A stretch of DNA of 64,000 nucleotides from contig JBFLZG010000066.1 in the NCBI GenBank assembly GCA_040756235.1, forward strand, positions 5,891-69,890, given 5' to 3'. The stretch is from a bacterium. Its GTDB lineage: Bacteria; Desulfobacterota; DSWW01. Under the pieces are notes generated by a model, which worked only from the letters and a program-made list of their open reading frames with translations, ran no database searches and was not told where the DNA came from. The position numbers were made by a program, and so were the translations under genes. Of this stretch, positions 1 through 64,000 are shown piece after piece (the stretch's first letter is position 1; the number at the start of each line of letters is the position of its first letter).

Positions 1-2349
1 ATGAACCCGATCCTCTGCCGCTGCATGACCTACCCCAGGATGAAGGAGGCGATCCGCGCCGCCTCGCTCGAGCTCAGAGGGCAGGGGCCGGACGCCCCCG
101 GAGAGGGAGCCCCCTTCTCCGCGCGCTCGTCCGGTCCCGGCGAGCCGGTCGTCTTCAGCTGGATGGAAGAGGCCGCCGGGGCGCCTGCCGGAGGGAATCG
201 CGCCCGCAATCTCTGGTTCGAGATGGATGCGAAGGGAGTAGCCACGGTCAACATCAGCAAGTCCGAGATGGGCCAGCACGTTGGGACAGCGCTGGCGCAG
301 GCTCTGGCCGAAGAGCTGGAAGTGCGCTGGCAGGACGTGCGGATCCGCCACGTGGACCCGGAGCCCAAGTGGGGCCCGATGATCACGGGAGGGAGCTGGA
401 GCGTGAATGCCACCTTCGACGATCTGAGTCGCGCCGGCGCAGCCGGGCGTATCGCCCTGATCCGGGCCGGCGCCCAGTTCCTGGGCGCGGATTCGGGCCG
501 CTGCACGGCCGCGGAGAGCCGCGTCACGGAGCCGGACTCGGGCCGTTCCATTACATATGCGGAGATCGTTCAAAGGACGGCCGTCTCCGCGGAGCTGAGT
601 ACGGAAGAAATGAGGAAGCTCCAGCTCAAGGCGCCCAAAGACTACATGCTCGTTCGGCGTTCCCTGGACGCCCTGGACATCCCGGCCAAGACCGACGGCA
701 GTGCCCGCTACGGCATCGACGTCTTCCGCCCCGGCATGGCGTACGGCAGGATCGTTGCGCCGCCCGTGCGCTACGGAGCCCGGGTGCTCAAGGTGGACGA
801 CGGCGAGGCGCGGAAAATCCCCGGGTTCATCCAGGCCGCGGTGCTGGACGACCCGACCGGAAACGTGACGGGGTTCGTGGTAGCGGTGGCCGAGACGTGG
901 CACGCAGCCGCCGAGAGCGCCAAGGCGCTCAAGGTGAAGTGGGACAAGGGGCCGAACAAGGCCGTGGACAGCGCGGCTCTTGCGAGAGCGGCGGAGGCGC
1001 TCGCAGAGAACCCGGCCAGGGGCGGCGACTGGGTGCTCGAGGGTGAGCCCGGGAAGGTCGTGGCGGCCGCAAGTAGAAAGCTCACGGCCCGGTACACGAC
1101 GAGCATGAACCTGCACGCGCCCCTGGAGCCAGTGAACGCGATCGTCGAGCTCCAGGGCGACGTCTGGCACTGCTGGAGCGGCAATCAGAACCAGGTCGCG
1201 GCCGTCCCGATGATGGCCCAGGCCCTGGGCGTGGACGCGGACAAGGTCGTCATCCACCAGCACTACCTCGGAGGAGGGTTCGGCCGGCGGCTCGATCAGG
1301 ACTACATCGTGGTGGCGGCGCTCACGGCCAAGGCGGCGGGCAGGCCGGTCAAGATCATCTACACCCGGGAGCAGGACCTGCAGCTCGACGTCCCGCGCTC
1401 GCCGAGCCTTCAGGTGATGCACGGAGCGCTCGACGTGGAGGGACGGCTGGAGGCTGTAACCCACGACGTGGTCGCCGGCTGGCCGACGGTGCGCGTGTTG
1501 CCGGCCTTCATGGCCGCCACCCCGGACAATAAGACGACGGTCGACGCCTTCGCCGTGAACGGCGCCGATTTCTGGTACAGCGTGCCCCACCACCGCGTGC
1601 GGGCCATCCAGCACGATCTCGCCCAGCAGGCGATCCCGCCCGGCTACCTGCGCTCGGTCGGCCCCGGCTTTACGAACTTCGCGGTGGAGAGCTTCATCGA
1701 CGAGATGGCGGGGCTGGCCGGCGTCGATCCGGCCGAGTTCCGCCGCCGCATGCTCGACGGTAAGGGGAAGCAGGCGGGCCACGCGCCGAACGCGGTGGGG
1801 GGGGCTGCCCGGCTGGCCCATGTGCTCCGCGAGGTCGTCGAGAGGTCCGGCTACGGAAAGAAGACCCTGCCCGAGAACGCGGCCATGGGCCTCGCTTGCT
1901 CCTTCGGCCAAGAGCGCACCATGCCGACCTGGCTGGCCTGTGTCGCCGAGGTGCACGTTGAACCGGCGAGCGGCAAGTTCAGGGTGACCAAGCTGATCCT
2001 GGAGGCCGACGTGGGCATCGCGGTCAATCCCGGGAGCACCATGGCCCAGATGCAGGGCGCCCTGCTCTGGGGCCTGAGCCTGGCGACCAAGGATGCGGCC
2101 ACCGTTGCCAAGGGCGCCATCCAGGAAGCGAACTTCAACAAGTTCAAACCGCTCAGGATGGCGGACGTGCCGGAGCTCGACATCTGCCTCGTCGAGAACG
2201 ACTACTTCCCGGTGGGATCGGGCGAGCCGGCCGTGGCGATCGTGGCGCCCGCGGTGGCCAACGCGATCGCCCGGGCCGTGGGCGCCCGCGTGCGGGACCT
2301 GCCGATCACCCCGGAGCGCGTAAAGGCCGCGCTGGGTGCATCCCGGTAG
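1..2349 (+). CDS. Xanthine dehydrogenase-family molybdopterin oxidoreductase (IorB-like), 5'-partial, N-terminally fused to the tail of a [2Fe-2S] IorA-like domain
   Basis: Motifs SEMGQ, ITGGSWS, LGGGFGRR, GYLRSVG, GSGEP and RVRDLPITPERV. The N-terminal LCRCMTYPRMKEAIRAA matches the C-terminal end of IorA/CoxS small subunits. Confidence 0.85.
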   Translation: MNPILCRCMTYPRMKEAIRAASLELRGQGPDAPGEGAPFSARSSGPGEPVVFSWMEEAAGAPAGGNRARNLWFEMDAKGVATVNISKSEMGQHVGTALAQALAEELEVRWQDVRIRHVDPEPKWGPMITGGSWSVNATFDDLSRAGAAGRIALIRAGAQFLGADSGRCTAAESRVTEPDSGRSITYAEIVQRTAVSAELSTEEMRKLQLKAPKDYMLVRRSLDALDIPAKTDGSARYGIDVFRPGMAYGRIVAPPVRYGARVLKVDDGEARKIPGFIQAAVLDDPTGNVTGFVVAVAETWHAAAESAKALKVKWDKGPNKAVDSAALARAAEALAENPARGGDWVLEGEPGKVVAAASRKLTARYTTSMNLHAPLEPVNAIVELQGDVWHCWSGNQNQVAAVPMMAQALGVDADKVVIHQHYLGGGFGRRLDQDYIVVAALTAKAAGRPVKIIYTREQDLQLDVPRSPSLQVMHGALDVEGRLEAVTHDVVAGWPTVRVLPAFMAATPDNKTTVDAFAVNGADFWYSVPHHRVRAIQHDLAQQAIPPGYLRSVGPGFTNFAVESFIDEMAGLAGVDPAEFRRRMLDGKGKQAGHAPNAVGGAARLAHVLREVVERSGYGKKTLPENAAMGLACSFGQERTMPTWLACVAEVHVEPASGKFRVTKLILEADVGIAVNPGSTMAQMQGALLWGLSLATKDAATVAKGAIQEANFNKFKPLRMADVPELDICLVENDYFPVGSGEPAVAIVAPAVANAIARAVGARVRDLPITPERVKAALGASR

Positions 2350-2377
2350 GGTGGACAAAGCCGCAGGCGTGTCCACC
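2346..2377 (+). repeat. GTAG-type REP palindrome upstream of RAYT
   Basis: GTAG GGTGGAC AAAGCCGCAGGCGT GTCCACC. The GTAG overlaps the stop codon of the upstream gene. Confidence 0.9.
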
Positions 2378-2416
2378 ACAAATGAACTACCCATTCCCTG
2401 ATCTGAGACGATTACT

Positions 2417-2935
2417 TTGAGCGACTACAGAAGGCACTACGTGGAAGGAGGGTGCTATTTCTTCACGGTTGTCACCCATGGCCGAAGCCGTCTTCTGACG
2501 GAAGGCGGCCGGTTTGAGAGACTCACCAATTCATTTCACTACGCCATCAGGAAAAGGCCTTTTGTGGTGGAGGCGATGGTCGTACTGCCTGATCATCTCC
2601 ACTGCATCTGGAACATGCCGCAGAATGACGCGGACTTCTCCATCCGATGGATGCTCATCAAGAGACACTTCTCGGCGGGGATCAAAGCTGTTCCCAATGA
2701 CCGTCGCGAAAAGCCCATCTGGCAACGGAGGTTCTGGGAACACCGCATACGTGACGAGCAGGATCTGGAGCGGCACATGGACTACGTCTTCTACAATCCG
2801 GTCAAACACGGATATGTGAAACGACCGGCGGATTGGGAATACGGTTCGTTGCGACAAGCGATCGCAAGAGGGCTGTACGCTGAGGGCTGGGGAGCAGAGG
2901 AGCCTCGATCGGTGACAGGTTTGGAGTTGGAGTGA
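2417..2935 (+). mobile_element. rayT: REP-associated tyrosine transposase (RAYT / TnpA-REP, HUH Y1 family)
   Basis: YRR..GGCYFFTVVT, LPDHLHCIW (HUH), WQRRFWEHRIRD and YVFYNPVKHG (catalytic Tyr). Flanked on both sides by REPs and visibly more AT-rich than its neighbours. Confidence 0.93.
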
Positions 2936-2981
2936 GGGAGCCTCAGCCCAGGGTTGGTGGACTACCGGAATAGCACCCTGG

Positions 2982-3145
2982 GTGGCAGGGGTTGGTGGAC
3001 ACGCTTCGCTTAGTCCACCCTACGGGGGTGTGCCGGGACGCTGTGGCAGGGGTTGGTGGACACGCTTCGCTTAGTCCACCCTACGGGGGTGTGCCGGGAC
3101 GCTGTGGCAGGGGTTGGTGGACACGCTTCGCTTTGTTCACCCTAC
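2982..3145 (-). repeat. Tandem array (61-bp period) of three inverted GTAG-REPs downstream of RAYT
   Basis: GGTGGACACGCTTCGCTTAGTCCACCCTAC at 2994-3023 and 3055-3084, a variant at 3116-3145, with identical linkers. Confidence 0.92.
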
Positions 3146-3173
3146 CTCTTGTTCATCCCCCCTCAAGACACGA

Positions 3174-4337
3174 CTAGATCACGGTGAGGTCGAGGGGGGT
3201 GCGGGTCAGCATCTCGCCGCCGGCGGGCGTCACCCGGACCGGGCACTCGAGCCGCATGCCGCCCACGTCGGGAACGTTCATGACGAGCGCCGCCACCTCG
3301 ACGACGTTCTCCTCGAGCACGAGGTCCCGGAACTCGGCGCTGTCCACGATCGCCGGATACCACTCGTGACCGATCACGCCGATGCCGTGCCCGAAGGCGG
3401 GCAGGGTGTAAGGCCGGTATCCCGAGGCGCTGACCTCCTCCTGCACGGCCTTCCAGACCTGTCCGACCGTGGAGCCGGCCTTCAGGGAGGCGACCAGCTT
3501 CTCGGCGGCCCGGACGTACGCGTCGGCAAGCTTGCGCTGCTCGGGCGTCGGCTCGCCGATCACGTAATTGTGGGAAAGGTCGGAATAGTAGTGCCGGTAG
3601 GTGGGGTGCATGTCGACCAGCAGGCTCTCGCCCTTCTGCAGGAGCTTCTCGGTGGGCGGCGTGCACCCTCCCAGGTTGTACCAGGTACGGCGGCCCGAGG
3701 CGATCTCGGAGGAGCCGGTCACGGGCCAGTGAAACTCGCTTCCCAGCCTGCGCATCTCCAGCTCCCCGATGCCTGCGATCTCCATCTCGCTCATGCCCAC
3801 TGAGAGAGACTCCATCACCCTCTCCTGGGCCGCGTCCGCAATGGCGGCAGCCTGCCTGAGGAGCTTGATCTCCTCGGCGTCCTTTACGTAGGTCACCCTG
3901 TCGACCACGTCCAGGGCGTTGACGAACCGGGCGCCGGGAAGGGCTTCCTTGAGGAGCTCGTGCTCCGTGGCGAAGAGGTACCCTGCGATCACGCGGGGCG
4001 AGTGGCCGAGCTCCAGACCAACGGTCGCCCGCTCGAAGCCCTGTTCGCGGATCTGGGCCAGCGTGACTTCCCACAGCTCCATTCCCGGCAGAGGGGCACA
4101 GCCTTTGACGTTCTCCAGCCAGGAATCGTCCCGGACCCGCTCGAAGTCCATGAGCAGCGTGTTCAGGCCCACGTAGCCGTCCCGGGACACCAGGAGCACG
4201 CTGCGCCAGGGCACGAACGCGCCCGCCACGTACGTAATGCTCTTGCCGCGGGTGGCCACGAGGAGGTCGATGCCCCTGGCCTGCATTTCCTCGCGGATCC
4301 GCCGCAGCCGCTTCGGATAGTCGATGTAGGCATCCAT
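3174..4337 (-). CDS. Xaa-Pro peptidase / creatinase (M24) family hydrolase
   Basis: Creatinase N-domain (KRLRRIREEM), VKDAEEI, D..YYSD, GHGIG..HE and GMRLE. A GGAGG RBS precedes the ATG at 4337. Confidence 0.85.
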   Translation of the reverse strand: MDAYIDYPKRLRRIREEMQARGIDLLVATRGKSITYVAGAFVPWRSVLLVSRDGYVGLNTLLMDFERVRDDSWLENVKGCAPLPGMELWEVTLAQIREQGFERATVGLELGHSPRVIAGYLFATEHELLKEALPGARFVNALDVVDRVTYVKDAEEIKLLRQAAAIADAAQERVMESLSVGMSEMEIAGIGELEMRRLGSEFHWPVTGSSEIASGRRTWYNLGGCTPPTEKLLQKGESLLVDMHPTYRHYYSDLSHNYVIGEPTPEQRKLADAYVRAAEKLVASLKAGSTVGQVWKAVQEEVSASGYRPYTLPAFGHGIGVIGHEWYPAIVDSAEFRDLVLEENVVEVAALVMNVPDVGGMRLECPVRVTPAGGEMLTRTPLDLTVI

Positions 4338-4601
4338 GCGATCCTCCCTGTTGACGGGATCCGGACGGCTGATCATAGGGAAGCAGGTCTGCCCGTGTCA
4401 ATTTTTCAGGGGCCTACGAGAGCGCGAGCCGCTCGAGCGGCGGCGCAGGATGAACGCGATTCGGGCAGGAGGCAGGATTCACGGACCTCGTAGGGGCGCC
4501 GCTTGTCGCGCCCTCCCGGGGCCTTGCAAAGTCTCTGCCTCCGGCGCAAGAATCAGGCGCGGGATGAGACCGGGCCGCAGGAAATTCAGAGGAGGAGAAT
4601 C

Positions 4602-6242
4602 ATGGACGCGGTACTCGAGGCCAACCTGATGAGGCGCCTTTGCGTGGGCGACATCCTGAAGAGGACGGCCCTCAACAAGCCGAACCAGGAAGCGATCGTT
4701 TACTACTACGGCGGCGAGGTCCGCGGGCGGGTGACCTACGCGGAGCTCGACCGCAGGGCCAACCGCTTCGCCAACGCGCTCCTGGAAATGGGCGTGAAGA
4801 AGGGCGACCGGGTCGCGATCCTCTCCTATAACTGCATCCAGTACGCCGTCTTCATCGCGGCCCTGGCCAAGATGGGGGCGTGGATCACCCCGCTCAACTA
4901 CGCCCTGAAGGCGCGGGAGATCCAGCCCCTGATCCGGCATGCGGGGCCAGTGATGTTCGTCGCCGAGGACGACATGGTCGCGACCGTGCGCGAGATCGAG
5001 ACCGAGCTGCCGAGCGTCCGGCATTTCGTCATGATCGACCTGAACGGCAGGACGGCCCTTCCCGCCGGGTGGCTCGATTTCGACGAGCTCTGCTCGGATC
5101 GGCATTCCGGCGAGGAGCCCGCGGTCGCGATCACGGGCGACGACGTGCTCACGCTCATGTACACGAGCGGCACCGAGGCCATGCCCAAGGGGGTCATGAA
5201 CAGCCACGCGAACTGGCACGCTTCGATCATGAACATGGCCCTCGATTTCGGCCCCATCATCCTGCCGGACGACACCGGGCTCGGGGTCGTCCCTCTGTTC
5301 CACGTGGCCGGCCACATCGCGCTGCTGACCGCCTACGCGTACGGCACCCGGATGGCCATGCTGCACCGGCCCGACCCCCCGGTCGTGATGAAGGTGTTCG
5401 AGACCGGCGAGATCACGAGCGCCAACATTTCGCCGACGGTCATGGCCAACATCGTCAACATGCCGGGCGGCGAGGACCTGATCCGCCGGCTCTTCGGCAC
5501 CCTGCGGTGGGTGAACCTCTACGGCAGCCCCACGACGGAAGCCATGATGCGCAAGATCATGGGTCTGCTCCCCAAGGCGTACTTCCAGAACTACTACGGG
5601 CAGTCCGAGGTGACGCCGCTCGGGACGACCCTCAAGTCGCCGGACATGCTGCGGAAGATGAAAGAAGCCAGCGAGCGCTTCGGGGGCGCGGAGGCCATCG
5701 GCCAGTCCCACGCCATGGTGGAGATGAAGGTCGTGGACGGCGACGACCGGGAGGTCCCGCCCGGCACGATGGGCGAGATGGCGGTGCGGAGCCCTTCAGT
5801 CATGCTCGGTTACTACAAGGAGGAGCAGAAGACACGCGAAACCTTCAGGAACGGCTGGCATCATACCGGCGACCTGGCGGTCATGGACGAGGAGCGGTAC
5901 TACTATTTCATGGACCGCAAGAAGGACATGATCAAGACCGGCGCCGAGAACGTGTCCTCGGTCGAGGTCGAGGGCTGGGTGGCCAAGCACCCCAAGGTGG
6001 CCGAATGCGCGGTCGTCGGCCTGTTCCACGCCCGATGGGTGGAGGCGGTGACGGCCTTCGTGGTGCCGGCGGCCGGGCAGAAGGTGGACGAGGCGGAGAT
6101 CCTCGGGCACTGCAGGGAAGGGCTCGCCGGGTACAAGTGTCCCAAGAAGGTCGTCGTGCTCGAGGCGCTGCCCAAGCTCCCGAGCGGCAAGATCCTCAAG
6201 CGCGACCTGAAGCGGGACTACCGTGACATCTACGGGCAGTGA
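4602..6242 (+). CDS. Acyl-CoA synthetase (AMP-forming, long-chain fatty acid-CoA ligase family)
   Basis: YTSGTEAMPKG, YGQSE, HTGDL, DRKKDMIKTG and LPKLPSGKILK; GGAGGAG RBS. Confidence 0.92.
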   Translation: MDAVLEANLMRRLCVGDILKRTALNKPNQEAIVYYYGGEVRGRVTYAELDRRANRFANALLEMGVKKGDRVAILSYNCIQYAVFIAALAKMGAWITPLNYALKAREIQPLIRHAGPVMFVAEDDMVATVREIETELPSVRHFVMIDLNGRTALPAGWLDFDELCSDRHSGEEPAVAITGDDVLTLMYTSGTEAMPKGVMNSHANWHASIMNMALDFGPIILPDDTGLGVVPLFHVAGHIALLTAYAYGTRMAMLHRPDPPVVMKVFETGEITSANISPTVMANIVNMPGGEDLIRRLFGTLRWVNLYGSPTTEAMMRKIMGLLPKAYFQNYYGQSEVTPLGTTLKSPDMLRKMKEASERFGGAEAIGQSHAMVEMKVVDGDDREVPPGTMGEMAVRSPSVMLGYYKEEQKTRETFRNGWHHTGDLAVMDEERYYYFMDRKKDMIKTGAENVSSVEVEGWVAKHPKVAECAVVGLFHARWVEAVTAFVVPAAGQKVDEAEILGHCREGLAGYKCPKKVVVLEALPKLPSGKILKRDLKRDYRDIYGQ

Positions 6243-6510
6243 AGCGCCGGCCGAGCCGGCCGGGATTCACTCATGACCGCTGCGATTTCTGTCTCCGGGG
6301 GATCCATCCGGGAGTATCCGACGTCCAAGTAGTAGGGCTTGAACAAAGTCGGAGAGTTCCGGGCATGAGGCATAGCCGCAAGAGAACGGGCGCGGCGACT
6401 CTGTTCGCAATCGCCATGACAACGGTCTTCGCCGCCCCTGGTTCGGCTAATTTCGGCGTTCCCCAAACGTCTGCCCTCCGGGTGCCTCAGCGGTGCGGCC
6501 ACATGCTTTC

Positions 6511-6624
6511 CGTCATTCCGGCGCAGGCCGGAATCCAGTCCCTGCACCCGGTTCCTGCAGCTGGTCTGGGTGCACCCTTCTGGATCCCGGCTCCCACGCG
6601 CTCCGCAATCGGGCCGGGATGACG
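6511..6624. repeat. CGTC-type palindromic repeat doublet
   Basis: CGTCATTCCGGCGCAGGCCGGAATCCAG ... CTGGATCCCGGC..GCCGGGATGACG. Related copies at ~9955-10152, 18580-18722, 19305-19411, 22869-23001, 30853-30970, 49211-49371 and 50632-50792. Confidence 0.85.
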
Positions 6625-6688
6625 AAATATGAAACAGCCTCTTTCGCGGGAAGGACGTATTTCACCAAAATTCCAGAAGGTTTGTGAG

Positions 6689-7138
6689 ATGAGACTCGAC
6701 TCCAAGAGATTCGGCATTCTGTTCCTCTTTGTCCTCGCCGCCATGGCGCTCTTGCCGCGAGGAGCCCGGGCGAGCACTTCCTGGTGGGATTTTTCGCCGC
6801 CCGAGGTGCCTCCGCTCATCCGTCTGAGCGGTTTCGTATATCCGCCCCAGGATCAGGGAAAGGTGGACGGGCTCTACACCTTCCCGATCCGCGCCGGAGG
6901 TGAAAGGATGATCTTTAAAGTGGAGGAGTCGCGCAGCCTCAGCGGGAGCTCTCTCTCCTCCACGCTCCTCAACCACGTTTGGCCGCCGCAGCTCCAGTTC
7001 ATCGGCCCCGAAGATCTCCTCCGGCAGTTCGACGACGCCGTGGGCGGGCCGGTCACGGTCACCGGCTACCTTTACGTGGGTAGCCGCCAGCTCTTCCTCC
7101 AGTCCGTGGAGCAAGGCGGATTCGAGCAGGAAGGCTGA
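6689..7138 (+). CDS. Hypothetical exported protein
   Basis: Signal peptide (KRFGILFLFVLAAMALLPRGARA) and a plausible globular body. Start uncertain (6629 or 6689). Confidence 0.7.
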   Translation: MRLDSKRFGILFLFVLAAMALLPRGARASTSWWDFSPPEVPPLIRLSGFVYPPQDQGKVDGLYTFPIRAGGERMIFKVEESRSLSGSSLSSTLLNHVWPPQLQFIGPEDLLRQFDDAVGGPVTVTGYLYVGSRQLFLQSVEQGGFEQEG

Positions 7139-7205
7139 CAGCTCATGCAGGGGCATGGCTTGCCCCGCCCGAGCTCGCTTGTCCCCGCTACCCGCGATCC
7201 GGATA

Positions 7206-7288
7206 CACTCTTCGGAAGGGGGGGTGAGGGGGTAACAGCAGCGCATTCGCCCCTCATCCTGACCTTCTCCCCTCGGCGAGGGGAGAAG
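7206..7288. repeat. CCCTCA(C/T)CC..CCTTCTCCCC-type palindromic repeat
   Basis: CCCCTCATCCTGACCTTCTCCCCTCGGCGAGGGGAGAAG. Related copies at ~20194-20292, 24013-24095, 54141-54245, 58652-58700 and 61091-61192. Confidence 0.8.
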
Positions 7289-7355
7289 TTAGAAAATCGA
7301 CACGCATGCGTCGCCCCTACAAAGCTCCGCCCCGGAATGGTACACTTCCCGGACC

Positions 7356-8618
7356 ATGCGCCCCTATCTGCTCATCGTCGTGAGAGTCGGCCTGGCGGTC
7401 TTCCTGGTCTTCGCCACGGTCCTGATCCTCTACATGAGCCTCCAGAGCGTCCGCTCCGCCGGGTCGCTGGCCGACCTCGCCCTGCAGAACACGGCCCTTG
7501 CCCTCGCGTCCTCGGCTGAAGGGGCGCTCATCCAGGGCGGCGGCAGAAGCACGGAGGAGGTCCGGGAAATCTTCTCGGATCGGGTCGTGGCCTATGCGGC
7601 CATGACCGACCGTCAAGGCAGGGTCGTCTTTCACACCAACCCGCGTCTGGTCGGGTCCCTTCTGCCGGATGACGAAGACGCCCGCAGGTGGCCCGCGCCG
7701 GGCGGCTTTCTGGCGCGGCGGATCGTGCTGGGGACCGGGCTCCCTGCTTACCAATTCCGCCACGACGTCGGCCTCCCGGACGGCAGCACCGCGCTGCTCA
7801 CCCTGGTGCTCCATACGGCGAGCGTGGACCGGATCGTTGCCGGGGCCCGCCGCATCTGGTGGACCGTCGGCGGCGTCCTGCTCCTGCTCTGGGGGGCGGG
7901 AATCGCATCGGAGCGGATCTTCACGCGCCAGGTGCGGATGCAGGCGGAGCTGGAGCGGCGCAAGCAGCTGGCGCTCCTCGGCCAGATGACCGCGGTCCTG
8001 GCGCACGAGATCCGCAATGCGCTGGGGAGCATCAAGGGGTATGCCCAGTGGGTGGACGAGAAACTCGAGCCCGCGGACCCGAAGAAGGCGGGCCTTGCGG
8101 TCGTTCTGGAGGGTGCGGGCCGCATCGAGTCACTGGTGCAGGATCTCCTGCTCTTCTCCCGTGAAGAGGTGTATCGCGTCGAGCGGGTGGAACCGGCCCC
8201 TCTGGTCCGGGAGGCCGTGGGCCTGCTGTCCCGGTCCTGGGGCGGGAAGGTGGAGCTGGACGTCGACTCCGGCGCGCCGGGCCTCGGCGACAGAGAGAAA
8301 CTGAGCCGCGTCCTCGCAAACGGCATCCGCAACGCCCTGCAGGCCATGGGAGAGACCGGGGAGCTGCGCATCTCCGTGCGGCCGGAGGGGTCCTTTCTGA
8401 AGATCCGGATCGCGGATTCCGGCCCCGGGATCGCCCCCGAGGAGATCCCGCGCCTCTTCACGCCCTTTCACACGACCAAGGCCGACGGCACCGGCCTGGG
8501 CCTCGCCTACTCGAGGAAAGTCATGGAAGGCATGGGGGGGACGATCGATCTCGCGAATCTGCCCGGCAGGCAGGGAGCGGTCTTGACCCTCGGAATCCGC
8601 AAGGCAGGGGAGGGGTGA
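7356..8618 (+). CDS. Membrane sensor histidine kinase (ZraS/NtrB-like)
   Basis: Two TM helices; LAHEIRNALGSI H-box, NALQA, DSGPGI, FTPFHTTK and GTGLGL. Confidence 0.92.
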   Translation: MRPYLLIVVRVGLAVFLVFATVLILYMSLQSVRSAGSLADLALQNTALALASSAEGALIQGGGRSTEEVREIFSDRVVAYAAMTDRQGRVVFHTNPRLVGSLLPDDEDARRWPAPGGFLARRIVLGTGLPAYQFRHDVGLPDGSTALLTLVLHTASVDRIVAGARRIWWTVGGVLLLLWGAGIASERIFTRQVRMQAELERRKQLALLGQMTAVLAHEIRNALGSIKGYAQWVDEKLEPADPKKAGLAVVLEGAGRIESLVQDLLLFSREEVYRVERVEPAPLVREAVGLLSRSWGGKVELDVDSGAPGLGDREKLSRVLANGIRNALQAMGETGELRISVRPEGSFLKIRIADSGPGIAPEEIPRLFTPFHTTKADGTGLGLAYSRKVMEGMGGTIDLANLPGRQGAVLTLGIRKAGEG

Positions 8619-8619
8619 A

Positions 8620-9948
8620 GTGGCAAGATCCATTCTCATCGTTGAGGATGACGCCGGTATGCGCTCGCTCCTCTCCACCCTTCTCACCGAGGAAGGATAC
8701 CGGGTGGAGGCGGCGCGCGGCGGCAGGGAGGGCCTCACCCGGCTCGCGGGAGGCGAATTCGACCTGGTGGTTGCGGACCTGCGCATGCCGGACATGTCGG
8801 GCATGGACCTGATGAGGGAGGGGAGAAAAGAAAAGCCCGCCGCGCGCTGGATCATCATCACGGCGTACGGGTCGATCGCGAGCGCCGTGGAAGCCATGAA
8901 AGCGGGCGCCTCCGACTACCTGACCAAACCGTTCCACAACCCCGACGAGCTGCGCCACGTGGTGCGCCGGGTGCTGAAGGAGGTCGAGGCCGACGAGACC
9001 ATCGCGCTCCTCTCGGAAGAGCTCGGCCGGCATTTCCCGCCCATGGAGATGATCTTTCTCGGCCGCAAGATGAAGGAGATTCAACGGCTGGTCGGAGAGG
9101 TCGCGCCCACGCCGGCCAGCGTGCTCATCACCGGGCCGAGCGGCACGGGCAAGGAGCTCGTGGCCCGGGTCATTCACCTGCTCAGCCCGCGCAGGCAGAG
9201 ACCGTTTGTCGCGGTCCACTGCGCGGCCCTTGCGGAGACCCTGCTCGAGAGCGAGCTGTTCGGCCACGAGCGCGGGGCTTTCACGGGGGCTGTGGCAACC
9301 CGGAAGGGGAGGTTCGAGCTGGCGGACGGCGGGACCGTGTTCCTCGACGAGATCGGGGAGATCCCTCCCCGCATTCAGGTCAAGCTGCTGCGCGTGCTCC
9401 AGGAGAGGGAGCTGGAACGGGTCGGCGGGAGCAAGCCCCTACAGGTCGATGTGCGCATCCTGTCCGCCACGAACAAGGACTTGAGGAGCGAGATCTCCGG
9501 GGGGCGCTTTCGGGAGGACCTCTATTACCGGCTCAACGTCTTCCCCATTGCGCTGCCGCGGCTGGCGGACCGCAGGGAGGCGATCCTGCCGCTGGCCGCC
9601 TTCTTCGTCGCCAAGTTCGCTGGCTCCTTCGGGAAGAAGGCCGCCGGATTCACCCCTGCGGCCGAGGCCGCTCTGGTCTCCTACGACTGGCCAGGCAACA
9701 TCCGGGAGCTGCAGAACGTGATCGAGCGAGCCATCATCCTGAGCAAGGGAGAGATCGACCTCCGGCACTTGAATCTCGAGGTGGAAGAGGAGGCGCAGAC
9801 TCCCGCCGAGGGCCTGCTGGCCAGGACCGAGCGGGAGACGATCCGTAAGGTGCTCGAAGAGGTGCAGGGCAATCGCAGGAAGGCTGCCGGGCTCCTGGGG
9901 ATCTCGCTGCGCACCCTGCAGTATCGGATCAAGGAGTACGGGCTGTAG
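8620..9948 (+). CDS. Sigma54-dependent response regulator (REC-AAA+-HTH, ZraR/NtrC family)
   Basis: [48 protein letters not shown] and a Fis-type HTH. Confidence 0.95.
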
Positions 9949-10190
9949 TCTTACCGTCATCCCCGGCCAAGGCCGCCGGGGCGGCTTGAAGGTGGGAGAT
10001 TGCGAGCATAGCGAAGCAACCTCCCTGGCTCAGGGGGTTGCTTCGGTCGCCTGTGCTCCCTCGCAATGTCCGCAACAATTCGTGTCCTCTCCGCCTGCTC
10101 GATGCGGCCCAGGGATGATGGGGTATGACACAGCCTCCCCGGCGGAATGACGGGAAAATGCTCCGGGCGCGAAAGGATCTGCACCGGCCG

Positions 10191-10205
10191 GTGCAAGCCT
10201 TGCAC
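10191..10205. promoter_or_regulatory. Putative enhancer-binding-protein site
   Basis: Palindrome GTGCAAGCCTTGCAC ~100 bp upstream of a sigma54 promoter; a partial second site lies just upstream. Confidence 0.5.
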
Positions 10206-10301
10206 CCGGAAGCCCGCCGGACGGCCGCTCCTGGTGCTGCGAGAGCGGCAAGAAGGCTGAAGCAGTGCGGAATTCGACATCTCCTCCGGTCTGGCACGGA
10301 T

Positions 10302-10317
10302 TGGCATCGCTCTTGCT
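10302..10317 (+). promoter_or_regulatory. Sigma54 -24/-12 promoter
   Basis: TGGCATCGCTCTTGCT with correct GG-N10-GC spacing, downstream of a sigma54 activator gene. Confidence 0.75.
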
Positions 10318-10365
10318 CCGACCCATGCCAAACACCCGTTCCACATGAGAGGGAGGAGAACGAAG

Positions 10366-10686
10366 ATGAGGATCAGCACCAAGAGGGCCATCGTGGCCGG
10401 AGCGCTCGCCCTGAGCTTGGCCATGCCGATGACGGCGGCTGCAGGCGGCGGTTCGGGGCAGCGCCAGAGCAGGAGACAGTGCGTTCAGACGCAGACTCAG
10501 TCGGGCACCCGGATCCAGATGCGGGACCGCGATCGCCTGCGGGACGGATCCTGCCTGAACGGCGGCGGAGCGAGCATCGGCACGATGCAGAAGAGAGGAA
10601 ATACCTATGGGCCTGGTGACGGGACAGGCTTCGGAGGCACGGGTCCCAGGGACGGCACCGGCTACGGAGCACCCGGGAGCAGGTAG
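10366..10686 (+). CDS. Small exported Gly/Gln/Arg-rich low-complexity protein
   Basis: GAGGAG RBS, signal peptide, RDRDRLRDGSC and GPGDGTG..GPRDGTGYG repeats. Confidence 0.75.
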   Translation: MRISTKRAIVAGALALSLAMPMTAAAGGGSGQRQSRRQCVQTQTQSGTRIQMRDRDRLRDGSCLNGGGASIGTMQKRGNTYGPGDGTGFGGTGPRDGTGYGAPGSR

Positions 10687-11248
10687 AGGACCGGCCCCGG
10701 CGGGGAGCAGGGCGGCCCTGGTCGCCCTGCTCGTCCTGCTTGCGTGCGCTTGCGCTGTCCTGGCGGCCGCACCGCGCGCGCGGGCCGGTGAGGACGACGT
10801 GCATCTGCCGGAGAGCGGGATCCGCTACCCGGAGGGTTTCGATCCGAACACGGTGGGCGAGGTCACGGGCAAGGCGCGTGGCCTTCTTCAGCCTGAGAAG
10901 GGGCCCGTCCGCTTTCAGGTCGACACCGGCAGGGGAACTTACACGGTCCTGGCCTCGCCCGGATGGTACTGGGACGACGTGAAACCGCGAGTCGCCGAGG
11001 GGACCGACATCCGGGTGCGGGGCTCGAAGACGCTCGGTAGAGACGGCAACCTCTACATCATCGCCCAGGAGGTCGAGGTCCTTGCGGCCGGGGAGAAGAT
11101 CGTCTTGCGGAGCGAGGACGGCAGACCGCTCTGGAGGGGCCCGAGCATGGGAGCGAGACACGGCCACGGCGGTCCCGGCTCGTCCCAGGGTGGAATGGGC
11201 ATGGGCGGCATGGGAGGCGGCGCAGGCCGCGGCCGCGGGCGCCGGTGA
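10607..11248 (+). CDS. Exported OB-fold-like protein (MamS/MamX-like domain family)
   Basis: Hydrophobic signal; FDPNTVGEVTG, ASPGWY, VRGSK and LRSEDGRPLW pattern; Gly/Met-rich tail. Start uncertain. Confidence 0.65.
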   Translation: MGLVTGQASEARVPGTAPATEHPGAGRGPAPAGSRAALVALLVLLACACAVLAAAPRARAGEDDVHLPESGIRYPEGFDPNTVGEVTGKARGLLQPEKGPVRFQVDTGRGTYTVLASPGWYWDDVKPRVAEGTDIRVRGSKTLGRDGNLYIIAQEVEVLAAGEKIVLRSEDGRPLWRGPSMGARHGHGGPGSSQGGMGMGGMGGGAGRGRGRR

Positions 11249-11304
11249 ACGAGGGTCGGGGATGCTCGCCTGTCACCAGAACCGCAGTCAGGAGAAACGC
11301 ACTC

Positions 11305-12153
11305 ATGAGAAGACACGCCCTCTGCGGCATGCTGGTGGCGGCGCTCTTTGCGGTGACGCCATCGAGCGCCTCGGCCTCGTGGGAGACCGGGGCCAGGGTC
11401 AACTTCGATTCCAACGTGAACCTGTCCGTGAACGATGAGGAGAGCGACACCTTTTTTTCCGCTTACCTGAGCTTTTCCAGGGAAGCGAGCGGCGCATCGC
11501 GGCTCGGCTGGACCCTCGATAGCAGCATCGAAGGTGCCGCATACGTGAAGCTGGACGACCTGGACTATGCCTCCGTATCGATCGCACCCGGGCTGAGCTT
11601 CATCCCTTTCCACGCGTGGAGCATTCAGGTCTCCCCTTTCCTTCAAGCCAAGGGGGTCAAGGACTCCGAGCAGTCCGCCTTTGCCTTCGGCGCCAAGCTG
11701 AGCCTCCGGCAGAGCCTTGGAAAAGACTTGTATTCCGGCGAGTATTACGTCTATAAAGACAGCCGGGCCGACGTCGACACATATTCCTTCACCGAGCACG
11801 TGGCGGGCGCCTTTCTGGGCGTCAGCTGGACGCGCAGGTTCTTCACGGAAGCGGGGTACGAGTTCGCCCGGGGTGATTCCTTCCGCACCGTGAACACCGT
11901 GAGCACCACCTCGACGGCGGCCCCGGGCCCGGGCTCGGGCCCGGGCCGAGGCAGACACGGCCGGTTCTCGTCGACCTTCGATGCCGAGGTGATCCGGGAG
12001 AAGGTGAGCTCGCATTCCCTTTGGGCGAGCTTCGGGATCGACTGGACCCGGTCGCTCTTCTCCCAGGCGGGCTACAGCTTCACGACGACAGATGGAGATC
12101 TCGGCACTTCGGACGTGCATGGCGTGTCGGCGGGGATCGGCTATCGGTTTTGA
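11305..12153 (+). CDS. Outer-membrane beta-barrel protein
   Basis: Signal peptide, alternating amphipathic strands and a C-terminal AGIGYRF beta-signal. Confidence 0.8.
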   Translation: MRRHALCGMLVAALFAVTPSSASASWETGARVNFDSNVNLSVNDEESDTFFSAYLSFSREASGASRLGWTLDSSIEGAAYVKLDDLDYASVSIAPGLSFIPFHAWSIQVSPFLQAKGVKDSEQSAFAFGAKLSLRQSLGKDLYSGEYYVYKDSRADVDTYSFTEHVAGAFLGVSWTRRFFTEAGYEFARGDSFRTVNTVSTTSTAAPGPGSGPGRGRHGRFSSTFDAEVIREKVSSHSLWASFGIDWTRSLFSQAGYSFTTTDGDLGTSDVHGVSAGIGYRF

Positions 12154-12198
12154 GGGCCGAATTCTTGGACAGGCCCCAACTGGGACGGGAGGACGCCT

Positions 12199-13125
12199 AT
12201 GATCGTCGACGTCCATTACCACCAAATACCGATGTTGCCCGAGGAGCTGGCCCCCCTGCTCGCCGAAGACCTCGTGAGGGCGGCCAAGATCATGGGCGTC
12301 AAGGCAGAGAAGGCCGAGCTGATCAAGGCGCTCCTCGGGAGCCAGGACATGTCCGGGGAGAAGCTCGCCCGGCGCATGGAGACCGCGGGCATCGATTTCC
12401 AGGTGATCTGCGCGGTCGACAACGCCGCGAGCCCGCACTTCAGCCCCGAGCTGGCGCAGCTTCAGAACCAGCTCGTGGCCGATGTCGCCCGTAAGCACCC
12501 CGGGAAGATGATCGCGCTGGCCGGAGTCGACCCGAGGCGGCCCGACGCCCTCGACATGCTCAAACGGTGCTTCGAGGAGCTCGGCATGCGAGGCTTGAAA
12601 TACCACAGCGACTACGGGTTCGACCCGGCCGGGCCCGAGTCGTACAAGCTGCTGGCCTACCTCGAACGGAACGACGGGATCCTGCTCGCCCACACCGGGC
12701 CCCTGCCGCCGCCCTCGCGCAGCAAGTTCGCGGAGACGGCGCTGCTGGCGGACATCGCAGTCGACTTTCCCTCCCTGAGGGTCATCGCCGCGCACATGGG
12801 GCAGTGCAACTGGCGGCCCTTCGCCTCGCTGGCGACCATGCAGCCGAACCTCTACGGGGACCTCGCCATGTGGGCCCCTTACGCGTTCGGCAAGTACGAG
12901 CTCTTCTGCCGGGAGCTGCGGGACCTGCTGGACTATGCGGGCGCCGACAAGGTCCTGTTCGCCACGGACGATCCCATCTCCTGCGCCGTGGTGGATACCC
13001 GCGAGTGGATCCGGGTGATCCGCGAGCTGCCCGAGAAGGCGCCGGCCGGGATCCGGTTCACCCGGGAAGAGGTGGACGGGATCCTCGGAGGCAACGCGGC
13101 GCGCATGCTGCGGCTGAGCGCCTGA
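12199..13125 (+). CDS. Amidohydrolase_2 family metal-dependent hydrolase/decarboxylase
   Basis: IVDVHYH, GLKYH, AHTG, AAHMG, KVLFATDDP and ILGGNAAR. Confidence 0.88.
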   Translation: MIVDVHYHQIPMLPEELAPLLAEDLVRAAKIMGVKAEKAELIKALLGSQDMSGEKLARRMETAGIDFQVICAVDNAASPHFSPELAQLQNQLVADVARKHPGKMIALAGVDPRRPDALDMLKRCFEELGMRGLKYHSDYGFDPAGPESYKLLAYLERNDGILLAHTGPLPPPSRSKFAETALLADIAVDFPSLRVIAAHMGQCNWRPFASLATMQPNLYGDLAMWAPYAFGKYELFCRELRDLLDYAGADKVLFATDDPISCAVVDTREWIRVIRELPEKAPAGIRFTREEVDGILGGNAARMLRLSA

Positions 13126-13185
13126 GGACGAAAATCCCCCCGCACCCCGTCGGGGGGTCGGTCGCACCCGGCAGGTAGCGCCCCG

Positions 13186-13319
13186 GTAGGGTGGACTAAG
13201 CCGAAGGCGTGTCCACCAATCCCTGACAAAGCGGCCAACCCGCCGGGGCCTCGGGAGGCCGCTGCGCTCGCGATCGTTTGGCCGTGGTTGGCGGACACGC
13301 TGCGCTTTGTCCGCCCTAC
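13186..13319. repeat. Inverted REP doublet (BIME/REPIN-like) of the RAYT-cognate family
   Basis: GTAGGGTGGACTAAGCCGAAGGCGTGTCCACC (13186-13217) and GGCGGACACGCTGCGCTTTGTCCGCCCTAC (13290-13319). Confidence 0.88.
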
Positions 13320-13395
13320 CGGGTGTCCACAACGCTCGCGACACCGGCCTCCCTCCAGGCTGCCACTGGCTGTCTACCTCCTTTTGCCCATCCGT

Positions 13396-13424
13396 TTGAC
13401 TTGCCCCGGGAGACCCAGTAGATT
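13396..13424 (+). promoter_or_regulatory. Sigma70-like promoter of the acyl-CoA dehydrogenase/etf operon
   Basis: TTGACT-N17-TAGATT. Confidence 0.55.
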
Positions 13425-13566
13425 CGAAGAGCACCGTTTCCTCCTGATTCGAACGAGCTCCGCCCTCTGTTCCCTGACCACAAGGCAAGCCTGTCCCGGC
13501 AGGACGGCGCCGCTCCGAGCGTGCGCCGCAGGAGTCGTGAACCCTCGAAAAGGAAGAGGACCCACT

Positions 13567-14700
13567 ATGGATTACGATCTCCCCAAGGAAATCAAGCTGG
13601 TCAAGAGGACCGTCCGCGAGTTCGCGGAACAGACCGTGGCCCCGCTCGTCCCCAAGATGGAGGAGAACGACGAGTTCCCGAGCGAGCTCGTCCGGCAGAT
13701 GGGGGAGCTCGGGCTGCTCGGGCTGATCACGCCCGTCGAGTACGGCGGCTCCAACCTCGGGTACCTGGCGCGGATGGTCGCGATCGAGGAGCTTAGCCGC
13801 GTCGCTCCGCCGCTGGGTCTCGCCCTGCAGTGCCACCACATGGGGGTCGCGGCGATCGTCGATTTCGGCACTCCCGAGCAGAAGGCCAGGTTCCTGCCGG
13901 TGCTGGCGCGAGGAGACTTCCTGGGCTGCTGCGCCATCACGGAGCCGACCGGGGGATCGGACCTGCTCGGCATCACGAGCACGGCGCGGCCGGTCGGCGA
14001 CGGCTATCTCCTGAACGGCCGCAAGTGCTTCATCACGAACAGCCATCTGACACGTTCCGCCGTCGTGGTGGCCAAGACCGGAGAGGGGCCCAAGGGGATC
14101 AGCGCCTTCGTCGTGGAAGCAGACCGCCCGGGCTACGCGGCGGGGCGGCACGAGCGCAAGATGGGGCTGCGCGGCTCCGACACCGGCGAGATCATCATGA
14201 AAGACTGCCTCGTTCCGCGGGAAAACCTGCTCGGGAACGAAGGGGAGGGGCTGTCCATCGCGCTCAAGACGATCGGCGAAGTCGGGCGGGCCGGGATGGC
14301 CTCGACGGCGCTCGGGATCCTGCAGGCGTCCTACGAGGAGGCCGTCAAGTTCGCCAAGGACCGCGTGCTCTACGGCAGGCCGATCGCGAACCTCCAGGCC
14401 ATCCAGTGGAGCATCGCGGAGATCTACATGCAGGTCGAGGCGGCCCGCCTGATCTGCTACCGCGCGGCCTGGCTCAAGGACAGCGGCCGGGACTGCGCCC
14501 TCGAGACCACGCTGGCCAAGACGTACGCCACGGAAGCCGCGGTCCAGGCCGCCAAGAAGGCGCTCGAGGTGCACGGGGCCGCGGGCACCATGCTCGAGTA
14601 CCCGATCCAGCGCCTGTTCCGGGACGCCATGGTCTGCGTCTCCGCGGGCGGCACCACGGAGATCGGCAAGGTCGTGATTTCGCGCTCCGCCCTGAGCTGA
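13567..14700 (+). CDS. Acyl-CoA dehydrogenase (butyryl-CoA dehydrogenase-like)
   Basis: AITEPTGGSD, LNGRKCFITN, KMGLRGSDT, R..YGRPI..LQ and HGAAG. The C-terminal VSAGGTTEI lacks the usual YEG Glu. Confidence 0.92.
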   Translation: MDYDLPKEIKLVKRTVREFAEQTVAPLVPKMEENDEFPSELVRQMGELGLLGLITPVEYGGSNLGYLARMVAIEELSRVAPPLGLALQCHHMGVAAIVDFGTPEQKARFLPVLARGDFLGCCAITEPTGGSDLLGITSTARPVGDGYLLNGRKCFITNSHLTRSAVVVAKTGEGPKGISAFVVEADRPGYAAGRHERKMGLRGSDTGEIIMKDCLVPRENLLGNEGEGLSIALKTIGEVGRAGMASTALGILQASYEEAVKFAKDRVLYGRPIANLQAIQWSIAEIYMQVEAARLICYRAAWLKDSGRDCALETTLAKTYATEAAVQAAKKALEVHGAAGTMLEYPIQRLFRDAMVCVSAGGTTEIGKVVISRSALS

Positions 14701-14733
14701 GAGCGAACCATTGCCACAGAGAGGTACGTCACT

Positions 14734-15537
14734 ATGCAGAAACTCGATATCCTCGTGTGCATCAAGCCGGTTCCCGACCCCAAGAGGTGGGACAAGCTCA
14801 AGCTCGACCCGGAAACCATGCTGCTCGCCCGGAGCGAGGTTCCGCCGGTCCTCAACCCCCTCGACCGGAACGCCCTCGAACAGGCGGTGATGTTCAAGAC
14901 CGCATCCGGCGGGACGGTCACTCTCCTCACCATGGCGCCTCCGGCAGCCGAGGAGCAGCTCATGGAAGCGCTCGCCATGGGGTGCGACCGTGCGGTCCTG
15001 CTCACCGACCGGGCCTTTGCCGGGGCGGACACGCTGGCCACCGCGCGCACGCTGGCGGCGGCCATCCGCAAGATCGGCCGCTATGATCTCATCTTCTGCG
15101 GAGGCTACTCGCTGGACGGATCCACCGCGCAGGTGGGCCCGCAGGTGGCGGAGCTGCTCGGAATCCCCGACCTCACGCTCGCTACCCGGGTCGAGATCCG
15201 GGGCGACGGGCTGCGGGTAGCCTGCAAAGTGGACGACGGGCAGGTGGTCTACGAAGTCGACCTCCCGGCACTGGTCTCCTTTGCCCAGGAAGCGAACAAG
15301 CCTCGCCTGCCCAGCATGGTCGGCCTCAAGAAGGCCGCGGAGGCGGAGATCGTGAAGTGGACGGCCCGCGACCTCGGGCTGGATCCCGCAGAGGTCGGCC
15401 TGCGCGGCTCGCCCACGCAGATGCAGAACGTCTTCAAGGCGCCCGTGGGCCGCAAGGGCGAGATGCTGCAGGGGACGCCGGACGAGCTGGCCCAGGCGCT
15501 CCTCGCCAAGATCAAATCCGAACGCGTCCTGAGCTAG
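14734..15537 (+). CDS. etfB: Electron transfer flavoprotein beta subunit
   Basis: VCIKPVPD, NPLDRNALEQA, FAGADTLATA, DGSTAQVGP, PRLPS and GSPT. Confidence 0.93.
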   Translation: MQKLDILVCIKPVPDPKRWDKLKLDPETMLLARSEVPPVLNPLDRNALEQAVMFKTASGGTVTLLTMAPPAAEEQLMEALAMGCDRAVLLTDRAFAGADTLATARTLAAAIRKIGRYDLIFCGGYSLDGSTAQVGPQVAELLGIPDLTLATRVEIRGDGLRVACKVDDGQVVYEVDLPALVSFAQEANKPRLPSMVGLKKAAEAEIVKWTARDLGLDPAEVGLRGSPTQMQNVFKAPVGRKGEMLQGTPDELAQALLAKIKSERVLS

Positions 15538-15738
15538 GAGGCTGTCCATAAATGCCCATCTGCGGAGCCTGTTGCGAGCGCAGCGAAGCAATCCCCCTGG
15601 CATCATGCTTGCGGCGGCCAGCTGTGACCGGGGGTTTCCTCGTCGCGCAGGCTCCTCGGAACAGGCCTCAGGATTTCACGCGCCTTGCATCTGGACATTT
15701 CTGAACAGCCTCCCGGAGCCGAATTCTCGGACAGACTC
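15538..15738. mobile_element. MITE-like element with GAGGCTGT terminal inverted repeats, flanked by CTAG
   Basis: CTAG|GAGGCTGTCC ... GGACAGACTC|CTAG, with an inner inverted end GGACATTTCTGAACAGCCTC. Related element at 26389-26592. Confidence 0.65.
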
Positions 15739-15759
15739 CTAGACAAACGGAGCTTCCCC

Positions 15760-18267
15760 ATGAAGAAAACGAAAAAGAACGCCATCTGGGTCTTTGCTTC
15801 GCACCACAGCGGCACGATCGATGCGGTCAGCCTCGAGCTGCTCGGGAAAGGGCAGCAAATCGCGGAGGCAGCCGGCGCTCCCCTGGAGGCCGTCCTGTTC
15901 GGCGGCGGGGGCGGGAACGGGGGCGGTGTGGGGGTCGAAAGCCTGCTGGCCGGGCTCGAGCACTCGGGCGCGTCGGCCGTCCGCCTGGTCGAAGACCCCC
16001 GCCTGGCCGCCTTCTCCTCGGCCGTCTACGCGCACGTGCTCGCCGAGCTCGTGCGGCGCCACGACCCGCAGGTGCTGCTCCTCGGCTCGGACAACCGCAA
16101 CGCCTCCCTCGCGGCGCGGGTCGCGGCGCGGCTCGGCACCGGCCTGAGCGCCCACTGCGTAGACCTCAAATTCGCAGGAAGCAACCTGGTCCAGACCGTG
16201 CCCGGGTTCGGCGGCAACCTCATGGCCAACATCGTGTGCCCGAGCCGGCGGCCGCAGATGGCGACCGTGACCGCCGGCATCTTCCAGCAGGCCGAGCGCA
16301 AGGACGTGACGGCCGCGGTCGTGCGGGAGGAAGTGCCGATCCCGGACGGGATCCGCAGCGCCCGCCAGATCGAGGTGGTGCGCCGCGAAGCCGGGGGGCG
16401 GGCGGACCTCGCCAAGGCGGAGGTCGTGGTGGCCGGCGGGTTCGGCGTCGGTTCGAAAGAGAGCTGGGACCTGATCGAGGACCTCGCCCGCGCCCTGGGC
16501 GGAGTCGTGGGAGCCACCCGGCCGCCCGTGGATGAAGGGTGGGCCGGGGCCGATCAGATGATCGGCGCGAGCGGCAAGGTCATCGCGCCGCGCCTCTACG
16601 TGGCCGTGGGCGTCTCGGGCATGATGCACCACACGGTCGGCGTGCGCGGGGCCAAGACGATCGTGGCGATCAACAGCGACCAGAAGGCCCCGATCTTCAC
16701 CATGGCCGACTACGGAATCGTGGGAGACCTGAAGCAGGTCCTGCCGGCCATCCTCTCCCGGATCACGACCGGCGAGGGCCTCGCGCCGCAGATCGAACCG
16801 CCGGGTAACACTCGGACCGCGGAGGACTACAAGGCGAGCCTGCGCGCGATGAAGCCGAACATGTACAAGCGCGGCCGGCTCATCGATGACCCGGTGAGCG
16901 ATCCCTTCACCAGCCGCACCGTGGCGGGCCACGCGCAGATCTTCGAGCTGGCGCGCGACCCCCGCTACCAGGAGCTGGTGACGACGATCTCGCACCTTAC
17001 GGGCAAGCGCGTTTCCCGCTACCTCACGGTCGTCCGGTCCGCCGAGGACCAGATCGCCAACAGCAAGATGAAGCGTCTCATGTTCCAGATGACCGGCACC
17101 TGCACCGGCGGGCGTTGCGTGGGCTGGACCGGGCTGAACGCGCTCTGGTCCACGACCTGGGACATGGACCGCGAGTTCGGCACGGACTATCACGAACGGC
17201 TCAAGAGCTGGCTGATCAGTGCCCAGGAGCGGGATATCACTTGCTCCGGGGCCCTTTCGGACCCCAAGGGGAACCGCAGAGCCTCCCCCTCGAAGCAGCC
17301 GGATCCGGACAGTTTCCTCAGGATCGTCAAGCGGCGCAAGGACGGCGTGGTGGTGCGCGGTGCCAAGATCATGATCTGCGGCACGGCCGCGGCGAACGAG
17401 ATCTTCGTCATGCCCGGGACGCGCATGAGACGTGAGGAGGCGGATTACGCCGTCTCCTTCGCCACCCCCAAGGACGCGCCCGGGATCACGATCGTCGAGG
17501 CGCGGCACCCTTCGGACGATCGCGAGCTCGAAGAAGGATTCGACAACCCGGTCACGCGCGGCGGCATCACCCAGGCCTACATCTTTTTCGAGGACGTCTT
17601 CGTTCCGAACGAGCGCCTCTTCATGGCCGGCGAGTACAGCTACGCCGGCGAGGCGGTCTTCCGGTTCACACTCCCCTACCGATCGGCGATCGGCGGGTGC
17701 GTGGCCGGACAGGGCGACGTCATGGTCGGCGCGGCGATCCTGATCGCCCGGGCCAACGGCCTGGATGAAAGGGTCTTTCGCGACAAGCTCATCGAGATGG
17801 TGGTGAACAACGAGACGACCTTCAGCGTGGGCGTGGCGGCGGCCGCGCTCGGCTCACAACACCCCTCCGGAGCGTGGCTGCCCAATCCCCTGCTGGCCCA
17901 CGCGAACAAGACGCACGTGGCCACGCTGCCTTACGAGACCAAGCGCCTGACCCAGGAGATCGCGGGCGGCATCGCCGAGACGGGCTGCATGCCGTCCTAC
18001 AAGGATTTCATCGACAGCCGATACGGCCACCTCATCCAGAAGTATCTGAAGGCGAACTCCCCGGCCGAGACGCGCATGCGGATCGCCCGGCTCATCGAGT
18101 GGCTGACCCTGGGCGCCGGCGTGCCGGGCTGCATGCACGGCGGAGGGTCGCCGGACGGCGCCCGGATGGTCGTCTACGCGCAGGCGGATTTCGAGGGCAT
18201 GATCGAGATGGCCAAGCGGGTCGGCGGGATTTCGGACATCTCGCTGGCCAAGCCGCCGGGGAAATAG
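15760..18267 (+). CDS. Fusion of electron transfer flavoprotein alpha subunit and a 4-hydroxybutyryl-CoA dehydratase (AbfD/HpaB-family)-like domain
   Basis: EtfA motifs (GLSAHC, PGFGGN, RPQMATV, GATRPPVD, GVSG..HH, AINSD..APIF) are continuous in one frame with AbfD-like motifs (TAEDYKASL, CTGGRC, DPKGNR, RGAK, GGC..GD, MHGGGSP). Confidence 0.9.
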   Translation: MKKTKKNAIWVFASHHSGTIDAVSLELLGKGQQIAEAAGAPLEAVLFGGGGGNGGGVGVESLLAGLEHSGASAVRLVEDPRLAAFSSAVYAHVLAELVRRHDPQVLLLGSDNRNASLAARVAARLGTGLSAHCVDLKFAGSNLVQTVPGFGGNLMANIVCPSRRPQMATVTAGIFQQAERKDVTAAVVREEVPIPDGIRSARQIEVVRREAGGRADLAKAEVVVAGGFGVGSKESWDLIEDLARALGGVVGATRPPVDEGWAGADQMIGASGKVIAPRLYVAVGVSGMMHHTVGVRGAKTIVAINSDQKAPIFTMADYGIVGDLKQVLPAILSRITTGEGLAPQIEPPGNTRTAEDYKASLRAMKPNMYKRGRLIDDPVSDPFTSRTVAGHAQIFELARDPRYQELVTTISHLTGKRVSRYLTVVRSAEDQIANSKMKRLMFQMTGTCTGGRCVGWTGLNALWSTTWDMDREFGTDYHERLKSWLISAQERDITCSGALSDPKGNRRASPSKQPDPDSFLRIVKRRKDGVVVRGAKIMICGTAAANEIFVMPGTRMRREEADYAVSFATPKDAPGITIVEARHPSDDRELEEGFDNPVTRGGITQAYIFFEDVFVPNERLFMAGEYSYAGEAVFRFTLPYRSAIGGCVAGQGDVMVGAAILIARANGLDERVFRDKLIEMVVNNETTFSVGVAAAALGSQHPSGAWLPNPLLAHANKTHVATLPYETKRLTQEIAGGIAETGCMPSYKDFIDSRYGHLIQKYLKANSPAETRMRIARLIEWLTLGAGVPGCMHGGGSPDGARMVVYAQADFEGMIEMAKRVGGISDISLAKPPGK

Positions 18268-18325
18268 GGCCACAGAGGGCTGTATCAGGATGCGGTCAGG
18301 CTATCGTGTTCAGAGGAAAAGCGCA

Positions 18326-18566
18326 GTGGGTGCGCCGCCTCGATCGTCTCGGGCTCAGAACGCTCCGGCCTGTTCTCCTCCCAAGGGTCGGAGACTACGG
18401 CCCTTCGGGCAGACCGACCTTTTCGTCCCTCGTTCCGGGCCGGGTGTATCGGGGTAACACCCGCCTGGCGGAGGTGATAGCAAGGGAACAACTCTCTGTT
18501 CCACCGGCCTGTCGGAACTCGGGACGGCCTCCGCGACTCGCCCTTGCCTCCTCGGCGGAACACCCA
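18326..18566 (+). repeat. ~245-nt structured repeat element, copy A
   Basis: Co-linear with 35292-35539; the 3' half recurs inverted at 44237-44349. Terminal inverted repeat and internal hairpins. Confidence 0.75.
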
Positions 18567-18737
18567 CCGGCGCTCTTCCGGTCATCCCCGGCCAGGGTTG
18601 CAGCGGGCATGGCAGGGGTGCTGCTTCCCGCGTCCGGCGGGCCAGCTCTTGTAGGGGCGACGCATGCGTCGCCCGCGAGCGTGGGAAGCAGGGGCTGGAT
18701 GCCGGCCTGCGCCGGAATGACGGAGAAGAGGGCGGCG

Positions 18738-19226
18738 TTGACCACGATCGAGTCGAAGATCCGGACCGCCCGGGAGCTCTTTGGGACGTACGCGGATGTA
18801 TGGCTGCTGGACTCCCGCATCCGGGCCCTGGTCGGCGAGCTCCGGACGCAATTGGATGCGTCCCGAAGAGCGATGTCCGAGGCAGGGATCCCCACCCTCT
18901 GCGTGCGTTGCGAGACGGAGGAGGGGGGCAGTTGCTGCGGGGCCGGGATCGAGGACCGCTACGGCGTCCCGCTCCTGGCCGTGAACCAGCTCCTGGGCTG
19001 CACCCTGCCCGATCGCCGGACGGGGGAAGAGAACTGCTACTTCCTCGGCGCGCAGGGCTGCCGGCTTGCCGCCCGCCACGTGCTCTGCGTCAACTACCTC
19101 TGCCGGAAGATCCAGAGAAGGCTGCCGCGCGAAGCGCTGGTGCGCGTGCAGAACGTGACCGGCGCCGAGCTGGAGACCGCCTTCCGACTCGAAGAGACGC
19201 TCAGACAGTCGATGCGGCCAGCCTGA
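18738..19226 (+). CDS. Cys-rich hypothetical protein (YkgJ/Fe-S cluster-like)
   Basis: CVRC..SCC, CYFL..GC.L..RH..CVNYLC. Start is TTG 18738 or ATG 18717. Confidence 0.7.
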   Translation: MTTIESKIRTARELFGTYADVWLLDSRIRALVGELRTQLDASRRAMSEAGIPTLCVRCETEEGGSCCGAGIEDRYGVPLLAVNQLLGCTLPDRRTGEENCYFLGAQGCRLAARHVLCVNYLCRKIQRRLPREALVRVQNVTGAELETAFRLEETLRQSMRPA

Positions 19227-19447
19227 GCTCAGGGGATCGGCTCGAGAGGCTACACCGGATCGGGCGGACGCGTGCGTCGCCCCTGCAACTACCGTGTCAT
19301 GTTCCGTCATCCCCGGCCAAGGCCGCGGCAGCGGCCGCGCGCCGGGATCCCGGGGCCCAGCGGGATTCCCGCGCCTGCCCCGGACTCGATCCGGGGTTCG
19401 CCGGAATGACGGGCCGGTCCCCCACCATTCCCCGAGTGCATTCGTTC

Positions 19448-19509
19448 TTGACACGAGAACCGTGGCCGTCTTATTCTGACATTGTGCCACAATTCTGACA
19501 CAGTGTCAG
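19448..19509 (+). promoter_or_regulatory. Sigma70-like promoter with probable TetR operator(s)
   Basis: TTGACA-N18-TATTCT; perfect palindrome CTGACAC-A-GTGTCAG (19495-19509) and a degenerate copy at 19476-19490. Confidence 0.7.
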
Positions 19510-19519
19510 GAAACGAGAG

Positions 19520-20191
19520 ATGGCTCGTCGAAACCGCGTCGCAGAGGAGCGCCAGGGGCGGATCGCCCGCATCCTCGAAGCCGGCGAGAAGCTCTTCATC
19601 CGCAAGGGCTTCAACCAGACCTCCATCCTGGACATTGCGGAACAAGCCGACTTCAGCCGCACCTCGATCTACCAGTACTTCCCGGGCAAGGAAGAGATCT
19701 ACGCCTCCATTCTCGAGAAGTACACGGACGAGCTCACCGATCGCATCGCCGGCGCGACCGCGGCCGCTCCTTCCACCGAGGAGAAGATCCGCGCTTTCCT
19801 GGACGAGATGAGGCGCATGAAACGGGAGAAGCCCGATTTCTTCCGCCTCTATTTCATCCAGCGCCACCTCGTGGAGCCGAAGCTCCGGCCCGCGCAGAGG
19901 GCTCAGCTCAACGCGAAGCGGCGGAAGCTGGAGAACGTCTTCCGCGACTTCTACCGGGAGGGGGCGGCCAGGGGCGAGGTCCGGCCCATCCGCATCAAGG
20001 ATGCATCGAACCTCTTCTTTGCGCAGATCATGGGGATGCTGCTGCTGCACGAGTACTATGGGGACGAGTTCGACGTCAGCCTGGACGAGCACCTCGATCA
20101 GTCGCTCGCGATGTATCTCGAGTACGTCGGCAAAGGGAATTCGAAGAGTCGGGCATCGGCAGGCTCAAACCGGAAGGTGTCAAGAGAATGA
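19520..20191 (+). CDS. TetR/AcrR family transcriptional regulator
   Basis: ILEAGEKLFIRKGF..TSILDIA..FSRTSIYQYFPGKEEI HTH. Confidence 0.92.
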   Translation: MARRNRVAEERQGRIARILEAGEKLFIRKGFNQTSILDIAEQADFSRTSIYQYFPGKEEIYASILEKYTDELTDRIAGATAAAPSTEEKIRAFLDEMRRMKREKPDFFRLYFIQRHLVEPKLRPAQRAQLNAKRRKLENVFRDFYREGAARGEVRPIRIKDASNLFFAQIMGMLLLHEYYGDEFDVSLDEHLDQSLAMYLEYVGKGNSKSRASAGSNRKVSRE

Positions 20192-20363
20192 ATGCCCTCT
20201 CCTCCGCGCGCGGGGGAGAGGGTCAGGGTGAGGGGGGGCAGGAGCAGGGGCACCCCTCATCCTGCCCTTCTCCCCTCGGCGAGGGGAGAAGGGAGGAAGA
20301 ATTCGACAGCCCTTTCCACCGGGGGAAAGCGCAGCACGTGACGGAGTTTGGAGGGTCCTGGAC

Positions 20364-22835
20364 ATGGCAAGAGCACTCGACCTCAAGGTTTTGTCGCCCC
20401 AGGAAGAGCGCATCGAGCAGGGCGAGCCGATCGGTCTCGCAACCGCAGAGGCGCAGCGCAAGCGCGCGCGCATCCACCGTATGCTCGCGGGCTTCCGGGA
20501 CAAGCCGATCCGCATCAACCTCGAAAGGGCGCGCCTTTTGACCGAGTCTCTGCGCCGAACCGAAGGCCAGCCGGTCGTGCTCAGATGGGGCAAGGCGGTG
20601 GCTCACATCCTGCGGAACGTGTCGGTGCGCATCGAAGAGGACGAGCTCATCGTCGGCACCGCGGGCCCGCCGGGCCGCTACGCGATCTTCTTCCCCGAGC
20701 TGGAGGAGAAGTTCTTCTCGCACGAGGTAAACCCCAGCAAGCCCGGGGATCTTCTGGCCCTCACGGAGGAGGACGTCCGCGCCATCAACGAGGAGCTCCG
20801 GCCGTACTGGCAGGGCAGGCAGTACCACACGGCCTACATCAACGCCCTTCCCGAGGATACGCGCGCGCTTCTGGAATTGTATTGCCTGGTCATTCCCACG
20901 GCCACGGCCCGATCGAGCCTGGCGTGGAACCATGACTACGAGAAGGTCCTCCGGCGCGGGGTCGGAGGGATCCGGCGGGAGGCCGCAGAGAAGCTGGCCT
21001 CGCTCGACCCGTTCGATCCCAAGGCGAAGGTCGAGAAGGAGCCGTTCCTCGAGGCGGTGGTCCTGGTCTGCGAAGCGATCGTGGAGCTCGCCCATCGCTA
21101 TGCCGCGCTGGCCCGCGCCATGGCCGAGGGGGAGCGAAGCCAGAAGAGAAAGCAGGAACTCCTCGAGATCGCCGCGGTCTGCGAGCGGGTGCCGGAGCAC
21201 CCGGCCCGGACCTTCCGCGAGGCGGTCCAGTCCCAGTGGCTCATCCAGGTCGTCTCCCGTCTCGAGCAGCGCATCGGGGGGACGATCGGCAACGGCCGCA
21301 TCGACCAGTACCTGTATCCTTTCTACAGGAGCGATCTCGACCAAGGCCGGCTGACCGAGGACGAGGCGCTGGAGCTCGTCGAATGCCTGTGGATCGGCAT
21401 GGCCCGCAACGTCGAGATCTACACGTCGCCCGGGAGCCTCTCCTTCACGGACGGCTACGCCCACTGGGAGGCCACCACGATCGGCGGTGTGGACAGGGAC
21501 GGCAAGGACGCCACCAACGATCTGTCCTACCTCATGCTCCGGTCCAAGCGGGAATTCCCGCTGAACTACCCGGACCTGGCCGCCCGCATCCATGCGGGGA
21601 CCCCGGAGCCGTTCCTGCACGCCATCGCCGAGACGATCAAGGAAGGTACCGGCTTCCCGAAGCTCTTCTTCGATGAGGAGATCATCCCTCTCCTGCTGGC
21701 CAAGGGCGGGGCGGTCGCGGAGGCAAACGACTACTGCATCTGCGGCTGCACCGAGGCCAAGATGATCAATCGGGACGCCGTGATGACCGGGTGCGCCTGG
21801 GTGAATCTCGGCGCCGCGGTGGAGATGACCTTGCGCGGCGGCAGGCTGAAGGTCTTCGGAGACAGGCAGACCGGCGCGCCGACGGGCGACCCCAAGGAAT
21901 TCAAGTCCTACGAGGACCTCTGGGGCGCCTTCCGCAGCCAGCTCGAGCTCCTGCTCCGGCACACGTTCGTCCAGCAGTACGTGGCGGACACCCTCAAGGC
22001 GGACTTCATCGCCGCGCCTATGTCGTCCATGCTCCACGACCTCGCCATGCGCGCGTGCAAGGACCTGCACGCCGGCCCGATCGAAGGCGCCCTCTACCTG
22101 GGCTACATCGATACCTTGGGCTTTGCCACTGCGGTCGACTCGCTGGCCGCCATCCGCAAGCTCGTCTTCGACGAGCGCAAGCTCACGATGGGAGAGCTCC
22201 TGGAGGCTGTGGACGCCAATTTCGAAGGCCGCGAGGCGATCCGGCAGCTTTGCCTGAATGCGCCCAAGTACGGCAACAACGATCCCGATGCGGACCGCAT
22301 CGGCCGGGACATCGAAGAGCTCGGGGTGCGGCTGACCCGGAGGTACCCGTCCGCCTTCGGCGGAGAGCTGGACATCCGGTACGTGACGATCACCGCCCAT
22401 GTGCCCTTCGGCGCCGTGCTGGCCGCCACGCCCGACGGCCGCAAGGCCGGGGAGCCGATCTCCGAGGGCGTGAGCCCTTCGCAGGGGGCGGACCGGAAAG
22501 GCCCCACGGCGACGCTCGCCTCGATCGCCAGCACCAAGGCCTCCGGATACCGGGAGCGCGCAGCGCGCCTGCTCAACATGAAGATCTCGCCCTCGGCCGT
22601 GGCCGGCCCCGGGGGCACGAAGAAGCTCATGTCCCTGATCCGGACTGCCTGCGACCTCAAGATGTGGCACCTGCAGTTCAACATCATCAACCGCGAGACG
22701 CTCATCGCCGCCAAGAAGAATCCTGACAAGTATCGGAACCTGCTCGTGCGGGTGGCCGGCTACAGCGCCTATTTCGTGGACCTCACGCCGCAGCTTCAGG
22801 ACGAGATCATTCACCGGACCGAGCACAGCTTTTGA
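20364..22835 (+). CDS. Glycyl radical enzyme, isethionate sulfite-lyase (IslA/HpsG)-like clade
   Basis: Gly loop RVAGYSAYF, Cys loop GCTE, and clade motifs GYAHWEA, YPDLAARIH, RSS..W.HDY and HVPFG. Confidence 0.9.
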   Translation: MARALDLKVLSPQEERIEQGEPIGLATAEAQRKRARIHRMLAGFRDKPIRINLERARLLTESLRRTEGQPVVLRWGKAVAHILRNVSVRIEEDELIVGTAGPPGRYAIFFPELEEKFFSHEVNPSKPGDLLALTEEDVRAINEELRPYWQGRQYHTAYINALPEDTRALLELYCLVIPTATARSSLAWNHDYEKVLRRGVGGIRREAAEKLASLDPFDPKAKVEKEPFLEAVVLVCEAIVELAHRYAALARAMAEGERSQKRKQELLEIAAVCERVPEHPARTFREAVQSQWLIQVVSRLEQRIGGTIGNGRIDQYLYPFYRSDLDQGRLTEDEALELVECLWIGMARNVEIYTSPGSLSFTDGYAHWEATTIGGVDRDGKDATNDLSYLMLRSKREFPLNYPDLAARIHAGTPEPFLHAIAETIKEGTGFPKLFFDEEIIPLLLAKGGAVAEANDYCICGCTEAKMINRDAVMTGCAWVNLGAAVEMTLRGGRLKVFGDRQTGAPTGDPKEFKSYEDLWGAFRSQLELLLRHTFVQQYVADTLKADFIAAPMSSMLHDLAMRACKDLHAGPIEGALYLGYIDTLGFATAVDSLAAIRKLVFDERKLTMGELLEAVDANFEGREAIRQLCLNAPKYGNNDPDADRIGRDIEELGVRLTRRYPSAFGGELDIRYVTITAHVPFGAVLAATPDGRKAGEPISEGVSPSQGADRKGPTATLASIASTKASGYRERAARLLNMKISPSAVAGPGGTKKLMSLIRTACDLKMWHLQFNIINRETLIAAKKNPDKYRNLLVRVAGYSAYFVDLTPQLQDEIIHRTEHSF

Positions 22836-23050
22836 GACGCCGGGGGGTGGTCTACGGGGGAGCAGGGACTGGATTCCGGCCTGCGCCGGAATGACGGAGA
22901 AGCGGACGCTTGTGTTACGTCTTCCCGGGCCAAGGCCGCCGGAGCGGCCGCGAGCCGGGATCCCGGGGCCCAGAGGGATTCCCGCTTGCGCGGGAATGAC
23001 GGCCCTCTATGACACGGGTCCTGCGCGGAAATGACGAAAGACGGCTCCCC

Positions 23051-23983
23051 ATGACCACATCGAACAGCGTGACCGGCCTCGTCTTCAACATCCAGAAATT
23101 CTCGCTCCACGACGGGGCCGGGATTCGGACACTCGTCTTTCTCAAGGGATGCCCGCTGGCGTGCTTGTGGTGCGCGAACCCCGAGGGGCAGTCGCCCGCC
23201 GCCGAGCTGGCCTTGAGCTTGCGGCGCTGCATCGGCACCAAGGAGTGCGGCCGCTGCCTCGAGGCCTGCGATCAGCGGGCCATTCGCGCCGCACCGGAAG
23301 GAGGCCTCTCGATCGACCGGGACGCCTGCGTCCTGTGCGGCCGCTGCGTGGACGCCTGCCCTTGCGGGGCGCTCGAGCTCATGGGGAGGCCGATGACCGT
23401 CGAGGAGGTGGTCCGCGCAGTCGAGGAGGACGGCAGCTTCTACGCCCGCTCGGGCGGCGGGCTGACGCTGAGCGGCGGGGAGCCGCTGCTGCAGATCGCG
23501 TTCGTCGAGCGGCTCCTCGCGACGGCGCGCGGCAGGGGGATCGACACGGCCCTGGAAACCTCGGGGCTCTGCAGGTGGGAGGACCTGGAGGCGGCGTGCA
23601 GGAGCCTCGACCACCTCTTCTACGACATCAAGATCCTGGACACAGCGAAGCACCGGGAGGGCACAGGGGTCGGAAACGAGCGGATCCTGGAGAACCTCGA
23701 GAGGCTCTGCAGCATGCGCACGCACCTTCCGGTGACCGTGAGGACGCCGGTCATTCCGCGGTTCAACGATGCGCCCGCCGACATCCAGGCAGTGGCAGCC
23801 TTCGTGTCACGGTTGCCCGGGCCGGTCTCCTACGAGCTCCTCCCCTACCACGGCTTCGGGGAGCCCAAGTACGGCCACCTCGGCAAGACGTACCCGCTCC
23901 GAGGTGCGTCGCCCCCGGCCCGGGAGCGCATGGCGGCCTTGCAGGCGCTCGTGCCGGAGAGGCTGCGCCCAACTGGAAGATGA
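23051..23983 (+). CDS. Glycyl-radical enzyme activating protein (radical SAM with 2x[4Fe-4S] insert)
   Basis: IQKFSLHDGAGIRT, GCPLACLWCANPE, ferredoxin insert CVLCGRCVDACP, SGGEP and LLPYH. Confidence 0.95.
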   Translation: MTTSNSVTGLVFNIQKFSLHDGAGIRTLVFLKGCPLACLWCANPEGQSPAAELALSLRRCIGTKECGRCLEACDQRAIRAAPEGGLSIDRDACVLCGRCVDACPCGALELMGRPMTVEEVVRAVEEDGSFYARSGGGLTLSGGEPLLQIAFVERLLATARGRGIDTALETSGLCRWEDLEAACRSLDHLFYDIKILDTAKHREGTGVGNERILENLERLCSMRTHLPVTVRTPVIPRFNDAPADIQAVAAFVSRLPGPVSYELLPYHGFGEPKYGHLGKTYPLRGASPPARERMAALQALVPERLRPTGR

Positions 23984-24108
23984 AGGAGCGGCAACTCCCC
24001 CTTTTCCAGAAAATCCCCCCGAACCCCCCTTTTTCAAAGGGGGGCCTCCAACCTTGATGTTCCCTTCCTTCTCCCCTCAGCGAGAGGAGAAGGAAGCAAC
24101 CACGGCCC

Positions 24109-24966
24109 CTACTTCGAGTAGTCGTAGAAGCCCTTGCCGGTCTTGCGGCCGAAGTGGCCGGCCCGGACCATCTTGCGCAGGAGCGGGCACGCCCTGTACT
24201 TGGGATCGCCGAACTCCTTGTAGAGGTTGTCCTGGACCATGAGCAGCGTGTCCAGACCGACCAGGTCGGCCAGGGCAAGCGGTCCGATGGGATGGTTTGC
24301 GCCCAGCACCATGCCCTTGTCGATATCCTCCGCCGAGGCGATCCCTTCCTGCAGGGCGAAGATGGCCTCGTTGATCATGGGCACGAGGATGCGGTTCACC
24401 GCGAACCCGGGCGCCTCGTTCACCGCGATCGGCGTCTTGCCCATTTTCTCGGAAAGCGCCTTGATGACGCCGAACGTCTCTTCGGAGGTGGACTGCCCCT
24501 TGATGATCTCCACGAGCTTCATGACCGGCACCGGATTGAAGAAGTGCATGCCGATCACCTTGTCCGGCCGCTTGGTCGCGGAGGCGATCTCCGTGATGGA
24601 AAGGCCCGAGGTGTTGGAGGCGAAGATCGTTTCCTTCCCGCAGAGCCGTTCGAGCTCGCTGTAGACCTGCTTCTTCAGGTCCATGTTCTCGATCACGGCT
24701 TCGATGACGACCTGGGCGCCCTTCACCGCGGCCGCGAGATCCACGACTCCCGTGACCTTCGCAAGGATCCCCTCGGCCTGCTCGGAGGTCATCTTGCCCT
24801 TGCCGATGGCCCGCTCGTAGTTCTTCCGGATCGTCTTGAGACCGCCCTGGACGAACCGGTCCTCGATGTCGCGCATGGAGACCTCGTAGCCGGCCTCCGC
24901 CGCCACCTGCGAAATTCCCGCTCCCATCAGCCCTGCGCCCAGCACACAGATCTTCCTGATTGCCAT
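24109..24966 (-). CDS. hbd: 3-hydroxybutyryl-CoA dehydrogenase
   Basis: [41 protein letters not shown] and GRKTGKGFY. Confidence 0.93.
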
Positions 24967-25087
24967 CTCCGCTCCTCCTTCTCGTCCCCGTTGTCTCATC
25001 TTCTCAGAGGTTTCCGCCGTTGCACTCGACCGTCTCATACAGAGGCGGGACAAAAGCCGGTCCGGCAGCGCACACATTCCCTTTCCA

Positions 25088-25870
25088 TCACTTCCCCTGG
25101 AAGTTTGCCGGCCGCTTTTCCAGGAAGGCCTTGGCTCCCTCGTTCTTGTCTTCCGTTCCGAAGCAGACGCCGCTCAGCTGCGCCTCCCACTTCAATCCCT
25201 CGGCCAGCGGCATCTTCAAGCCTTCGTTGATCGCCTTCTTGGCCATGCGGATGGCGACTGGTCCTTTGGAGAGGATCTTCTTCATGAGCTTCCGAGCCTC
25301 CTCGACCGCCTGTCCCCTGGGCACGACGCGCTCGACCAATCCGATCCGGAGAGCCTCCTGCGCGTTGATGCGCTCGTCGGCGAAGATGATCTCCTTGGCC
25401 TTGCCCGGGCCGATCAGGCGCGGCAGCCGCTGGGTGCCACCGTATCCGGGGATGATGGCGAGATTCACCTCGGGCTGTCCGAAGACCGCGTTCTCGGCCG
25501 CAATGCGGATATCGCAGGACAGGGCGAGCTCGTTTCCGCCGCCGAGGCAGTACCCGTTAATCGCCGCGATGACCGGCAGCTCGAACGCCTCGATCTTGTC
25601 GAAGACCCGCTGGCCTCGTCCCATGAACTCCGGAGCCTCCATTCCGGAGACCTCGAGGAAACCGGAGATGTCCGCACCGGCGACGAACGATTTCTCCCCT
25701 GCGCCCGTGAGGATGACTCCCTTGACCTCCGCGTTCCTCCCCAGCTCGTCAAATCTCTTGTCCAACTGGGCCAGCGTCTCCGGATTGAGCGCGTTCAACG
25801 CGGCCTGGTTGTCGATGGTCACGATCGCGATGCCGTCTTCGATCTGGCATCGCACGAATTCTTTTTCCAT
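25088..25870 (-). CDS. crt: Enoyl-CoA hydratase (crotonase)
   Basis: [27 protein letters not shown] and PGYGGTQRL. Confidence 0.92.
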
Positions 25871-25928
25871 TCCTTGACCTCCCTGTCCCCAGTGATTCCG
25901 CCCACATTGATTGATCCTTCGGAAAGTC

Positions 25929-25957
25929 AGCATAGGTAAGTGGGTCCTGGACGTCAA
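25929..25957 (-). promoter_or_regulatory. Sigma70-like promoter of crt-hbd
   Basis: Minus strand TTGACG-N17-TATGCT. Confidence 0.6.
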
Positions 25958-26044
25958 GGCGAAGCGGAGGCGCGCACCGCACGCGTTTGGACCCTGCTCG
26001 GGGGTGTGCTAGCATAGAGTATCCGTGGGGGCGCAGAGTCTGTT

Positions 26045-26389
26045 ATGACGAGTCGCGTCGGATACCTATTCTGCCTCATCTGTTTCTGCTGGTTGCTCGG
26101 CCTGCCGTGCTACCGGGCCTTCCGCGTGGAATCTCCTGCTCCCCTCAGCATGCAGCACCAAGAGGCGGAGATCGTCTCCCGTCTCCCTGAGGACGCCTCT
26201 CCGACGCGGCACTCGCCCGAAAGCCTGTTCCGTCTGAAACCTGCGGCCTGTACCACGCAGGAGATGGTTCCTCCCCGGACCTCCGGCCGCCGGTCGCCTG
26301 TGCGCGAACGCGTCGTTCTCCGGCCCGGACACCCCATCAGGATCTTCAAGCCTCCGATCTCCCTCCTTGGGTCTCTTCTGGATAGCTAG
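26045..26389 (+). CDS. Small hypothetical protein, possible leader peptide
   Basis: Hydrophobic Cys-containing N-terminus, disordered middle, C-terminal IFKPP. Confidence 0.4.
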   Translation: MTSRVGYLFCLICFCWLLGLPCYRAFRVESPAPLSMQHQEAEIVSRLPEDASPTRHSPESLFRLKPAACTTQEMVPPRTSGRRSPVRERVVLRPGHPIRIFKPPISLLGSLLDS

Positions 26390-26592
26390 AGGCTGTCCCG
26401 GAACGCCCATCTGCGGCGTGCCTTGTCAGGGGCCAGGTGTCGGGTTGCAGGTGTCAGTCCCCGCCTCTGCCCTGCCCAACGGGATGTTCTCATCCGCCTG
26501 TTCTCGCGGTGGACTCGGCGTCCGGCGCTGAAACCTGGTACCTGAAACCTGACCCTCTGCTTCGTGCGCCCGGGCATGTTCGAACAGCCCTC
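26389..26592. repeat. GAGGCTGT-family MITE-like repeat
   Basis: GAGGCTGTCCCGGAACGCCCATCTGCGG ... GGGCATGTTCGAACAGCCCTC, preceded by CTA(G). Confidence 0.6.
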
Positions 26593-26655
26593 AAAGCGAC
26601 ATTTCCGCTGCTACGGATCGACTGCTGTCCAAAGCCAGCCGAGAGGAGAAGCAAC

Positions 26656-26763
26656 ATGGAGGAGCGCAAGCGCTTGAACATGAAGATCGCCGGCGTAGTG
26701 ATCGCTGCCGCCGCTTTTTCGGTCGCATTCATCCTGGTTGCCCGCCATTTCGGGTTCGGTTGA
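26656..26763 (+). CDS. 35-aa single-TM small protein
   Basis: Strong GAGGAG RBS; MEERKRLNMKIAGVVIAAAAFSVAFILVARHFGFG. Confidence 0.5.
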   Translation: MEERKRLNMKIAGVVIAAAAFSVAFILVARHFGFG

Positions 26764-27032
26764 TCAACAGGTCCTCCCCGGAGGGGGTATTTCCGCCCGG
26801 GTGCCGGTGTTACCCGGCCGGACCTACCCCCTCCTCATGTTCTCTCCCCTCCCTCCCGCTGCGCGCCCGGTTGACAATGCTCGAAGGCACGGTGTTATAC
26901 TGCGCCCGCCTTATCCCCCTCGACCGAGAGCCCCTTCCTTCGGAAGGTGTCGAACAACACCTTCTTGAGAGGCTGGTGAGAAATGGCCGGATGGCCTTTG
27001 CCGACAGCCTCTTTGCAGGAGAACCTCCCGCC

Positions 27033-30000
27033 ATGAAAAGAAAGCTGCTGGCCTCGCTCGTTCTGGTTGCCCTGGCAAAGGGGGCCTCTCTGGCAGCGGG
27101 CCCGGTCGACCGGCCCGACGTCACCCGGGATGCGCAGGTCGTTTCCGTCACCGGAGAGGGTTGGGTGCGATTTCTGGCCCAGGAACAATGGCTGGAGGCC
27201 TTTCGGGAACAAGTCCTCACCGCCGGAGACTTCCTGAGGACCGGCGATTACGGAAAAATGGGGATCCTGTTCGCCGACGGCATCCAGATCAAGGTCAGCA
27301 AGAGGACGACGCTCGTCATCAAAGAGGTCGACCGGCCGGCGGAGAAGAAAGCCACCGTGCTGGGGCTCGAGAAAGGTGAGGTCTGGAGCAGGGCCAAGAC
27401 GGTCCCCGAAGGCCTGAGGATCGAGACGCCCTCGGCCACCGCGGCGATCCGGGGCACCGACTGGGACCTGTCCGTGGACGAGAACGGCACGAGCACCGTG
27501 ACCGTCCTCGCGGGGAGCGTGTCTTTCTACAACGATTTTGGGGGCCTCACCGTCGAGCCGGGGCAGCAGGCCGTGGCCGAGATCGGAAAGCCTCCGGTAC
27601 GGACTTTTCTCGTCCGGCCAAGAGAGCGGGTCCAGTGGGTCTTCTCCTACCCGATGGACATGGTCGAGCTCGTGCCCTTCCGCTCTCACCGGAGGCAGGA
27701 GGCCCTGGCTGCCCTGCCGGGGGCGCGCGAGCGGGCGGAGCAGGATCCGTCCGACTTGGCTGCGAAGCTGTCCCTGGCCGGCCTCCTGTTCGACCTGAAA
27801 GAGAAGGGGGAGAGTCTCGAGCTCTTCGATGAGGTCCTCGCCGCGGAGCCCGGAAACCCCAAGGCCCTGGCCTTCCGGGGGCTCCTCGCCCTGGACCGGG
27901 GGGAGCTCGAGAAGGCGGAGGCGCTGTTCGAGCGCGCCGCGGCCGGTCCGGGACAGGATGCTGCTGCCCGGGTCGAGGCCCTCCTTGGAAAGGCGGGTGT
28001 CCGGATCCGTCAGGACGAGATCCGCCAGGCGGCGGACCTGATCGGCAAGCTCCAGAAGACGGAGCCCGCCAACCCCGTGGTCGGCGTGGTCGCCTCGGTC
28101 TTCGAGGCCTACCTGGGCCATTTCACCGGTGCGGTCGATCTTGCTGACCGGTATGCCGCGATGCACCCGAGCGACGAGCGCTTCCCGATCCTTGCGGCGA
28201 GCTTCTGGGTCGTGCTGGACGAGTTCGGAAAGGCGCGGGAGTCGGTGGCTCGCGGGCTCCTGCTGAACCCTGCATCCTCCCAGGGACACGCGGTGCTGGC
28301 CGGGATCGATCACCTGGAAGGGAAAGGGCCTGAGGCGGAAGCCGGCTACCGCAGAGCCGTCGAGCTGGATCCGACCAATGCCGGAGCGAGAAACGGGCTC
28401 GGCCTCGTCCGCATGGAGAAGGGGTACTTCGAAGAGGCACGCCAGCAAGTCTCCGAGGCCCTGGAGATCAAACCGGACAACCCGATGCTCTGGGCCAACC
28501 GGGGCGTCCTGTTCACCCTGATCGAGAAGCTCGAGCGGGCCCGGGAGGATTACGGCACGGCCCTGGAAAAGGACCCCACCCACTACATGACGCTCAATGG
28601 CCTGGGGCTGGTCGCCCTGAAGGAGGGCAGGACGGAGGAGGCAATCGAGTATTTCCTCAAGTCAAGCCTCATCGAGCCCCGCTTCGCCCAGCCCCACAGC
28701 TTTCTGGCCGTGGCCTACTACCAGCTCGGGAACATGCAGAAAGCCATGGATGAGCTCACCCTGGCCGAGCAGCTGGACCCCAGGGACCCTCTGCCTCACC
28801 TCATCGCCTACCTGATCCATCAGGACACCTACCGGCCCTTCGACGCGGTCCAGGAAGCCAGGAAAGTCCTCGACCTGCTCCCGTACATGAAGAGCGTCGA
28901 GGAAATCGAGAACACCAAGGCCGGCCTCTCCAACCTCGGGTCGGCCCTGCTGAGTTTCGGCCTGGCGGACTGGTCCGAGAGCTACGCGCAGGAGTCTTAC
29001 AACCCCTACAACGCATCGAGCCACTTCCAGGCTTCCAGGCGCTACAACGACAACCACTTCGTGGCCGTGAGCGAGCTGATCCAGGGGCTCCTCCTGGATC
29101 CCCTGGCCAACTCGGCGCCCACCCGGTACCAGGACATCATCCGGCGGCCCCGGTTCGACCTCACCCTGGCCGGCACCTGGGGCGATGAGGACGGCGGCTT
29201 CTCGCAGCAGTACTCGGGCATCGCGCAGGGGTATTTCCGGGAGCCTTTCGAGACTTCCTATTCGCTGGCCGTTCAGGGGTACGACCAAGAGGGTGCGGTG
29301 GAGAACGGGGCCTCTGACGGCGGCAGCCTCGCTTTCGGCCTGGGGGTCAAGCCGGATTACCGGAACGGCTTCAACTTCGGCTTCACGGCGAGCAAGGACG
29401 AGTCCGGGCAGCCGGGCCTTGCCTCGGAGCCGGACCCGGACGATGAGCTGAAGACGGACAACCTCTCGGCCGACCTGGGCTACCGCCACAGGTTCGGGCC
29501 GAAGAACGACCTTCTTGCCCGGGTCGCCTACGACCGCTGGCACTTCGACCTGGAAAACCCTTCACCTTTCGGGACCGGGCTGACGGATTTCCAGCTTTCC
29601 TTCCTGTTCGCCGGCTGGGACCTGGCGACGACAAGGGGTTTCTTTCGCCAGGGCGTCTATGACGTGACGGAGGTCGTGGGACAACCCCCTGACGCGACAC
29701 TGGTCACGGACTCGACCGGCACGGTGGGGGCGACCCCGGGCGTGATCCTTCTCCCTTCCGCGTTCCCCGCTTTCCTCGACAGCGACCCCCGGCGCCGCGA
29801 CGAGACCACGAACGAGGACCTCCCGGTCGAGCTCCGCCATCTTTTCAACGTGGGAGATCGGCACGAGTTCACGTACGGCGTCGAGTACATCCCGATCTGG
29901 ACCGAATACGAGGTGACGTTCAACGAATTCCGGGACACCGGGACCATCGACTTCTACGAGGAAGTCATTTTGGACCCGGAAGCGTTCGGCTGGACCTTTC

Positions 30001-30833
30001 CGCGGGTGACCCGGAGCGAGCGGAAGGACCGGACCACGAATGAGGGGAGGTTCCTCACCGCCTATATGGACGACCGGTGGAAGCTTTCGGACGCGGTGCT
30101 CGTCGAGGGGAGCGTGGCCTTCGAATCCTTCAGTGACGACGAAAACGACGACAACCGGTTTTACCCCAAGATCGGCATCGCCGTCCGGCCCCTGAAGAAC
30201 CACATCCTCAGGGTCGGCTACCAGCACTGGCTGGAGAAGGTCTCGGCCGGCACCCTGGCGCCCGTCACCACTGCGGGGCTCGTGGTGGACAACAGCCTGG
30301 GTCTTCAGGGCTCGCGCATCTACGACTACCAGGTGCGGTTGGAATCGAGGTGGACGGGCCGCCTCTTCACGGCCCTCGGCGGGGAGCGGGTGGAGCTGAA
30401 GGACCCGGACCTGGGCGAGGGAGTCCCCGGCCGCGAGCTGGCCTCCAACCGCGCCATGGCCTCGATCAACGCGATCCTGGCCCGGCAGCTCGCCCTGTTC
30501 CTGCGATACGCCTACACCGACGCGGACGGCACGGGCGGGTTCATCGACAGCCTTTCCATCCCTGGCGTTCCGGACCACATCGCCAACGGGGGCATCGTCT
30601 GGATCTCACCGCTGTACGTGAGGGTCATGGCTTCCGAGACTTACGTGGGGGAGCAGTTTGCCGACTACACCAACGAGGAGAAGATTTCGGATTACTGGAT
30701 GACGAATTTGTCGGCTGCTTGGGAGCCCTTCGACAAGCACGGGTTCGTCGGCTTTGCGGTGAACAACCTCTTCAACGCCGGCGCCCCGGCGCCGGGGCGG
30801 TCGATCTTCCTGACGCTGGAGTTTCGATTGTAA
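27033..30833 (+). CDS. FecR domain-TPR-outer-membrane beta-barrel (TonB-dependent receptor-like) protein
   Basis: Signal peptide; FecR motif TPSATAAIRGTDW; multiple TPRs; C-terminal barrel ending NNLFN..PGRSIFLTLEFRL. Confidence 0.85.
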   Translation: MKRKLLASLVLVALAKGASLAAGPVDRPDVTRDAQVVSVTGEGWVRFLAQEQWLEAFREQVLTAGDFLRTGDYGKMGILFADGIQIKVSKRTTLVIKEVDRPAEKKATVLGLEKGEVWSRAKTVPEGLRIETPSATAAIRGTDWDLSVDENGTSTVTVLAGSVSFYNDFGGLTVEPGQQAVAEIGKPPVRTFLVRPRERVQWVFSYPMDMVELVPFRSHRRQEALAALPGARERAEQDPSDLAAKLSLAGLLFDLKEKGESLELFDEVLAAEPGNPKALAFRGLLALDRGELEKAEALFERAAAGPGQDAAARVEALLGKAGVRIRQDEIRQAADLIGKLQKTEPANPVVGVVASVFEAYLGHFTGAVDLADRYAAMHPSDERFPILAASFWVVLDEFGKARESVARGLLLNPASSQGHAVLAGIDHLEGKGPEAEAGYRRAVELDPTNAGARNGLGLVRMEKGYFEEARQQVSEALEIKPDNPMLWANRGVLFTLIEKLERAREDYGTALEKDPTHYMTLNGLGLVALKEGRTEEAIEYFLKSSLIEPRFAQPHSFLAVAYYQLGNMQKAMDELTLAEQLDPRDPLPHLIAYLIHQDTYRPFDAVQEARKVLDLLPYMKSVEEIENTKAGLSNLGSALLSFGLADWSESYAQESYNPYNASSHFQASRRYNDNHFVAVSELIQGLLLDPLANSAPTRYQDIIRRPRFDLTLAGTWGDEDGGFSQQYSGIAQGYFREPFETSYSLAVQGYDQEGAVENGASDGGSLAFGLGVKPDYRNGFNFGFTASKDESGQPGLASEPDPDDELKTDNLSADLGYRHRFGPKNDLLARVAYDRWHFDLENPSPFGTGLTDFQLSFLFAGWDLATTRGFFRQGVYDVTEVVGQPPDATLVTDSTGTVGATPGVILLPSAFPAFLDSDPRRRDETTNEDLPVELRHLFNVGDRHEFTYGVEYIPIWTEYEVTFNEFRDTGTIDFYEEVILDPEAFGWTFPRVTRSERKDRTTNEGRFLTAYMDDRWKLSDAVLVEGSVAFESFSDDENDDNRFYPKIGIAVRPLKNHILRVGYQHWLEKVSAGTLAPVTTAGLVVDNSLGLQGSRIYDYQVRLESRWTGRLFTALGGERVELKDPDLGEGVPGRELASNRAMASINAILARQLALFLRYAYTDADGTGGFIDSLSIPGVPDHIANGGIVWISPLYVRVMASETYVGEQFADYTNEEKISDYWMTNLSAAWEPFDKHGFVGFAVNNLFNAGAPAPGRSIFLTLEFRL

Positions 30834-31002
30834 GGCGTCGCGGAGCAGGGACCGGACTCCGGCCTGCGCCGGGGTGACGGAAAAGAGCCAGCCGGATTCC
30901 GGCCTACGGGCCGTGTTCATTTCGTCATCCCGGCCCATGCTGAGTGGCGCGTGCGAGCCGGGATCCGGGAGCCTGCCCAAGAACGGCTGAAGAGTTTGCG
31001 CC

Positions 31003-32775
31003 TTGAGTCCTCTGAAACGACACCTCCTGCTGGGCTCGCTGACCGGGCTGTGCGCCGCGGCCCTCGGCCTGCTGCCGCCCTCGGAGCTCCTGGAGCTCAA
31101 GGGCTATGACCTCCTGCATGCTTTTCGAAAGCCCTCCCGGCCTGCCGCAGAGATCGTGATCGTGGCCATCGACGAGCCTTCCTTCGCGGAATTCGGCCAA
31201 CAGTGGCCGTGGCCGCGGAGCCTTCACGGCCGTCTGGTCGAGACGCTCGCCCGCGAGGGAGCGGCGGTGGTGGCGTTCGACGTGCTGTTCGCAGAGCCTT
31301 CGACGGCCGCGGAAGACGAGGCCCTGGCCGGCGCGATCCGGAGCGCCGGCAACGTCGTGTTGGCGTCCCACGTCGAGGTCCTGAGCGACAGGAACTATGC
31401 GGCCGAAATGGCGGTGGAGCCGATCGAACGGTTCAGGGAAGGCGCGTCCACGGGAATCGCCACCGTGCCGGTGGACCGGGACGGCGTGGTGCGCAGGTAC
31501 CAGCCCCTGGACAGGAGGGAGGTCTCGTTTGCGGCCGAAATCGGCCGTCTTTACACCGGGAAAGCGCTACGGGCGCCTGAGGGCGCGCACATCGCCTACC
31601 TGGGGCCGCCCGGCAGTTTCGCGGCCGTCTCCTACTACCAGGCTGCGGATCCGGGACGCTACCTGCCGCACGCTTTCTTCCGGGGGAAGATCGTTCTGAT
31701 CGGAAGGAATCTCAAGACCTCGCCGGAGCCGGGGCATTCCGGCCCGGATCTTTTCGCGACGCCGTTCCTCGCAGCCCGCAAGAGCCGGCTCATGGCCGGG
31801 GTGGAGATCCACGCGAACATGGTTCACGGGCTTCTCGAGGGGCGCTTCGTGGCGAGGCTCTCGCGCGCCCGCGCCGCGATCCTCTTCTTCGCCCTGGGGC
31901 TCCTGGGAAGCCTGCTGCAGGCCAAGTGGAGGCCCTTGCGAAGCGGCGTCCTGGCCGGGCTGGCGCTGGCAGGCTACTGGGCCGGTGCCTACGCCCTGGT
32001 CGAGGCGCACGGCCTGTGGGTCCCGACCCTGCTCCCGGTGCTTTGCTTTGTCGTCCCCTACGGGTCCTCGGGTCTCAACGCCTACCTTCAGAGCGAGCGC
32101 AAACGGCGGCAGATCCGGAAGGCCTTCGGTCATTATCTCTCTCCCGAGGTGCTCAAGGTGATCCTCGAGAACCCGGAGGGACTGCGCCTCGGGGGCGAGA
32201 AGGTGGAAGCCACGATCCTCTTCTCCGACATCGTGAATTTTACGACCCTGGCGGAGAGGCTCTCTCCGGAAGGGGTCGGGTCGTTTCTCAACCGCTACTT
32301 CACCGAGATGACGAAGATCGTGTTCGACTGCAAGGGGACCATCGACAAGTTCATGGGCGACGCGGTCATGGCCTTCTGGGGCGCGCCGGTGCCGGACGGC
32401 GAGCATGCCCTTGGCGCCTGCCGGGCGGCGGCCGCCATGCAGGAGCGCATGCGATCTCTCAGGGAAGAAATGAAGAGGGACGGCCTCCCCGAGCTGTTCG
32501 TGCGAATCGGCATCCACACGGGGGAGGTGATCGTGGGCAACATGGGCTCTTCCGAGCTCTTCAATTACACCGTTCTCGGGGACGCGGTGAACCTCGCCTC
32601 CCGTCTGGAGGGGGCGAACAAGGATTTCGGCACCTCGATCCTGATCAGCCGGTCGGTCTACGACAGGGCCGCCTCCGCTCTGCAGGCAAGGCCCCTCGGC
32701 AAGATCACGGTCAAGGGGAAGACAACGGAGGTCGAGGTGTTCGAGCTGCTGGGAGTCGCGCAGCCGCAAGCTTGA
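31003..32775 (+). CDS. CHASE2-domain class III adenylate cyclase
   Basis: IVIVAIDE..WPWPR, DRDGVVRR and GVEIHA; three TM helices; FSDIVNFT, DKFMGDA and YTVLGDAVNLASRLE (Lys/Thr ATP-specifying pair). Confidence 0.93.
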   Translation: MSPLKRHLLLGSLTGLCAAALGLLPPSELLELKGYDLLHAFRKPSRPAAEIVIVAIDEPSFAEFGQQWPWPRSLHGRLVETLAREGAAVVAFDVLFAEPSTAAEDEALAGAIRSAGNVVLASHVEVLSDRNYAAEMAVEPIERFREGASTGIATVPVDRDGVVRRYQPLDRREVSFAAEIGRLYTGKALRAPEGAHIAYLGPPGSFAAVSYYQAADPGRYLPHAFFRGKIVLIGRNLKTSPEPGHSGPDLFATPFLAARKSRLMAGVEIHANMVHGLLEGRFVARLSRARAAILFFALGLLGSLLQAKWRPLRSGVLAGLALAGYWAGAYALVEAHGLWVPTLLPVLCFVVPYGSSGLNAYLQSERKRRQIRKAFGHYLSPEVLKVILENPEGLRLGGEKVEATILFSDIVNFTTLAERLSPEGVGSFLNRYFTEMTKIVFDCKGTIDKFMGDAVMAFWGAPVPDGEHALGACRAAAAMQERMRSLREEMKRDGLPELFVRIGIHTGEVIVGNMGSSELFNYTVLGDAVNLASRLEGANKDFGTSILISRSVYDRAASALQARPLGKITVKGKTTEVEVFELLGVAQPQA

Positions 32776-32820
32776 CACCATCCTGACCCCTGCGCCATAG
32801 TTGAGCCGTGCACACGCACA

Positions 32821-32940
32821 CCGTTGGGGGTGCCGCAACGGGGGGACCTGCGGGAAGCAGGTTCCCGCGCAGGCCGGGCCTGCGGGGCTGAGAGCATACC
32901 CTTCGAACCTGACCTGGGTCATGCCAGCGTAGGGAAACGG
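32821..32940 (+). ncRNA. TPP riboswitch
   Basis: GGGGTGC...GCTGAGAG..ACCCTTCGAACCTGACCTGGGTCATGCCAGCGTAGGGAA; P1 CCGTT/AACGG; upstream of thi genes. Confidence 0.93.
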
Positions 32941-32973
32941 GACGAGATCCGCGCAAGCTGCGCAGGATGCGAA

Positions 32974-33003
32974 GCCGTTTCCTCCGGAGACGGCCTTTTT
33001 TTT
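32974..33003 (+). terminator. Intrinsic terminator (riboswitch expression platform)
   Basis: GCCGTTTCC-TCC-GGAGACGGC followed by a T-run. Its 5' arm is complementary to GGAAACGG at the aptamer 3' end. Confidence 0.8.
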
Positions 33004-33039
33004 CTGAAGATGCAGCCGAGAGCCCAGAGGTAGAACTTC

Positions 33040-34179
33040 ATGAGCATGAGCATCCCATCCGGGAAAAGCGTGACCATCGTCGGAGGCGGAGTCATCGGCT
33101 TGAGCATCGGCTGGGTCCTTTCGAAACAGGGCTGCGCCGTCACCATCTGGGAGCGCGGGGCGGCCGGGCGGGAGGCTTCCTGGGCGGCTGCCGGCATGCT
33201 TTCCGCCCTTGCGGAGGTCCATTTCGACGAGCAGGACCTGTTGCGTCTCGGTCTCGTCAGCGCCCGGATGTACCCGGAGTGGGTCGGGGAGCTGGAGGCG
33301 GCCAGCGGCATGTCCATCGGCTATCGGACGGACGGGACGCTCATCGTCGGCATCGATCCGGACGACGCTCGGGACCTGCGCCACCGCTACGAGATCCAGA
33401 GCCATTTCCAGCTCCGGGTGGAGTGGCTGCGCGGCGCGGAGGCCCGCGTGCGAGAGCCTTTGCTCTCCCCCAGGGTCACGGCCGCAATTTCCTGCCTGGA
33501 CGACCATCGCGTGGACAACCGCAGGATGGTCGAGGCCCTGAAGGTGGCCTTGCAGGCTGCGGGAGGCGTGCTCGAGGAGAACTGCCCGGTCGAGAAGATC
33601 GAGATCCGCAACGGCAGGGCGGAAGGGGTCTGGGTACAGGGAGAGCTCCGGGAGGCCCGGACCATCATCCTGGCCGCGGGCTGCTGGTCCGGCTCCATGG
33701 CGGGTCTGCCCGATGCGGTCCGGCCGCCGGTGCGGCCCGTCAAGGGGCAGATGATCGCTCTTCAGATGCTGCCCGAGTCGACGCTCACCAACGTCGTGCA
33801 GGCGCCGGACGCTTACATGGTGCCCAAGCAGGACGGCCGGCTGTTCATCGGCGCGACCTGCGAAGAGATGGGGTTCGACACGCAGCTCACCGCAGGGGGC
33901 ATGTTCGAGCTGCTGCGCGGGGCGTGGGAAGCCGTGCCTGGGATCTACGATTTCCCGATGGCCGAAACCTGGGTCGGACTGCGCCCCGGGAGCCGCGACA
34001 ACGCGCCCATCCTCGGGAAGACGCCGGTGGAGGGCCTGATCATGGCCACCGGGCACTTCCGCAAGGGGATCCTCCTGACGCCGGTGACGGCCCGGGAGAT
34101 CGCGGCGCTCGTCCTCACGGGGGAGACGTCCGAGCAGATCGCGCCCCTGCAGCTCTCGAGGTTCACGAAAGGCGCGTAA
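33040..34179 (+). CDS. thiO: Glycine oxidase ThiO
   Basis: [24 protein letters not shown] and GHFRKGILL; thi operon context. Confidence 0.9.
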
Positions 34180-34385
34180 TGAACGTGACGGTCAACGGGG
34201 AGGAGCACACGATCGAGGCCGGATGCACGGTCCTGCGCCTCCTGAAGGAAGTCGGGATCGATGCCGCGCAGCCGGGCATTGCCGTGGCCCTGAACGGTTC
34301 CGTGGTGCCCAGGAGCGCCTGGCCGGAAACCGAGGTCCCGGCCGCAGCCGAGATCGAGATCGTGCGTCCCCTCCAGGGCGGCTGA
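34179..34385 (+). CDS. thiS: Sulfur carrier protein ThiS
   Basis: [24 protein letters not shown]; TAATG coupling with thiO. Confidence 0.93.
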
Positions 34386-34411
34386 AGAACATGGGAGATG
34401 GAGGCAGGAAC

Positions 34412-35230
34412 ATGGATGAGCTCAGAATAGGAGATTGGACGCTGCGGTCGCGCCTGATCATGGGAAGCGCGCGCTATCCGAGCATGGACATCCTGCTGCG
34501 CTCCCTGGAAGCCAGCGGGACCGAGCTGGTCACGGTGGCCATCCGCAGGGTCAAGGTGCGATCCGACTCCGAGGAGAACGTGTACAAGATGCTGCGTGAA
34601 AGGGGTTTCAAGGTGCTGCCCAACACCGCCGGCTGCTACACCGCCAAGGAGGCGGTGCTGACGGCCCAGCTCGCCCGGGAATCGCTCGAGACCTCCATCA
34701 TCAAGCTCGAAGTCATCGGTGACGATGAGACCCTGTTCCCCGACGTCGAGGCCCTGCTGCCGGCCGCCGCTGCTCTGGTCAAGGACGGGTTCACGGTCCT
34801 GCCCTACTGCAACGACGACCCGATCACCTGCAAGAAGCTGGAGGAGATCGGTTGCGCGGCCGTCATGCCCCTGGGAGCCCCGATCGGCTCGGGCATGGGG
34901 ATCCGCAACCCTTACAACATCCAGATCATTCGGGAGAGGGCCCGGGTCCCGGTCATCGTGGACGCGGGCGTGGGGACCGCCTCGGACGTGGCGGTGGCCA
35001 TGGAGCTCGGCTGCGACGGCGTGCTGCTCAACACGGCCGTGGCCAAGGCGCGCCAGCCGGTCCTCATGGCCGAGGCCATGCGCAAGGCGGTGGAAGCGGG
35101 CCGCTCGGCCTTCCTGGCCGGCAGGATCCCGGTCAAGCTCTACGCGACCGCGTCGAGCCCGATGGAAGGACGCATCTCGATTCATCATGCCCACCCGGGG
35201 TCTTCGCCGAATCCCAAGGGGAGCGCCTGA
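34412..35230 (+). CDS. thiG: Thiazole synthase
   Basis: [26 protein letters not shown] and DAGVG. Confidence 0.96.
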
Positions 35231-35291
35231 GGCTGTGGGGGCGGCCGTGCCGGGAGGTGGAGCGCTTGCCGGTGGTGGGGGCGACTGAAGT

Positions 35292-35539
35292 GCGATGGGT
35301 ATCCCGCCTCGTTCGTCTCGGGCTCGGAACGCTCCGGCCCTTCTCCTCCGGAGAGTCGGAGACCACCGCCCTTCGGGCGGGCGTACCTTTTCGTCCCTCG
35401 TCCCTGACCGGGTGTTCACGGGACACACGAGCCTGGCGGGTCCGATATTCGAGACACATGGCTGCGGTCCACCGGCCTGCGGGACTCGGGACGGCCTGCG
35501 CGACTCGCCCTCGCCGCTCTCGCGCGGGACACCCATCGC
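35292..35539 (+). repeat. ~245-nt structured repeat element, copy B
   Basis: Ends GCGATGGGTATCCCGC / GCGGGACACCCATCGC; homologous to 18326-18566. Confidence 0.75.
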
Positions 35540-35602
35540 CCTCAGTCATGGGCCTCGGCAGGCCTTCCGGGTGGCACGGAGCTCCATGAGAGAACCCGCG
35601 CC

Positions 35603-36250
35603 ATGACCCGGCTCAGCTTCCGGCTGTATGCGATCACCGACCGGACCCTTTGCGCGCCGACCCCGCTCCCCGAGGTGATCCGGAGACTGCTCGATGCGGG
35701 CGTCCGCGGGATCCAGCTCCGCGAGAAGGACCTCGATGATCGCGAGCTCGCCAAACTGGCCGCCGAGACCGCCGCCCTGTGCAGCTCCTGCGGGGCACAG
35801 CTCTTCGTCAACTCGCGCATCGAGATCGCCCTGGATGCGGGCGCAAGCGGGGTCCACCTGCCTGCGCACGGCCCCTCGGCGGCGGAAGCGATCGAGAAGG
35901 GCCGCGGCCGGCTGATCGTCGGCTGCTCGGCGCACAGCCTTGCGGAGGCAAAGGAGTGTGAGGTTGCAGGCGCCGACTTCGTCGCCTTCAGCCCCGTTTA
36001 CTCCACGGCCAGCAAGCCGGGGTACGGGCCGGCGGCAGGGCCCAAGCGACTGAGGGAGGTGGCGCGAGAAGTAGCCATACCGGTTCTGGCCCTTGCAGGG
36101 ATCACGCCGGAGCGGGTGGCCGAGTGCCTGCGCGCGGGAGCGCACGGCGTCGCGGTCATGTCCGGGCTGATGTGGCCGGACGGCGTGGAGGCCAGGGCCG
36201 CGCGCTATCTGAGCCGGATCGAAGCGGTGCTGGGAACCCTCGACGGCTAG
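35603..36250 (+). CDS. thiE: Thiamine-phosphate synthase (ThiE/TenI family)
   Basis: LYAITDR, IQLREK, GVHL, SAH, SPVYSTASK and ALAGI. Confidence 0.82.
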   Translation: MTRLSFRLYAITDRTLCAPTPLPEVIRRLLDAGVRGIQLREKDLDDRELAKLAAETAALCSSCGAQLFVNSRIEIALDAGASGVHLPAHGPSAAEAIEKGRGRLIVGCSAHSLAEAKECEVAGADFVAFSPVYSTASKPGYGPAAGPKRLREVAREVAIPVLALAGITPERVAECLRAGAHGVAVMSGLMWPDGVEARAARYLSRIEAVLGTLDG

Positions 36251-36301
36251 GAGGCTGTCCCCTGTTGTAGGGGCAGGGCTGCCCTGCCCGCCGACCGCCT
36301 C

Positions 36302-37252
36302 CTATCCGACCCTGATCTTCAAGTGCTCGAGAAGGTGGATGAGCTGGTCGTTTCTCTCGTCGATCCGTGTGTCGATCGATACCCCGCTGTAATCGTAGAA
36401 GCCCTTGCCCGTCTTGTAACCGAACTCTCCGGCCTCCACCTTCTTCTTCACGATCTCGGGAGGCGCGAGGCCGGGCTCGTCCAGGGCAGAGACGAGATAC
36501 AGGCAGGCCAGATAGAGGGTGTCCAGGCCCATGGAGTCCATGGCCTCGCACGGGCCGGTGAAGCAGTACCTCGGACCCAGGTGATGGGTCCACGCCTTGT
36601 CGATGTCCTCCATGGAAACGCCCTGCTCGAGCAGCTTCAGGGCTTGGGCGAACACCCCGAGCTGCAGCCGGTTGACGATGAAGCCCGGCGTGTCCGGCGC
36701 CACGATCGGAATTTTGTCGAGCTTCTCGATGAGGCCCCGGGTGACCTCGACGGTTTCTCCGGACGTCTTCTCGGCCGGAATGATCTCCACGAGAGGACGG
36801 ATGTGCGGCGCGAGCATCCAGTGGACGCCGATGATCCTTTCCGGCTTCCGGGCCGCGCAGGCGATGTCGGCGATGCGGATCGTGGAGGTGTTGCTCGCAA
36901 GGATCGACTGCTCGGGGCAGAGGGTCTCCACCTTGCCGAAGATGTCCCTCTTCAGGGCCGGGTCCTCGGGAACCGCCTCCACGACGAACTGCGCGTCCCG
37001 GACGGCCCGAGAGAGGTCGGTAGTCGTCTCGATGAACGACAGGGTCTCCTGGATCCCGTGAGAAGAAACCAGGCCTTTGCGCTGGAGCTGCTGCAGGTTC
37101 CTGCGGATCCTCTCGATGGCCTTGGGAAGCGCCTCCGGGACGAGGTCGAACAGGGTGACCTCGTAACACCTGCTGGCAAAGACCTGCGCGATTCCATGGC
37201 CCATAGTGCCGGCGCCGAGCACGCCGATCCGGCGGATCTCGGAAAGCTTCAT
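36302..37252 (-). CDS. 3-hydroxyacyl-CoA dehydrogenase family protein
   Basis: GAGTMGHGIA, EAVPE, ASNTS, PGFIVNR and [11 protein letters not shown]. Confidence 0.9.
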   Translation of the reverse strand: MKLSEIRRIGVLGAGTMGHGIAQVFASRCYEVTLFDLVPEALPKAIERIRRNLQQLQRKGLVSSHGIQETLSFIETTTDLSRAVRDAQFVVEAVPEDPALKRDIFGKVETLCPEQSILASNTSTIRIADIACAARKPERIIGVHWMLAPHIRPLVEIIPAEKTSGETVEVTRGLIEKLDKIPIVAPDTPGFIVNRLQLGVFAQALKLLEQGVSMEDIDKAWTHHLGPRYCFTGPCEAMDSMGLDTLYLACLYLVSALDEPGLAPPEIVKKKVEAGEFGYKTGKGFYDYSGVSIDTRIDERNDQLIHLLEHLKIRVG

Positions 37253-37530
37253 CTGCGCTCCCCCCCATTGGAGACTTACAGGGGCAACATAGTGGAGGGC
37301 ACGCTCGCCTGTCAACGATCTTCTTGATAAACAAGACTTTCTTTCATCGATCGCGAGGAATTGCTGGAACACGGAAGAGGGGGGCGAGGCATCCGGGCGC
37401 ACAAAATATGGTGGCAAAATTCGCCGGAAGTGCTTAGACTTTTCTGCTGAACCGATCGCGGCTTCGAGGCCGGCGGGGGGCTGGCCTGTCATCAGTTCTT
37501 GCGTGCTTTTCGGCAACCCGAGGCGGCGCC

Positions 37531-40500
37531 ATGAGCGGGAGACTCAGGAGAACGGGGATCGAGGCCCTGGGCGGCCTGCCGTGGGGGACCCACGTCTGCC
37601 AGTTCTACGAGAACAAGGAAGAGCTCCTGGACGTCCTGGTGCCGTACTTTCGCGCAGGTCTCCAAGGGAACGAGCTCTGCGTCTGGGCGGTTGCCGGCCT
37701 CATCACGGAAGAGGAGGCGCACGCGGCGTTGCGCGCCGCCATGCCTGACTACGAAGCCTATGCGGAAAGGGGGCAATTGAGGATCGTTCCGCACCCGCAG
37801 CGCTGTCTGGAATCCGGTCGGTTTCGGCCGGAAAGGGTCTTCGAGAACCTGGTCCGGAGCACCGGGGAAGCGCTCGCGAGGGGCTTCGATGGTCTGCGGG
37901 CCAGCGGCGACACTTTTTGTCTGGACAGCAGGGATTGGGAAGCCCTGGCAGCCTACGAGCGACAGGCCCATCTCTTCATCACCCGCAACCCGGTGCTGGC
38001 CCTCTGCACCTTCCCGCTCGACCGGTGCGGCCCGGAGGAGATCATCGATCTTCTCGGCAGCCATTCCGTCGCCCTCATCCGGAGGCAGGGCGACTGGAGG
38101 GTCGTCGAGAGCGCCGAGCGGAAGCGGATGGAGAGCGCTCTCGAACAGAGCGAGCGGCGCTTCCGCTTGTGGATGGAGGCGACGAGATCGATCTGCTGGA
38201 CGCTCGGGCCCGACACCTCTGCGATCGAGCCGCAGCCGACCTTCCAGGGCTACACCGGTCAGACCTGGGAAGCGTGCAAGGGCTGGGGGTGGCTCGATGC
38301 GGTCCATCCCGAGGACCGCAGCAGAGCCCGTCTGGTGTGTGAACAGGCCATCGAGCAGAGCGCGGCCTGCGAGTGCGAGCTCAGGCTCTGGTCCGCCGCA
38401 GCCGGCCAGTACCGCTGGATCCTGGCCCGCACCGTACCGGAGTTGAGCGCGGACGGGTCCGTTCGGGGATGGGTCGGTGCAGGAGTCGACATCCACGAGA
38501 GCAGAGAAGCTGAAACAGGCCGGAGAGAGACCGAGTCCCGGCACCGCCTCCTGTTCGACAGCCTGTCGGACGGCTTCGCCTACCGGAAGATCTTGTTCGA
38601 TGAAGACGGAAAGCCCGTGGATTACGTGTTCCTGGAGGTCAACGAGGCTTTCGAGAAGCTCCTCGGAGTCAGCAGGGCGGATGCGATCGGCAGGAGGGCG
38701 ACCGAGGTCCTGCCCGGAATCGAGAACGACCCGGAGGACTGGATCGGAACATACGGCAGGATCGCCCTGAGCGGGGAGGCGGCCCGGTTCGAGAAGTACT
38801 CCGAGAACCTGCAGAAATGGTTTATGGTATCCGCGTACAGCCCGGAAAAGGGAACTTGCGCCTCCATCTTCGAGGACATCACCGAGCGCAAGCAGGCGGA
38901 GGCCGATGTGCGCTTCCTGGCGGACATCGGCGACTGCGTTCAGAAGATCGAGGGGCCGACTGCGCTGCTCAAAAACCTGACCGCCCGCATCGGCGACCAT
39001 CTGAAGGTCGCTCGCTGCCTGTTTGCCGAAGTCGATCTCGAGCAGGAGCGGGCGGTGGTTCATGCGGATTATCACAGAGGGGCGCCGTCGTGTGCGGGGA
39101 TTCAATCCTCGCTGTTCAGTCCCGAGATGGTGAACGAAGTCCGAGCGGGACGCACGGTGGTGAACTGCGATTCCAGGAACGACCCGCGTACGGCCTCCTA
39201 CTATGAGAGAGTCTACCGCCCCTACGGCCTCGGCGCTTACGTGACGGTGCCGCTTCTGCGGGACGGGAGGCTGAGCTCGCTGCTCATGGTCAGCGTTCCC
39301 GAGCCGCGCGCGTGGGTCCAGCGCGAGGTGTCGCTCCTGGAAAGAGTGGGCGAGCGTGCCTGGTTCGGCTTCGAGCAGGCGAGGCTCCTGGCAGCGGTTC
39401 GCGAGAGCGAGCAGCGGTTGCGGGTGATTGCGGAAAACGTGCCCGGCCTCATTGCCTACGTGGATCCGGATTATCGGCTGAGGTTCACGAACGCGGCGCA
39501 CGGGGAGTGGCTCGGCGTGCAGGTGCTCCCCGAACCGGGCCGGAGCCTGCAGGAGATGAACGGAACGGATCTGCAGCTTCGGGTGCGCTCTCACTTCGAC
39601 ACCGTGCTGACCACGGGACGGCCGCTGTCCTTCGAACAGACGGTGCTCCGTGCCGACGGCTCTTCCTTGACGCTGTTCTTCCAGCTGATGCCGCAACTCG
39701 AACACAACAGAGTGGCGGGCGTGTACGCCCTGGCCACGGACATCACCGAGCGCAAGCGGGCCGAGGCGGCCCTCAACAAGACCAAGGAACGGTTCGAGCT
39801 TCTGTCCGAGACCGCGGGCAGACTGCTGGCGACGCAAACGCCTCAGGAAATCGTCAACAGCCTGTGCAGGAAGGTCGTGACCCATCTCGACTGCGACGTC
39901 TTCCTCCACTACCTGCTGGACGAGCCGAGCAAGCGCCTGCGCCTCTGTGCCTATGCCGGGCTGCCGCAGCCTGCCGCCGAAGAGATGGCATGGACCGATT
40001 GCGGCGTGGGCGTCTGCGGCTCCGTGGCCCGGGACGGCCGCCGCATCGTGGCGGAGGGCATCCTCGTCTCGCCTCCTCGCCCCCTGACGCAGCGGCTCGC
40101 CTCGCTCGACATTCAGGCGTATGCGTGCCACCCGCTCTTCTCGAGCGGCCGCGTGATCGGCACGCTCGCCTTCGGCGTCCGCTCCAGGCCGCGCTTCACG
40201 GAGGACGAGCTTTCCATGATGCAGCGGGTTGCGGAGCAGGTTGCCGTGGCCATGGACCGCTCCCGGCTGGTCGAGGCGTTGCGCCGGTCCCGGGACGAGC
40301 TGGAAGAGCGGGTGCGCGAGCGCACCGCGGATCTGGCGGCGGCCCACGAGCGCCTGCAGTTGGAGCACGAGTTCTCCCGCCTGCTCTCCTCCCAGCTCAT
40401 CCGGGTCCAGGAGAACGAACGCAAGAGGGTCGCTCAGGAGATCCACGACAGCATCGGGCAATCCCTGAGCGCGATCAAATACCGGGTGGAAGACGTGCTC

Positions 40501-41028
40501 CAACAGAAGAAAAAGGCGGGGATGTCAGAACGTCTGAAGGGCATCGTTCCCCTCTGCCAGCAGGCGGTCGAAGAGGCCCGCAGAATCCAGGCGGACCTCC
40601 GGCCGCCGGTGCTCGACGACCTGGGCATCGTGGCGGCCTTGAACGGCTTCTTCAGGCAATTCCAGAGCACTTACCCCGGGATTCGGATCGAAAGCCGCAT
40701 GGAGCCGCAGGCCGACAACGTGCCCGAGACGATCAAGATCGTGGTCTATCGGATTTCACAGGAAGCCCTGAACAACGTCGCCAAGCACGGCGCAGCGGAT
40801 CGAATCGTGTTCTCTCTGACCAGGAGAGGGCACGAGGTCGAGCTCTCGATCCGGGACAACGGCCGCGGCTTCGACGTGGAGGCGGTGGAGAAGGACGAGG
40901 GGGTCGGCCGCAGAGTCGGTCTGGCCGGAATGAGGGAGCGGGCGACCCTTTCCGGCGGGCATCTGGCCATCGATTCGGCCCTGGGGGCCGGCACCACCAT
41001 TCGGGCGACCTGGAGCGTGCCGCCATGA
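37531..41028 (+). CDS. Cytoplasmic multi-sensor histidine kinase (MEDS-PAS-PAS-GAF-PAS-GAF-HisKA_3-HATPase)
   Basis: MEDS (WGTHVCQFY), PAS (VHPEDR, DITERK), GAF domains, EIHDSIGQSL, QEALNNVAKH and DNGRGF. Confidence 0.9.
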   Translation: MSGRLRRTGIEALGGLPWGTHVCQFYENKEELLDVLVPYFRAGLQGNELCVWAVAGLITEEEAHAALRAAMPDYEAYAERGQLRIVPHPQRCLESGRFRPERVFENLVRSTGEALARGFDGLRASGDTFCLDSRDWEALAAYERQAHLFITRNPVLALCTFPLDRCGPEEIIDLLGSHSVALIRRQGDWRVVESAERKRMESALEQSERRFRLWMEATRSICWTLGPDTSAIEPQPTFQGYTGQTWEACKGWGWLDAVHPEDRSRARLVCEQAIEQSAACECELRLWSAAAGQYRWILARTVPELSADGSVRGWVGAGVDIHESREAETGRRETESRHRLLFDSLSDGFAYRKILFDEDGKPVDYVFLEVNEAFEKLLGVSRADAIGRRATEVLPGIENDPEDWIGTYGRIALSGEAARFEKYSENLQKWFMVSAYSPEKGTCASIFEDITERKQAEADVRFLADIGDCVQKIEGPTALLKNLTARIGDHLKVARCLFAEVDLEQERAVVHADYHRGAPSCAGIQSSLFSPEMVNEVRAGRTVVNCDSRNDPRTASYYERVYRPYGLGAYVTVPLLRDGRLSSLLMVSVPEPRAWVQREVSLLERVGERAWFGFEQARLLAAVRESEQRLRVIAENVPGLIAYVDPDYRLRFTNAAHGEWLGVQVLPEPGRSLQEMNGTDLQLRVRSHFDTVLTTGRPLSFEQTVLRADGSSLTLFFQLMPQLEHNRVAGVYALATDITERKRAEAALNKTKERFELLSETAGRLLATQTPQEIVNSLCRKVVTHLDCDVFLHYLLDEPSKRLRLCAYAGLPQPAAEEMAWTDCGVGVCGSVARDGRRIVAEGILVSPPRPLTQRLASLDIQAYACHPLFSSGRVIGTLAFGVRSRPRFTEDELSMMQRVAEQVAVAMDRSRLVEALRRSRDELEERVRERTADLAAAHERLQLEHEFSRLLSSQLIRVQENERKRVAQEIHDSIGQSLSAIKYRVEDVLQQKKKAGMSERLKGIVPLCQQAVEEARRIQADLRPPVLDDLGIVAALNGFFRQFQSTYPGIRIESRMEPQADNVPETIKIVVYRISQEALNNVAKHGAADRIVFSLTRRGHEVELSIRDNGRGFDVEAVEKDEGVGRRVGLAGMRERATLSGGHLAIDSALGAGTTIRATWSVPP

Positions 41029-44000
41029 GAAACAGCGTCGGTCCCGAAGCGGGAACCTGCGTCCCTCTGGCGGGCGCCGTCGCAGAGGGAGGCTGCCAGT
41101 CCGAACAGGATGGCCGATTCGCGCTGGACCTCTACGATCGCGTCCGGCGCATCGAAGATCCGGAAACGCTCGCCTGGACCGTGGCCGAGGCCATCGGCGA
41201 GTATTTGCACGTTGCGCGGTGCCTGTTCGGCGAGATCGAGATCGAGACCGACCGTGCCCTCGTCTACCGCGACTATCACAAGGGTCTTCCCTCGGCTGCC
41301 GGGACGCACACCCTCGCGCTTTTCAGCCCCGAGATGATGGTGCAGATTCGAGCGGGCCGCACCATCGTGAACTGCGACGCCAGACACGACCCGCGTACGG
41401 CCACCCGCTACGAGGCGGTCTACCGGCCTCTGGGCCTGGACGCCTACGTGACGGTGCCGCTCTTTCGGGAGGGCCGGTTGAAGTCGCTGCTCCTGGTGAG
41501 CACCGACCGGCCGCGTGCCTGGAGCGAGCGCGAGATCCGTCTGCTGGAGAATCTGGGACATCGCGCGTGGTCCGCCTTCGAGCAGACGAGACTTAACGCG
41601 GCCCTGCGCACGAGCGGAGAACGGCTGCGTCTGATCACGGACAACGTACCGGCCGTGATCGCCTGCCTCGACCGCAACCGCCGCTTCCTGTTCGTGAACG
41701 CCCTGTATGAGCAGTGGTTCGGAGCCCCGGTGTCGGCGGTGCTGGGCCGGGCTCTGGAGGAGATCCACGGCACCGACTTCTATACGCGCGCGCGCCCTCA
41801 CCTGGATGCGGTGCTGGCGCGGGGGCGGCCGGTGTCGTACGAGGACGCGATCGTGGCCGCCGACGGCTCCCGGCTGTCCGTGATCATTCGGCTCGTGCCC
41901 CACGTGGAGGGAGGCGAGGTCGTCGGTTTGTACGCTCTCATGATCGACATCACGGAACGGCAGCAGGCCGAGGAGGCCCTGAGGAGGAGCAAGGAGAGGT
42001 TCGAGCTCCTGTCGGAGACCGCGGGCAGGCTGCTGGCGACCGATCTGCCGCAGAGCATCGTCAACAGCCTTTGCCGCAAGGTGCTCGCCCATCTCGATTG
42101 CGAGGTCTTCATCCACCATCTCGTGGATGAGCCCGCCGGACGTCTGCACCTGTGCGCCTCCCGCGGTCTTCCCCCGCGCATCGCAGAAGAGATGGAGTGG
42201 TCGGAGCTCGGCGCGGACTTGTGCGGCTCCGTGGCCCGGGCCGGACGGCGCATGGTGGCCGAGAACATGACGGGATCCGCGGATCCGCGCACGCAACGGC
42301 TCGCCGCCCTGGGCGTGCAAGCCTATGCCTGCTACCCGCTCTTTTCCGGGGAGCGGGTGATCGGGACACTCGCCTTCGGCGCCCGCTCCAGGCCGCGGTT
42401 CACGGAGGACGAGCTGGCTCTGATGCAGCGCGTGGCGGACCAGGTCGCCGTGGCCATGGACCGCGCGCGTCTGATCGAGGCGCTGCGCGCGTCACAGCTC
42501 GAGCTGGAGGCGCGGGTGCGGGAGCGCACCGCCGAGCTGGCGGAGGCCCATGAAGGTCTTCAGGTGGAGCACGCCTTCCGGCGGGCGATCGAGGACTCGC
42601 TGGTGTGCGGCATCGTCGCGGTCGATCTGGAGGGACGCCAGACTTACGTGAACCGCTCGTTCTGCGAGATGGTGGGCTGGCCAGAACAGGTGCTTCTGGG
42701 CGCGACGCCGCCCTTCGTGTACTGGCCCCGGGAGCAGCACGAAGCGATGGGGAAATCCTTCCGGGGCGTGCTGGCCGGGGAGGCGCCGGAACCGCTCGAG
42801 CTCCTCTTCCGCAGGCGCAACGGGGAGCATTTTCCGGCCTTGGTTCTGCAGTCTCCCCTGCTGGACGGCCAGGGACGTCAGATCGGCTGGATCGCTTCGG
42901 TCACCGACTTCACGCACGAGAGAGAGGTCCAGAGGCGCACCGAGGCCACCCAGGCGCTCCTCAACCTTTTCTCCAAGGAGTCCGACCGCAAAGAGTATCT
43001 CGATCGGGCCCTGGGCCTGATCCAGGGCTGGTGCGGCTGCCAGAGCGCCGGGATCCGGGTGCTCGACGCCGCGGGGCGCATGGTCTACGAGGCTCACGCG
43101 GGCTTGGGCCCGGACTTCGTCGAATCGGAGAACCTGCTTTCCGTCGAGGAAGACCTGGAGCTGGGGCTGTGCCCGCGGGTCGTCGCCGGAGTCCCGGACC
43201 CTTCGGAGGCGGCCATGATGACCGCGGCCGGCTCTTTTCGGTGCGAGAACCTGGAGGGGTTTTCCGCCGGCCGGCCCCCGGAGCGCAAGGCCAAGTGTGG
43301 AAGCTGTGTCCAAGCGGGCTTCCGGTCGCTCGCCCTGATCCCCATCCGCTATCAGAACAAGGCCGTCGGCCTGATCCACCTTGCCGACCGGCGGCCCGGG
43401 GCCCTGACGCTCGAGATCGTGCAGTTCATCGAGTCGATGGCGCCGCTGATCGGCGAGGCGGTCCACCGTTTCGACCTGGAAGAGGAGCTGCGCGTTTCGG
43501 AGGCCCGCTCCCGGCTGCTCTCCTCGCAGCTCATCCGGGTCCAGGAGAACGAACGGAAGAGAGTTGCCCGGGAAATCCACGACAGCATCGGGCAGTCCCT
43601 GAGCGCGATCAAGTACCGGGTGGAGGACGTCCTCCTGCAGCGGAGAAAGTCGAAGATCCTCGAACGCCTCAGGGGGGTGGTGCCTCTGTGCCAGCAGTCG
43701 GTCGAGGAGGCCCGTCGGATCCAGGCGGACCTCAGGCCGCCGGTGCTCGATGACCTCGGCATCGTGGCGGCCCTGAACGGCTTCCTCAGGGATTTTCAAG
43801 GCACCTATCCCAGGCTCCGGATCGACAAGAGGACGGACCCGGCGCTGGGCGACCTCCCCGAGGCGATCAAGATCGTGCTCTACAGGATCTCTCAGGAGGC
43901 GCTGAACAACGTGGCGAAGCACAGCGGCGCCGACCGCGTCGAGCTGTCTCTCTCCAAGACGAACGACGAGATCGAGCTGGTCATCCGGGACAACGGCGAG

Positions 44001-44159
44001 GGGTTCAACCTGGAAGAGGTGGAAATGGGCGAGGGGGCCGGCCGCGGCATGGGGCTGGCCGGCATGCGGGAGCGAGCGACCCTTTCGGGCGGAGCCCTGG
44101 AGATCGATTCTGCAGAGGGGAGCGGGACCACGGTCCGGGCGACATGGAAGCTGACGTGA
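41025..44159 (+). CDS. Cytoplasmic multi-sensor histidine kinase (GAF-PAS-GAF-PAS-GAF-HisKA_3-HATPase), paralogue of the upstream gene
   Basis: ATGA overlap with the upstream gene; same H-box EIHDSIGQSL; domains homologous to 37531-41028. Confidence 0.88.
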   Translation: MRNSVGPEAGTCVPLAGAVAEGGCQSEQDGRFALDLYDRVRRIEDPETLAWTVAEAIGEYLHVARCLFGEIEIETDRALVYRDYHKGLPSAAGTHTLALFSPEMMVQIRAGRTIVNCDARHDPRTATRYEAVYRPLGLDAYVTVPLFREGRLKSLLLVSTDRPRAWSEREIRLLENLGHRAWSAFEQTRLNAALRTSGERLRLITDNVPAVIACLDRNRRFLFVNALYEQWFGAPVSAVLGRALEEIHGTDFYTRARPHLDAVLARGRPVSYEDAIVAADGSRLSVIIRLVPHVEGGEVVGLYALMIDITERQQAEEALRRSKERFELLSETAGRLLATDLPQSIVNSLCRKVLAHLDCEVFIHHLVDEPAGRLHLCASRGLPPRIAEEMEWSELGADLCGSVARAGRRMVAENMTGSADPRTQRLAALGVQAYACYPLFSGERVIGTLAFGARSRPRFTEDELALMQRVADQVAVAMDRARLIEALRASQLELEARVRERTAELAEAHEGLQVEHAFRRAIEDSLVCGIVAVDLEGRQTYVNRSFCEMVGWPEQVLLGATPPFVYWPREQHEAMGKSFRGVLAGEAPEPLELLFRRRNGEHFPALVLQSPLLDGQGRQIGWIASVTDFTHEREVQRRTEATQALLNLFSKESDRKEYLDRALGLIQGWCGCQSAGIRVLDAAGRMVYEAHAGLGPDFVESENLLSVEEDLELGLCPRVVAGVPDPSEAAMMTAAGSFRCENLEGFSAGRPPERKAKCGSCVQAGFRSLALIPIRYQNKAVGLIHLADRRPGALTLEIVQFIESMAPLIGEAVHRFDLEEELRVSEARSRLLSSQLIRVQENERKRVAREIHDSIGQSLSAIKYRVEDVLLQRRKSKILERLRGVVPLCQQSVEEARRIQADLRPPVLDDLGIVAALNGFLRDFQGTYPRLRIDKRTDPALGDLPEAIKIVLYRISQEALNNVAKHSGADRVELSLSKTNDEIELVIRDNGEGFNLEEVEMGEGAGRGMGLAGMRERATLSGGALEIDSAEGSGTTVRATWKLT

Positions 44160-44173
44160 GCTGCGAGCAGTCG

Positions 44174-44209
44174 GCAGGGCGGACAAAGCCGCAGGCGTGT
44201 CCACCCTAC
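44174..44209. repeat. RAYT-cognate REP between convergent genes
   Basis: GCAGGGCGGACAAAGCCGCAGGCGTGTCCACCCTAC. Confidence 0.8.
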
Positions 44210-44236
44210 CCGGAGCACCCGCATGGAGTTTGAGCC

Positions 44237-44349
44237 CGACGGGTGTCCCGCACGAGTGCGGCGAGGGCGAGTCGCGGAGGCCGTCCCGAGTCCCGAAGGC
44301 CGGTGGAACGGAGCGCTGTTTCTCGACGACCAAACCCGCCAGGCTCGTG
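44237..44349 (-). repeat. Partial inverted copy C of the ~245-nt element
   Basis: Reverse complement contains CCACCGGCCTTCGGGACTCGGGACGGCCTCCGCGACTCGCCCTCGCCGC..GCGGGACACCC. Confidence 0.75.
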
Positions 44350-44359
44350 AGCTCCGACC

Positions 44360-45439
44360 TCAAAACCTTCCCGCGTACCTGGGGTTCATATCGGTGTAGT
44401 AGTGATCGATCCCCGGGATGCCGGTGTCGGCGAACCTCAGCAGCGGCTTGATCAGGCCCGGGAAGCGGTAAAGACCCGCCATGACGTACTGCCTCTGAGG
44501 ATTGTTGAGCCAGCGGTTCGCGTACCAGCATCGGGCGAAGCCGCGGGTGAATCGCCGGAAGTCGCTGTAGGCCCGGACCGGGTCGTCGACCGCAAGGGCG
44601 GCTATCTTGCCGGAGACGAGCGCGCCGTGGATGCCGAAGTACAACCCGGGTTCCATCATGCCCGCAAGGGTGCCGGCCAGGATCTTGCTGCCGGCGAAGA
44701 GGCGGGGCGCGTCGGGCCGGCCCATGGGGACGAAGACCTCGAAGTAGTCCCAGTGGTCGAAGCGGACCCCTTCCGTACGCTCGAGCTCCTCCTCGAAGTT
44801 CCTGAGCTCGAGCAGCGTGAGGTCCCGGTCCGAGAACAGAAGATAATAGCCGAGCTGGTTGATGATGCTCGCGTAGGCGTAGGTATTGGTGTAGCGGCCG
44901 AACCAGGTGCGAACGTCGCCGTTGCGGGACGGGTCCGGCACGGCCGTGCGGGCCGAGAAGCACGGCAGTCGGACCACCGGCCTGCCGAGGAGCTCGTTCA
45001 TGCCCCGGAACAGTCCCGTTGCGAGGATCGCGGGATCCGGCAGATCGAAGGGATCCTTCAACTCCTGGCCGAGCTCGAACTTCACGCCCAGCCGGAGCGC
45101 CTCTTCGTACAGCAGCGAGTCGATCGAGGTCTTGCGAGGGCCTCTCTCGACCGAGAAGCCCGGCCACGAAGGCATCTCATACTTGCACGACCGGATGAAC
45201 CCCAGCATGCTGTTGCAGGAGTGCAGGACCGGAGTCAGGTCGAGCCCCACGTAGTCCTTCATGAGCCGGAGATTGATCGGGGTCGAGTGATTGGAGGGGT
45301 GGTGCGGATGGACGCCTCCGATGCTCTTGGCCGCTTCGAGCACGACCACCGAGTGGCCCGCCCTGGCCAGGTTGATGGCCGCCGCCATGCCCGACAAGCC
45401 TGCCCCCGCGATGTGAACGGTCTGGCTCCTGCTGGTCAT
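44360..45439 (-). CDS. FAD-dependent oxidoreductase (geranylgeranyl reductase-like)
   Basis: GAGLSG, ILATG and AGTLAGMMEP..YFGIHGALVSG. Confidence 0.8.
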   Translation of the reverse strand: MTSRSQTVHIAGAGLSGMAAAINLARAGHSVVVLEAAKSIGGVHPHHPSNHSTPINLRLMKDYVGLDLTPVLHSCNSMLGFIRSCKYEMPSWPGFSVERGPRKTSIDSLLYEEALRLGVKFELGQELKDPFDLPDPAILATGLFRGMNELLGRPVVRLPCFSARTAVPDPSRNGDVRTWFGRYTNTYAYASIINQLGYYLLFSDRDLTLLELRNFEEELERTEGVRFDHWDYFEVFVPMGRPDAPRLFAGSKILAGTLAGMMEPGLYFGIHGALVSGKIAALAVDDPVRAYSDFRRFTRGFARCWYANRWLNNPQRQYVMAGLYRFPGLIKPLLRFADTGIPGIDHYYTDMNPRYAGRF

Positions 45440-45584
45440 CTCGCCGCTCCTCCGGGCTCGTGCCTCCGGCAACTGGAAAGCTGCATTTCGTGCTGACAAC
45501 TGCCTGTGGAATATGTCATAGTTGTCGCGCATTCGCCAAGCAGAAAAGAGGTGTCGGGGCTCAAAAACATAGGAGACGACGGCT

Positions 45585-46898
45585 ATGGCAAAAGTCTACT
45601 ACATGGACGACCGCTCCCAGTCGATTCAGACGAGCCTGGTTGCCAAGACGATGACCCTGTTCGACGCCGCCGGCTTCCGGGAGCTCGTCCAGCCCGGGCA
45701 GGTGGTGGCCGTGAAGGTCCACATGGGCGAGTTCAACAACACGGCCTACATCCGCCCCGTGTACGTGCGGGCGCTCGTGGACAAGATCCGGAGCCTGGGC
45801 GGGGAGCCGATGGTGGTGGATACGACCACGCTGCCCTACCACCCGCACACCTCCCGGTCCACGTCCCTGGACTACCTGAAGACGGTGGCCCGAAACGGCT
45901 TCACCGAGGCGACCGTGGGCTGCCCGATCGTGATCGCGGACGGGTACATCGGGACGGATGATGTCCACGTCGACCTGCCTGAAGGTTTCATTCTGAAGGA
46001 GCAGTACGTCGCCACCGGCATCGCTCTGGCCGACGCCATGATCGCGCTCTCTCATTTCAAAGGCCATCCCATGGGCACTTACGGAGGGGCGATCAAGAAT
46101 ATCGGGGTGGGCTGCGCTTCCAAGAGGGGCAAGCTCAACCTGCACATGGGGGGCCACGACCGCTACGGGCTCAAGAGCCGTCACTGGATGCCGGAGCGGT
46201 GCCTGAAGGAGGAATGCCCCCAGTACCAGGTCTGTCTCGATCTCTGTCCGACCGGCGCCATCCGCCACACCCCGGACACGGTCGAGTTCGTGCGGGACAA
46301 GTGCATCGGGTGCCTGGCCTGCATCGGCGTCGTGACCATGTGCGGCGTGGCCTTCCTGCCCGACGACTACTTCGATGTGACCGCGGCCGCCATCGCCGAT
46401 TCGGCCCTGGCGGTGACCAAGGCCATCGGCGCGGGCAAGATCGGATATATCAACATGGCCCTGGACATCTCGCCCTGGTGTGACTGCGTGAACTACAGCG
46501 ACCGGCCCATCGTGCCCAACCTGGGGATCTTCGCGTCCTGGGACGCGGTGGCCATCGACTCGGCCTGCATCCGCAAGGCCAAGGATGCGGCCGGCATGCC
46601 GGACTCGATGGCCATGACCAAGGGCACCATGAGCCCGGGCACGGCCAAGTTCTCCGCCTGCGGCTCTTTCCTCGGGGTGAGCGAGGAGATCCAGCCCAAC
46701 GTGGGGCAGAAGATCGGATTGGGAACGCGCCAGTTCGAGCTCGAGGAGCTGCAGCCGCCCGAGGACCCCGCGCCGTTCCTGTGCACTCAGGTGCCGGCCG
46801 GCGCCAAGCTGGGCAAGCTGTTCGCGAAGAAAGGGGATCTCATCCCGGCAAAGGGGTTCAAGAGGGTCGAGGAAGTCGAGATCGAGGACATGAGATAG
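45585..46898 (+). CDS. DUF362 domain Fe-S protein
   Basis: VKVHMGE, HFKGH..YGGAIKNIGVGC, ferredoxin insert, SPWCDC and DAVAID. Confidence 0.88.
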   Translation: MAKVYYMDDRSQSIQTSLVAKTMTLFDAAGFRELVQPGQVVAVKVHMGEFNNTAYIRPVYVRALVDKIRSLGGEPMVVDTTTLPYHPHTSRSTSLDYLKTVARNGFTEATVGCPIVIADGYIGTDDVHVDLPEGFILKEQYVATGIALADAMIALSHFKGHPMGTYGGAIKNIGVGCASKRGKLNLHMGGHDRYGLKSRHWMPERCLKEECPQYQVCLDLCPTGAIRHTPDTVEFVRDKCIGCLACIGVVTMCGVAFLPDDYFDVTAAAIADSALAVTKAIGAGKIGYINMALDISPWCDCVNYSDRPIVPNLGIFASWDAVAIDSACIRKAKDAAGMPDSMAMTKGTMSPGTAKFSACGSFLGVSEEIQPNVGQKIGLGTRQFELEELQPPEDPAPFLCTQVPAGAKLGKLFAKKGDLIPAKGFKRVEEVEIEDMR

Positions 46899-46912
46899 CT
46901 TGGAGGGATGCC

Positions 46913-48769
46913 ATGCTTGGTTACATGGGAAAGATCCTTCGCGTGAACCTGTCTGACGGCAAGATCACCCGGCAGGACGTCGATCCGCAGATGGCCCAGA
47001 GCTACATCGGAGGAGCCGGGTTTGCGACCCAGCTCATCTTCGAGGAGGTGCCGGCCAAGTGCGATCCTCTGGGGCCGGACAACCGGCTGGTCTTCATGAC
47101 CGGACCGGTCACCGGAACGGCCTTCCCTACGTCCGGCCGCTTCGTCGTGGCCACGAAGTCGCCGCTGACCGGTATCCTGGCGACGTCCGCTTCCTCGGGC
47201 TTCTGGGGGGTCGAGCTGAAGCGCACCGGCCACGACGGCATCATCTTCGAAGGCAAGGCCGCTCGGCCCGTGTACCTGGAGATCCGGGACGACGAGGTTG
47301 CGCTGAAGGACGCCTCGGATCTCCGGGGCAAGGACGCCTATGAGACGCAGGACGTCCTGAGAGAGCGGTTGGGCAAGAAGAGGGCGCGGGTCGCCTGCAT
47401 CGGGCCCGCCGGAGAGAAGCTCGCCCCGATCGCCTGCGTGATGAACGATGCCGGACGGGCTGCCGGCCGCGGCGGCGTCGGCGCGGTCATGGGCTCGAAG
47501 AACTTGAAGGCCATCGTGGTCCTTGGGTCGCGCAAGATCGAGACCGCTGCGGACGAGTTTCTCAAGCTCATGACCAAGGAGGTCATCAAAGGGATCCAGG
47601 CGGACCCGTTCGCCGGGTTCTTCACGAAGTGGGGCACGGCTTTCAGCATGGACATGGGCTGGGCCGCCGGGGACGTGCCGGTCAAGAACTGGCAGGTCGG
47701 CCAGTGGGGGGAGGGCTGCACGAAGCTGGGGGGTGCGCGGATGGCCGCGACCATCCTCAAGCCGCACACGGGCGCGTGCCACAACTGCCCGATCCGGTGC
47801 GCCCGTTGGGTCCAGGTCCCGGAAGGCCGCTTCGCCTATGAAGGGCCCGGCCCTGAGTACGAGACCCTGGGCGCCTTCGGGACCATGCTCCTCATCGACG
47901 ACCTGGAGGCGGTCTCCTGGATGGGCGAGCTGTGCAACAAGTACGGGCTGGACACCATCTCCGCGGGCTGCACCATCGCCTGGGCCATGGAGGCTTACGA
48001 GAAAGGGGCGATCACCCAAAAAGACACGGGCGGGCTCGAGCTCACCTGGGGCAACGTGGACGCGGCGGTCCGGCTCGTGGAGCAGATGGGGCGCGTGGAG
48101 GGGTTCGGCGCCCTGCTGGCCCAGGGGTCCCGCGAAGCGGCACGGAAAGTCGGAAAAGGCTCCGAGGAGTACGCCATCCAGGTCAAGGGGCTCGAGGTCC
48201 CGATGCACGATCCGCGGTGCTACTTCAGCCTGGCGGTGAACTACGCGACCGGCACGAGGGGCGCTTGCCACGTGCAGGGCGGCTCCTACGTGGTCGAGAT
48301 CGGCGTGATCAGCCCGGAGACCGGCCTCTCGCACCGGCAGGGGCGGTTCGACAAGAAGAACAAGGGGCTGGCGGCCAAGGCCTTCCAGGACCTGAGCGCG
48401 ATCTACAACTCCACCGCGGTCTGCATGTTCGCCGCCATGGGGCTGCAGCCGTCGCACCTGGGCACCCTGCTCAGCATCGTCACGGGCATGCCCCACAACG
48501 CCTTCACGGTCCTGCAGGCGGGCGAGCGGATCATCAACCTCCAGCGGGCCTTCGCGTGCCGGGAAGGGATTTCGAAAAAGGACGACGTGCTGCCCAAGCG
48601 GCTCGTCACGCCTCTGCCGGACGGCGGGGCGGCGGGAAAGGCGGCCGATCTCGAATACCAACTCAAAGAGTACTATCAGCTGAGGCAGTGGGACGACAAC
48701 GGGATTCCGAAGCGGGAGAAGCTCGAGGCGCTGGGCCTCGCCCGGGCTGCCAGGGACCTGCACGGGTGA
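46913..48769 (+). CDS. aor: Aldehyde:ferredoxin oxidoreductase family (tungsten/AOR)
   Basis: KSPLTG, IGPAGE, AGRGGVGAVMGSKNLKA, CHNCPIRC, EYET, GLDTIS and RGACH. Confidence 0.93.
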   Translation: MLGYMGKILRVNLSDGKITRQDVDPQMAQSYIGGAGFATQLIFEEVPAKCDPLGPDNRLVFMTGPVTGTAFPTSGRFVVATKSPLTGILATSASSGFWGVELKRTGHDGIIFEGKAARPVYLEIRDDEVALKDASDLRGKDAYETQDVLRERLGKKRARVACIGPAGEKLAPIACVMNDAGRAAGRGGVGAVMGSKNLKAIVVLGSRKIETAADEFLKLMTKEVIKGIQADPFAGFFTKWGTAFSMDMGWAAGDVPVKNWQVGQWGEGCTKLGGARMAATILKPHTGACHNCPIRCARWVQVPEGRFAYEGPGPEYETLGAFGTMLLIDDLEAVSWMGELCNKYGLDTISAGCTIAWAMEAYEKGAITQKDTGGLELTWGNVDAAVRLVEQMGRVEGFGALLAQGSREAARKVGKGSEEYAIQVKGLEVPMHDPRCYFSLAVNYATGTRGACHVQGGSYVVEIGVISPETGLSHRQGRFDKKNKGLAAKAFQDLSAIYNSTAVCMFAAMGLQPSHLGTLLSIVTGMPHNAFTVLQAGERIINLQRAFACREGISKKDDVLPKRLVTPLPDGGAAGKAADLEYQLKEYYQLRQWDDNGIPKREKLEALGLARAARDLHG

Positions 48770-48850
48770 GAGGCTGTCAGCCGCCGCTGCCCGGCGGCGC
48801 TGCAGGGGCGACGCGGGCGTCGCCCGTTCTTGGGATGAACGAGGTGACAG

Positions 48851-49192
48851 ATGACCGGCAAAGACTACGTTCAGGAAGCGATCGACAAGGCGGAGAAGGT
48901 GCTGTCAGGGGTGCGCACGTCAGGGAAGCTGGACGGGCAGACCGTCTTGGAAGGCCTTGCAAAGGCCTGCTCGGATCTGGGTCAGGTGAAGAACCGGGCG
49001 ACCTTGAAGACGCGCGCCGGCGTGAACCTGGCGCTGCCCATCTTCGAGGCTGGCCAGAACCTGGACGACTCCTGGGAGGAAGCGCAGTCGGGCGACGGCC
49101 TCGAGGATCTCGAGGAGCGAATGGAGGAGTTCGTTATGGCTGCGGACGTGCTGGTGGGGGCCCTCAAGGAGCGGACCGTGGTGATGACGTGA
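48851..49192 (+). CDS. Hypothetical helical protein
   Basis: GAGGTG RBS; acidic amphipathic-helical 113-aa ORF within the operon. Confidence 0.65.
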   Translation: MTGKDYVQEAIDKAEKVLSGVRTSGKLDGQTVLEGLAKACSDLGQVKNRATLKTRAGVNLALPIFEAGQNLDDSWEEAQSGDGLEDLEERMEEFVMAADVLVGALKERTVVMT

Positions 49193-49433
49193 GGGAGCTG
49201 CGGGCTTCGCCGTCATTCCGGCGAACCCCGGATCAGGGCCGTGAACATCACCCGAATCGGGGTCCGGGGCAGGGGCCGGAATCCAGTCCCTGTTCCCGTG
49301 ATCGCAGCCGCTCCCGGGGCAGACTTCTGGATCCCGGCTCGCACGCGCTTCGCAGGTGGGCCGGGATGACGGAATATGACAGAGCCGCCAATTGGGATGA
49401 CGTTCCCCCTGAAAACCGGGCAGGACTCGTCGG

Positions 49434-49712
49434 ATGAAGGTCATCATTACGTTCATGGGGCCCATGCGGGAGATCGCGGGGCAGGACCGCGTCGAGATGG
49501 ATCTGCCCGGCGTGCCCACCTTCGGCTCGGCCCTGGACGAGATCGGCCGGCGCTTCGGGCACAAGCTCCCTGGCCGCATCTGGGACCGCGAGCACCGCGT
49601 CTTCAAGGCGGGGATGCTCGTCATCGGGACCGGCAGGGACCTGATTGACCGCGCGTCGCTTCTCGTGGAAGGCGAGGAAATCAAGGTGCTTCCCATGCTC
49701 GGGGGAGGATAG
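49434..49712 (+). CDS. MoaD/ThiS family ubiquitin-like sulfur carrier
   Basis: MKVIITFMG..., C-terminal PMLGGG; follows AOR. Confidence 0.85.
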   Translation: MKVIITFMGPMREIAGQDRVEMDLPGVPTFGSALDEIGRRFGHKLPGRIWDREHRVFKAGMLVIGTGRDLIDRASLLVEGEEIKVLPMLGGG

Positions 49713-49716
49713 ATCG

Positions 49717-50595
49717 ATGGCCGAGATACTGATCACCGGAGGCGCGGGCAACATGGGGAGGAGCCTGGCGGGGGCGCTGCGCGGTCAGGGCCACGGCCTG
49801 CGCATTCTCGATCTGCCCGCCTGCGATTTCGGCTTCTTCGACGGCTGGGAGCGGACCAGCGTGTTCCCGGGCGACATTCTCGATCGCGGCTTCCTCCGGA
49901 ATGCCTTGAGAGGCGTGGACTGGGTCTACCATCTGGCCGCCATCCTGCCACCCGCGAGCGAGGCGAACCGGGAGCGGACCTTCCGGGTGAACGTAGAAGG
50001 AACACGCAGTCTGATCGAGGCCGCCTCCTCCGGCGCCGCTCCCTCGCGTCCTCCCACCGTGGTCCTGGCGTCTTCCGTATCTGTCTTCGGAGATACCACC
50101 TCGCATGAAGGCCTGGTCGCTTCCGGACACCCCGTGGCGCCTAACGACCTGTACGCCGCAAGCAAGGTGGAGGCCGAAGCCGTGCTCATGAAATCCGGGC
50201 TCCCCTTCGTGAATCTCCGGATATCGGCGGTCGTCATCCCCGCGTTTCTGGACCCGCCGGAGCCGTGGCCGTTCACCCGGGGGCAGCGGATCGAGCTGGT
50301 GCCGCTGGCCGACTTGGTCAGGGCCATGGCGAACCTGGCCGGGAAGGAGGGGGCGGTCCGACGGACCCTGATCCTCGCAGGCGGCCCGGAATGGCGAATC
50401 CGGGGCGAGGACTACGTGCGGCGGTGGGGCGAGGTCATGGACATCCCCCTCGAGGAGATGTCTTTCATGGAGCGGCCGGGGTGGCTGAGCTGGTACGATA
50501 CGCGCGAGTCCCAGGTTCTGCTCGACTACCAGAAGACCAGCCTGGATGCCTTCCTTGCGCAGCTCGCCGCTGCGGTTGCCGAGGCGCTCGCCTGA
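49717..50595 (+). CDS. NAD-dependent epimerase/dehydratase (extended SDR)
   Basis: ITGGAGNMG, HLAA, SSVSVFG and YAASK. Confidence 0.88.
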   Translation: MAEILITGGAGNMGRSLAGALRGQGHGLRILDLPACDFGFFDGWERTSVFPGDILDRGFLRNALRGVDWVYHLAAILPPASEANRERTFRVNVEGTRSLIEAASSGAAPSRPPTVVLASSVSVFGDTTSHEGLVASGHPVAPNDLYAASKVEAEAVLMKSGLPFVNLRISAVVIPAFLDPPEPWPFTRGQRIELVPLADLVRAMANLAGKEGAVRRTLILAGGPEWRIRGEDYVRRWGEVMDIPLEEMSFMERPGWLSWYDTRESQVLLDYQKTSLDAFLAQLAAAVAEALA

Positions 50596-50843
50596 AGAAG
50601 CTCCGCTGCCGACCGCTTCGTTCCGGTCCTTCGTCATCCCGGCCAAGGCCGCATTGAGCGTGCGGAGCGAGGACACGAAGTGTTGCGGACATTGCGAGGG
50701 AGCCACGGGCGACCGAAGCAACAGAGCCCGGGAGGTTGCTTCGCTACGCTCGCAATCTCCCATTCGCCCGGGCGGCCTTGGCCGGGGATGACAAACATGA
50801 CACAGCCACCCCTGGCCGATTAGCGGCCCGCGGCGGATGGTCC

Positions 50844-51458
50844 TCAGGCCGGTATCAGTCGGTTCTCGACGAGGTAGCTCAGGATCGCATCCACACACTC
50901 CTGGACGGACATCTTGTCGGTCCGAATGTGGATCTCCGGATTGGGCGGGGGCTCGTAGGGGGCGCTCACACCTGTGAACTCCTTGATGGATCCCTGGCGG
51001 GCTTTCTTGTACATTCCCTTGGGATCGCGTTCTTCGCACACGCCGATCGGGCAGTCGACGAAGACCTCGATGAAGTCCTTCCGCTGTCGATCCAGGTTCC
51101 TTGCAAGCTGGCGGTCCTTGATGTATGGGGATATGAACGCGGTCATGTTGATGATCCCGGCGTCCCGGAACAACTTGGCGACCTCTCCGATCCTGCGGAT
51201 GTTCTCCTCGCGATCCTCCGGAGAGAAGCCGAGGTTCCGGTTGAGCCCGTGGCGGATGTTGTCGCCGTCCAGGATGTAGGTGTGATAGCCTCTCTCGAAC
51301 AGAGCCTGTTCCAGGGCCGAGGCGAGAGTCGACTTGCCCGAGGCGGAGAGACCCGTGAACCAGATCGTAAACCCCTGGTGGTTCTTCATGCGCTCCCGGT
51401 CCGCTCGAGCGATGGCTCCTGGGTGCCAGAAGATGTTGGTGGCTTTCTGCACGGTCAT
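50844..51458 (-). CDS. cysC: Adenylyl-sulfate kinase
   Basis: [29 protein letters not shown] and FTGVSAPYE. Confidence 0.96.
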
Positions 51459-51526
51459 CGGGCTTGCCTCCTGAATGGCGTTGCGGGATTACACTCATAT
51501 AGCACTCTAAAAGGAGTCATGTCAAA

Positions 51527-51796
51527 ATGCCCAAGAGAGTGCCGAGCGATGCGACTTCGAAGGTCACGATCAAGATCCCGCGCGCCCTGTACAACCGCCT
51601 GCGGGAGATCATCGCCGGTTCCGGATTCGACTCGGTCACGGATTTCGTCGTCTACGTTCTGCGCGACCTGGCTGCGTCGAGCGGGTCGGGCGGTAAGAGT
51701 ATGGGGAAAAGGCCACGAGATCAAGGGACCGAGACCCTGACCGCGGAGGAGGTCCAGGCGGTCCGCCAGCGGCTGAAAAGCCTCGGCTATCTGTGA
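51527..51796 (+). CDS. CopG/ribbon-helix-helix regulator with RLxxLGY tail
   Basis: VTIKIPRALY..GFDSVTDFVVYVLR; C-terminal RQRLKSLGYL. Confidence 0.8.
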   Translation: MPKRVPSDATSKVTIKIPRALYNRLREIIAGSGFDSVTDFVVYVLRDLAASSGSGGKSMGKRPRDQGTETLTAEEVQAVRQRLKSLGYL

Positions 51797-51890
51797 TTCT
51801 CTGTATCGGCTTTTTTCCCCCTCGGGTTGACCTTCTCCGCCGAATGGTCTATCTCTCGCGTGATCGAGAGGGTGCGGCGGAGGGCGTCTC

Positions 51891-52727
51891 ATGCGGATCG
51901 AATCGTGGCAGTACGATCTCGTCTTCCTCGTCTTTGCCTTTCTCATGCTGCGGGAGGGTCGAAAGATCTACGGGCGCCAGGAGGCGGCCATCTTCCTCTG
52001 GGGCTCGCTCCTGTGGACCGGCATCATCGAAAACGTCAACACGATGCTCGGCGCCTATGATTATTTCGCCTACGCAAACTATTACTCCTTCGGCGGCAAG
52101 CTGATCGAAGGCTACGGCGGCTGGGTTTCCTGGATCCTGTTCGTGCCCCTGGCCGCCTGCCTGGGCTGGTTCCTGCTCAGCATGCCCGCCTTCATGATCT
52201 CGGACCAGCTCGTCGGCAGGCGCAACATCTGGCTCAAGTCCACCTTCGGGGCCGTGCTGCTCGTGAGCTGGGACGTCTTCTATGACCCCATGGCCGTGGT
52301 CAACGAGTGGTGGCGCTGGACCTCGCCCGGCTTTTACTGGCACGGGGTGCCGATCGGGAACTGGATCGGCTGGTTCTTTCTTCTCTTTTTCTTCGGCGCG
52401 ATCTACGAGCGCACGGTCGTCCAGCGCGGAGGTTTCCGGTGGCTCTCCGGGGTCGAGCGCCTGCTGTTCCAGCAGAGCACGCTGGATCTTTCCGGGACGG
52501 ACGTCCATCGGGTGGGACGCGTCTTCTATTTCCGTCTCATCGCCTTCCTGCCGGCCTTCTTTCTGTGCTGCTTCGTGATCTCCGGCGTGACCACCGTGCT
52601 CTGGAACAACCGCTGGGGACCGTTCGACAACGTCTTCCCGGCGGTCGGACAGGAAGCCTACATGGCCCCGCCCGAGGGCGCGGTGTTGAAGCCGCAGGTC
52701 CCTGTTCACCGCATCGGCCGGGATTGA
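51891..52727 (+). CDS. Membrane protein, carotenoid biosynthesis (CruF-like hydratase) family
   Basis: WDVFYDPMAV..WWRW..YWHGVPIGNWIGW; multiple TM helices. Confidence 0.7.
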   Translation: MRIESWQYDLVFLVFAFLMLREGRKIYGRQEAAIFLWGSLLWTGIIENVNTMLGAYDYFAYANYYSFGGKLIEGYGGWVSWILFVPLAACLGWFLLSMPAFMISDQLVGRRNIWLKSTFGAVLLVSWDVFYDPMAVVNEWWRWTSPGFYWHGVPIGNWIGWFFLLFFFGAIYERTVVQRGGFRWLSGVERLLFQQSTLDLSGTDVHRVGRVFYFRLIAFLPAFFLCCFVISGVTTVLWNNRWGPFDNVFPAVGQEAYMAPPEGAVLKPQVPVHRIGRD

Positions 52728-52756
52728 GAGCCGAACCGACGCCGAGGAGATCCGTC

Positions 52757-53023
52757 ATGCACGCACAACCTGTTCGCAGCCATCGGGTGGAAACTCCAAA
52801 GGAATCCGAGCAGCCGGAGACGGTCCGGCGGGCCAAGGTCCGCATGGCCGTGTGGCTTCTGCTCTTCTATCTCATCACCCTGACGTGGGCCTATCTCACC
52901 TTTCCTTTCCTGGGCTTCACCTCGCCGGTCGAGAACGTCGTCCACGGGGTGCTCGTGGCCTCCCCCTTCTGGGGCGCAATCGCGGCTGCCCTGATCGTGC
53001 TGCGCCGCAAGGGGCGTCGCTGA
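52757..53023 (+). CDS. Small two-TM membrane protein
   Basis: GAGGAG RBS and two hydrophobic segments. Confidence 0.6.
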   Translation: MHAQPVRSHRVETPKESEQPETVRRAKVRMAVWLLLFYLITLTWAYLTFPFLGFTSPVENVVHGVLVASPFWGAIAAALIVLRRKGRR

Positions 53024-53118
53024 CGCTCGTGTGCTCCGAATTCCAAAGATCGCTGCGCCGCATTACCGGTTTGTAACCGGCCGCAGCGGACTCGCTGCGG
53101 GAACAATGAGTTAGCTTC

Positions 53119-53134
53119 GGGCATGCTTCTTGCT
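53119..53134 (+). promoter_or_regulatory. Possible sigma54 promoter
   Basis: GGGCATGCTTCTTGCT with GG-N10-GC spacing. Confidence 0.45.
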
Positions 53135-53249
53135 CGATAAGCCCTCGAGAGGGGGAGCCGGCCCAAAAGGGAGCCGACCTGACCCACCGCGAGCGGATGG
53201 CTCTTTCCATCCAGTGGGAATTCGTAGAGTGGAGCAGAGGAGGCAGGCC

Positions 53250-54083
53250 ATGAAAGCGATCATACGTGTTTTGTTGGCGGTGTTGATGACGTCCGGTCTG
53301 GCCGCAGGCTGCGGGGACGACGGGGACGGCGGCACCGGCACGCTCGCGATCGACATCGCCGACGCCAAGCCGGCGCTGCCCGAGGATGTGCGGAGCGTCT
53401 ACGTCACGTTCAGCGAGGTCTCGGTCCACAGGTCGGGCGGGGGCTGGGTCTCTCTGCCCCTGCCAGCGACGCCTTACCCCCCGATCGACCTGCTCCAGTT
53501 CTGCGACGGAGTCTCGACCCAGTTCGTTCCGCCGGTCGAGCTGAAGGCGGGCCGGTACACGCAGCTTCGGATGCTGATCACTGCAGCAAGCATGGTAGCT
53601 CCGGGCCAGGACCCGATTCCTCTGGAAGTCCCCTCCGACTTCGTGAGGACGGACAAAAACTTCGAGGTTGCGGGCGGCGCGGCCGTGGACCTCACGGTTC
53701 ATTTCGACCTGAGCCAATCGATCGTCGATAAGGGCAACGGTACATACAGCCTGAAGCCGGTCCTCCACCTGCAGGAGACGCAGGCCGCGGCAAGAATCCA
53801 GGGGAGCATCGACCAGGCCTCCTTCGGCCTGTCCGGCACGGCGACGGTGGTCGTGTACTCGCAGGAGACGGAGTACACGCGGATCGTGGTCACGAAGGCG
53901 GAAACCCTGGAGCCGACGCCGTTCGCCATCTACTGGCTGGTGCCCAACCAGGTTTACCAGGTGGAGGTCGTCTCGGACGGGTTCCAGGCTTACCAGGAAG
54001 AAGTAGCGGCGGAGGCCGTGGAGCCGGGCGAGACCTTCACCCTCAACGCCGGCGCAGCCATCGTGCTCGTGCCGATCCTCTAG
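53250..54083 (+). CDS. DUF4382 domain lipoprotein
   Basis: Lipobox LAAGC; IADAKP, IDLL, GRYTQLR, FDLSQSI and YSLKPV. Confidence 0.82.
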   Translation: MKAIIRVLLAVLMTSGLAAGCGDDGDGGTGTLAIDIADAKPALPEDVRSVYVTFSEVSVHRSGGGWVSLPLPATPYPPIDLLQFCDGVSTQFVPPVELKAGRYTQLRMLITAASMVAPGQDPIPLEVPSDFVRTDKNFEVAGGAAVDLTVHFDLSQSIVDKGNGTYSLKPVLHLQETQAAARIQGSIDQASFGLSGTATVVVYSQETEYTRIVVTKAETLEPTPFAIYWLVPNQVYQVEVVSDGFQAYQEEVAAEAVEPGETFTLNAGAAIVLVPIL

Positions 54084-54258
54084 ACCAGCCGGGAAGGAGC
54101 GAGAGATCTTTCGCCGCTACCAGAGAGGGTGTCAGGCCTTCTCACCTTCTCCCCTCGGCGAGGGGAGAAGGTCGGGATGAGGGGTGAGTCTGCTCCTGTT
54201 CCCCCTCACCCTGTCCCTCTCCCCCGTGCACGGGGGAGAGGGGATTCATTTCGACAGC

Positions 54259-54537
54259 TCACTTGAGAGGCGGGGAGACTGCGGCGCTGGGGTCTGTCCT
54301 GACGAAGCACCTGGCGAGCAGGGAAAGGCGCCGCCGTCCCGGCCCCGCCGCCGAATCGGGGATCCGCCTGTTGCGCCAGGAGGCCCTGACCGCTTCGGCC
54401 AGGCTCCCGAGAACCATGATGAAGCCGAACAGGATCGCCAGAGGGATCTCGCCGTAGATCAGACTTCCAAGGATGCCGAAACCGAGGATCGCTCTTTTGG
54501 CCACCTTCCTTGCCTCTCCTGCTGGGGTTGAAATCAT
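54259..54537 (-). CDS. Small hypothetical membrane protein
   Basis: Two short hydrophobic segments; weak support. Confidence 0.35.
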   Translation of the reverse strand: MISTPAGEARKVAKRAILGFGILGSLIYGEIPLAILFGFIMVLGSLAEAVRASWRNRRIPDSAAGPGRRRLSLLARCFVRTDPSAAVSPPLK

Positions 54538-54716
54538 GTTCCCTGCGAGAGCAGTGCAAGAGAGGTGCCGCCAAGGCCCGGTTCTCTCGGCCCCTCCTCC
54601 TGCCTCGTGTTTTGCTTGTCTTTTCTAAGGCTTGTCTCTCTCCGCCGGAAGCACGCCGAGCATGCCGCCCGGGCTTCCGGCGAGCCCCGATTCTCAGAAT
54701 GATAGGAGGCGCCCTC

Positions 54717-55409
54717 TCAAGGTGAGAGTAGGGGAGCGGGGATCCGTGCCAGGACGCGCCTCGCCCTTTCGACCGCGTCTCTTTTCAAAGCGCCGCAGCG
54801 CGCGCCGGGATCTGTCTCCAGGAAGGCCCTGATCTCGCTCGCGGTGCGCTCCAAATAAGCGCGGGCAGCCGCCTCATCCGGGCCTTTCTCGGCCCAGAGC
54901 TTCCTCGGACCTTCATGCCCCCCTTCAGCCAGATACCAGTTCTTGACGTACTGGAAGCCGGCGAAAAAAAGGAGAAATCCCAGAGGCGTGGCCGCCGGAG
55001 GCACCTGCAGGTTCAGGCCGAGAAGAGTCTCCACCTGGCCCGGGTCATCTTCCTCGTAGGAGACCATCAGGTGCCCCCCGGGGGGAATGAGCCCGGCCAG
55101 GTGCCGGAAGATCGCCGCATCCAGGTCTGCCGAGGAGAGACGGACGGGGCCTTCCCCGGCCTCCGGCGCGGCGAAGGCCACTACTTCCCGATAGACGACA
55201 TCCATCCACGGCTTCACCCCGTCCTTGCCGCCGACGCTGAAGATGCCTCTTACGACCGGCGGCTCGCAGGCTGCGCCTGCCGGATTGCGGAGGTGCAGGG
55301 CAAAGCCTCGCCAGCCGCTGTTGCGGAGCTGCTTGAGCTGGCCCAGGTGGAGGGAATAAACGCCTGCCTTGCTGCCTTGGAGCGTCTGGAGCGCACCGGG
55401 ATCCGTCAT
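54717..55409 (-). CDS. DUF1122 family protein
   Basis: LIPPGGHLMVSYE, VPPAATPLG and KNWYLAEGGHEGPRKL. Confidence 0.75.
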   Translation of the reverse strand: MTDPGALQTLQGSKAGVYSLHLGQLKQLRNSGWRGFALHLRNPAGAACEPPVVRGIFSVGGKDGVKPWMDVVYREVVAFAAPEAGEGPVRLSSADLDAAIFRHLAGLIPPGGHLMVSYEEDDPGQVETLLGLNLQVPPAATPLGFLLFFAGFQYVKNWYLAEGGHEGPRKLWAEKGPDEAAARAYLERTASEIRAFLETDPGARCGALKRDAVERARRVLARIPAPLLSP

Positions 55410-55532
55410 GCCGTACCTTCCTTCGTGGTGGATGAAGGTTTGGATGCGGGGAACGCGACGAAGTAGGCAGGCACGGCCTGCGGCTGGTAGGGGTGAAAAA
55501 TCTTGCGCCCCTGCAGGTTCCTGCGTCGGGTC

Positions 55533-56699
55533 TCACGAAGCCCGCAGGGCGTCGGTGATGCCCATTCGGGATGCGCGCACGGCCGGCACGAGACCGCCGA
55601 GAAGTCCCATGAGGAGCGAGAAGGCCACGGATCCGATTACGATCCCCGGGCTCATGGAGAACCGGAAAGCCAGCTCCGCGAAGCTCTGGAAGTTCATGGT
55701 AGAGATGCTGACCAAGGTCATGAAGGATGCCAGGCCGAGCCCCGCAAAGCCGCTGAGGAGCCCCATGAGCAACGCTTCCAGGAGAAAGGCGGCGAGGATG
55801 CCCCTTCTTCGGAACCCCAGGGCCCTGAGCGTGCCGATCTCCGTCGTGCGATGAGCCACGGCCGAGTGCATCGTGATCATGGCCCCGATGACCGCCCCGA
55901 TGGAGAAGATGGCGGTCAGGGAGTACCCCAGGATGCGGAGAAACTTCGCCATCATCTCCGACTGTTCTTCGTAGTAGCGGGTCTCGGGCTTGGCCTCCAG
56001 GATGAGGCGCGGATCGTTCTCCAGGGTCTTGCGGACGGCGTGGAACTCGGAGCGGTCGCGCAGTCTGAACAGGACCGAGGAGAAGGATTGGCGCCTGAAG
56101 GTCTGCATGAGCTGCTCGGCGTCGGCCCAGATTTCCGAGCTGAAGCCGCTGGTGCCGGCGTCGAAGGTTCCCACGACCTTCCACTGCCGCGCTCCGAAGC
56201 GCAGGGTCTCGTCGAGCCCGGTCCCGGAAAACTGGCGAGCGATGCTCGCACCGACCATGATCTCGGCCGCACCGGGCCTGGGGAGGCGGCCCTCGACCGC
56301 ACGGACCTGGGGGCGGAGGGAGCGGGAGGACGGGCCGATGCCCCGAATGGTGACGTTGGAAATCTTGCCCGTCGTGCGCTTCGGCAGGCTGATCAGAACG
56401 ACGATCTCTTTGGCCGCGAGCTTGCGGCCGTCCGGGCCCGAGGCGACCTCGGGCAAGGTCTCGATGATGGCCGCCTTCTCCCTTTCCAGCCCGCTCATGA
56501 CCTCGGAAGTGGACCCCTTGCGGATCACGATCACGTTGTCTTCCGAACCCGTGGCGACCAGCGTCCTCTCCAGACCTTCGGCCAGCATCAGGATGGCCGC
56601 GAACACGAACACCACCAGGGCCATGCCGGAGACCGTGAGCACGGTCGTGAGCCGCCGGGTCCAGAGATTGCGGACGCTGTAGGAGAAAGGGATGGCCAT
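55533..56699 (-). CDS. ABC transporter permease (FtsX/MacB-like)
   Basis: RNLWTRRL, RTTEIGTLRALGF and PAVRASR. Confidence 0.92.
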   Translation of the reverse strand: MAIPFSYSVRNLWTRRLTTVLTVSGMALVVFVFAAILMLAEGLERTLVATGSEDNVIVIRKGSTSEVMSGLEREKAAIIETLPEVASGPDGRKLAAKEIVVLISLPKRTTGKISNVTIRGIGPSSRSLRPQVRAVEGRLPRPGAAEIMVGASIARQFSGTGLDETLRFGARQWKVVGTFDAGTSGFSSEIWADAEQLMQTFRRQSFSSVLFRLRDRSEFHAVRKTLENDPRLILEAKPETRYYEEQSEMMAKFLRILGYSLTAIFSIGAVIGAMITMHSAVAHRTTEIGTLRALGFRRRGILAAFLLEALLMGLLSGFAGLGLASFMTLVSISTMNFQSFAELAFRFSMSPGIVIGSVAFSLLMGLLGGLVPAVRASRMGITDALRAS

Positions 56700-57856
56700 C
56701 AGGCGATCCTCGCGATGCCTTCGGCCACCCGAAGCCGGGCGGCGCGCCAGGCAGGCACCGCGCCCGCGGCGACGGCCATGGCCAGGGCCGCGCCGAATGC
56801 CCAGAGGACCGTTCCGGGCTCCATGTGGAAGACCGGAAAGAAATTGGAGAGCTCCTGTCCGATCCTGCGGGCCGTCGGTACGGTGACGGCAAGACCGAGC
56901 GCGCAGCCGGCGAGGGTGACGGCGGCCGACTCGCCCACGATGATGGCGGAGACGTGCCGTCGGCCGAACCCGAGGCACTTGAGGACCGCATACTCGCCGA
57001 TCCTCTCGCGGGTCGTCATGACCATGGTGTTGGCCACCACGGCCAGGATGATGACGACGACGAGCATGGAGATGACCTGGATGATCGTGACCAGGGCGCC
57101 GGTCATGGCCACGAAGCCCATCTGGAACGCCTTCTCCGTCTCCGTGAGGGTCTCGGCGATCGAGTTCCGGAAGCTCTTGTCGATGTCGGCCGCCACCTCT
57201 GCCGCCAGGTCCGGACGGGCCACGCCGACCAGGTAGAACCCGACCTGGTCGGCCCTGCGCGGCATCGTCTTGCGGACGACCTCGTTGAGATAGTCCCAGT
57301 GGAAGAAGAACTGGGTCTCGTCGGTCGTCCGGTCCTTTCCCCGATAGATGCCTTTCAGCACGAACTCCCAGTCCCCGGGAAAGATGGTCCCCTTGAGAGG
57401 GACCACGTCGCCTACCGTCCAGCCGAACTTCTCGGCGATCTTGCGGCCCGCCACGCAGGCCCTGCGATCCCTCAGGAACGCCTCCTTCCCGGCTGCGCTC
57501 AGCACGAACTCGGGATAAAGCTCGAGGTAGCTCCTGGGCTCGACGGCAAAATTGGCGAACAGATTCTTTTCTTCGATGTAGTAGCCCCCGAACCAGCTCC
57601 CATAGGAAACCTTGCTCACGCCGTCGATCTGACGGATCCTTTCGAAGTAGGAAAGGGGCAGGGAGAAGATCAGGGAAACCGCGTTCCGCGTGACCAGGCG
57701 GGTCGCGGACGAGGCCTCGACGCCCGAGTACCAGGCGCCGACCAGGATCCGGAGCAGGGCGAAGGCGAGGATGGCCGTGGCGACCCCGAGCACCGTGAGA
57801 GCGGTCCGGAGCCTGTTGCGAAAGAGGTTTCGGAAGACGATTTTCAGGATGAGCAT
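56699..57856 (-). CDS. ABC transporter permease (FtsX/MacB-like)
   Basis: RNLFRNRLRT, RERIGEYAVLKCLGF and PAWRAAR. Confidence 0.92.
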   Translation of the reverse strand: MLILKIVFRNLFRNRLRTALTVLGVATAILAFALLRILVGAWYSGVEASSATRLVTRNAVSLIFSLPLSYFERIRQIDGVSKVSYGSWFGGYYIEEKNLFANFAVEPRSYLELYPEFVLSAAGKEAFLRDRRACVAGRKIAEKFGWTVGDVVPLKGTIFPGDWEFVLKGIYRGKDRTTDETQFFFHWDYLNEVVRKTMPRRADQVGFYLVGVARPDLAAEVAADIDKSFRNSIAETLTETEKAFQMGFVAMTGALVTIIQVISMLVVVIILAVVANTMVMTTRERIGEYAVLKCLGFGRRHVSAIIVGESAAVTLAGCALGLAVTVPTARRIGQELSNFFPVFHMEPGTVLWAFGAALAMAVAAGAVPAWRAARLRVAEGIARIA

Positions 57857-57937
57857 GGCTCGGAATAGGTATCAGGTTTCAGCAAAGCATGACCTCCTCG
57901 CTGATACCCGACACCCGACCCCTTTCTTCGCCAACAC

Positions 57938-58633
<696 letters not shown>

Positions 58634-58723
58634 GTCGCTTTGATGCCACCGACTCTCCCCCTCTCCCCCGGGCACGGGGGAGAGGGCCGGGGTGAGGGGT
58701 TCTCCCCTGGACTGTACTCCTTC

Positions 58724-59944
58724 TCATTCCTCGGCCGGCTTGACCCGAGAGCCCTCCTTCAGCCTGGCCGGCGGCTCGAGCACGACCTTGTCGCCGGCCC
58801 GGAGCCCCTCGAGGATCTCCGCCATGTCCCCGAAATCCCTGCCGGTGCGGACGGAAGCCCTCACGGCCCTTCCGGCCCGGACGACGAAGACGTCCGGGCC
58901 GCCGTCGTGCCGGAACAGGGCCGAGCGATTCACGGCCAGGTAAGGATCGATCTCCCCGGGTTCCAGGGGCCGGGAGAGAAAGGAGACCTTCGCGCTCATC
59001 TCGGGCAGGATGCGCGGGTCCTTGTCCACGAACCTGACCTTCACCTGCACCGAAGCCTTGGCCCGGTCGGCGGTCGGCACGATCGCGTGCACCCGGCCGC
59101 GAAAACGGGCGCCCGGGAGGGCGTCGAGCTGAATTTCGCAAGGTTGCTCGGCTCGGACCTGGGAAAGGTTCGTCTCGGAGACGTCCACCTCGACCTGGAG
59201 CGAATCCAGGTCGGCGATCGAGATCACCGAGGCCTTTGCATTCGCGGCCGCCCCCAGCGGCGTGACGATGTCGCCCACGTCGGCGTCCTTGGTGAGGACG
59301 ACGGCGTCGAAGGGGGCCTGGATGTAGGTGTAGTCCAGCGCGACCTCGGAGGATCGGACCGCCGCCCGTGCGGCCTGGATGGCGGCCTCCGCCGACGATA
59401 CCGCCGCCCTGGCCCGGAGGAAGCGCGCCTCGGACGTGTCGAAAGCGGACCTCGAGAGGGCGCCGGTGCCGTAAAGTTTGCGTGTTCTTTCGAACGAAAG
59501 CGTCGCCTCGGTCAGCTCCGCCTTGGCTTCCTCGAGCGCCGCCCGGGCCACGGCCAGGTTCCCGAGCGCCTGGTCCCGCGCGGCGAGGACGTCTTCGTTC
59601 TCGAGCCTGGCGACGACCTGGTCCTTCTTGACCGGGTCCCCCTCCTCCACCAGCAGCTCCACGAGGAGCCCGGTGATCTTGGAGGCCACCGCCGCTTTCC
59701 TCTGTGCAACCACGTAGCCGCTGGCGTTCAACACGGACAGGCTCTGGGAAGGGTAGGACTGCGAGACGGTCGCGAGCTTCACCGCGAGGGACGGCCCCCA
59801 GTTTTCCGTTGCATACAGGAGGGCGGCCCCGATCAGCAGGAGAAGGACGAACGGAGTAACGAGCGCCCGGCGCCGCCGCTTTGTCCCCGTTTGCTCTTTC
59901 CTGTCGATGTGAAGCTTCGAAAGGTCGTCATCCGTGGTGGACAC
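58724..59944 (-). CDS. Efflux periplasmic adaptor (membrane fusion protein)
   Basis: TM anchor, LNASGYVVA, VEEGD.V, IQAPFD and ILPEMSA; GTG start. Confidence 0.9.
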   Translation of the reverse strand: MSTTDDDLSKLHIDRKEQTGTKRRRRALVTPFVLLLLIGAALLYATENWGPSLAVKLATVSQSYPSQSLSVLNASGYVVAQRKAAVASKITGLLVELLVEEGDPVKKDQVVARLENEDVLAARDQALGNLAVARAALEEAKAELTEATLSFERTRKLYGTGALSRSAFDTSEARFLRARAAVSSAEAAIQAARAAVRSSEVALDYTYIQAPFDAVVLTKDADVGDIVTPLGAAANAKASVISIADLDSLQVEVDVSETNLSQVRAEQPCEIQLDALPGARFRGRVHAIVPTADRAKASVQVKVRFVDKDPRILPEMSAKVSFLSRPLEPGEIDPYLAVNRSALFRHDGGPDVFVVRAGRAVRASVRTGRDFGDMAEILEGLRAGDKVVLEPPARLKEGSRVKPAEE

Positions 59945-60340
59945 CGGTGCCCCCCGCTCATGAGGCTGTCGATATGCGGCCATCCGCGGCATTGCGCTTT
60001 CACGGGCTCAGCGCAGAGAGAATATCCTGAACGAACCCGGAGAGCCCTGTCAACGGAAGCAGCCCGCAACGGGGTAGCGCCGACTCGCGCAGATGGAGGG
60101 GCGAAAAATCTTTCGCCCTTAGGGGCCACGCAAGAATAACTTCCCATTTCGCATCCCATCTTCGGGCCATCTTCGACCGCTCCTCAATCGCGAGATCCTC
60201 GACATAGCCGTGCTATGGCTGCGGTCTCGCTCAATCGTCGCGGCCGAATCTGACCCAAATCTGGGCGCGAAACCTACCCGCCCCAAAACGTTACAGTTGG
60301 CCCTGCCCCTGCGAAGTTATTCTTGCGTGGCCCCTTACTC

Positions 60341-60796
60341 TCAGCGATCGCCCCGTTGCCTGGCCAGCCATCGGTCCAGTTGGTTGGCGAAGGCCTGCAG
60401 GTCCCTCCTGTGGAGGACGGGAGGGCCGCCCGTGTTCACGCCGCCGCCGCGCAGATCGTCCATGAAGTTGCGGACCGCCAGGCGCTCCCCGATGTTGTCC
60501 TCGGTGTAGAGGTCACCCCGCGGGTTCAAGGCGACTGCGCCCTTCTCGACGGCCCTGGCGGCAAGCGGGACATCGGCCGTCACGACCAGGTCGCCGTCCG
60601 CAACCATCTCGAGGATGCGTCGATCCGCCTCGTCCAGGCCGGCCGCCACGCGCATGTGGTGCACATGGGGAGAGGAAGGCGTTCGCAAAGGCTTGTTCGA
60701 GACCAGGGTCATCGAGACCCGGGCTCTCGCGGCAGCGCGAAAAAGGATGTCCTTGATCGGCTTCGGACATGCATCCGCGTCGACCCAGATGTGCAT
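60341..60796 (-). CDS. yaiI: YaiI/YqxD (UPF0178) family protein
   Basis: IWVDADACP, DLVVTADVPLA, NPRG and FANQLD. Confidence 0.92.
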   Translation of the reverse strand: MHIWVDADACPKPIKDILFRAAARARVSMTLVSNKPLRTPSSPHVHHMRVAAGLDEADRRILEMVADGDLVVTADVPLAARAVEKGAVALNPRGDLYTEDNIGERLAVRNFMDDLRGGGVNTGGPPVLHRRDLQAFANQLDRWLARQRGDR

Positions 60797-61297
60797 GGAT
60801 GAAATCCTCCAAAGAGGGGCGGTCGTGCGCCGATTGGCCCTTGCCGTCCTGCGGCATGCGCCTCACGTGCTTCAGGTCCGCAACCGAGGCCCGTCTCTGC
60901 ATTCTCCGATTCCGCGCCGTCGGGAGCAACAGCGGGGCGTCGGAAATCCGGACAAGCGGCCTCCGCTCTGTACAATCGCGCAGCCGTGGAGAAGAATAAG
61001 CGGGACTCTTGCAGGGGCGCTGTTTGCGGCTTCCCCGATGAGGACGGCGAACCATCTCATGCAGGGGCGACGCATGCTGGCGGCCGTTCTCGCCTTCTCC
61101 CCTCGCCGAGGGGAGAAGGTCGGGATGAGGGGTGAATGTGCTCGTGTTCCCCCTCCCCCTGACCCTCTCCCCCGCGTCACGGGGGAGAGGGGAGTCATCT
61201 TTCGACAGCCTCTCGTAAACGAGCGGGGGGGGATCGTGGCGGCAACACTGCCGTTGGGGCACCTCATCCGTTGAGGACCGGCAGAGGCGTACATCCG

Positions 61298-62647
61298 GTG
61301 AAGCGCAACAGAGCTGTATGGGGATGGGCCTTCTACGACTGGGCCAACTCGGCCTTCGCGACCACGGTCATGGCCGGCTTCTTCCCGGTCTTCTTCAAGT
61401 CCTACTGGAGCTGGGGCGCCGACGTGAATACCAGCACGGCCCAGCTCGGGCTGGGGAACTCCGCCGCGAGCCTGACGGTCGCCCTTCTGGCGCCCCTTCT
61501 GGGAGCGATCGCGGACCGCGGGTCCGCGCGCAAGCGGTTGCTCCTGTTCTTTGCCTACTTCGGGGTGGTCGCCACGGCAGCGCTCGCGCTCGTGGCCCGC
61601 GGGTCGTGGCAGGCGGCCATTCTGGTCTACGCCCTTGCGATCTTCGGGTTCTCCGGCGCCAACATCTTCTATGATGCGCTCCTGCCGGCGGTGGCCGATG
61701 AGAAGAGGGTCGACCGGGTCTCCGGTCTCGGCTACGCGATGGGGTACCTGGGAGGAGGGCTGCTGTTTGCCCTGAACGTGCTCATGGTCACGAGGCCGCA
61801 GCTGTTCGGCATCGTCGCCACGGACCCCGAGCAGGCCCGGGAGACCGCCGTGAAGGCGTCTTTCCTCTCCGTGGCCCTGTGGTGGGGCGGCTTCTCTCTT
61901 CTGACCGCCCTGTGGGTGAAGGAGCCGGGCCGCGGCTTGCCCGCCCGGTCCGGAAGCGCGGTCTTTTCCGGCTGGCGCCAGCTTGCCGGCACGCTGCGCA
62001 AGGTCCGCAGCCTGAGGACGGTCTCGCTCTTCCTCGCCGCCTACTGGCTCTACATCGACGGCGTGGACACGATCATCCGCATGGCGGTCGATTACGGCCT
62101 GTCGCTGGGGTTCGAGGCCGGCGACCTGGTCCTGGCCCTGCTCATCACGCAGTTCGTCGGCTTTCCCTGCGCCCTGCTCTTCGCCCGCCTGGGAGAGCGG
62201 TGGGGCGTGCGCAACTGCATCTTTGTCGCCATCGGCGTCTACATGCTCATCACCGTCTGGGGCATCTCGATGACCCGCAAGGCCGAGTTCTACGGGCTTG
62301 CCGTCCTCATCGGAACGGTGCAGGGGGGCATCCAGGCGCTGTCGCGCTCCTTCTACTCCCGCCTCATCCCGCCGGGCCAGGCCGGCGAGTTCTTCGGCTT
62401 TTACAACATGCTCGGCAAGTTCGGCGCGATCGTGGGGCCGGCGCTGGTCGGCTTCGTGGGGCTGGCGGTCAAGCGCTGGCTCATGCCGCACCCGGCGTCC
62501 CCGGAACAGGCCGCTGCGCTGGAACAACTCGCCGCCCGCTGTGGCATCGGATCGATCCTGATCCTGTTCCTTCTGGGTGCGCTGCTGCTGGCGCGCGTGA
62601 ATGAGGAACAGGGCCGGCTCGAGGCCGCAGCATCCCGCAAGAGCTGA
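61298..62647 (+). CDS. MFS transporter (UMF1/Atg22-like)
   Basis: WAFYDWANSAF, GAIAD, FYDALLP and QALSRSFYS; about 12 TM helices. Start 61271 or 61298. Confidence 0.9.
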   Translation: MKRNRAVWGWAFYDWANSAFATTVMAGFFPVFFKSYWSWGADVNTSTAQLGLGNSAASLTVALLAPLLGAIADRGSARKRLLLFFAYFGVVATAALALVARGSWQAAILVYALAIFGFSGANIFYDALLPAVADEKRVDRVSGLGYAMGYLGGGLLFALNVLMVTRPQLFGIVATDPEQARETAVKASFLSVALWWGGFSLLTALWVKEPGRGLPARSGSAVFSGWRQLAGTLRKVRSLRTVSLFLAAYWLYIDGVDTIIRMAVDYGLSLGFEAGDLVLALLITQFVGFPCALLFARLGERWGVRNCIFVAIGVYMLITVWGISMTRKAEFYGLAVLIGTVQGGIQALSRSFYSRLIPPGQAGEFFGFYNMLGKFGAIVGPALVGFVGLAVKRWLMPHPASPEQAAALEQLAARCGIGSILILFLLGALLLARVNEEQGRLEAAASRKS

Positions 62648-62687
62648 ATCGCCTCGTCCCGTCTCTGCGGTGACGGTCCGCGACGGA

Positions 62688-64000
62688 TCAGGCGCCGGGA
62701 ACCGGCCCGCGGCGATCTCCCTCGCCGCGGGCCGGGAAAACCGAGCCGAGCATGCGTTCCGGCCGGAGAAAGTCCTCGAGCTGGGCGGCCGTGACGAAAC
62801 CCTTCTCCAGCGCCACGGCGCCGATGGTGCGGCCGGTGCGCAACGCCTCCTGGGCGACCTCGGCGGCCTGCTCGTAGCCGATCAGCGTGCACAACCCGGT
62901 GGCCAGGCCGATCGAGCTCTCCACATGGGCGCGGCAGAGCTCGACATTGGCCGTGATCCCTTCGATACAGCGCTGCCGCAAGGTGCGGCAACCGCGGGTC
63001 ATCATGTCGATGTTGCGATAGAGAGCGAAAAGAATGACCGGTTCCATGGCATTGAGCTGCAGCTGCCCGGCCTCGGCAGCCAGCGTCACGGTCACATCGT
63101 TCCCGATCACCTGGTAGCAGATCTGGTTGACCACTTCCGGGATGACGGGGTTCACCTTGCCCGGCATGATGGAGGAGCCCGGCTGGACCGGCGGCAGGTT
63201 GATCTCGTTCAGGCCGGCCCGCGGCCCGGAGGACAACAGCCGCAAGTCGTTGCAGATCTTCGACAGCTTGACCGCGAAGCGCTTGAGCACGCCCGAGAGC
63301 TGAACGAACACGCCTGCATCCTGGGTCGCCTCGATCAGGTTGAGCGACGTCACAAGCTCGAGCTTGGCGAGCTCGTTGAGACGGCGGCGTACCAGTGCCG
63401 CGTATCCGGGCGGGGTGTTGATGCCGGTGCCGATCGCGGTCGCCCCCAGGTTCATCTCGCGCAGCAGCGTCTTGACTTCCTCCAGCCGCTGGATGTCCTC
63501 TCCGATCATGACCGCGTAAGTGCTCATCTCCTGTCCGAGGGTCATGGGCACGGCATCCTGAAGCTGCGTGCGGCCGAGCTTGATCACGTCGGCGAACTCG
63601 CGCTCCTTGGCCTCGAAAGCCGCCTTGAGCTCGGCCATCGCATCCTGCAGGTCGGCCAGCTGGGTGTAGAGGGTGATGCGCATGGCCGTAGGGTAGACGT
63701 CGTTGGTCGACTGCGACAGATTGACATGGTCGTTGGGGTGGCAGAACCGGTATGCGCCCTTTTGGTGCCCCATCCGCTCGAGGGCGATGTTGGCAATCAC
63801 CTCGTTGGCATTCATGTTGGTCGAGGTGCCGGCGCCCCCCTGGATGGCATCGACCACGAATTGCTCGTGATAGCGGCCGGCGAGCAGTTCGTCACAGGAC
63901 GAGGCAATGGCCTCTCCCAGGCTCTCCGGCAGCATCCCGAGCTCGACGTTGGCAAGCGCGGCGGCCTTCTTGATCAGGGCCAGCGCGCGGATCAGGTGCG
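62688..64000 (-). CDS. aspA: Aspartate ammonia-lyase (5'-partial)
   Basis: QGGAGTSTNMN, SQSTNDVYPT, GRTQLQDAVP and GSSIMPGKVNP. Confidence 0.92.
   Translation of the reverse strand, partial: HLIRALALIKKAAALANVELGMLPESLGEAIASSCDELLAGRYHEQFVVDAIQGGAGTSTNMNANEVIANIALERMGHQKGAYRFCHPNDHVNLSQSTNDVYPTAMRITLYTQLADLQDAMAELKAAFEAKEREFADVIKLGRTQLQDAVPMTLGQEMSTYAVMIGEDIQRLEEVKTLLREMNLGATAIGTGINTPPGYAALVRRRLNELAKLELVTSLNLIEATQDAGVFVQLSGVLKRFAVKLSKICNDLRLLSSGPRAGLNEINLPPVQPGSSIMPGKVNPVIPEVVNQICYQVIGNDVTVTLAAEAGQLQLNAMEPVILFALYRNIDMMTRGCRTLRQRCIEGITANVELCRAHVESSIGLATGLCTLIGYEQAAEVAQEALRTGRTIGAVALEKGFVTAAQLEDFLRPERMLGSVFPARGEGDRRGPVPGA

Follow-up and report, generated by a model that had tools for sequence, protein, structure and literature searches.

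An AbfD-like domain fused to EtfA in an ACAD-ETF operon, and its possible role as a C-S lyase on acyl-CoA thioesters

What does a protein domain do that has the fold of the 4-hydroxybutyryl-CoA dehydratase AbfD and keeps its Fe-S cluster cysteines, but has lost its other catalytic residues? We addressed this question at a locus within a 64,000-nucleotide stretch of DNA from a member of the Desulfobacterota (the window). The original prediction had placed an AbfD-like stretch at 16812..18267; this domain, here called AbfX, is real, but the same open reading frame begins upstream with an EtfA half that had been overlooked (Table 1). In the 835-aa product, Pfam recognised ETF (residues 9-192), ETF_alpha (216-296), HpaB_N (353-622) and HpaB (630-821). 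We ruled out that the fusion is an artefact, since full-length fusions of at least 800 aa make up 93 of its 102 nearest homologues, and the gene order ACAD-EtfB-EtfA::AbfX is conserved among homologous loci. At the window locus and in the fused clade, with its members from Acidobacteriota and Elusimicrobiota, neither a conserved sulfur neighbour nor a CoA ligase in the operon was found. The window also encodes, 2 kb downstream, a glycyl radical enzyme of the IslA/HpsG clade; a tie to it, as well as one to an upstream amidohydrolase, was dismissed because in the 50 loci compared AbfX is not repeatedly accompanied by either.

Table 1. Features of the EtfA::AbfX locus, in window coordinates; AbfX residue numbers count from position 16813
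Feature	Position	Strand	Basis or conservation
AcdX, partner acyl-CoA dehydrogenase homologue	13567..14700	+	no Glu at either catalytic position
EtfB	14734..15537	+	Pfam PF01012
EtfA::AbfX fusion gene, 835 aa (P0001)	15760..18267	+	single open frame
EtfA domain	15760..16770	+	N-terminal half of fusion ORF
AbfX domain of 484 aa with AbfD fold; FAD and [4Fe-4S] predicted	16813..18267	+	phmmer, AlphaFold, Foldseek
CTGGRC, cluster cysteines Cys97 and Cys102 (AbfD Cys99, Cys103)	17101..17118	+	each in 109/109 clade members
MIC for AbfD HQT, Cys189 at Thr190 position	17371..17379	+	Cys 97/109, Ala 12/109
Gln254 at Glu257 position	17572..17574	+	Gln 104/109, Glu 0/109
YRSAIGGCV	17677..17703	+	HMMER alignment to 1U8V and clade counts
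ETGC insertion, clade-specific Glu389 and Cys392	17977..17988	+	each in 109/109 members
GCMHGG: Gly439 (Glu455), Cys440 (Ser456), Gly444 (Ala460)	18127..18144	+	Gly439 108/109, Cys440 107/109, Gly444 109/109

AbfX matched AbfD (1U8V) with an E value of 5.1e-103 and 38% identity by phmmer, and its AlphaFold model (pLDDT 90.5) aligned to 1u8v in Foldseek with a TM of 0.93 and an rmsd of 2.0; pLDDT fell below 50 at residues 435-441, the loop that holds Cys440. Besides the fold and the cluster cysteines, the two proteins have in common Arg90, TDPKG, and the NET and MHG motifs. Residue by residue, with the roles and the list of activity-relevant residues of AbfD taken from bioRxiv 2020.02.05.935528, all five motif comparisons of the original prediction held in the sequence and in a HMMER alignment to 1U8V: CTGGRC stands for CF-QRC, AKIMICG for AKAHQTG (Thr190 to Cys189), GGITQA for GGQEA (Glu257 to Gln254), PYRSAIGGCV for YHRQSYGGCK (His292 to Tyr289, Tyr296 to Ile293, Lys300 to Val297), and GCMHGGGSP for ESMHGAGSP (Glu455 to Gly439, Ser456 to Cys440, Ala460 to Gly444). 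The three Fe-S cysteines are retained as had been claimed, the third being Cys296 (AbfD Cys299; Cys in 109/109). Across the clade of 109 sequences, the His292 ligand position is occupied by Tyr in 106 members, His in 2 and Glu in 1, the Tyr296 position by Ile in 103 and Met in 6, and the Lys300 position by Val in 108, while Thr and Glu at the Thr190/Glu257 dyad positions, and equivalents of Tyr296 and Glu455, occur in 0/109. The new Cys of GCMHGGGSP, Cys440, had been noticed correctly, but the most strictly conserved newcomers, Glu389 and Cys392 of the ETGC insertion, had been missed; outside the clade, 97/97 sequences have a gap where Cys392 aligns. Because two members combine His at the ligand position with the new cysteines, the His292-to-Tyr exchange was discarded as a hallmark of the family, and ETGC is the better clade marker.

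These substitutions are conserved across, and define, a clade with a support of 1.0 that spans bacteria and archaea. Homologues from different phyla are 73-85% identical and GCMHGGGSP is present in 119/119 of the closest homologues, which, together with the clade-wide residues, rules out decay or a pseudogene. The genome of the window also carries a separate, canonical AbfD elsewhere, and with five residues replaced clade-wide the view that AbfX is not a canonical 4-hydroxybutyryl-CoA dehydratase was borne out. AbfX is also set apart from the HpaB-type flavin monooxygenases (2YYG and relatives), with which it shares the Pfam HpaB_N and HpaB domains: the match is distant (E 9e-34, about 21% identity), the monooxygenase models TIGR02309 (133.8 bits against a cut-off of 480.2) and TIGR02310 (62.8 against 885.2) were missed, the Fe-S cysteines are retained, and the neighbours are genes of anaerobic metabolism. 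Thus, judged by its sequence, we conclude that AbfX is a conserved subfamily of anaerobic bacteria and archaea distinct from canonical AbfD. A search of titles and abstract openings, with most subscription papers outside its scope, found no description of this subfamily.

The partner genes also differ from what surrounds AbfD, since the EtfA fusion and a dedicated, Glu-less ACAD partner belong to AbfX. In alignments to 5LNX, 5OL2 and 1JQI, AcdX reads SAGGT in place of IYEGT and VGR in helix G, and so lacks Glu at MCAD-376 and IVD-254, which we take to be the catalytic positions. Among 120 AcdX homologues, 110 matched the motif pattern, none of them with Glu (0/110), and 10 were without a pattern match. 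In a quick tree AcdX formed its own clade, which holds 20 of the 34 ACADs that were drawn from the AbfX loci (SH-aLRT 100), and in one sample of 401 genomes it was present in 20 of the 26 with AbfX versus 13 of the 375 others. AcdX-EtfB-EtfA cassettes also occur without AbfX, and therefore the ETF tracks the ACAD. The EtfA domain, aligned to 5OL2, 6FAH and 7KOE, reads TVPGFGG, with Val for the Arg of the bifurcating-ETF motif TRP(A/T)FGG, and Val stands there in 93/93 fused homologues. By alignment, this Arg presumably corresponds to R146 of PMC10279923. An Arg at the bifurcating flavin of ETFs is 99% conserved (PMC10279923); the EtfA domain thus has neither the Arg nor a Lys expected there in a bifurcating ETF. 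A close known arrangement, in that it likewise joins an ACAD to an ETF, is the acryloyl-CoA reductase-ETF AcrABC of Clostridium propionicum, which appears to be non-bifurcating (PMC5861303). The AcrC and AcrA models were the top NCBIfam matches of the window ACAD and EtfA, both well under their cut-offs (359 against 640 and 234 against 600); on the AcrC model, NF042972, AcdX scored 358.8 and was outscored by ordinary ACADs. In contrast to AcrC, AcdX has no catalytic Glu, and its activity on acryloyl-CoA is putative.

The AbfX tree has three separate branches in which gene neighbourhoods pointed to sulfur and methionine. In one subclade of eight loci (support 0.986; L107, L108, L124, L126, L145, L148, L178 and L179, of which L178 and L179 are near-identical; kin among the loci are not independent), a PaaK-like ligase and a sulfur gene, namely CysK, MetY, MetQNI or an SsuA/TauA-like ABC binding protein, were present in 8/8. 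At L102 a related binding protein (61%) and a Pct-type CoA-transferase lie near AbfX in a cluster that also holds cystathionine enzymes, a sulfate ABC transporter and sulfur carriers, and L172 comprises MetY, an OCD/alanine-dehydrogenase-like gene, AbfX and PorCDAB. Compared with solved structures, the binding protein of the clade has distant sulfonate- or nitrate-binding relatives (E 1.7e-12), the top match being an aliphatic-sulfonate binding protein; the same comparison gave no substrate name for the TRAP binding protein, the OCD-like protein or the acyl-CoA synthetase. TRAP and TctABC transporters are present in some AbfX loci. Enrichment of sulfur-assimilation genes across the whole family was looked for and not found (7/158 clade loci versus 3/46 controls), and the canonical AbfD of the window genome likewise has a CysK-like neighbour. 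Within 8 kb, oxoacid oxidoreductases were found in 11/158 clade loci versus 2/46 controls, propionyl-CoA genes (MCM, MeaB, PccB, PrpD) in 14/158 versus 1/46, and ETF genes in 55/158 versus 0/46, where the zero count is biased because the genes of the BLAST panel had been chosen among the neighbours of clade members. In the sulfur clusters AbfX is accompanied by a CoA-activating enzyme only. One such genome (G556; one contig, closed, 99% complete) has no PF00441 match, and therefore AbfX needs no ACAD; as predicted beforehand, in a test passed once, this genome encodes an AcuI/YhdH acryloyl-CoA reductase that exceeds the curated cut-off and lies 36 kb away from AbfX, outside its sulfur cluster. 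Homologues of AcuI are present in numerous bacteria that do not usually encounter acrylate (PMC4029986). A second genome with AbfX in a sulfur cluster (G461, 100% complete) has neither AcdX nor an AcuI over the cut-off. An AbfX that is accompanied, in an ACAD-free genome, by just a transporter and a CoA-activating enzyme fits better with a stand-alone enzyme that would transform acyl-CoA than with an electron-transfer subunit. One clade (long branch of 0.40, support 0.896) unites the PaaK-like ligases from sulfur loci with those from AcdX/ETF loci, and this links both contexts to a similar substrate; one AbfX-adjacent ligase (L091) falls outside this clade and one ligase inside it (L228) adjoins a different AbfD-like subfamily.

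With a little less than even confidence, we propose that AbfX is a C-S lyase, which would release methanethiol from 3-(methylthio)propionyl-CoA, or H2S from 3-mercaptopropionyl-CoA, and leave acryloyl-CoA for reduction by the ACAD and ETF. This reading draws on the fold, on the cluster cysteines and FAD-region motifs that AbfX retains, on the radical and acid-base residues that the whole clade has lost, on the fusion and on the neighbouring genes. The CoA thioester would be made by the PaaK-like ligase, by a CoA-transferase, or from deaminated methionine or homocysteine by a 2-oxoacid:ferredoxin oxidoreductase. The cluster would have three Cys ligands and its fourth iron could act as a Lewis acid that binds the departing sulfur; an exchangeable ligand may be provided by Cys440, Cys392 or Tyr289. 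Glu389 is a candidate base for the alpha-proton, and such a base together with an FAD-lined oxyanion site may be enough for beta-elimination. Such an elimination would involve no radical step, and the radical machinery of AbfD would therefore have been dropped. The fused ETF and the Glu-less AcdX would reduce the toxic acryloyl-CoA to propionyl-CoA; the fusion would tether lyase to reductase, so that acryloyl-CoA would be removed at the site of its formation. The freed thiol could supply CysK or MetY in sulfur clusters; in catabolic operons, the present one included, the carbon could go to propionyl-CoA. More tentatively, AbfX may be a previously undescribed iron-sulfur flavoprotein lyase, and AbfX, AcdX and the ETF may constitute an oxygen-independent route from 3-(methylthio)propionate and 3-mercaptopropionate, derived from methionine or DMSP, to propionate and methanethiol or sulfide, serving energy in some organisms and sulfur scavenging in others. 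With the same reserve, this route could occur in anaerobic bacteria and archaea from at least six phyla, and the fusion would channel acryloyl-CoA to a reductase that is non-bifurcating and lacks the catalytic base. Observations also stand against the lyase: sulfur genes are not enriched family-wide, the fused clade has neither sulfur neighbours nor an operon ligase, G461 lacks both AcdX and an AcuI over the cut-off, the binding protein has only distant solved relatives, the ligases of L091 and L228 depart from the pattern, to have MetY next to methionine degradation in L172 would be partly futile, and a simple beta-elimination has no clear need for FAD or for two further conserved cysteines.

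Known enzymes offer partial parallels to this chemistry. The aerobic DmdB/DmdC/DmdD route activates 3-(methylthio)propionate as a CoA ester and releases methanethiol; it oxidises first and ends in acetaldehyde, whereas the proposed AbfX route would proceed by direct elimination and then reduction to propionyl-CoA. Heteroatoms are eliminated from CoA thioesters on the ACAD fold by 3-sulfinopropionyl-CoA desulfinase, a redox-neutral lyase; on the desulfinase model, AcdX scored 234 against a cut-off of 600. The gamma-butyrobetainyl-CoA TMA-lyase BbuA, also on an ACAD scaffold, resembles the proposed AbfX in such an elimination; as a difference, the passages on it in bioRxiv 2021.01.25.428109 describe no Fe-S cluster. 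Two papers on methylthio-alkane reductases mention neither CoA nor a dehydratase.

Rather unlikely, in our estimate, is that AbfX is an eliminase or isomerase of a sulfur-free acyl-CoA, for instance an amino- or hydroxy-acyl-CoA of amino-acid fermentation, with only one subclade recruited for sulfur. The substrate might then be 4-aminobutyryl-CoA, formed from proline via the OCD-like enzyme and an oxoacid oxidoreductase, or else an acyl-CoA with a 3-/4-hydroxy or a methoxy group. Most loci do hold only CoA-activating enzymes, AOR, ACAD and ETF; L059, L062, L128, L163 and L185 share CoA-transferase and permease families with a canonical AbfD locus (L078); the OCD-like neighbours match alanine dehydrogenase about as well as pyrroline-2-carboxylate reductase; and BbuA is an ACAD-fold flavoprotein capable of redox-neutral C-N elimination (bioRxiv 2021.01.25.428109). 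Against this, the active-site motifs are near-identical between sulfur and non-sulfur loci, the ligase clade is common to both, and the sulfur contexts lie in three branches rather than one. The fully Cys-ligated electron-transfer cluster of the original prediction gained no support. It seems distinctly doubtful that AbfX is, in a reading close to that idea, an ETF-coupled redox enzyme, in which a fourth Cys completes a cluster relaying electrons between ETF and FAD and Cys392 and Cys440 undergo disulfide chemistry, for example in reductive cleavage of the C-S bond adjoining the thioester, from methylthioacetyl- or mercaptoacetyl-CoA to acetyl-CoA. The retained EtfA fusion, the nearby ETF genes and the conservation of Cys392 and Cys440 would suit it; however, no ETF lies close to AbfX at the sulfur-cluster loci (in G556 and in G461 the single ETF is located elsewhere), the ETF follows the ACAD, the propionyl-CoA neighbours indicate a C3 skeleton, two members retain His292, and Cys189 is replaced by Ala in 12/109. 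An oxidised-sulfur leaving group, with 3-sulfopropionyl- or 3-sulfinopropionyl-CoA giving sulfite and acryloyl- or propionyl-CoA, is improbable: the sulfonate-binding match, the TRAP and TctABC transporters and the downstream glycyl radical enzyme are in its favour, but no sulfite reductase was found in the sulfur clusters examined (PF01077 matches lie elsewhere in G461, G556 and G729), the glycyl radical enzyme is beside AbfX in none of the 50 loci compared, and the oxoacid-oxidoreductase contexts would require the rare amino acid homocysteate. That AbfX is simply a 4-hydroxybutyryl-CoA dehydratase, or such an enzyme in decay, is highly improbable: the common fold and the JGI label of many homologues speak for it, and against it stand the replacement of all five important non-Cys residues throughout the clade, the identity held across phyla and the canonical copy in the same genome.

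The lyase reading yields a short, cheap list of substrates, for which the stand-alone homologues with their ligase and binding protein would be simpler targets than the fusion. If it is true, the radical scaffold of AbfD would have been reused for non-radical C-S cleavage, and AbfX would be an enzyme of anoxic organosulfur turnover, a process poorly understood for DMSP (PMC12596276), linking the breakdown of methionine and organosulfur compounds to sulfur recycling.

The closest solved relative of AbfX, the AbfD-like domain of the window, is 4-hydroxybutyryl-CoA dehydratase (AbfD) of Clostridium aminobutyricum (1U8V; E 5.1e-103), and the AlphaFold model of AbfX (pLDDT 90.5) has a TM score of 0.93 to 1u8v. 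According to the accessible text of bioRxiv 2020.02.05.935528, the AbfD cluster is held by Cys99, Cys103, Cys299 and His292, and Thr190, Glu257, Tyr296 and Glu455 are important for activity. Alignment to 1U8V revealed that the three cysteines are common to both proteins, whereas His292, Thr190, Glu257, Tyr296 and Glu455 are replaced in AbfX by Tyr, Cys, Gln, Ile and Gly, respectively. Lys300 and Ala460, which we take to have roles in AbfD, are likewise replaced. Thus, the alignment bears out the original observation that the three cluster cysteines are kept while His292, Tyr296, Lys300 and Glu455 are lost. The same genome encodes, on contig C62, a second, canonical AbfD (39% identity) in which HRQNYGGC and ESMHGAGSP are intact. 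Cys392 and Cys440 are equally good candidates for the fourth cluster cysteine that had been proposed; the Cys440 loop is poorly predicted in the AlphaFold model. Possible roles for either residue are those of a base, an exchangeable ligand or one partner in a disulfide.

AbfX is a real, conserved variant of the AbfD kind. In a tree of 206 sequences (fetched loci, 17 close homologues and representatives of 430-620 aa, shorter and longer ones being left out), AbfX falls into a clade of 109 members with a FastTree support of 1.0 and a stem of 0.46. Cys97, Cys102, Cys296, Glu389, Cys392 and Gly444 are each present in 109/109 members, Cys440 in 107, Tyr289 in 106 (His in two, Glu in one) and Cys189 in 97 (Ala in 12), while none of the 109 has Glu at the AbfD 257 or 455 position or Tyr at 296. 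Cys392 lies within an insertion missing from all 97 sequences outside the clade. Conservation of the substitutions across a clade, the check originally proposed, was therefore confirmed, and decay of AbfX is ruled out by this clade together with the GCMHGGGSP motif, which is kept in 119 of the 119 best homologues (64-85% identity). By named records, members occur in Acidobacteriota, Elusimicrobiota, Chloroflexota, Bacillota, Thermoplasmatota and Asgard archaea; a title and abstract listing returned no paper on the subfamily, and supplements of genome papers could mention members.

By Pfam, the window's fusion protein has ETF and ETF_alpha domains within residues 9-296 and HpaB_N/HpaB within 353-821, and a full-length EtfA fusion is found in 93 of the closest 102 AbfX homologues. 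Among 50 loci compared, the Amidohydrolase_2 gene had no conserved place beside AbfX.

Positions of the features discussed, in the window or in the compared loci (L-numbers)
Feature	Position	Strand	Remark
Amidohydrolase (Amidohydrolase_2) gene	window 12199-13125	+	upstream, same strand as fusion gene
Acyl-CoA dehydrogenase homologue (AcdX) gene	window 13567-14700	+	upstream of EtfB
EtfB gene	window 14734-15537	+	upstream of fusion gene
EtfA::AbfX fusion gene, 835 aa	window 15760-18267	+	single reading frame; AbfX is the C-terminal domain
AbfX domain, 484 aa	starts at window 16813	+	C-terminal part of fusion
Cys-rich open frame	window 18582-19226		between fusion gene and TetR gene; no Pfam match
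Glycyl radical enzyme and activase	window 20364-23983		IslA/HpsG sulfonate-lyase clade
Aldehyde:ferredoxin oxidoreductase (AOR) homologue	window 46781-48766		29 kb downstream of AbfX
Second AbfD-like subfamily members	L077:9326-10768; L076:15476-17041; L228:8180-9724; L262:9738-11204		
DUF6125 gene	L021:9459-9998		
His-keeping AbfX clade members	L058:9296-10792; L060:9009-10502		

Twenty of the 34 acyl-CoA dehydrogenases (ACADs) from AbfX loci group together in the AcdX clade (SH-aLRT 100, quick tree), while the remaining 14, including six from Thermoplasmatota, fall outside it and mostly keep IYEGT. In AcdX, the IYEGT Glu is replaced by Gly or Ala, and the helix-G position, the other possible site of the catalytic Glu, is Gly; the motif pattern was matched in 110 of 120 AcdX-like homologues, and Glu occurred in none of those 110. 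The Arg of TRP(A/T)FGG is Val or Ile in 93/93 fused EtfA and in 11 of 17 stand-alone EtfA linked to AbfX (Arg kept in two, no motif match in four); the available part of PMC10279923 gives the bifurcating-flavin Arg as 99% conserved. In 401 genomes of the window's phylum, a single sample in which kin are not independent and only three to four candidates were scored per genome, AbfX was found in 26 and AcdX (called at at least 540 bits, the next score being 444) in 33, with both in 20, AbfX only in six, AcdX only in 13 and neither in 362. Without AbfX, AcdX mostly formed a TetR-AcdX-EtfB-EtfA cassette, and once stood with a Pct-type CoA-transferase and MaoC; therefore, the ETF belongs with the ACAD, in a module that can occur separately. 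Such cassettes (L247-L253, L258, L259), from genomes in which AbfX either was not found or lies at another place, are candidate acrylate or acryloyl-CoA detoxification modules.

We surveyed the neighbours of AbfX at 158 clade loci against 46 other AbfD-like loci, two of which are probably partial clade members. CoA ligases or CoA transferases neighbour AbfX at the clade loci, as do ETF (55/158 vs 0/46), propionyl-CoA genes (14/158 vs 1/46), oxoacid:ferredoxin oxidoreductases (11/158 vs 2/46) and OCD-like dehydrogenases (4/158 vs 0/46). AOR genes are often found near AbfX elsewhere (12/158 vs 0/46), and the window has an AOR homologue at a distance. Most Thermoplasmatales loci have a DUF6125 gene beside AbfX or close to it; the cluster of this gene appears in 18/51 loci.

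For the substrate, the most telling loci are the sulfur clusters. The gene order is MetY, MetQNI, AbfX, PaaK-like ligase, rhodanese, ABC transporter, CysK, encapsulin with cysteine desulfurase, ThiF and JAB in L108; CysK, AbfX, ligase, ABC, MetY-like, ThiF and JAB in L107; and CysK, sulfate ABC, AbfX, ligase, ABC and corrinoid methyltransferase genes in L126. These three belong to an eight-locus subclade (support 0.986), all eight loci of which carry the ligase plus sulfur/methionine genes or an SsuA-like transporter. On two separate AbfX branches, L102 has cystathionine enzymes, sulfate ABC, sulfur carriers, a related binding protein and a CoA-transferase, and L172 has crotonase, MetY, OCD-like, AbfX and PorCDAB. 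One clade holds the ligases of both the sulfur loci and the AcdX/ETF loci, and forms a bridge to the window-type locus. In the single-contig genome G556, AcuI/YhdH scored over cut-off 36 kb from AbfX, and no ACAD was found genome-wide.

The AbfD fold has many further subfamilies with altered ligand sets (28-43% identity; P0125-P0270), and single genomes (G082, G003) carry 8 to 11 paralogues. One divergent subfamily, with the motifs GTC[NI]YRC, HRMxCGGxCK and GTWHGAG, keeps His292 and has another extra Cys. It adjoins AbfX in several loci. In L262 it shares its operon with AcdX and ETF, and in L228 it accompanies a PaaK-like ligase of the same clade together with corrinoid-type genes and an aldehyde dehydrogenase-like gene. 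The glycyl radical enzyme of the window (5YMR, E 7.6e-283; NF048011, 1161 bits, over cut-off) differs from IslA near the active site (NETSSFRSS to PTATARSS, SGCTEAR to CGCTEAK, RYVPFTSH to RYVTITAH), and may act on another sulfonate.

By established chemistry, 3-(methylthio)- or 3-mercaptopropionyl-CoA arises when methionine or homocysteine is deaminated and oxidatively decarboxylated, or when the acid is ligated to CoA, and we infer that AbfX loci would be supplied from methionine/homocysteine or an imported acid. We tentatively predict that AbfX is a C-S lyase on these thioesters, a mechanism that as a whole is possible rather than probable. AbfX would take the alpha-proton, and an open iron of the cluster would help the thiolate to leave, as in Fe-S cysteine desulfidases. 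Thiolate elimination needs no radical relay, and the absence of Thr190, Glu257, Tyr296 and Glu455 agrees with this; methanethiol can be used by MetY and sulfide by CysK, in keeping with the sulfur clusters. Reduction of acryloyl-CoA in catabolic operons would fall to AcdX and a non-bifurcating ETF, as it does in the C. propionicum complex, which works without apparent bifurcation according to PMC5861303; for redox-neutral elimination on an ACAD scaffold, BbuA sets a precedent (bioRxiv 2021.01.25.428109).

Other results count against the C-S lyase reading. Sulfur-assimilation genes were no commoner near AbfX (7/158 vs 3/46) with a gene panel that favours clade loci; among 50 loci compared, the operon of the fused clade lacked a ligase, and no sulfur gene neighboured it; and neither AcdX nor AcuI was found in genome G461. 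AcuI is widespread, with homologues in many bacteria that would not normally encounter acrylate (PMC4029986), the ABC binding protein of the sulfur loci has only distant likeness to sulfonate and nitrate binders, and ligases of the same clade, and sometimes AcdX, also accompany the second AbfD-like subfamily. The substrate of AbfX is probably an organosulfur acyl-CoA of some kind. Two clade members, in L058 and L060, keep His at the ligand position plus all the new cysteines, and so offer natural controls for questions about the cluster.

Follow-up and report, generated by a model that had tools for sequence, protein, structure and literature searches.

Examples of glycyl radical enzyme (GRE) chemistry include the conversion of choline to TMA, the metabolism of hydroxyproline, and the release of sulfite from isethionate or DHPS, which leads to H2S. 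The window, a 64-kb stretch of bacterial DNA, encodes an oxygen-sensitive GRE that is close in fold to the isethionate and DHPS sulfite-lyases and differs from them in its substrate pocket. The question raised by this locus is which substrate the enzyme acts on. The features that bear on it are as follows.

19448..19477, + strand: predicted sigma-70-like promoter upstream of the TetR gene (TTGACA, 18 nt spacer, TATTCT; 10/12 consensus matches)
19476..19509, no strand: two adjacent palindromic sites, a putative TetR operator, CTGACAnnnTGTCAG
19520..20191, + strand: TetR-family regulator, 223 aa (TetR_N 56 bits, TetR_C_24 31 bits)
20195..20293, no strand: GC-rich hairpin-forming spacer between the TetR and GRE genes (inverted repeats I1, I3, and I4, arms of 14-41 nt)
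20364..22835, + strand: GRE, 823 aa (ORF, Pfam, alignments, AlphaFold2 model)
GRE catalytic residues: Gly799 (RVAGY), Cys462 and Glu464 (GCTE)
GRE pocket residues: Arg183, Ala187, Gly306, Trp368, Arg672, Val674, Thr675, Ile676, Cys477, Trp479
22884..23002, + strand: short interspersed intergenic motif, CGC[C/G]GGAATGACGG, present twice in the spacer between GRE and activase
23009..23983, + strand: GRE-activating radical-SAM enzyme, 324 aa (TIGR02494, Pfam Radical_SAM and Fer4)

The glycyl radical enzyme and its activase

The GRE is made up of a PFL-like barrel (PF02901, 600 bits) and a C-terminal glycine-radical domain with RVxG (PF01228, 103 bits), the arrangement of PFL2/glycerol-dehydratase-type GREs, and it scores 624.9 bits with the model of that family, TIGR01774. 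All motifs quoted in the initial annotation are present in the translation: RSSLAW (183-188), GYAHWEA (364-370), GCTE (461-464), MTGCAW (474-479), DIRYVTITAH (670-679), and RVAGY (796-800), along with YPDLAARIH and RAARL. In HMMER alignments, G461-C462-T463-E464 corresponds to C468/E470 of IslA and C462/E464 of HpsG. This C-x-E motif contains the catalytic Cys and the general-base Glu, as stated in a GRE review (PMC13450708). Judged by sequence, the GRE is of the PFL2/glycerol-dehydratase (1,2-eliminase) type, and radical formation and turnover are predicted.

The AlphaFold2 model of the GRE (pLDDT 92.4, pTM 0.92) most closely matches IslA (7kq3, TM 0.95/0.95), HpsG (6lon, 0.93/0.95), and IseG (5ymr, 0.92/0.95). 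The relationship to IslA proposed in the initial annotation is supported by ORFs, Pfam domains, alignments, and model. Sequence identity is 49-53% to IslA/IseG and 48% to HpsG. The GRE dehydratases and C-N lyase (glycerol/propanediol dehydratase, HypD, HpfG, and CutC) share the PFL2/glycerol-dehydratase fold and the CXE motif (TM 0.87-0.89) but are only 31-34% identical. Equivalog scores are far below the cut-offs for HpfG (NF048009, 457.3 bits against 1000), CutC (551.7 against 1050), and HypD (531.4 against 1100).

The GRE passes NF048011, the NCBIfam equivalog model of HpsG, at 1160.8 bits against a cut-off of 1000, so automated annotation would call it a DHPS enzyme. The same model also passes an IslA orthologue (1546.6 bits) and the L066 protein, which has a quite different pocket (1011.3 bits), in addition to an HpsG orthologue (1512.9 bits). 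Because IslA orthologues and unrelated pockets pass as well, passing this model does not set HpsG apart. Labels of "(2S)-3-sulfopropanediol dehydratase" on proteins of this family are likewise unsuitable for inferring sulfonate metabolism.

The cognate radical-SAM activase lies downstream (23009-23983). It scores 332 bits with the GRE activase model TIGR02494 (cut-off 174) and 403.9 bits with the HpsH model NF048010, below the cut-off of 430. The CX3CX2C motif is formed by C48, C52, and C55, and the two-cluster ferredoxin-like insert found in the partner activase of IslA/IseG is present. The ATG at 23051 may be the true start.

Substrate pocket and family placement

The GRE was aligned residue by residue, using HMMER, to the solved structures of IseG (5ymr), IslA (7kq3), and HpsG (6lon), and pocket geometry was judged from these alignments and the literature. 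Arg183 and Arg672 correspond to R189 and R678 of IslA and to R183 and R672 of HpsG, a pair described as sulfonate-binding in both enzymes (PMC13450708; PMC8473560). Val674 (IslA V680) and Trp368 (IslA W374) are also kept. The third member of the triad is not: Gln193 of IslA/IseG (Arg189/Gln193/Arg678) and Gln187 of HpsG (Arg183/Gln187/Arg672) both align with Ala187. Gln193 is reported to be catalytically essential in IslA (PMC13450708). The dehydratases and the C-N lyase place a His or Asp at this position, e.g., His160 in HypD and Asp216 in CutC (PMC8473560), and His is seen in many dehydratase-like relatives (rows P0139-P0167 of the motif columns). The GRE has neither.

Further changes surround the pocket. 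IslA P681 is T675, F682 of the beta-8 pair Val680/Phe682 is I676, and TSGGAY reads MTGCAW, which replaces GG with GC and Tyr with Trp. The sequence ahead of the RSS strand is seven residues shorter than in all three structures, i.e., the loop before beta-1 of IslA. A second fixed pocket change, IslA Thr312 to Gly306, was missed by the initial annotation; the HpsG orthologue has Ala at this position. Gln193 and Thr312 are described as sterically closing the IslA pocket (PMC8473560). Relative to HpsG, the changes are Gln187 to Ala, Pro to Thr, and Tyr to Trp. Two features that set HpsG itself apart from IslA, Ile in place of IslA Phe682 and Cys within the T-S/T-G-C stretch, are shared by the GRE.

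The pocket belongs to a family and not to a single protein. At least 119 unnamed metagenomic proteins (clusters at 90% identity) are 66-82% identical to the GRE and occur in environmental MAGs labelled as many phyla. Arg183, Ala187, Arg672, and C462/E464 are found in 116 of 116 full-length members, and position 187 is Gln in all 15 sequences of the IslA/HpsG clade. The other fixed differences between these two sets are IslA T312 to G306, R to K466, S to T475, Y to W479, and A to G483. The motif columns of the 119 relatives show GC[TS]E and RVAG[YF]; in a 58-row alignment Cys462 never varies, and Gly799 and Glu464 vary rarely if at all. The pocket differences are therefore real and not the noise of one sequence. 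The alignments confirm the retained arginines, the shortened loop, and each of the substitutions listed in the initial annotation, and the pocket differences are fixed across this large family. Two of the listed changes, Phe to Ile and GG to GC, also occur in HpsG and so are not novel.

The label "IslA-clade" used in the initial annotation does not stand. In both trees the family is monophyletic with 100/100 support and branches outside the IslA/HpsG clade (also 100/100), and the GRE falls within neither the IslA nor the HpsG branch. It is 48-54% identical to IslA and HpsG orthologues (confirmed against PDB entries at 1528-1625 bits), whereas those orthologues share 61-64% identity among themselves. 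In the comparison that gave the latter range, the GRE reached 48.6-50.5%, with 48.6% to the HpsG orthologue. The GRE family is a clade separate from IslA/HpsG. No characterised member was found in searches of a library of open-access and bioRxiv papers. In a representative-library search with cluster look-up, the nearest 50%-identity representatives are unnamed; the sole name found, the PGAP-style "(2S)-3-sulfopropanediol dehydratase", is carried by Mailhella proteins whose pockets differ, and Protein Atlas gave only generic GRE clusters. Neither the PDB nor sections 5.6, 5.7, and 7 of the June-2026 GRE review (PMC13450708) yielded a characterised GRE whose active site is the same. The bulkier hydroxyalkyl-sulfonate or carboxylate proposed in the initial annotation is a candidate substrate.

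Regulator, putative operator, and gene neighborhood

In 18 of 21 loci, and in 28 of 38, the gene immediately before the GRE encodes a TetR orthologue; an activase orthologue lies downstream of the GRE in 16 of 21 and 27 of 38. The palindrome CTGACAnnnTGTCAG is perfect at 19495-19509, its sole perfect match in the window, and has two mismatches at 19476-19490. Copies with up to three mismatches are found at the TetR start in 17 of 18 TetR-bearing loci (the window and 17 related loci), against a chance expectation that we estimate at ~0.04 per region. The conserved unit is composed of the TetR repressor, the GRE, and the activase, with the palindrome upstream of TetR. We infer that the palindrome is the TetR operator and that TetR controls the cassette through it. 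Two promoters are predicted by consensus match in 19200-24200, compared with 0.3 expected from shuffles. The spacer between TetR and GRE (20195..20293) has no T-tract terminator. The nearest solved structures to TetR are structural-genomics entries with no informative ligand. The interspersed motif of the GRE-activase spacer (22884 and 22989) is also observed, with at most one mismatch, at 6510, 18710, 19399, and 49210.

Outside this unit the genes are unrelated between lineages, and many loci have only housekeeping neighbors. A Pfam scan of the 40 GC3-supported ORFs of the window revealed no BMC shell, AdhE, or TRAP/sulfonate transporter domains, in agreement with the initial annotation, and no sulfonate transporter, BMC, or AdhE gene is conserved beside the cassette in 38 loci. 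The window does encode an acyl-CoA dehydrogenase, ETF, a 3-hydroxyacyl-CoA dehydrogenase, and a crotonase, as well as a fusion of ETF-alpha with the 4-hydroxybutyryl-CoA-dehydratase family. The hints from context diverge: some lineages have CoA-ester genes, and one has a DASS-type anion transporter. The cassette appears to move between phyla.

In close relatives, a TPP enzyme, an SDR, and a class-III aminotransferase lie beside the cassette, and their reading as an Xsc/taurine pathway was rejected. At 239-250 bits the TPP enzyme falls short of the Xsc cut-offs (620-676); its best matches are acetolactate-synthase and 2-hydroxyacyl-CoA-lyase-like models, none of which reaches its cut-off. The aminotransferase resembles HemL. 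The host genome of the window has no close orthologues of the SDR, TPP enzyme, and aminotransferase (best identities 40%, 41%, and 37%).

Candidate substrates

The GRE is fairly likely to be a radical 1,2-eliminase whose substrate is an anionic beta-hydroxy compound, neither isethionate nor S-DHPS. It would work within a self-contained, TetR-repressed cassette of three genes: TetR, GRE, and activase. The activase would install the radical on Gly799, which would transfer it to Cys462. With the substrate anion clamped by Arg183 and Arg672, a ketyl radical would expel a group from the adjacent carbon and yield an aldehyde or a methyl ketone. Ala187 and Gly306 stand in place of IslA Gln193 and Thr312, and isethionate or S-DHPS, held the way IslA and HpsG hold them, is therefore most likely not the substrate. 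Some other anion, larger or of another shape, is probable, and the HpsG-like residues Ile676 and Cys477 may point to a secondary alcohol with at least three carbons. Ala187 provides no general acid, which argues against a hydroxyl leaving group and for a good one, e.g., the anion itself. This chemistry, the anion binding, the operator control, and the substrate class are all inferred.

Among substrate classes, another sulfonate with sulfite as the leaving group is the foremost, if tentative, candidate. A carboxylate-anchored compound with an N or O leaving group is a somewhat weaker possibility, as is a substrate of some other kind; a phosphate or sulfate ester, or a phosphonate, is unlikely. 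The family is large, has a minimal regulator-enzyme-activase cassette, and adjoins the C-S lyases yet is without the residue they require. Knowing what it acts on would contribute a further reaction to the anaerobic cycling of carbon, sulfur, or phosphorus, and the conserved TetR with its putative operator offers an unusually direct route to that substrate by way of the inducer.

A possible but doubtful version of the eliminase reading is that the Arg pair holds a carboxylate, either of a 3-hydroxy acid with the leaving group on C4 or of a 2-hydroxy acid with the leaving group on C3. The keto- or aldehyde-acid product would be converted to a CoA ester and enter beta-oxidation-type metabolism. 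The loss of one hydrogen-bond donor (Gln to Ala) would suit an anion with two oxygens instead of three. Several lineages, that of the window included, have CoA-ester genes beside the cassette: 8 of 38 loci carry an acyl-CoA synthetase, L113 and L121 have an acyl-CoA dehydrogenase or crotonase, and nine loci encode an SDR close to the 3-hydroxybutyrate dehydrogenase cut-off (254 against 258 bits). Such genes are, however, very common in genomes of this kind, and the synthetase of the largest locus group accompanies a PKS/acyltransferase cluster to which it may belong. The many loci with housekeeping neighbors alone, the host's lack of close orthologues of the SDR and its companions, and the absence at position 187 of the general acid that a hydroxyl leaving group needs also argue against it.

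It is distinctly unlikely that the GRE is an ordinary isethionate or S-DHPS sulfite-lyase, i.e., an IslA/HpsG orthologue with a drifted pocket that supplies sulfite for respiration. Such a role is consistent with the retained arginines, Val674, and CXE motif, with the nearly identical fold, and with the NF048011 score, though that model does not discriminate. The host genome encodes DsrA (581.9 bits) and a DsrB-like gene, and the host could therefore use sulfite. Conserved Thr/Ser675 and Trp479 could act as substitute hydrogen-bond donors for the lost Gln and so allow isethionate or DHPS activity. Against this, the Gln reported as essential in IslA is Ala in every full-length family member, and the family forms its own clade. 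DsrA above the cut-off is missing from four of five carriers with other phylum labels, in genomes of unstated completeness, and no sulfonate transporter, BMC, or AdhE gene was found in the window or is conserved across the 38 loci.

The eliminase reading has another version, in which the pocket opened by Ala187 and Gly306 admits a longer phosphate- or sulfate-ester anion or permits 1,2-migration of a phosphonate; we regard it as very unlikely. Dawson et al. report that 2-hydroxyethylphosphonate is not turned over by IslA, that migration would be needed, and that Gln193 and Thr312 appear to block it sterically (PMC8473560). Across the whole family, Ala and Gly occupy exactly these positions. 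The case rests on two residues and the structure of another enzyme, no conserved phosphonate, phosphite, or phosphatase-related neighbor was found in the loci compared, and no additional basic residue that could hold a dianion was seen. That the family as a whole performs 1,2-phosphono migration of hydroxyalkyl-phosphonates, or beta-elimination of phosphate or sulfate esters, is highly improbable. In the phosphonate case, phosphite would be released along with an aldehyde or ketone. If true, this would be a new bond class for GREs and would make the family a source of biologically formed phosphite in groundwater and anoxic sediments.

The host genome holds 12 GRE genes and redundancy is possible, but a decayed or non-catalytic paralogue is barely credible for an enzyme that has an intact reading frame, all radical-chemistry residues, its own activase and regulator, and a pocket strictly conserved across at least 119 relatives of many lineages.

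The GRE, its activase and the pocket

The feature is real and is made up of two adjacent genes:

20364-22835, + strand: GRE ORF, 823 aa (PFL-like domain, 600 bits; glycine-radical domain, 103 bits)
23009-23983, + strand: radical-SAM GRE activase ORF, 324 aa (TIGR02494, 332 bits; cut-off 174)

All of the GRE motifs cited in the initial annotation are found in the 823-aa ORF. The GRE is intact, and the radical-transfer residues are all kept. In the cognate activase, the CX3CX2C motif is accompanied by a ferredoxin-like two-cluster insert.

The GRE was aligned by HMMER to the solved structures of IseG (5ymr, 943.7 bits), IslA (7kq3, 888.1 bits), and HpsG (6lon, 868.3 bits). IslA residues R189, R678, and V680 correspond to R183, R672, and V674, and Q193, P681, and F682 correspond to A187, T675, and I676. 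The IslA TSGGAY segment reads MTGCAW, and seven residues are deleted ahead of the first barrel strand relative to these structures. AlphaFold2, given a 58-row alignment, produced a confident model (pLDDT 92.4, pTM 0.92). Its best superpositions are on IseG, IslA, and HpsG (TM 0.92-0.95), above CutC, HypD, and the glycerol and propanediol dehydratases (TM 0.87-0.89).

Every substitution named in the initial annotation was borne out by the alignments, but its list overlooked the change of IslA T312 to G306. Moreover, two listed changes are not peculiar to this GRE because HpsG also has Ile at the Phe682 position and Cys for the second Gly. When 116 full-length family members were compared with 15 IslA/HpsG-clade sequences, 37 positions were fixed differently, including the following:

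Pocket and near-pocket positions fixed differently (15 IslA/HpsG-clade sequences to 116 family members)
Q to A187 (100% vs 100%)
T (T312 in IslA) to G306
R to K466
S to T475
Y to W479
A to G483

The two-arginine site is conserved in the family, and the pocket is unlike that of IslA/HpsG at fixed positions, one of which is reported to be essential for IslA. The available text of a June-2026 GRE review gives Glu470, Gln193, Arg189, Arg678, and Val680 as catalytically essential in IslA (PMC13450708). Asp216 of CutC and His160 of HypD come from the Gln193 site, according to Dawson et al. 2021 (PMC8473560). In our family alignment, the same column is His in many dehydratase-like relatives. With Ala in this column, the family lacks a functional side chain at the leaving-group position used by all characterized eliminases. 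Dawson et al. also state that 2-hydroxyethylphosphonate is not turned over by IslA, that its turnover would need migration, and that Gln193 and Thr312 apparently stand sterically in the way of migration (PMC8473560). Judged from the aligned residues, the family pocket is probably opened at two points, A187 and G306.

A separate family and its distribution

Reference IslA- and HpsG-like genes were taken from same-phylum genomes and checked against PDB. The genes L063 and L073 match IslA 7kq3 at about 1530 bits, and L074 matches HpsG 6lon at 1625 bits. Identity between the IslA and HpsG orthologues is 61-64%, and the window's GRE shares 48.6-50.5% with these orthologues and 53.9% with the protein L053. 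Two trees were built from sampled rows, with fragments below about 780-800 aa excluded: a quick tree of 79 rows with every fourth family member, and a careful one that included outgroups (42 rows, 18 of them family members). In both, the family is one clade (support 100/100) and IslA and HpsG fall in another (100/100). A moderately supported group (91/99) unites the IslA/HpsG clade with a further uncharacterized clade and some singletons, and the family branches outside this group. The family is thus a separate clade, and the original label of "IslA-clade" is inaccurate; "IslA-like superclade, separate family" is apt.

Database names do not separate these clades. NF048011 is an NCBIfam equivalog labelled HpsG, "(2S)-3-sulfopropanediol dehydratase", and the GRE scores 1160.8 bits against its cut-off of 1000. 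The model was tried on L063, L074, L053, L065, and L066 and on the protein relatives P0044, P0081, and P0097. It scores the IslA orthologue at 1546.6, the HpsG orthologue at 1512.9, L053 at 1582.8, L065 at 1289, L066 (whose pocket is quite different) at 1011, and other family members at 1137-1192. Since IslA, HpsG, and other-pocket proteins pass alike, the match is a superclade match and not functional evidence, and annotation pipelines that rely on this model will mislabel IslA and several uncharacterized clades. Labels of this type were seen on Mailhella proteins in a cluster look-up. No IslA-named model is among the NCBIfam matches listed for the GRE.

Another well-supported uncharacterized clade of the same superclade contains L066, L067, L068, P0125, and P0127, and its pocket motifs differ again. 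P0125 and P0127 have R-[SH]-S-Q-N-W, the Cys loop is altered to GCCE, GCSE, GCVE, or GCIE, and three of the five have M/L/V-R-x-I-P-I-T on beta-8.

In a search of 5.8 billion proteins, the 120 best matches listed are the GRE itself and 119 relatives (66-82% identity), and all 119 lack a name that indicates function. Their sources are metagenomes and MAGs with the labels Abyssobacteria, Poribacteria, Myxococcota/Polyangiales, and Deltaproteobacteria. Scans of genomes and metagenomes gave further loci, in MAGs labelled Dehalococcoidia, Syntrophobacteria, Desulfobacteraceae, Thermodesulfobacteriota, Spirochaetales, Planctomycetota, and Gemmatimonadota. The motif columns R-[ST]-x-L-A-W, GC[TS]E, TG-CAW, and RY[VA]-[TSN]-[IV]-T are present in all 119 listed relatives.

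The cassette of TetR, GRE, and activase genes is 74-81% identical across MAGs labelled as different phyla. This identity suggests horizontal spread of the family, though MAG labels can err. A few kb at most separate the cassette from IS200-type transposase genes in L009 (17461-18135) and L014 (cluster 17/34) and from a phage-type integrase gene in L019 (8858-9760). Taken together with the cross-phylum identity, these neighbours suggest that the cassette moves horizontally.

No characterized family member was found in the open-access and bioRxiv texts searched. The only C-S-cleaving GREs in the available text of the June-2026 review are IslA/IseG and HpsG (PMC13450708). The family is uncharacterized and is a new pocket variant within a known enzyme kind. 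As an enzyme-discovery target it is good and well defined, though it is one of many uncharacterized GRE clades (PMC13450708).

Substrate and sulfite respiration

The GRE is probably a 1,2-eliminase that would act on an anionic beta-hydroxy compound, and its substrate is likely to be a compound other than isethionate or S-DHPS in their known binding mode. The ordinary reading, in which the GRE is an isethionate or DHPS lyase, is improbable. It is retained at this low level because Thr/Ser675 and Trp479 might stand in for the lost Gln. For an eliminase of another anionic beta-hydroxy compound, the HpsG-like Ile676 and Cys477 would suggest a secondary alcohol with at least three carbons. The space left by Ala187 and Gly306 would accommodate a second substituent or an anion that is bulkier or longer.

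The window's own genome encodes DsrA (581.9 bits; cut-off 392.85) with an adjoining DsrB-like gene. DsrA was above the cut-off in one of five family carriers with other phylum labels; it was not found, rather than absent, in those labelled Abyssobacteria, Dehalococcoidia, Poribacteria, and Myxococcota. The family thus lacks the tie to dissimilatory sulfite reduction that is described for IslA and HpsG.

This genome (6.3 Mb, 90.8% complete, 6.4% contamination) encodes 12 GREs. The other 11 (L077-L087) are on contigs C1 (three copies), C6, C23, C24, C30, C84, C108, C132, and C137 and are at most 37% identical to the window's GRE. None of the 11 reaches an NCBIfam equivalog cut-off, and L081 alone passes the generic TIGR01774 subfamily cut-off. 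Their matches at E <= 1e-100 include no PFL or benzylsuccinate-synthase model. This orphan GRE set is unusually large for one organism.

Gene neighbourhood, regulation, and repeats

Upstream of the cassette are, in order, genes for an amidohydrolase, an acyl-CoA dehydrogenase, ETF-beta, and an ETF-alpha fusion, followed by a repeat-rich gap. Convergent 3-hydroxyacyl-CoA dehydrogenase and crotonase genes follow the activase.

15685-18267, + strand: single 860-aa ORF, directly 3' of the ETF-beta and acyl-CoA dehydrogenase genes; ETF-alpha subunit (residues 34-321) fused to an HpaB / 4-hydroxybutyryl-CoA-dehydratase-family module (378-846)
19448-19477: sigma-70-like promoter preceding the TetR gene
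19495-19509: perfect palindrome CTGACACAGTGTCAG
19520-20191: TetR gene, between the repeat-rich gap and the GRE gene

The initial annotation reported no microcompartment, AdhE, or sulfonate transporter genes nearby. A Pfam scan of the window's other GC3-supported ORFs agrees, with no BMC shell, AdhE, or TRAP/sulfonate transporter found.

Only two neighbours recur across related loci. TetR is upstream of the GRE in 18 of 21 loci of at least 8 kb and 28 of 38 of at least 5.5 kb, and the activase is downstream in 16 of 21 and 27 of 38, respectively; these counts are lower bounds, as several loci stop at contig edges. The remaining neighbours differ from lineage to lineage. In close relatives of the window's genome, the upstream neighbours are an SDR, a glyoxalase-fold protein, a HemL-like aminotransferase, and two TPP enzymes, and the downstream ones are an acyl-CoA synthetase, acyltransferases, and a PKS. 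Close orthologues of these neighbours were not found in the window's own genome. Profile scores ruled out Xsc for the TPP-enzyme neighbour. In the closest genomic relatives (L020, L021, L022, L090, L091, and L095), same-strand genes downstream of the activase encode an acyl-CoA synthetase, a lipid-A-type acyltransferase, a hexapeptide transferase, and a KS-AT-ACP polyketide synthase. A second lineage has two regulators, a sigma-54 activator and a cNMP-binding one, along with FAD oxidoreductases and an OYE/FadH-type reductase. In the three loci with the highest similarity to the window's GRE, the neighbours are DUF169, a Na/H exchanger, and a DASS-type anion symporter. Housekeeping genes such as trigger factor, ClpPX, ThrRS, and UvrA are the neighbours in many other loci. 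CoA-ester genes are near the cassette in several lineages (the window, L113, and L121), with an acyl-CoA synthetase in 8 of 38 loci, but the evidence from them is weak, since these genomes are rich in such genes.

An aldehyde:ferredoxin oxidoreductase (AOR) with a DUF362 gene ahead of it (45585-48766, + strand) is located 24 kb downstream of the GRE. Another AOR is found in L016 (2572-4533), 3.5 kb upstream of the cassette. This proximity could be a coincidence or an aldehyde-handling link.

Two palindromic sites adjoin the promoter of the TetR gene, and the putative TetR site is CTGACAnnnTGTCAG. The perfect palindrome is the sole perfect match in the window. Across phylum labels, 17 of the 18 loci that carry a TetR gene have a copy with up to three mismatches where that gene starts, and none was found in the three loci without a called TetR gene. 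The regulator and palindrome are thus conserved. From this arrangement, we infer that TetR, GRE, and activase form an autoregulated operon in which an inducer, probably the substrate or product of the GRE, would release TetR from a predicted operator.

The short interspersed motif CGC[C/G]GGAATGACGG has 14-nt cores at 6510, 18710, 19399, 22884, 22989, and 49210. It recurs in intergenic spacers, often within an imperfect palindrome, and 30 matches with up to three mismatches were observed against 17.8 expected. Two copies are between the GRE and activase genes, and further copies are in the 1.25-kb gap before the TetR gene. The motif resembles REP elements.
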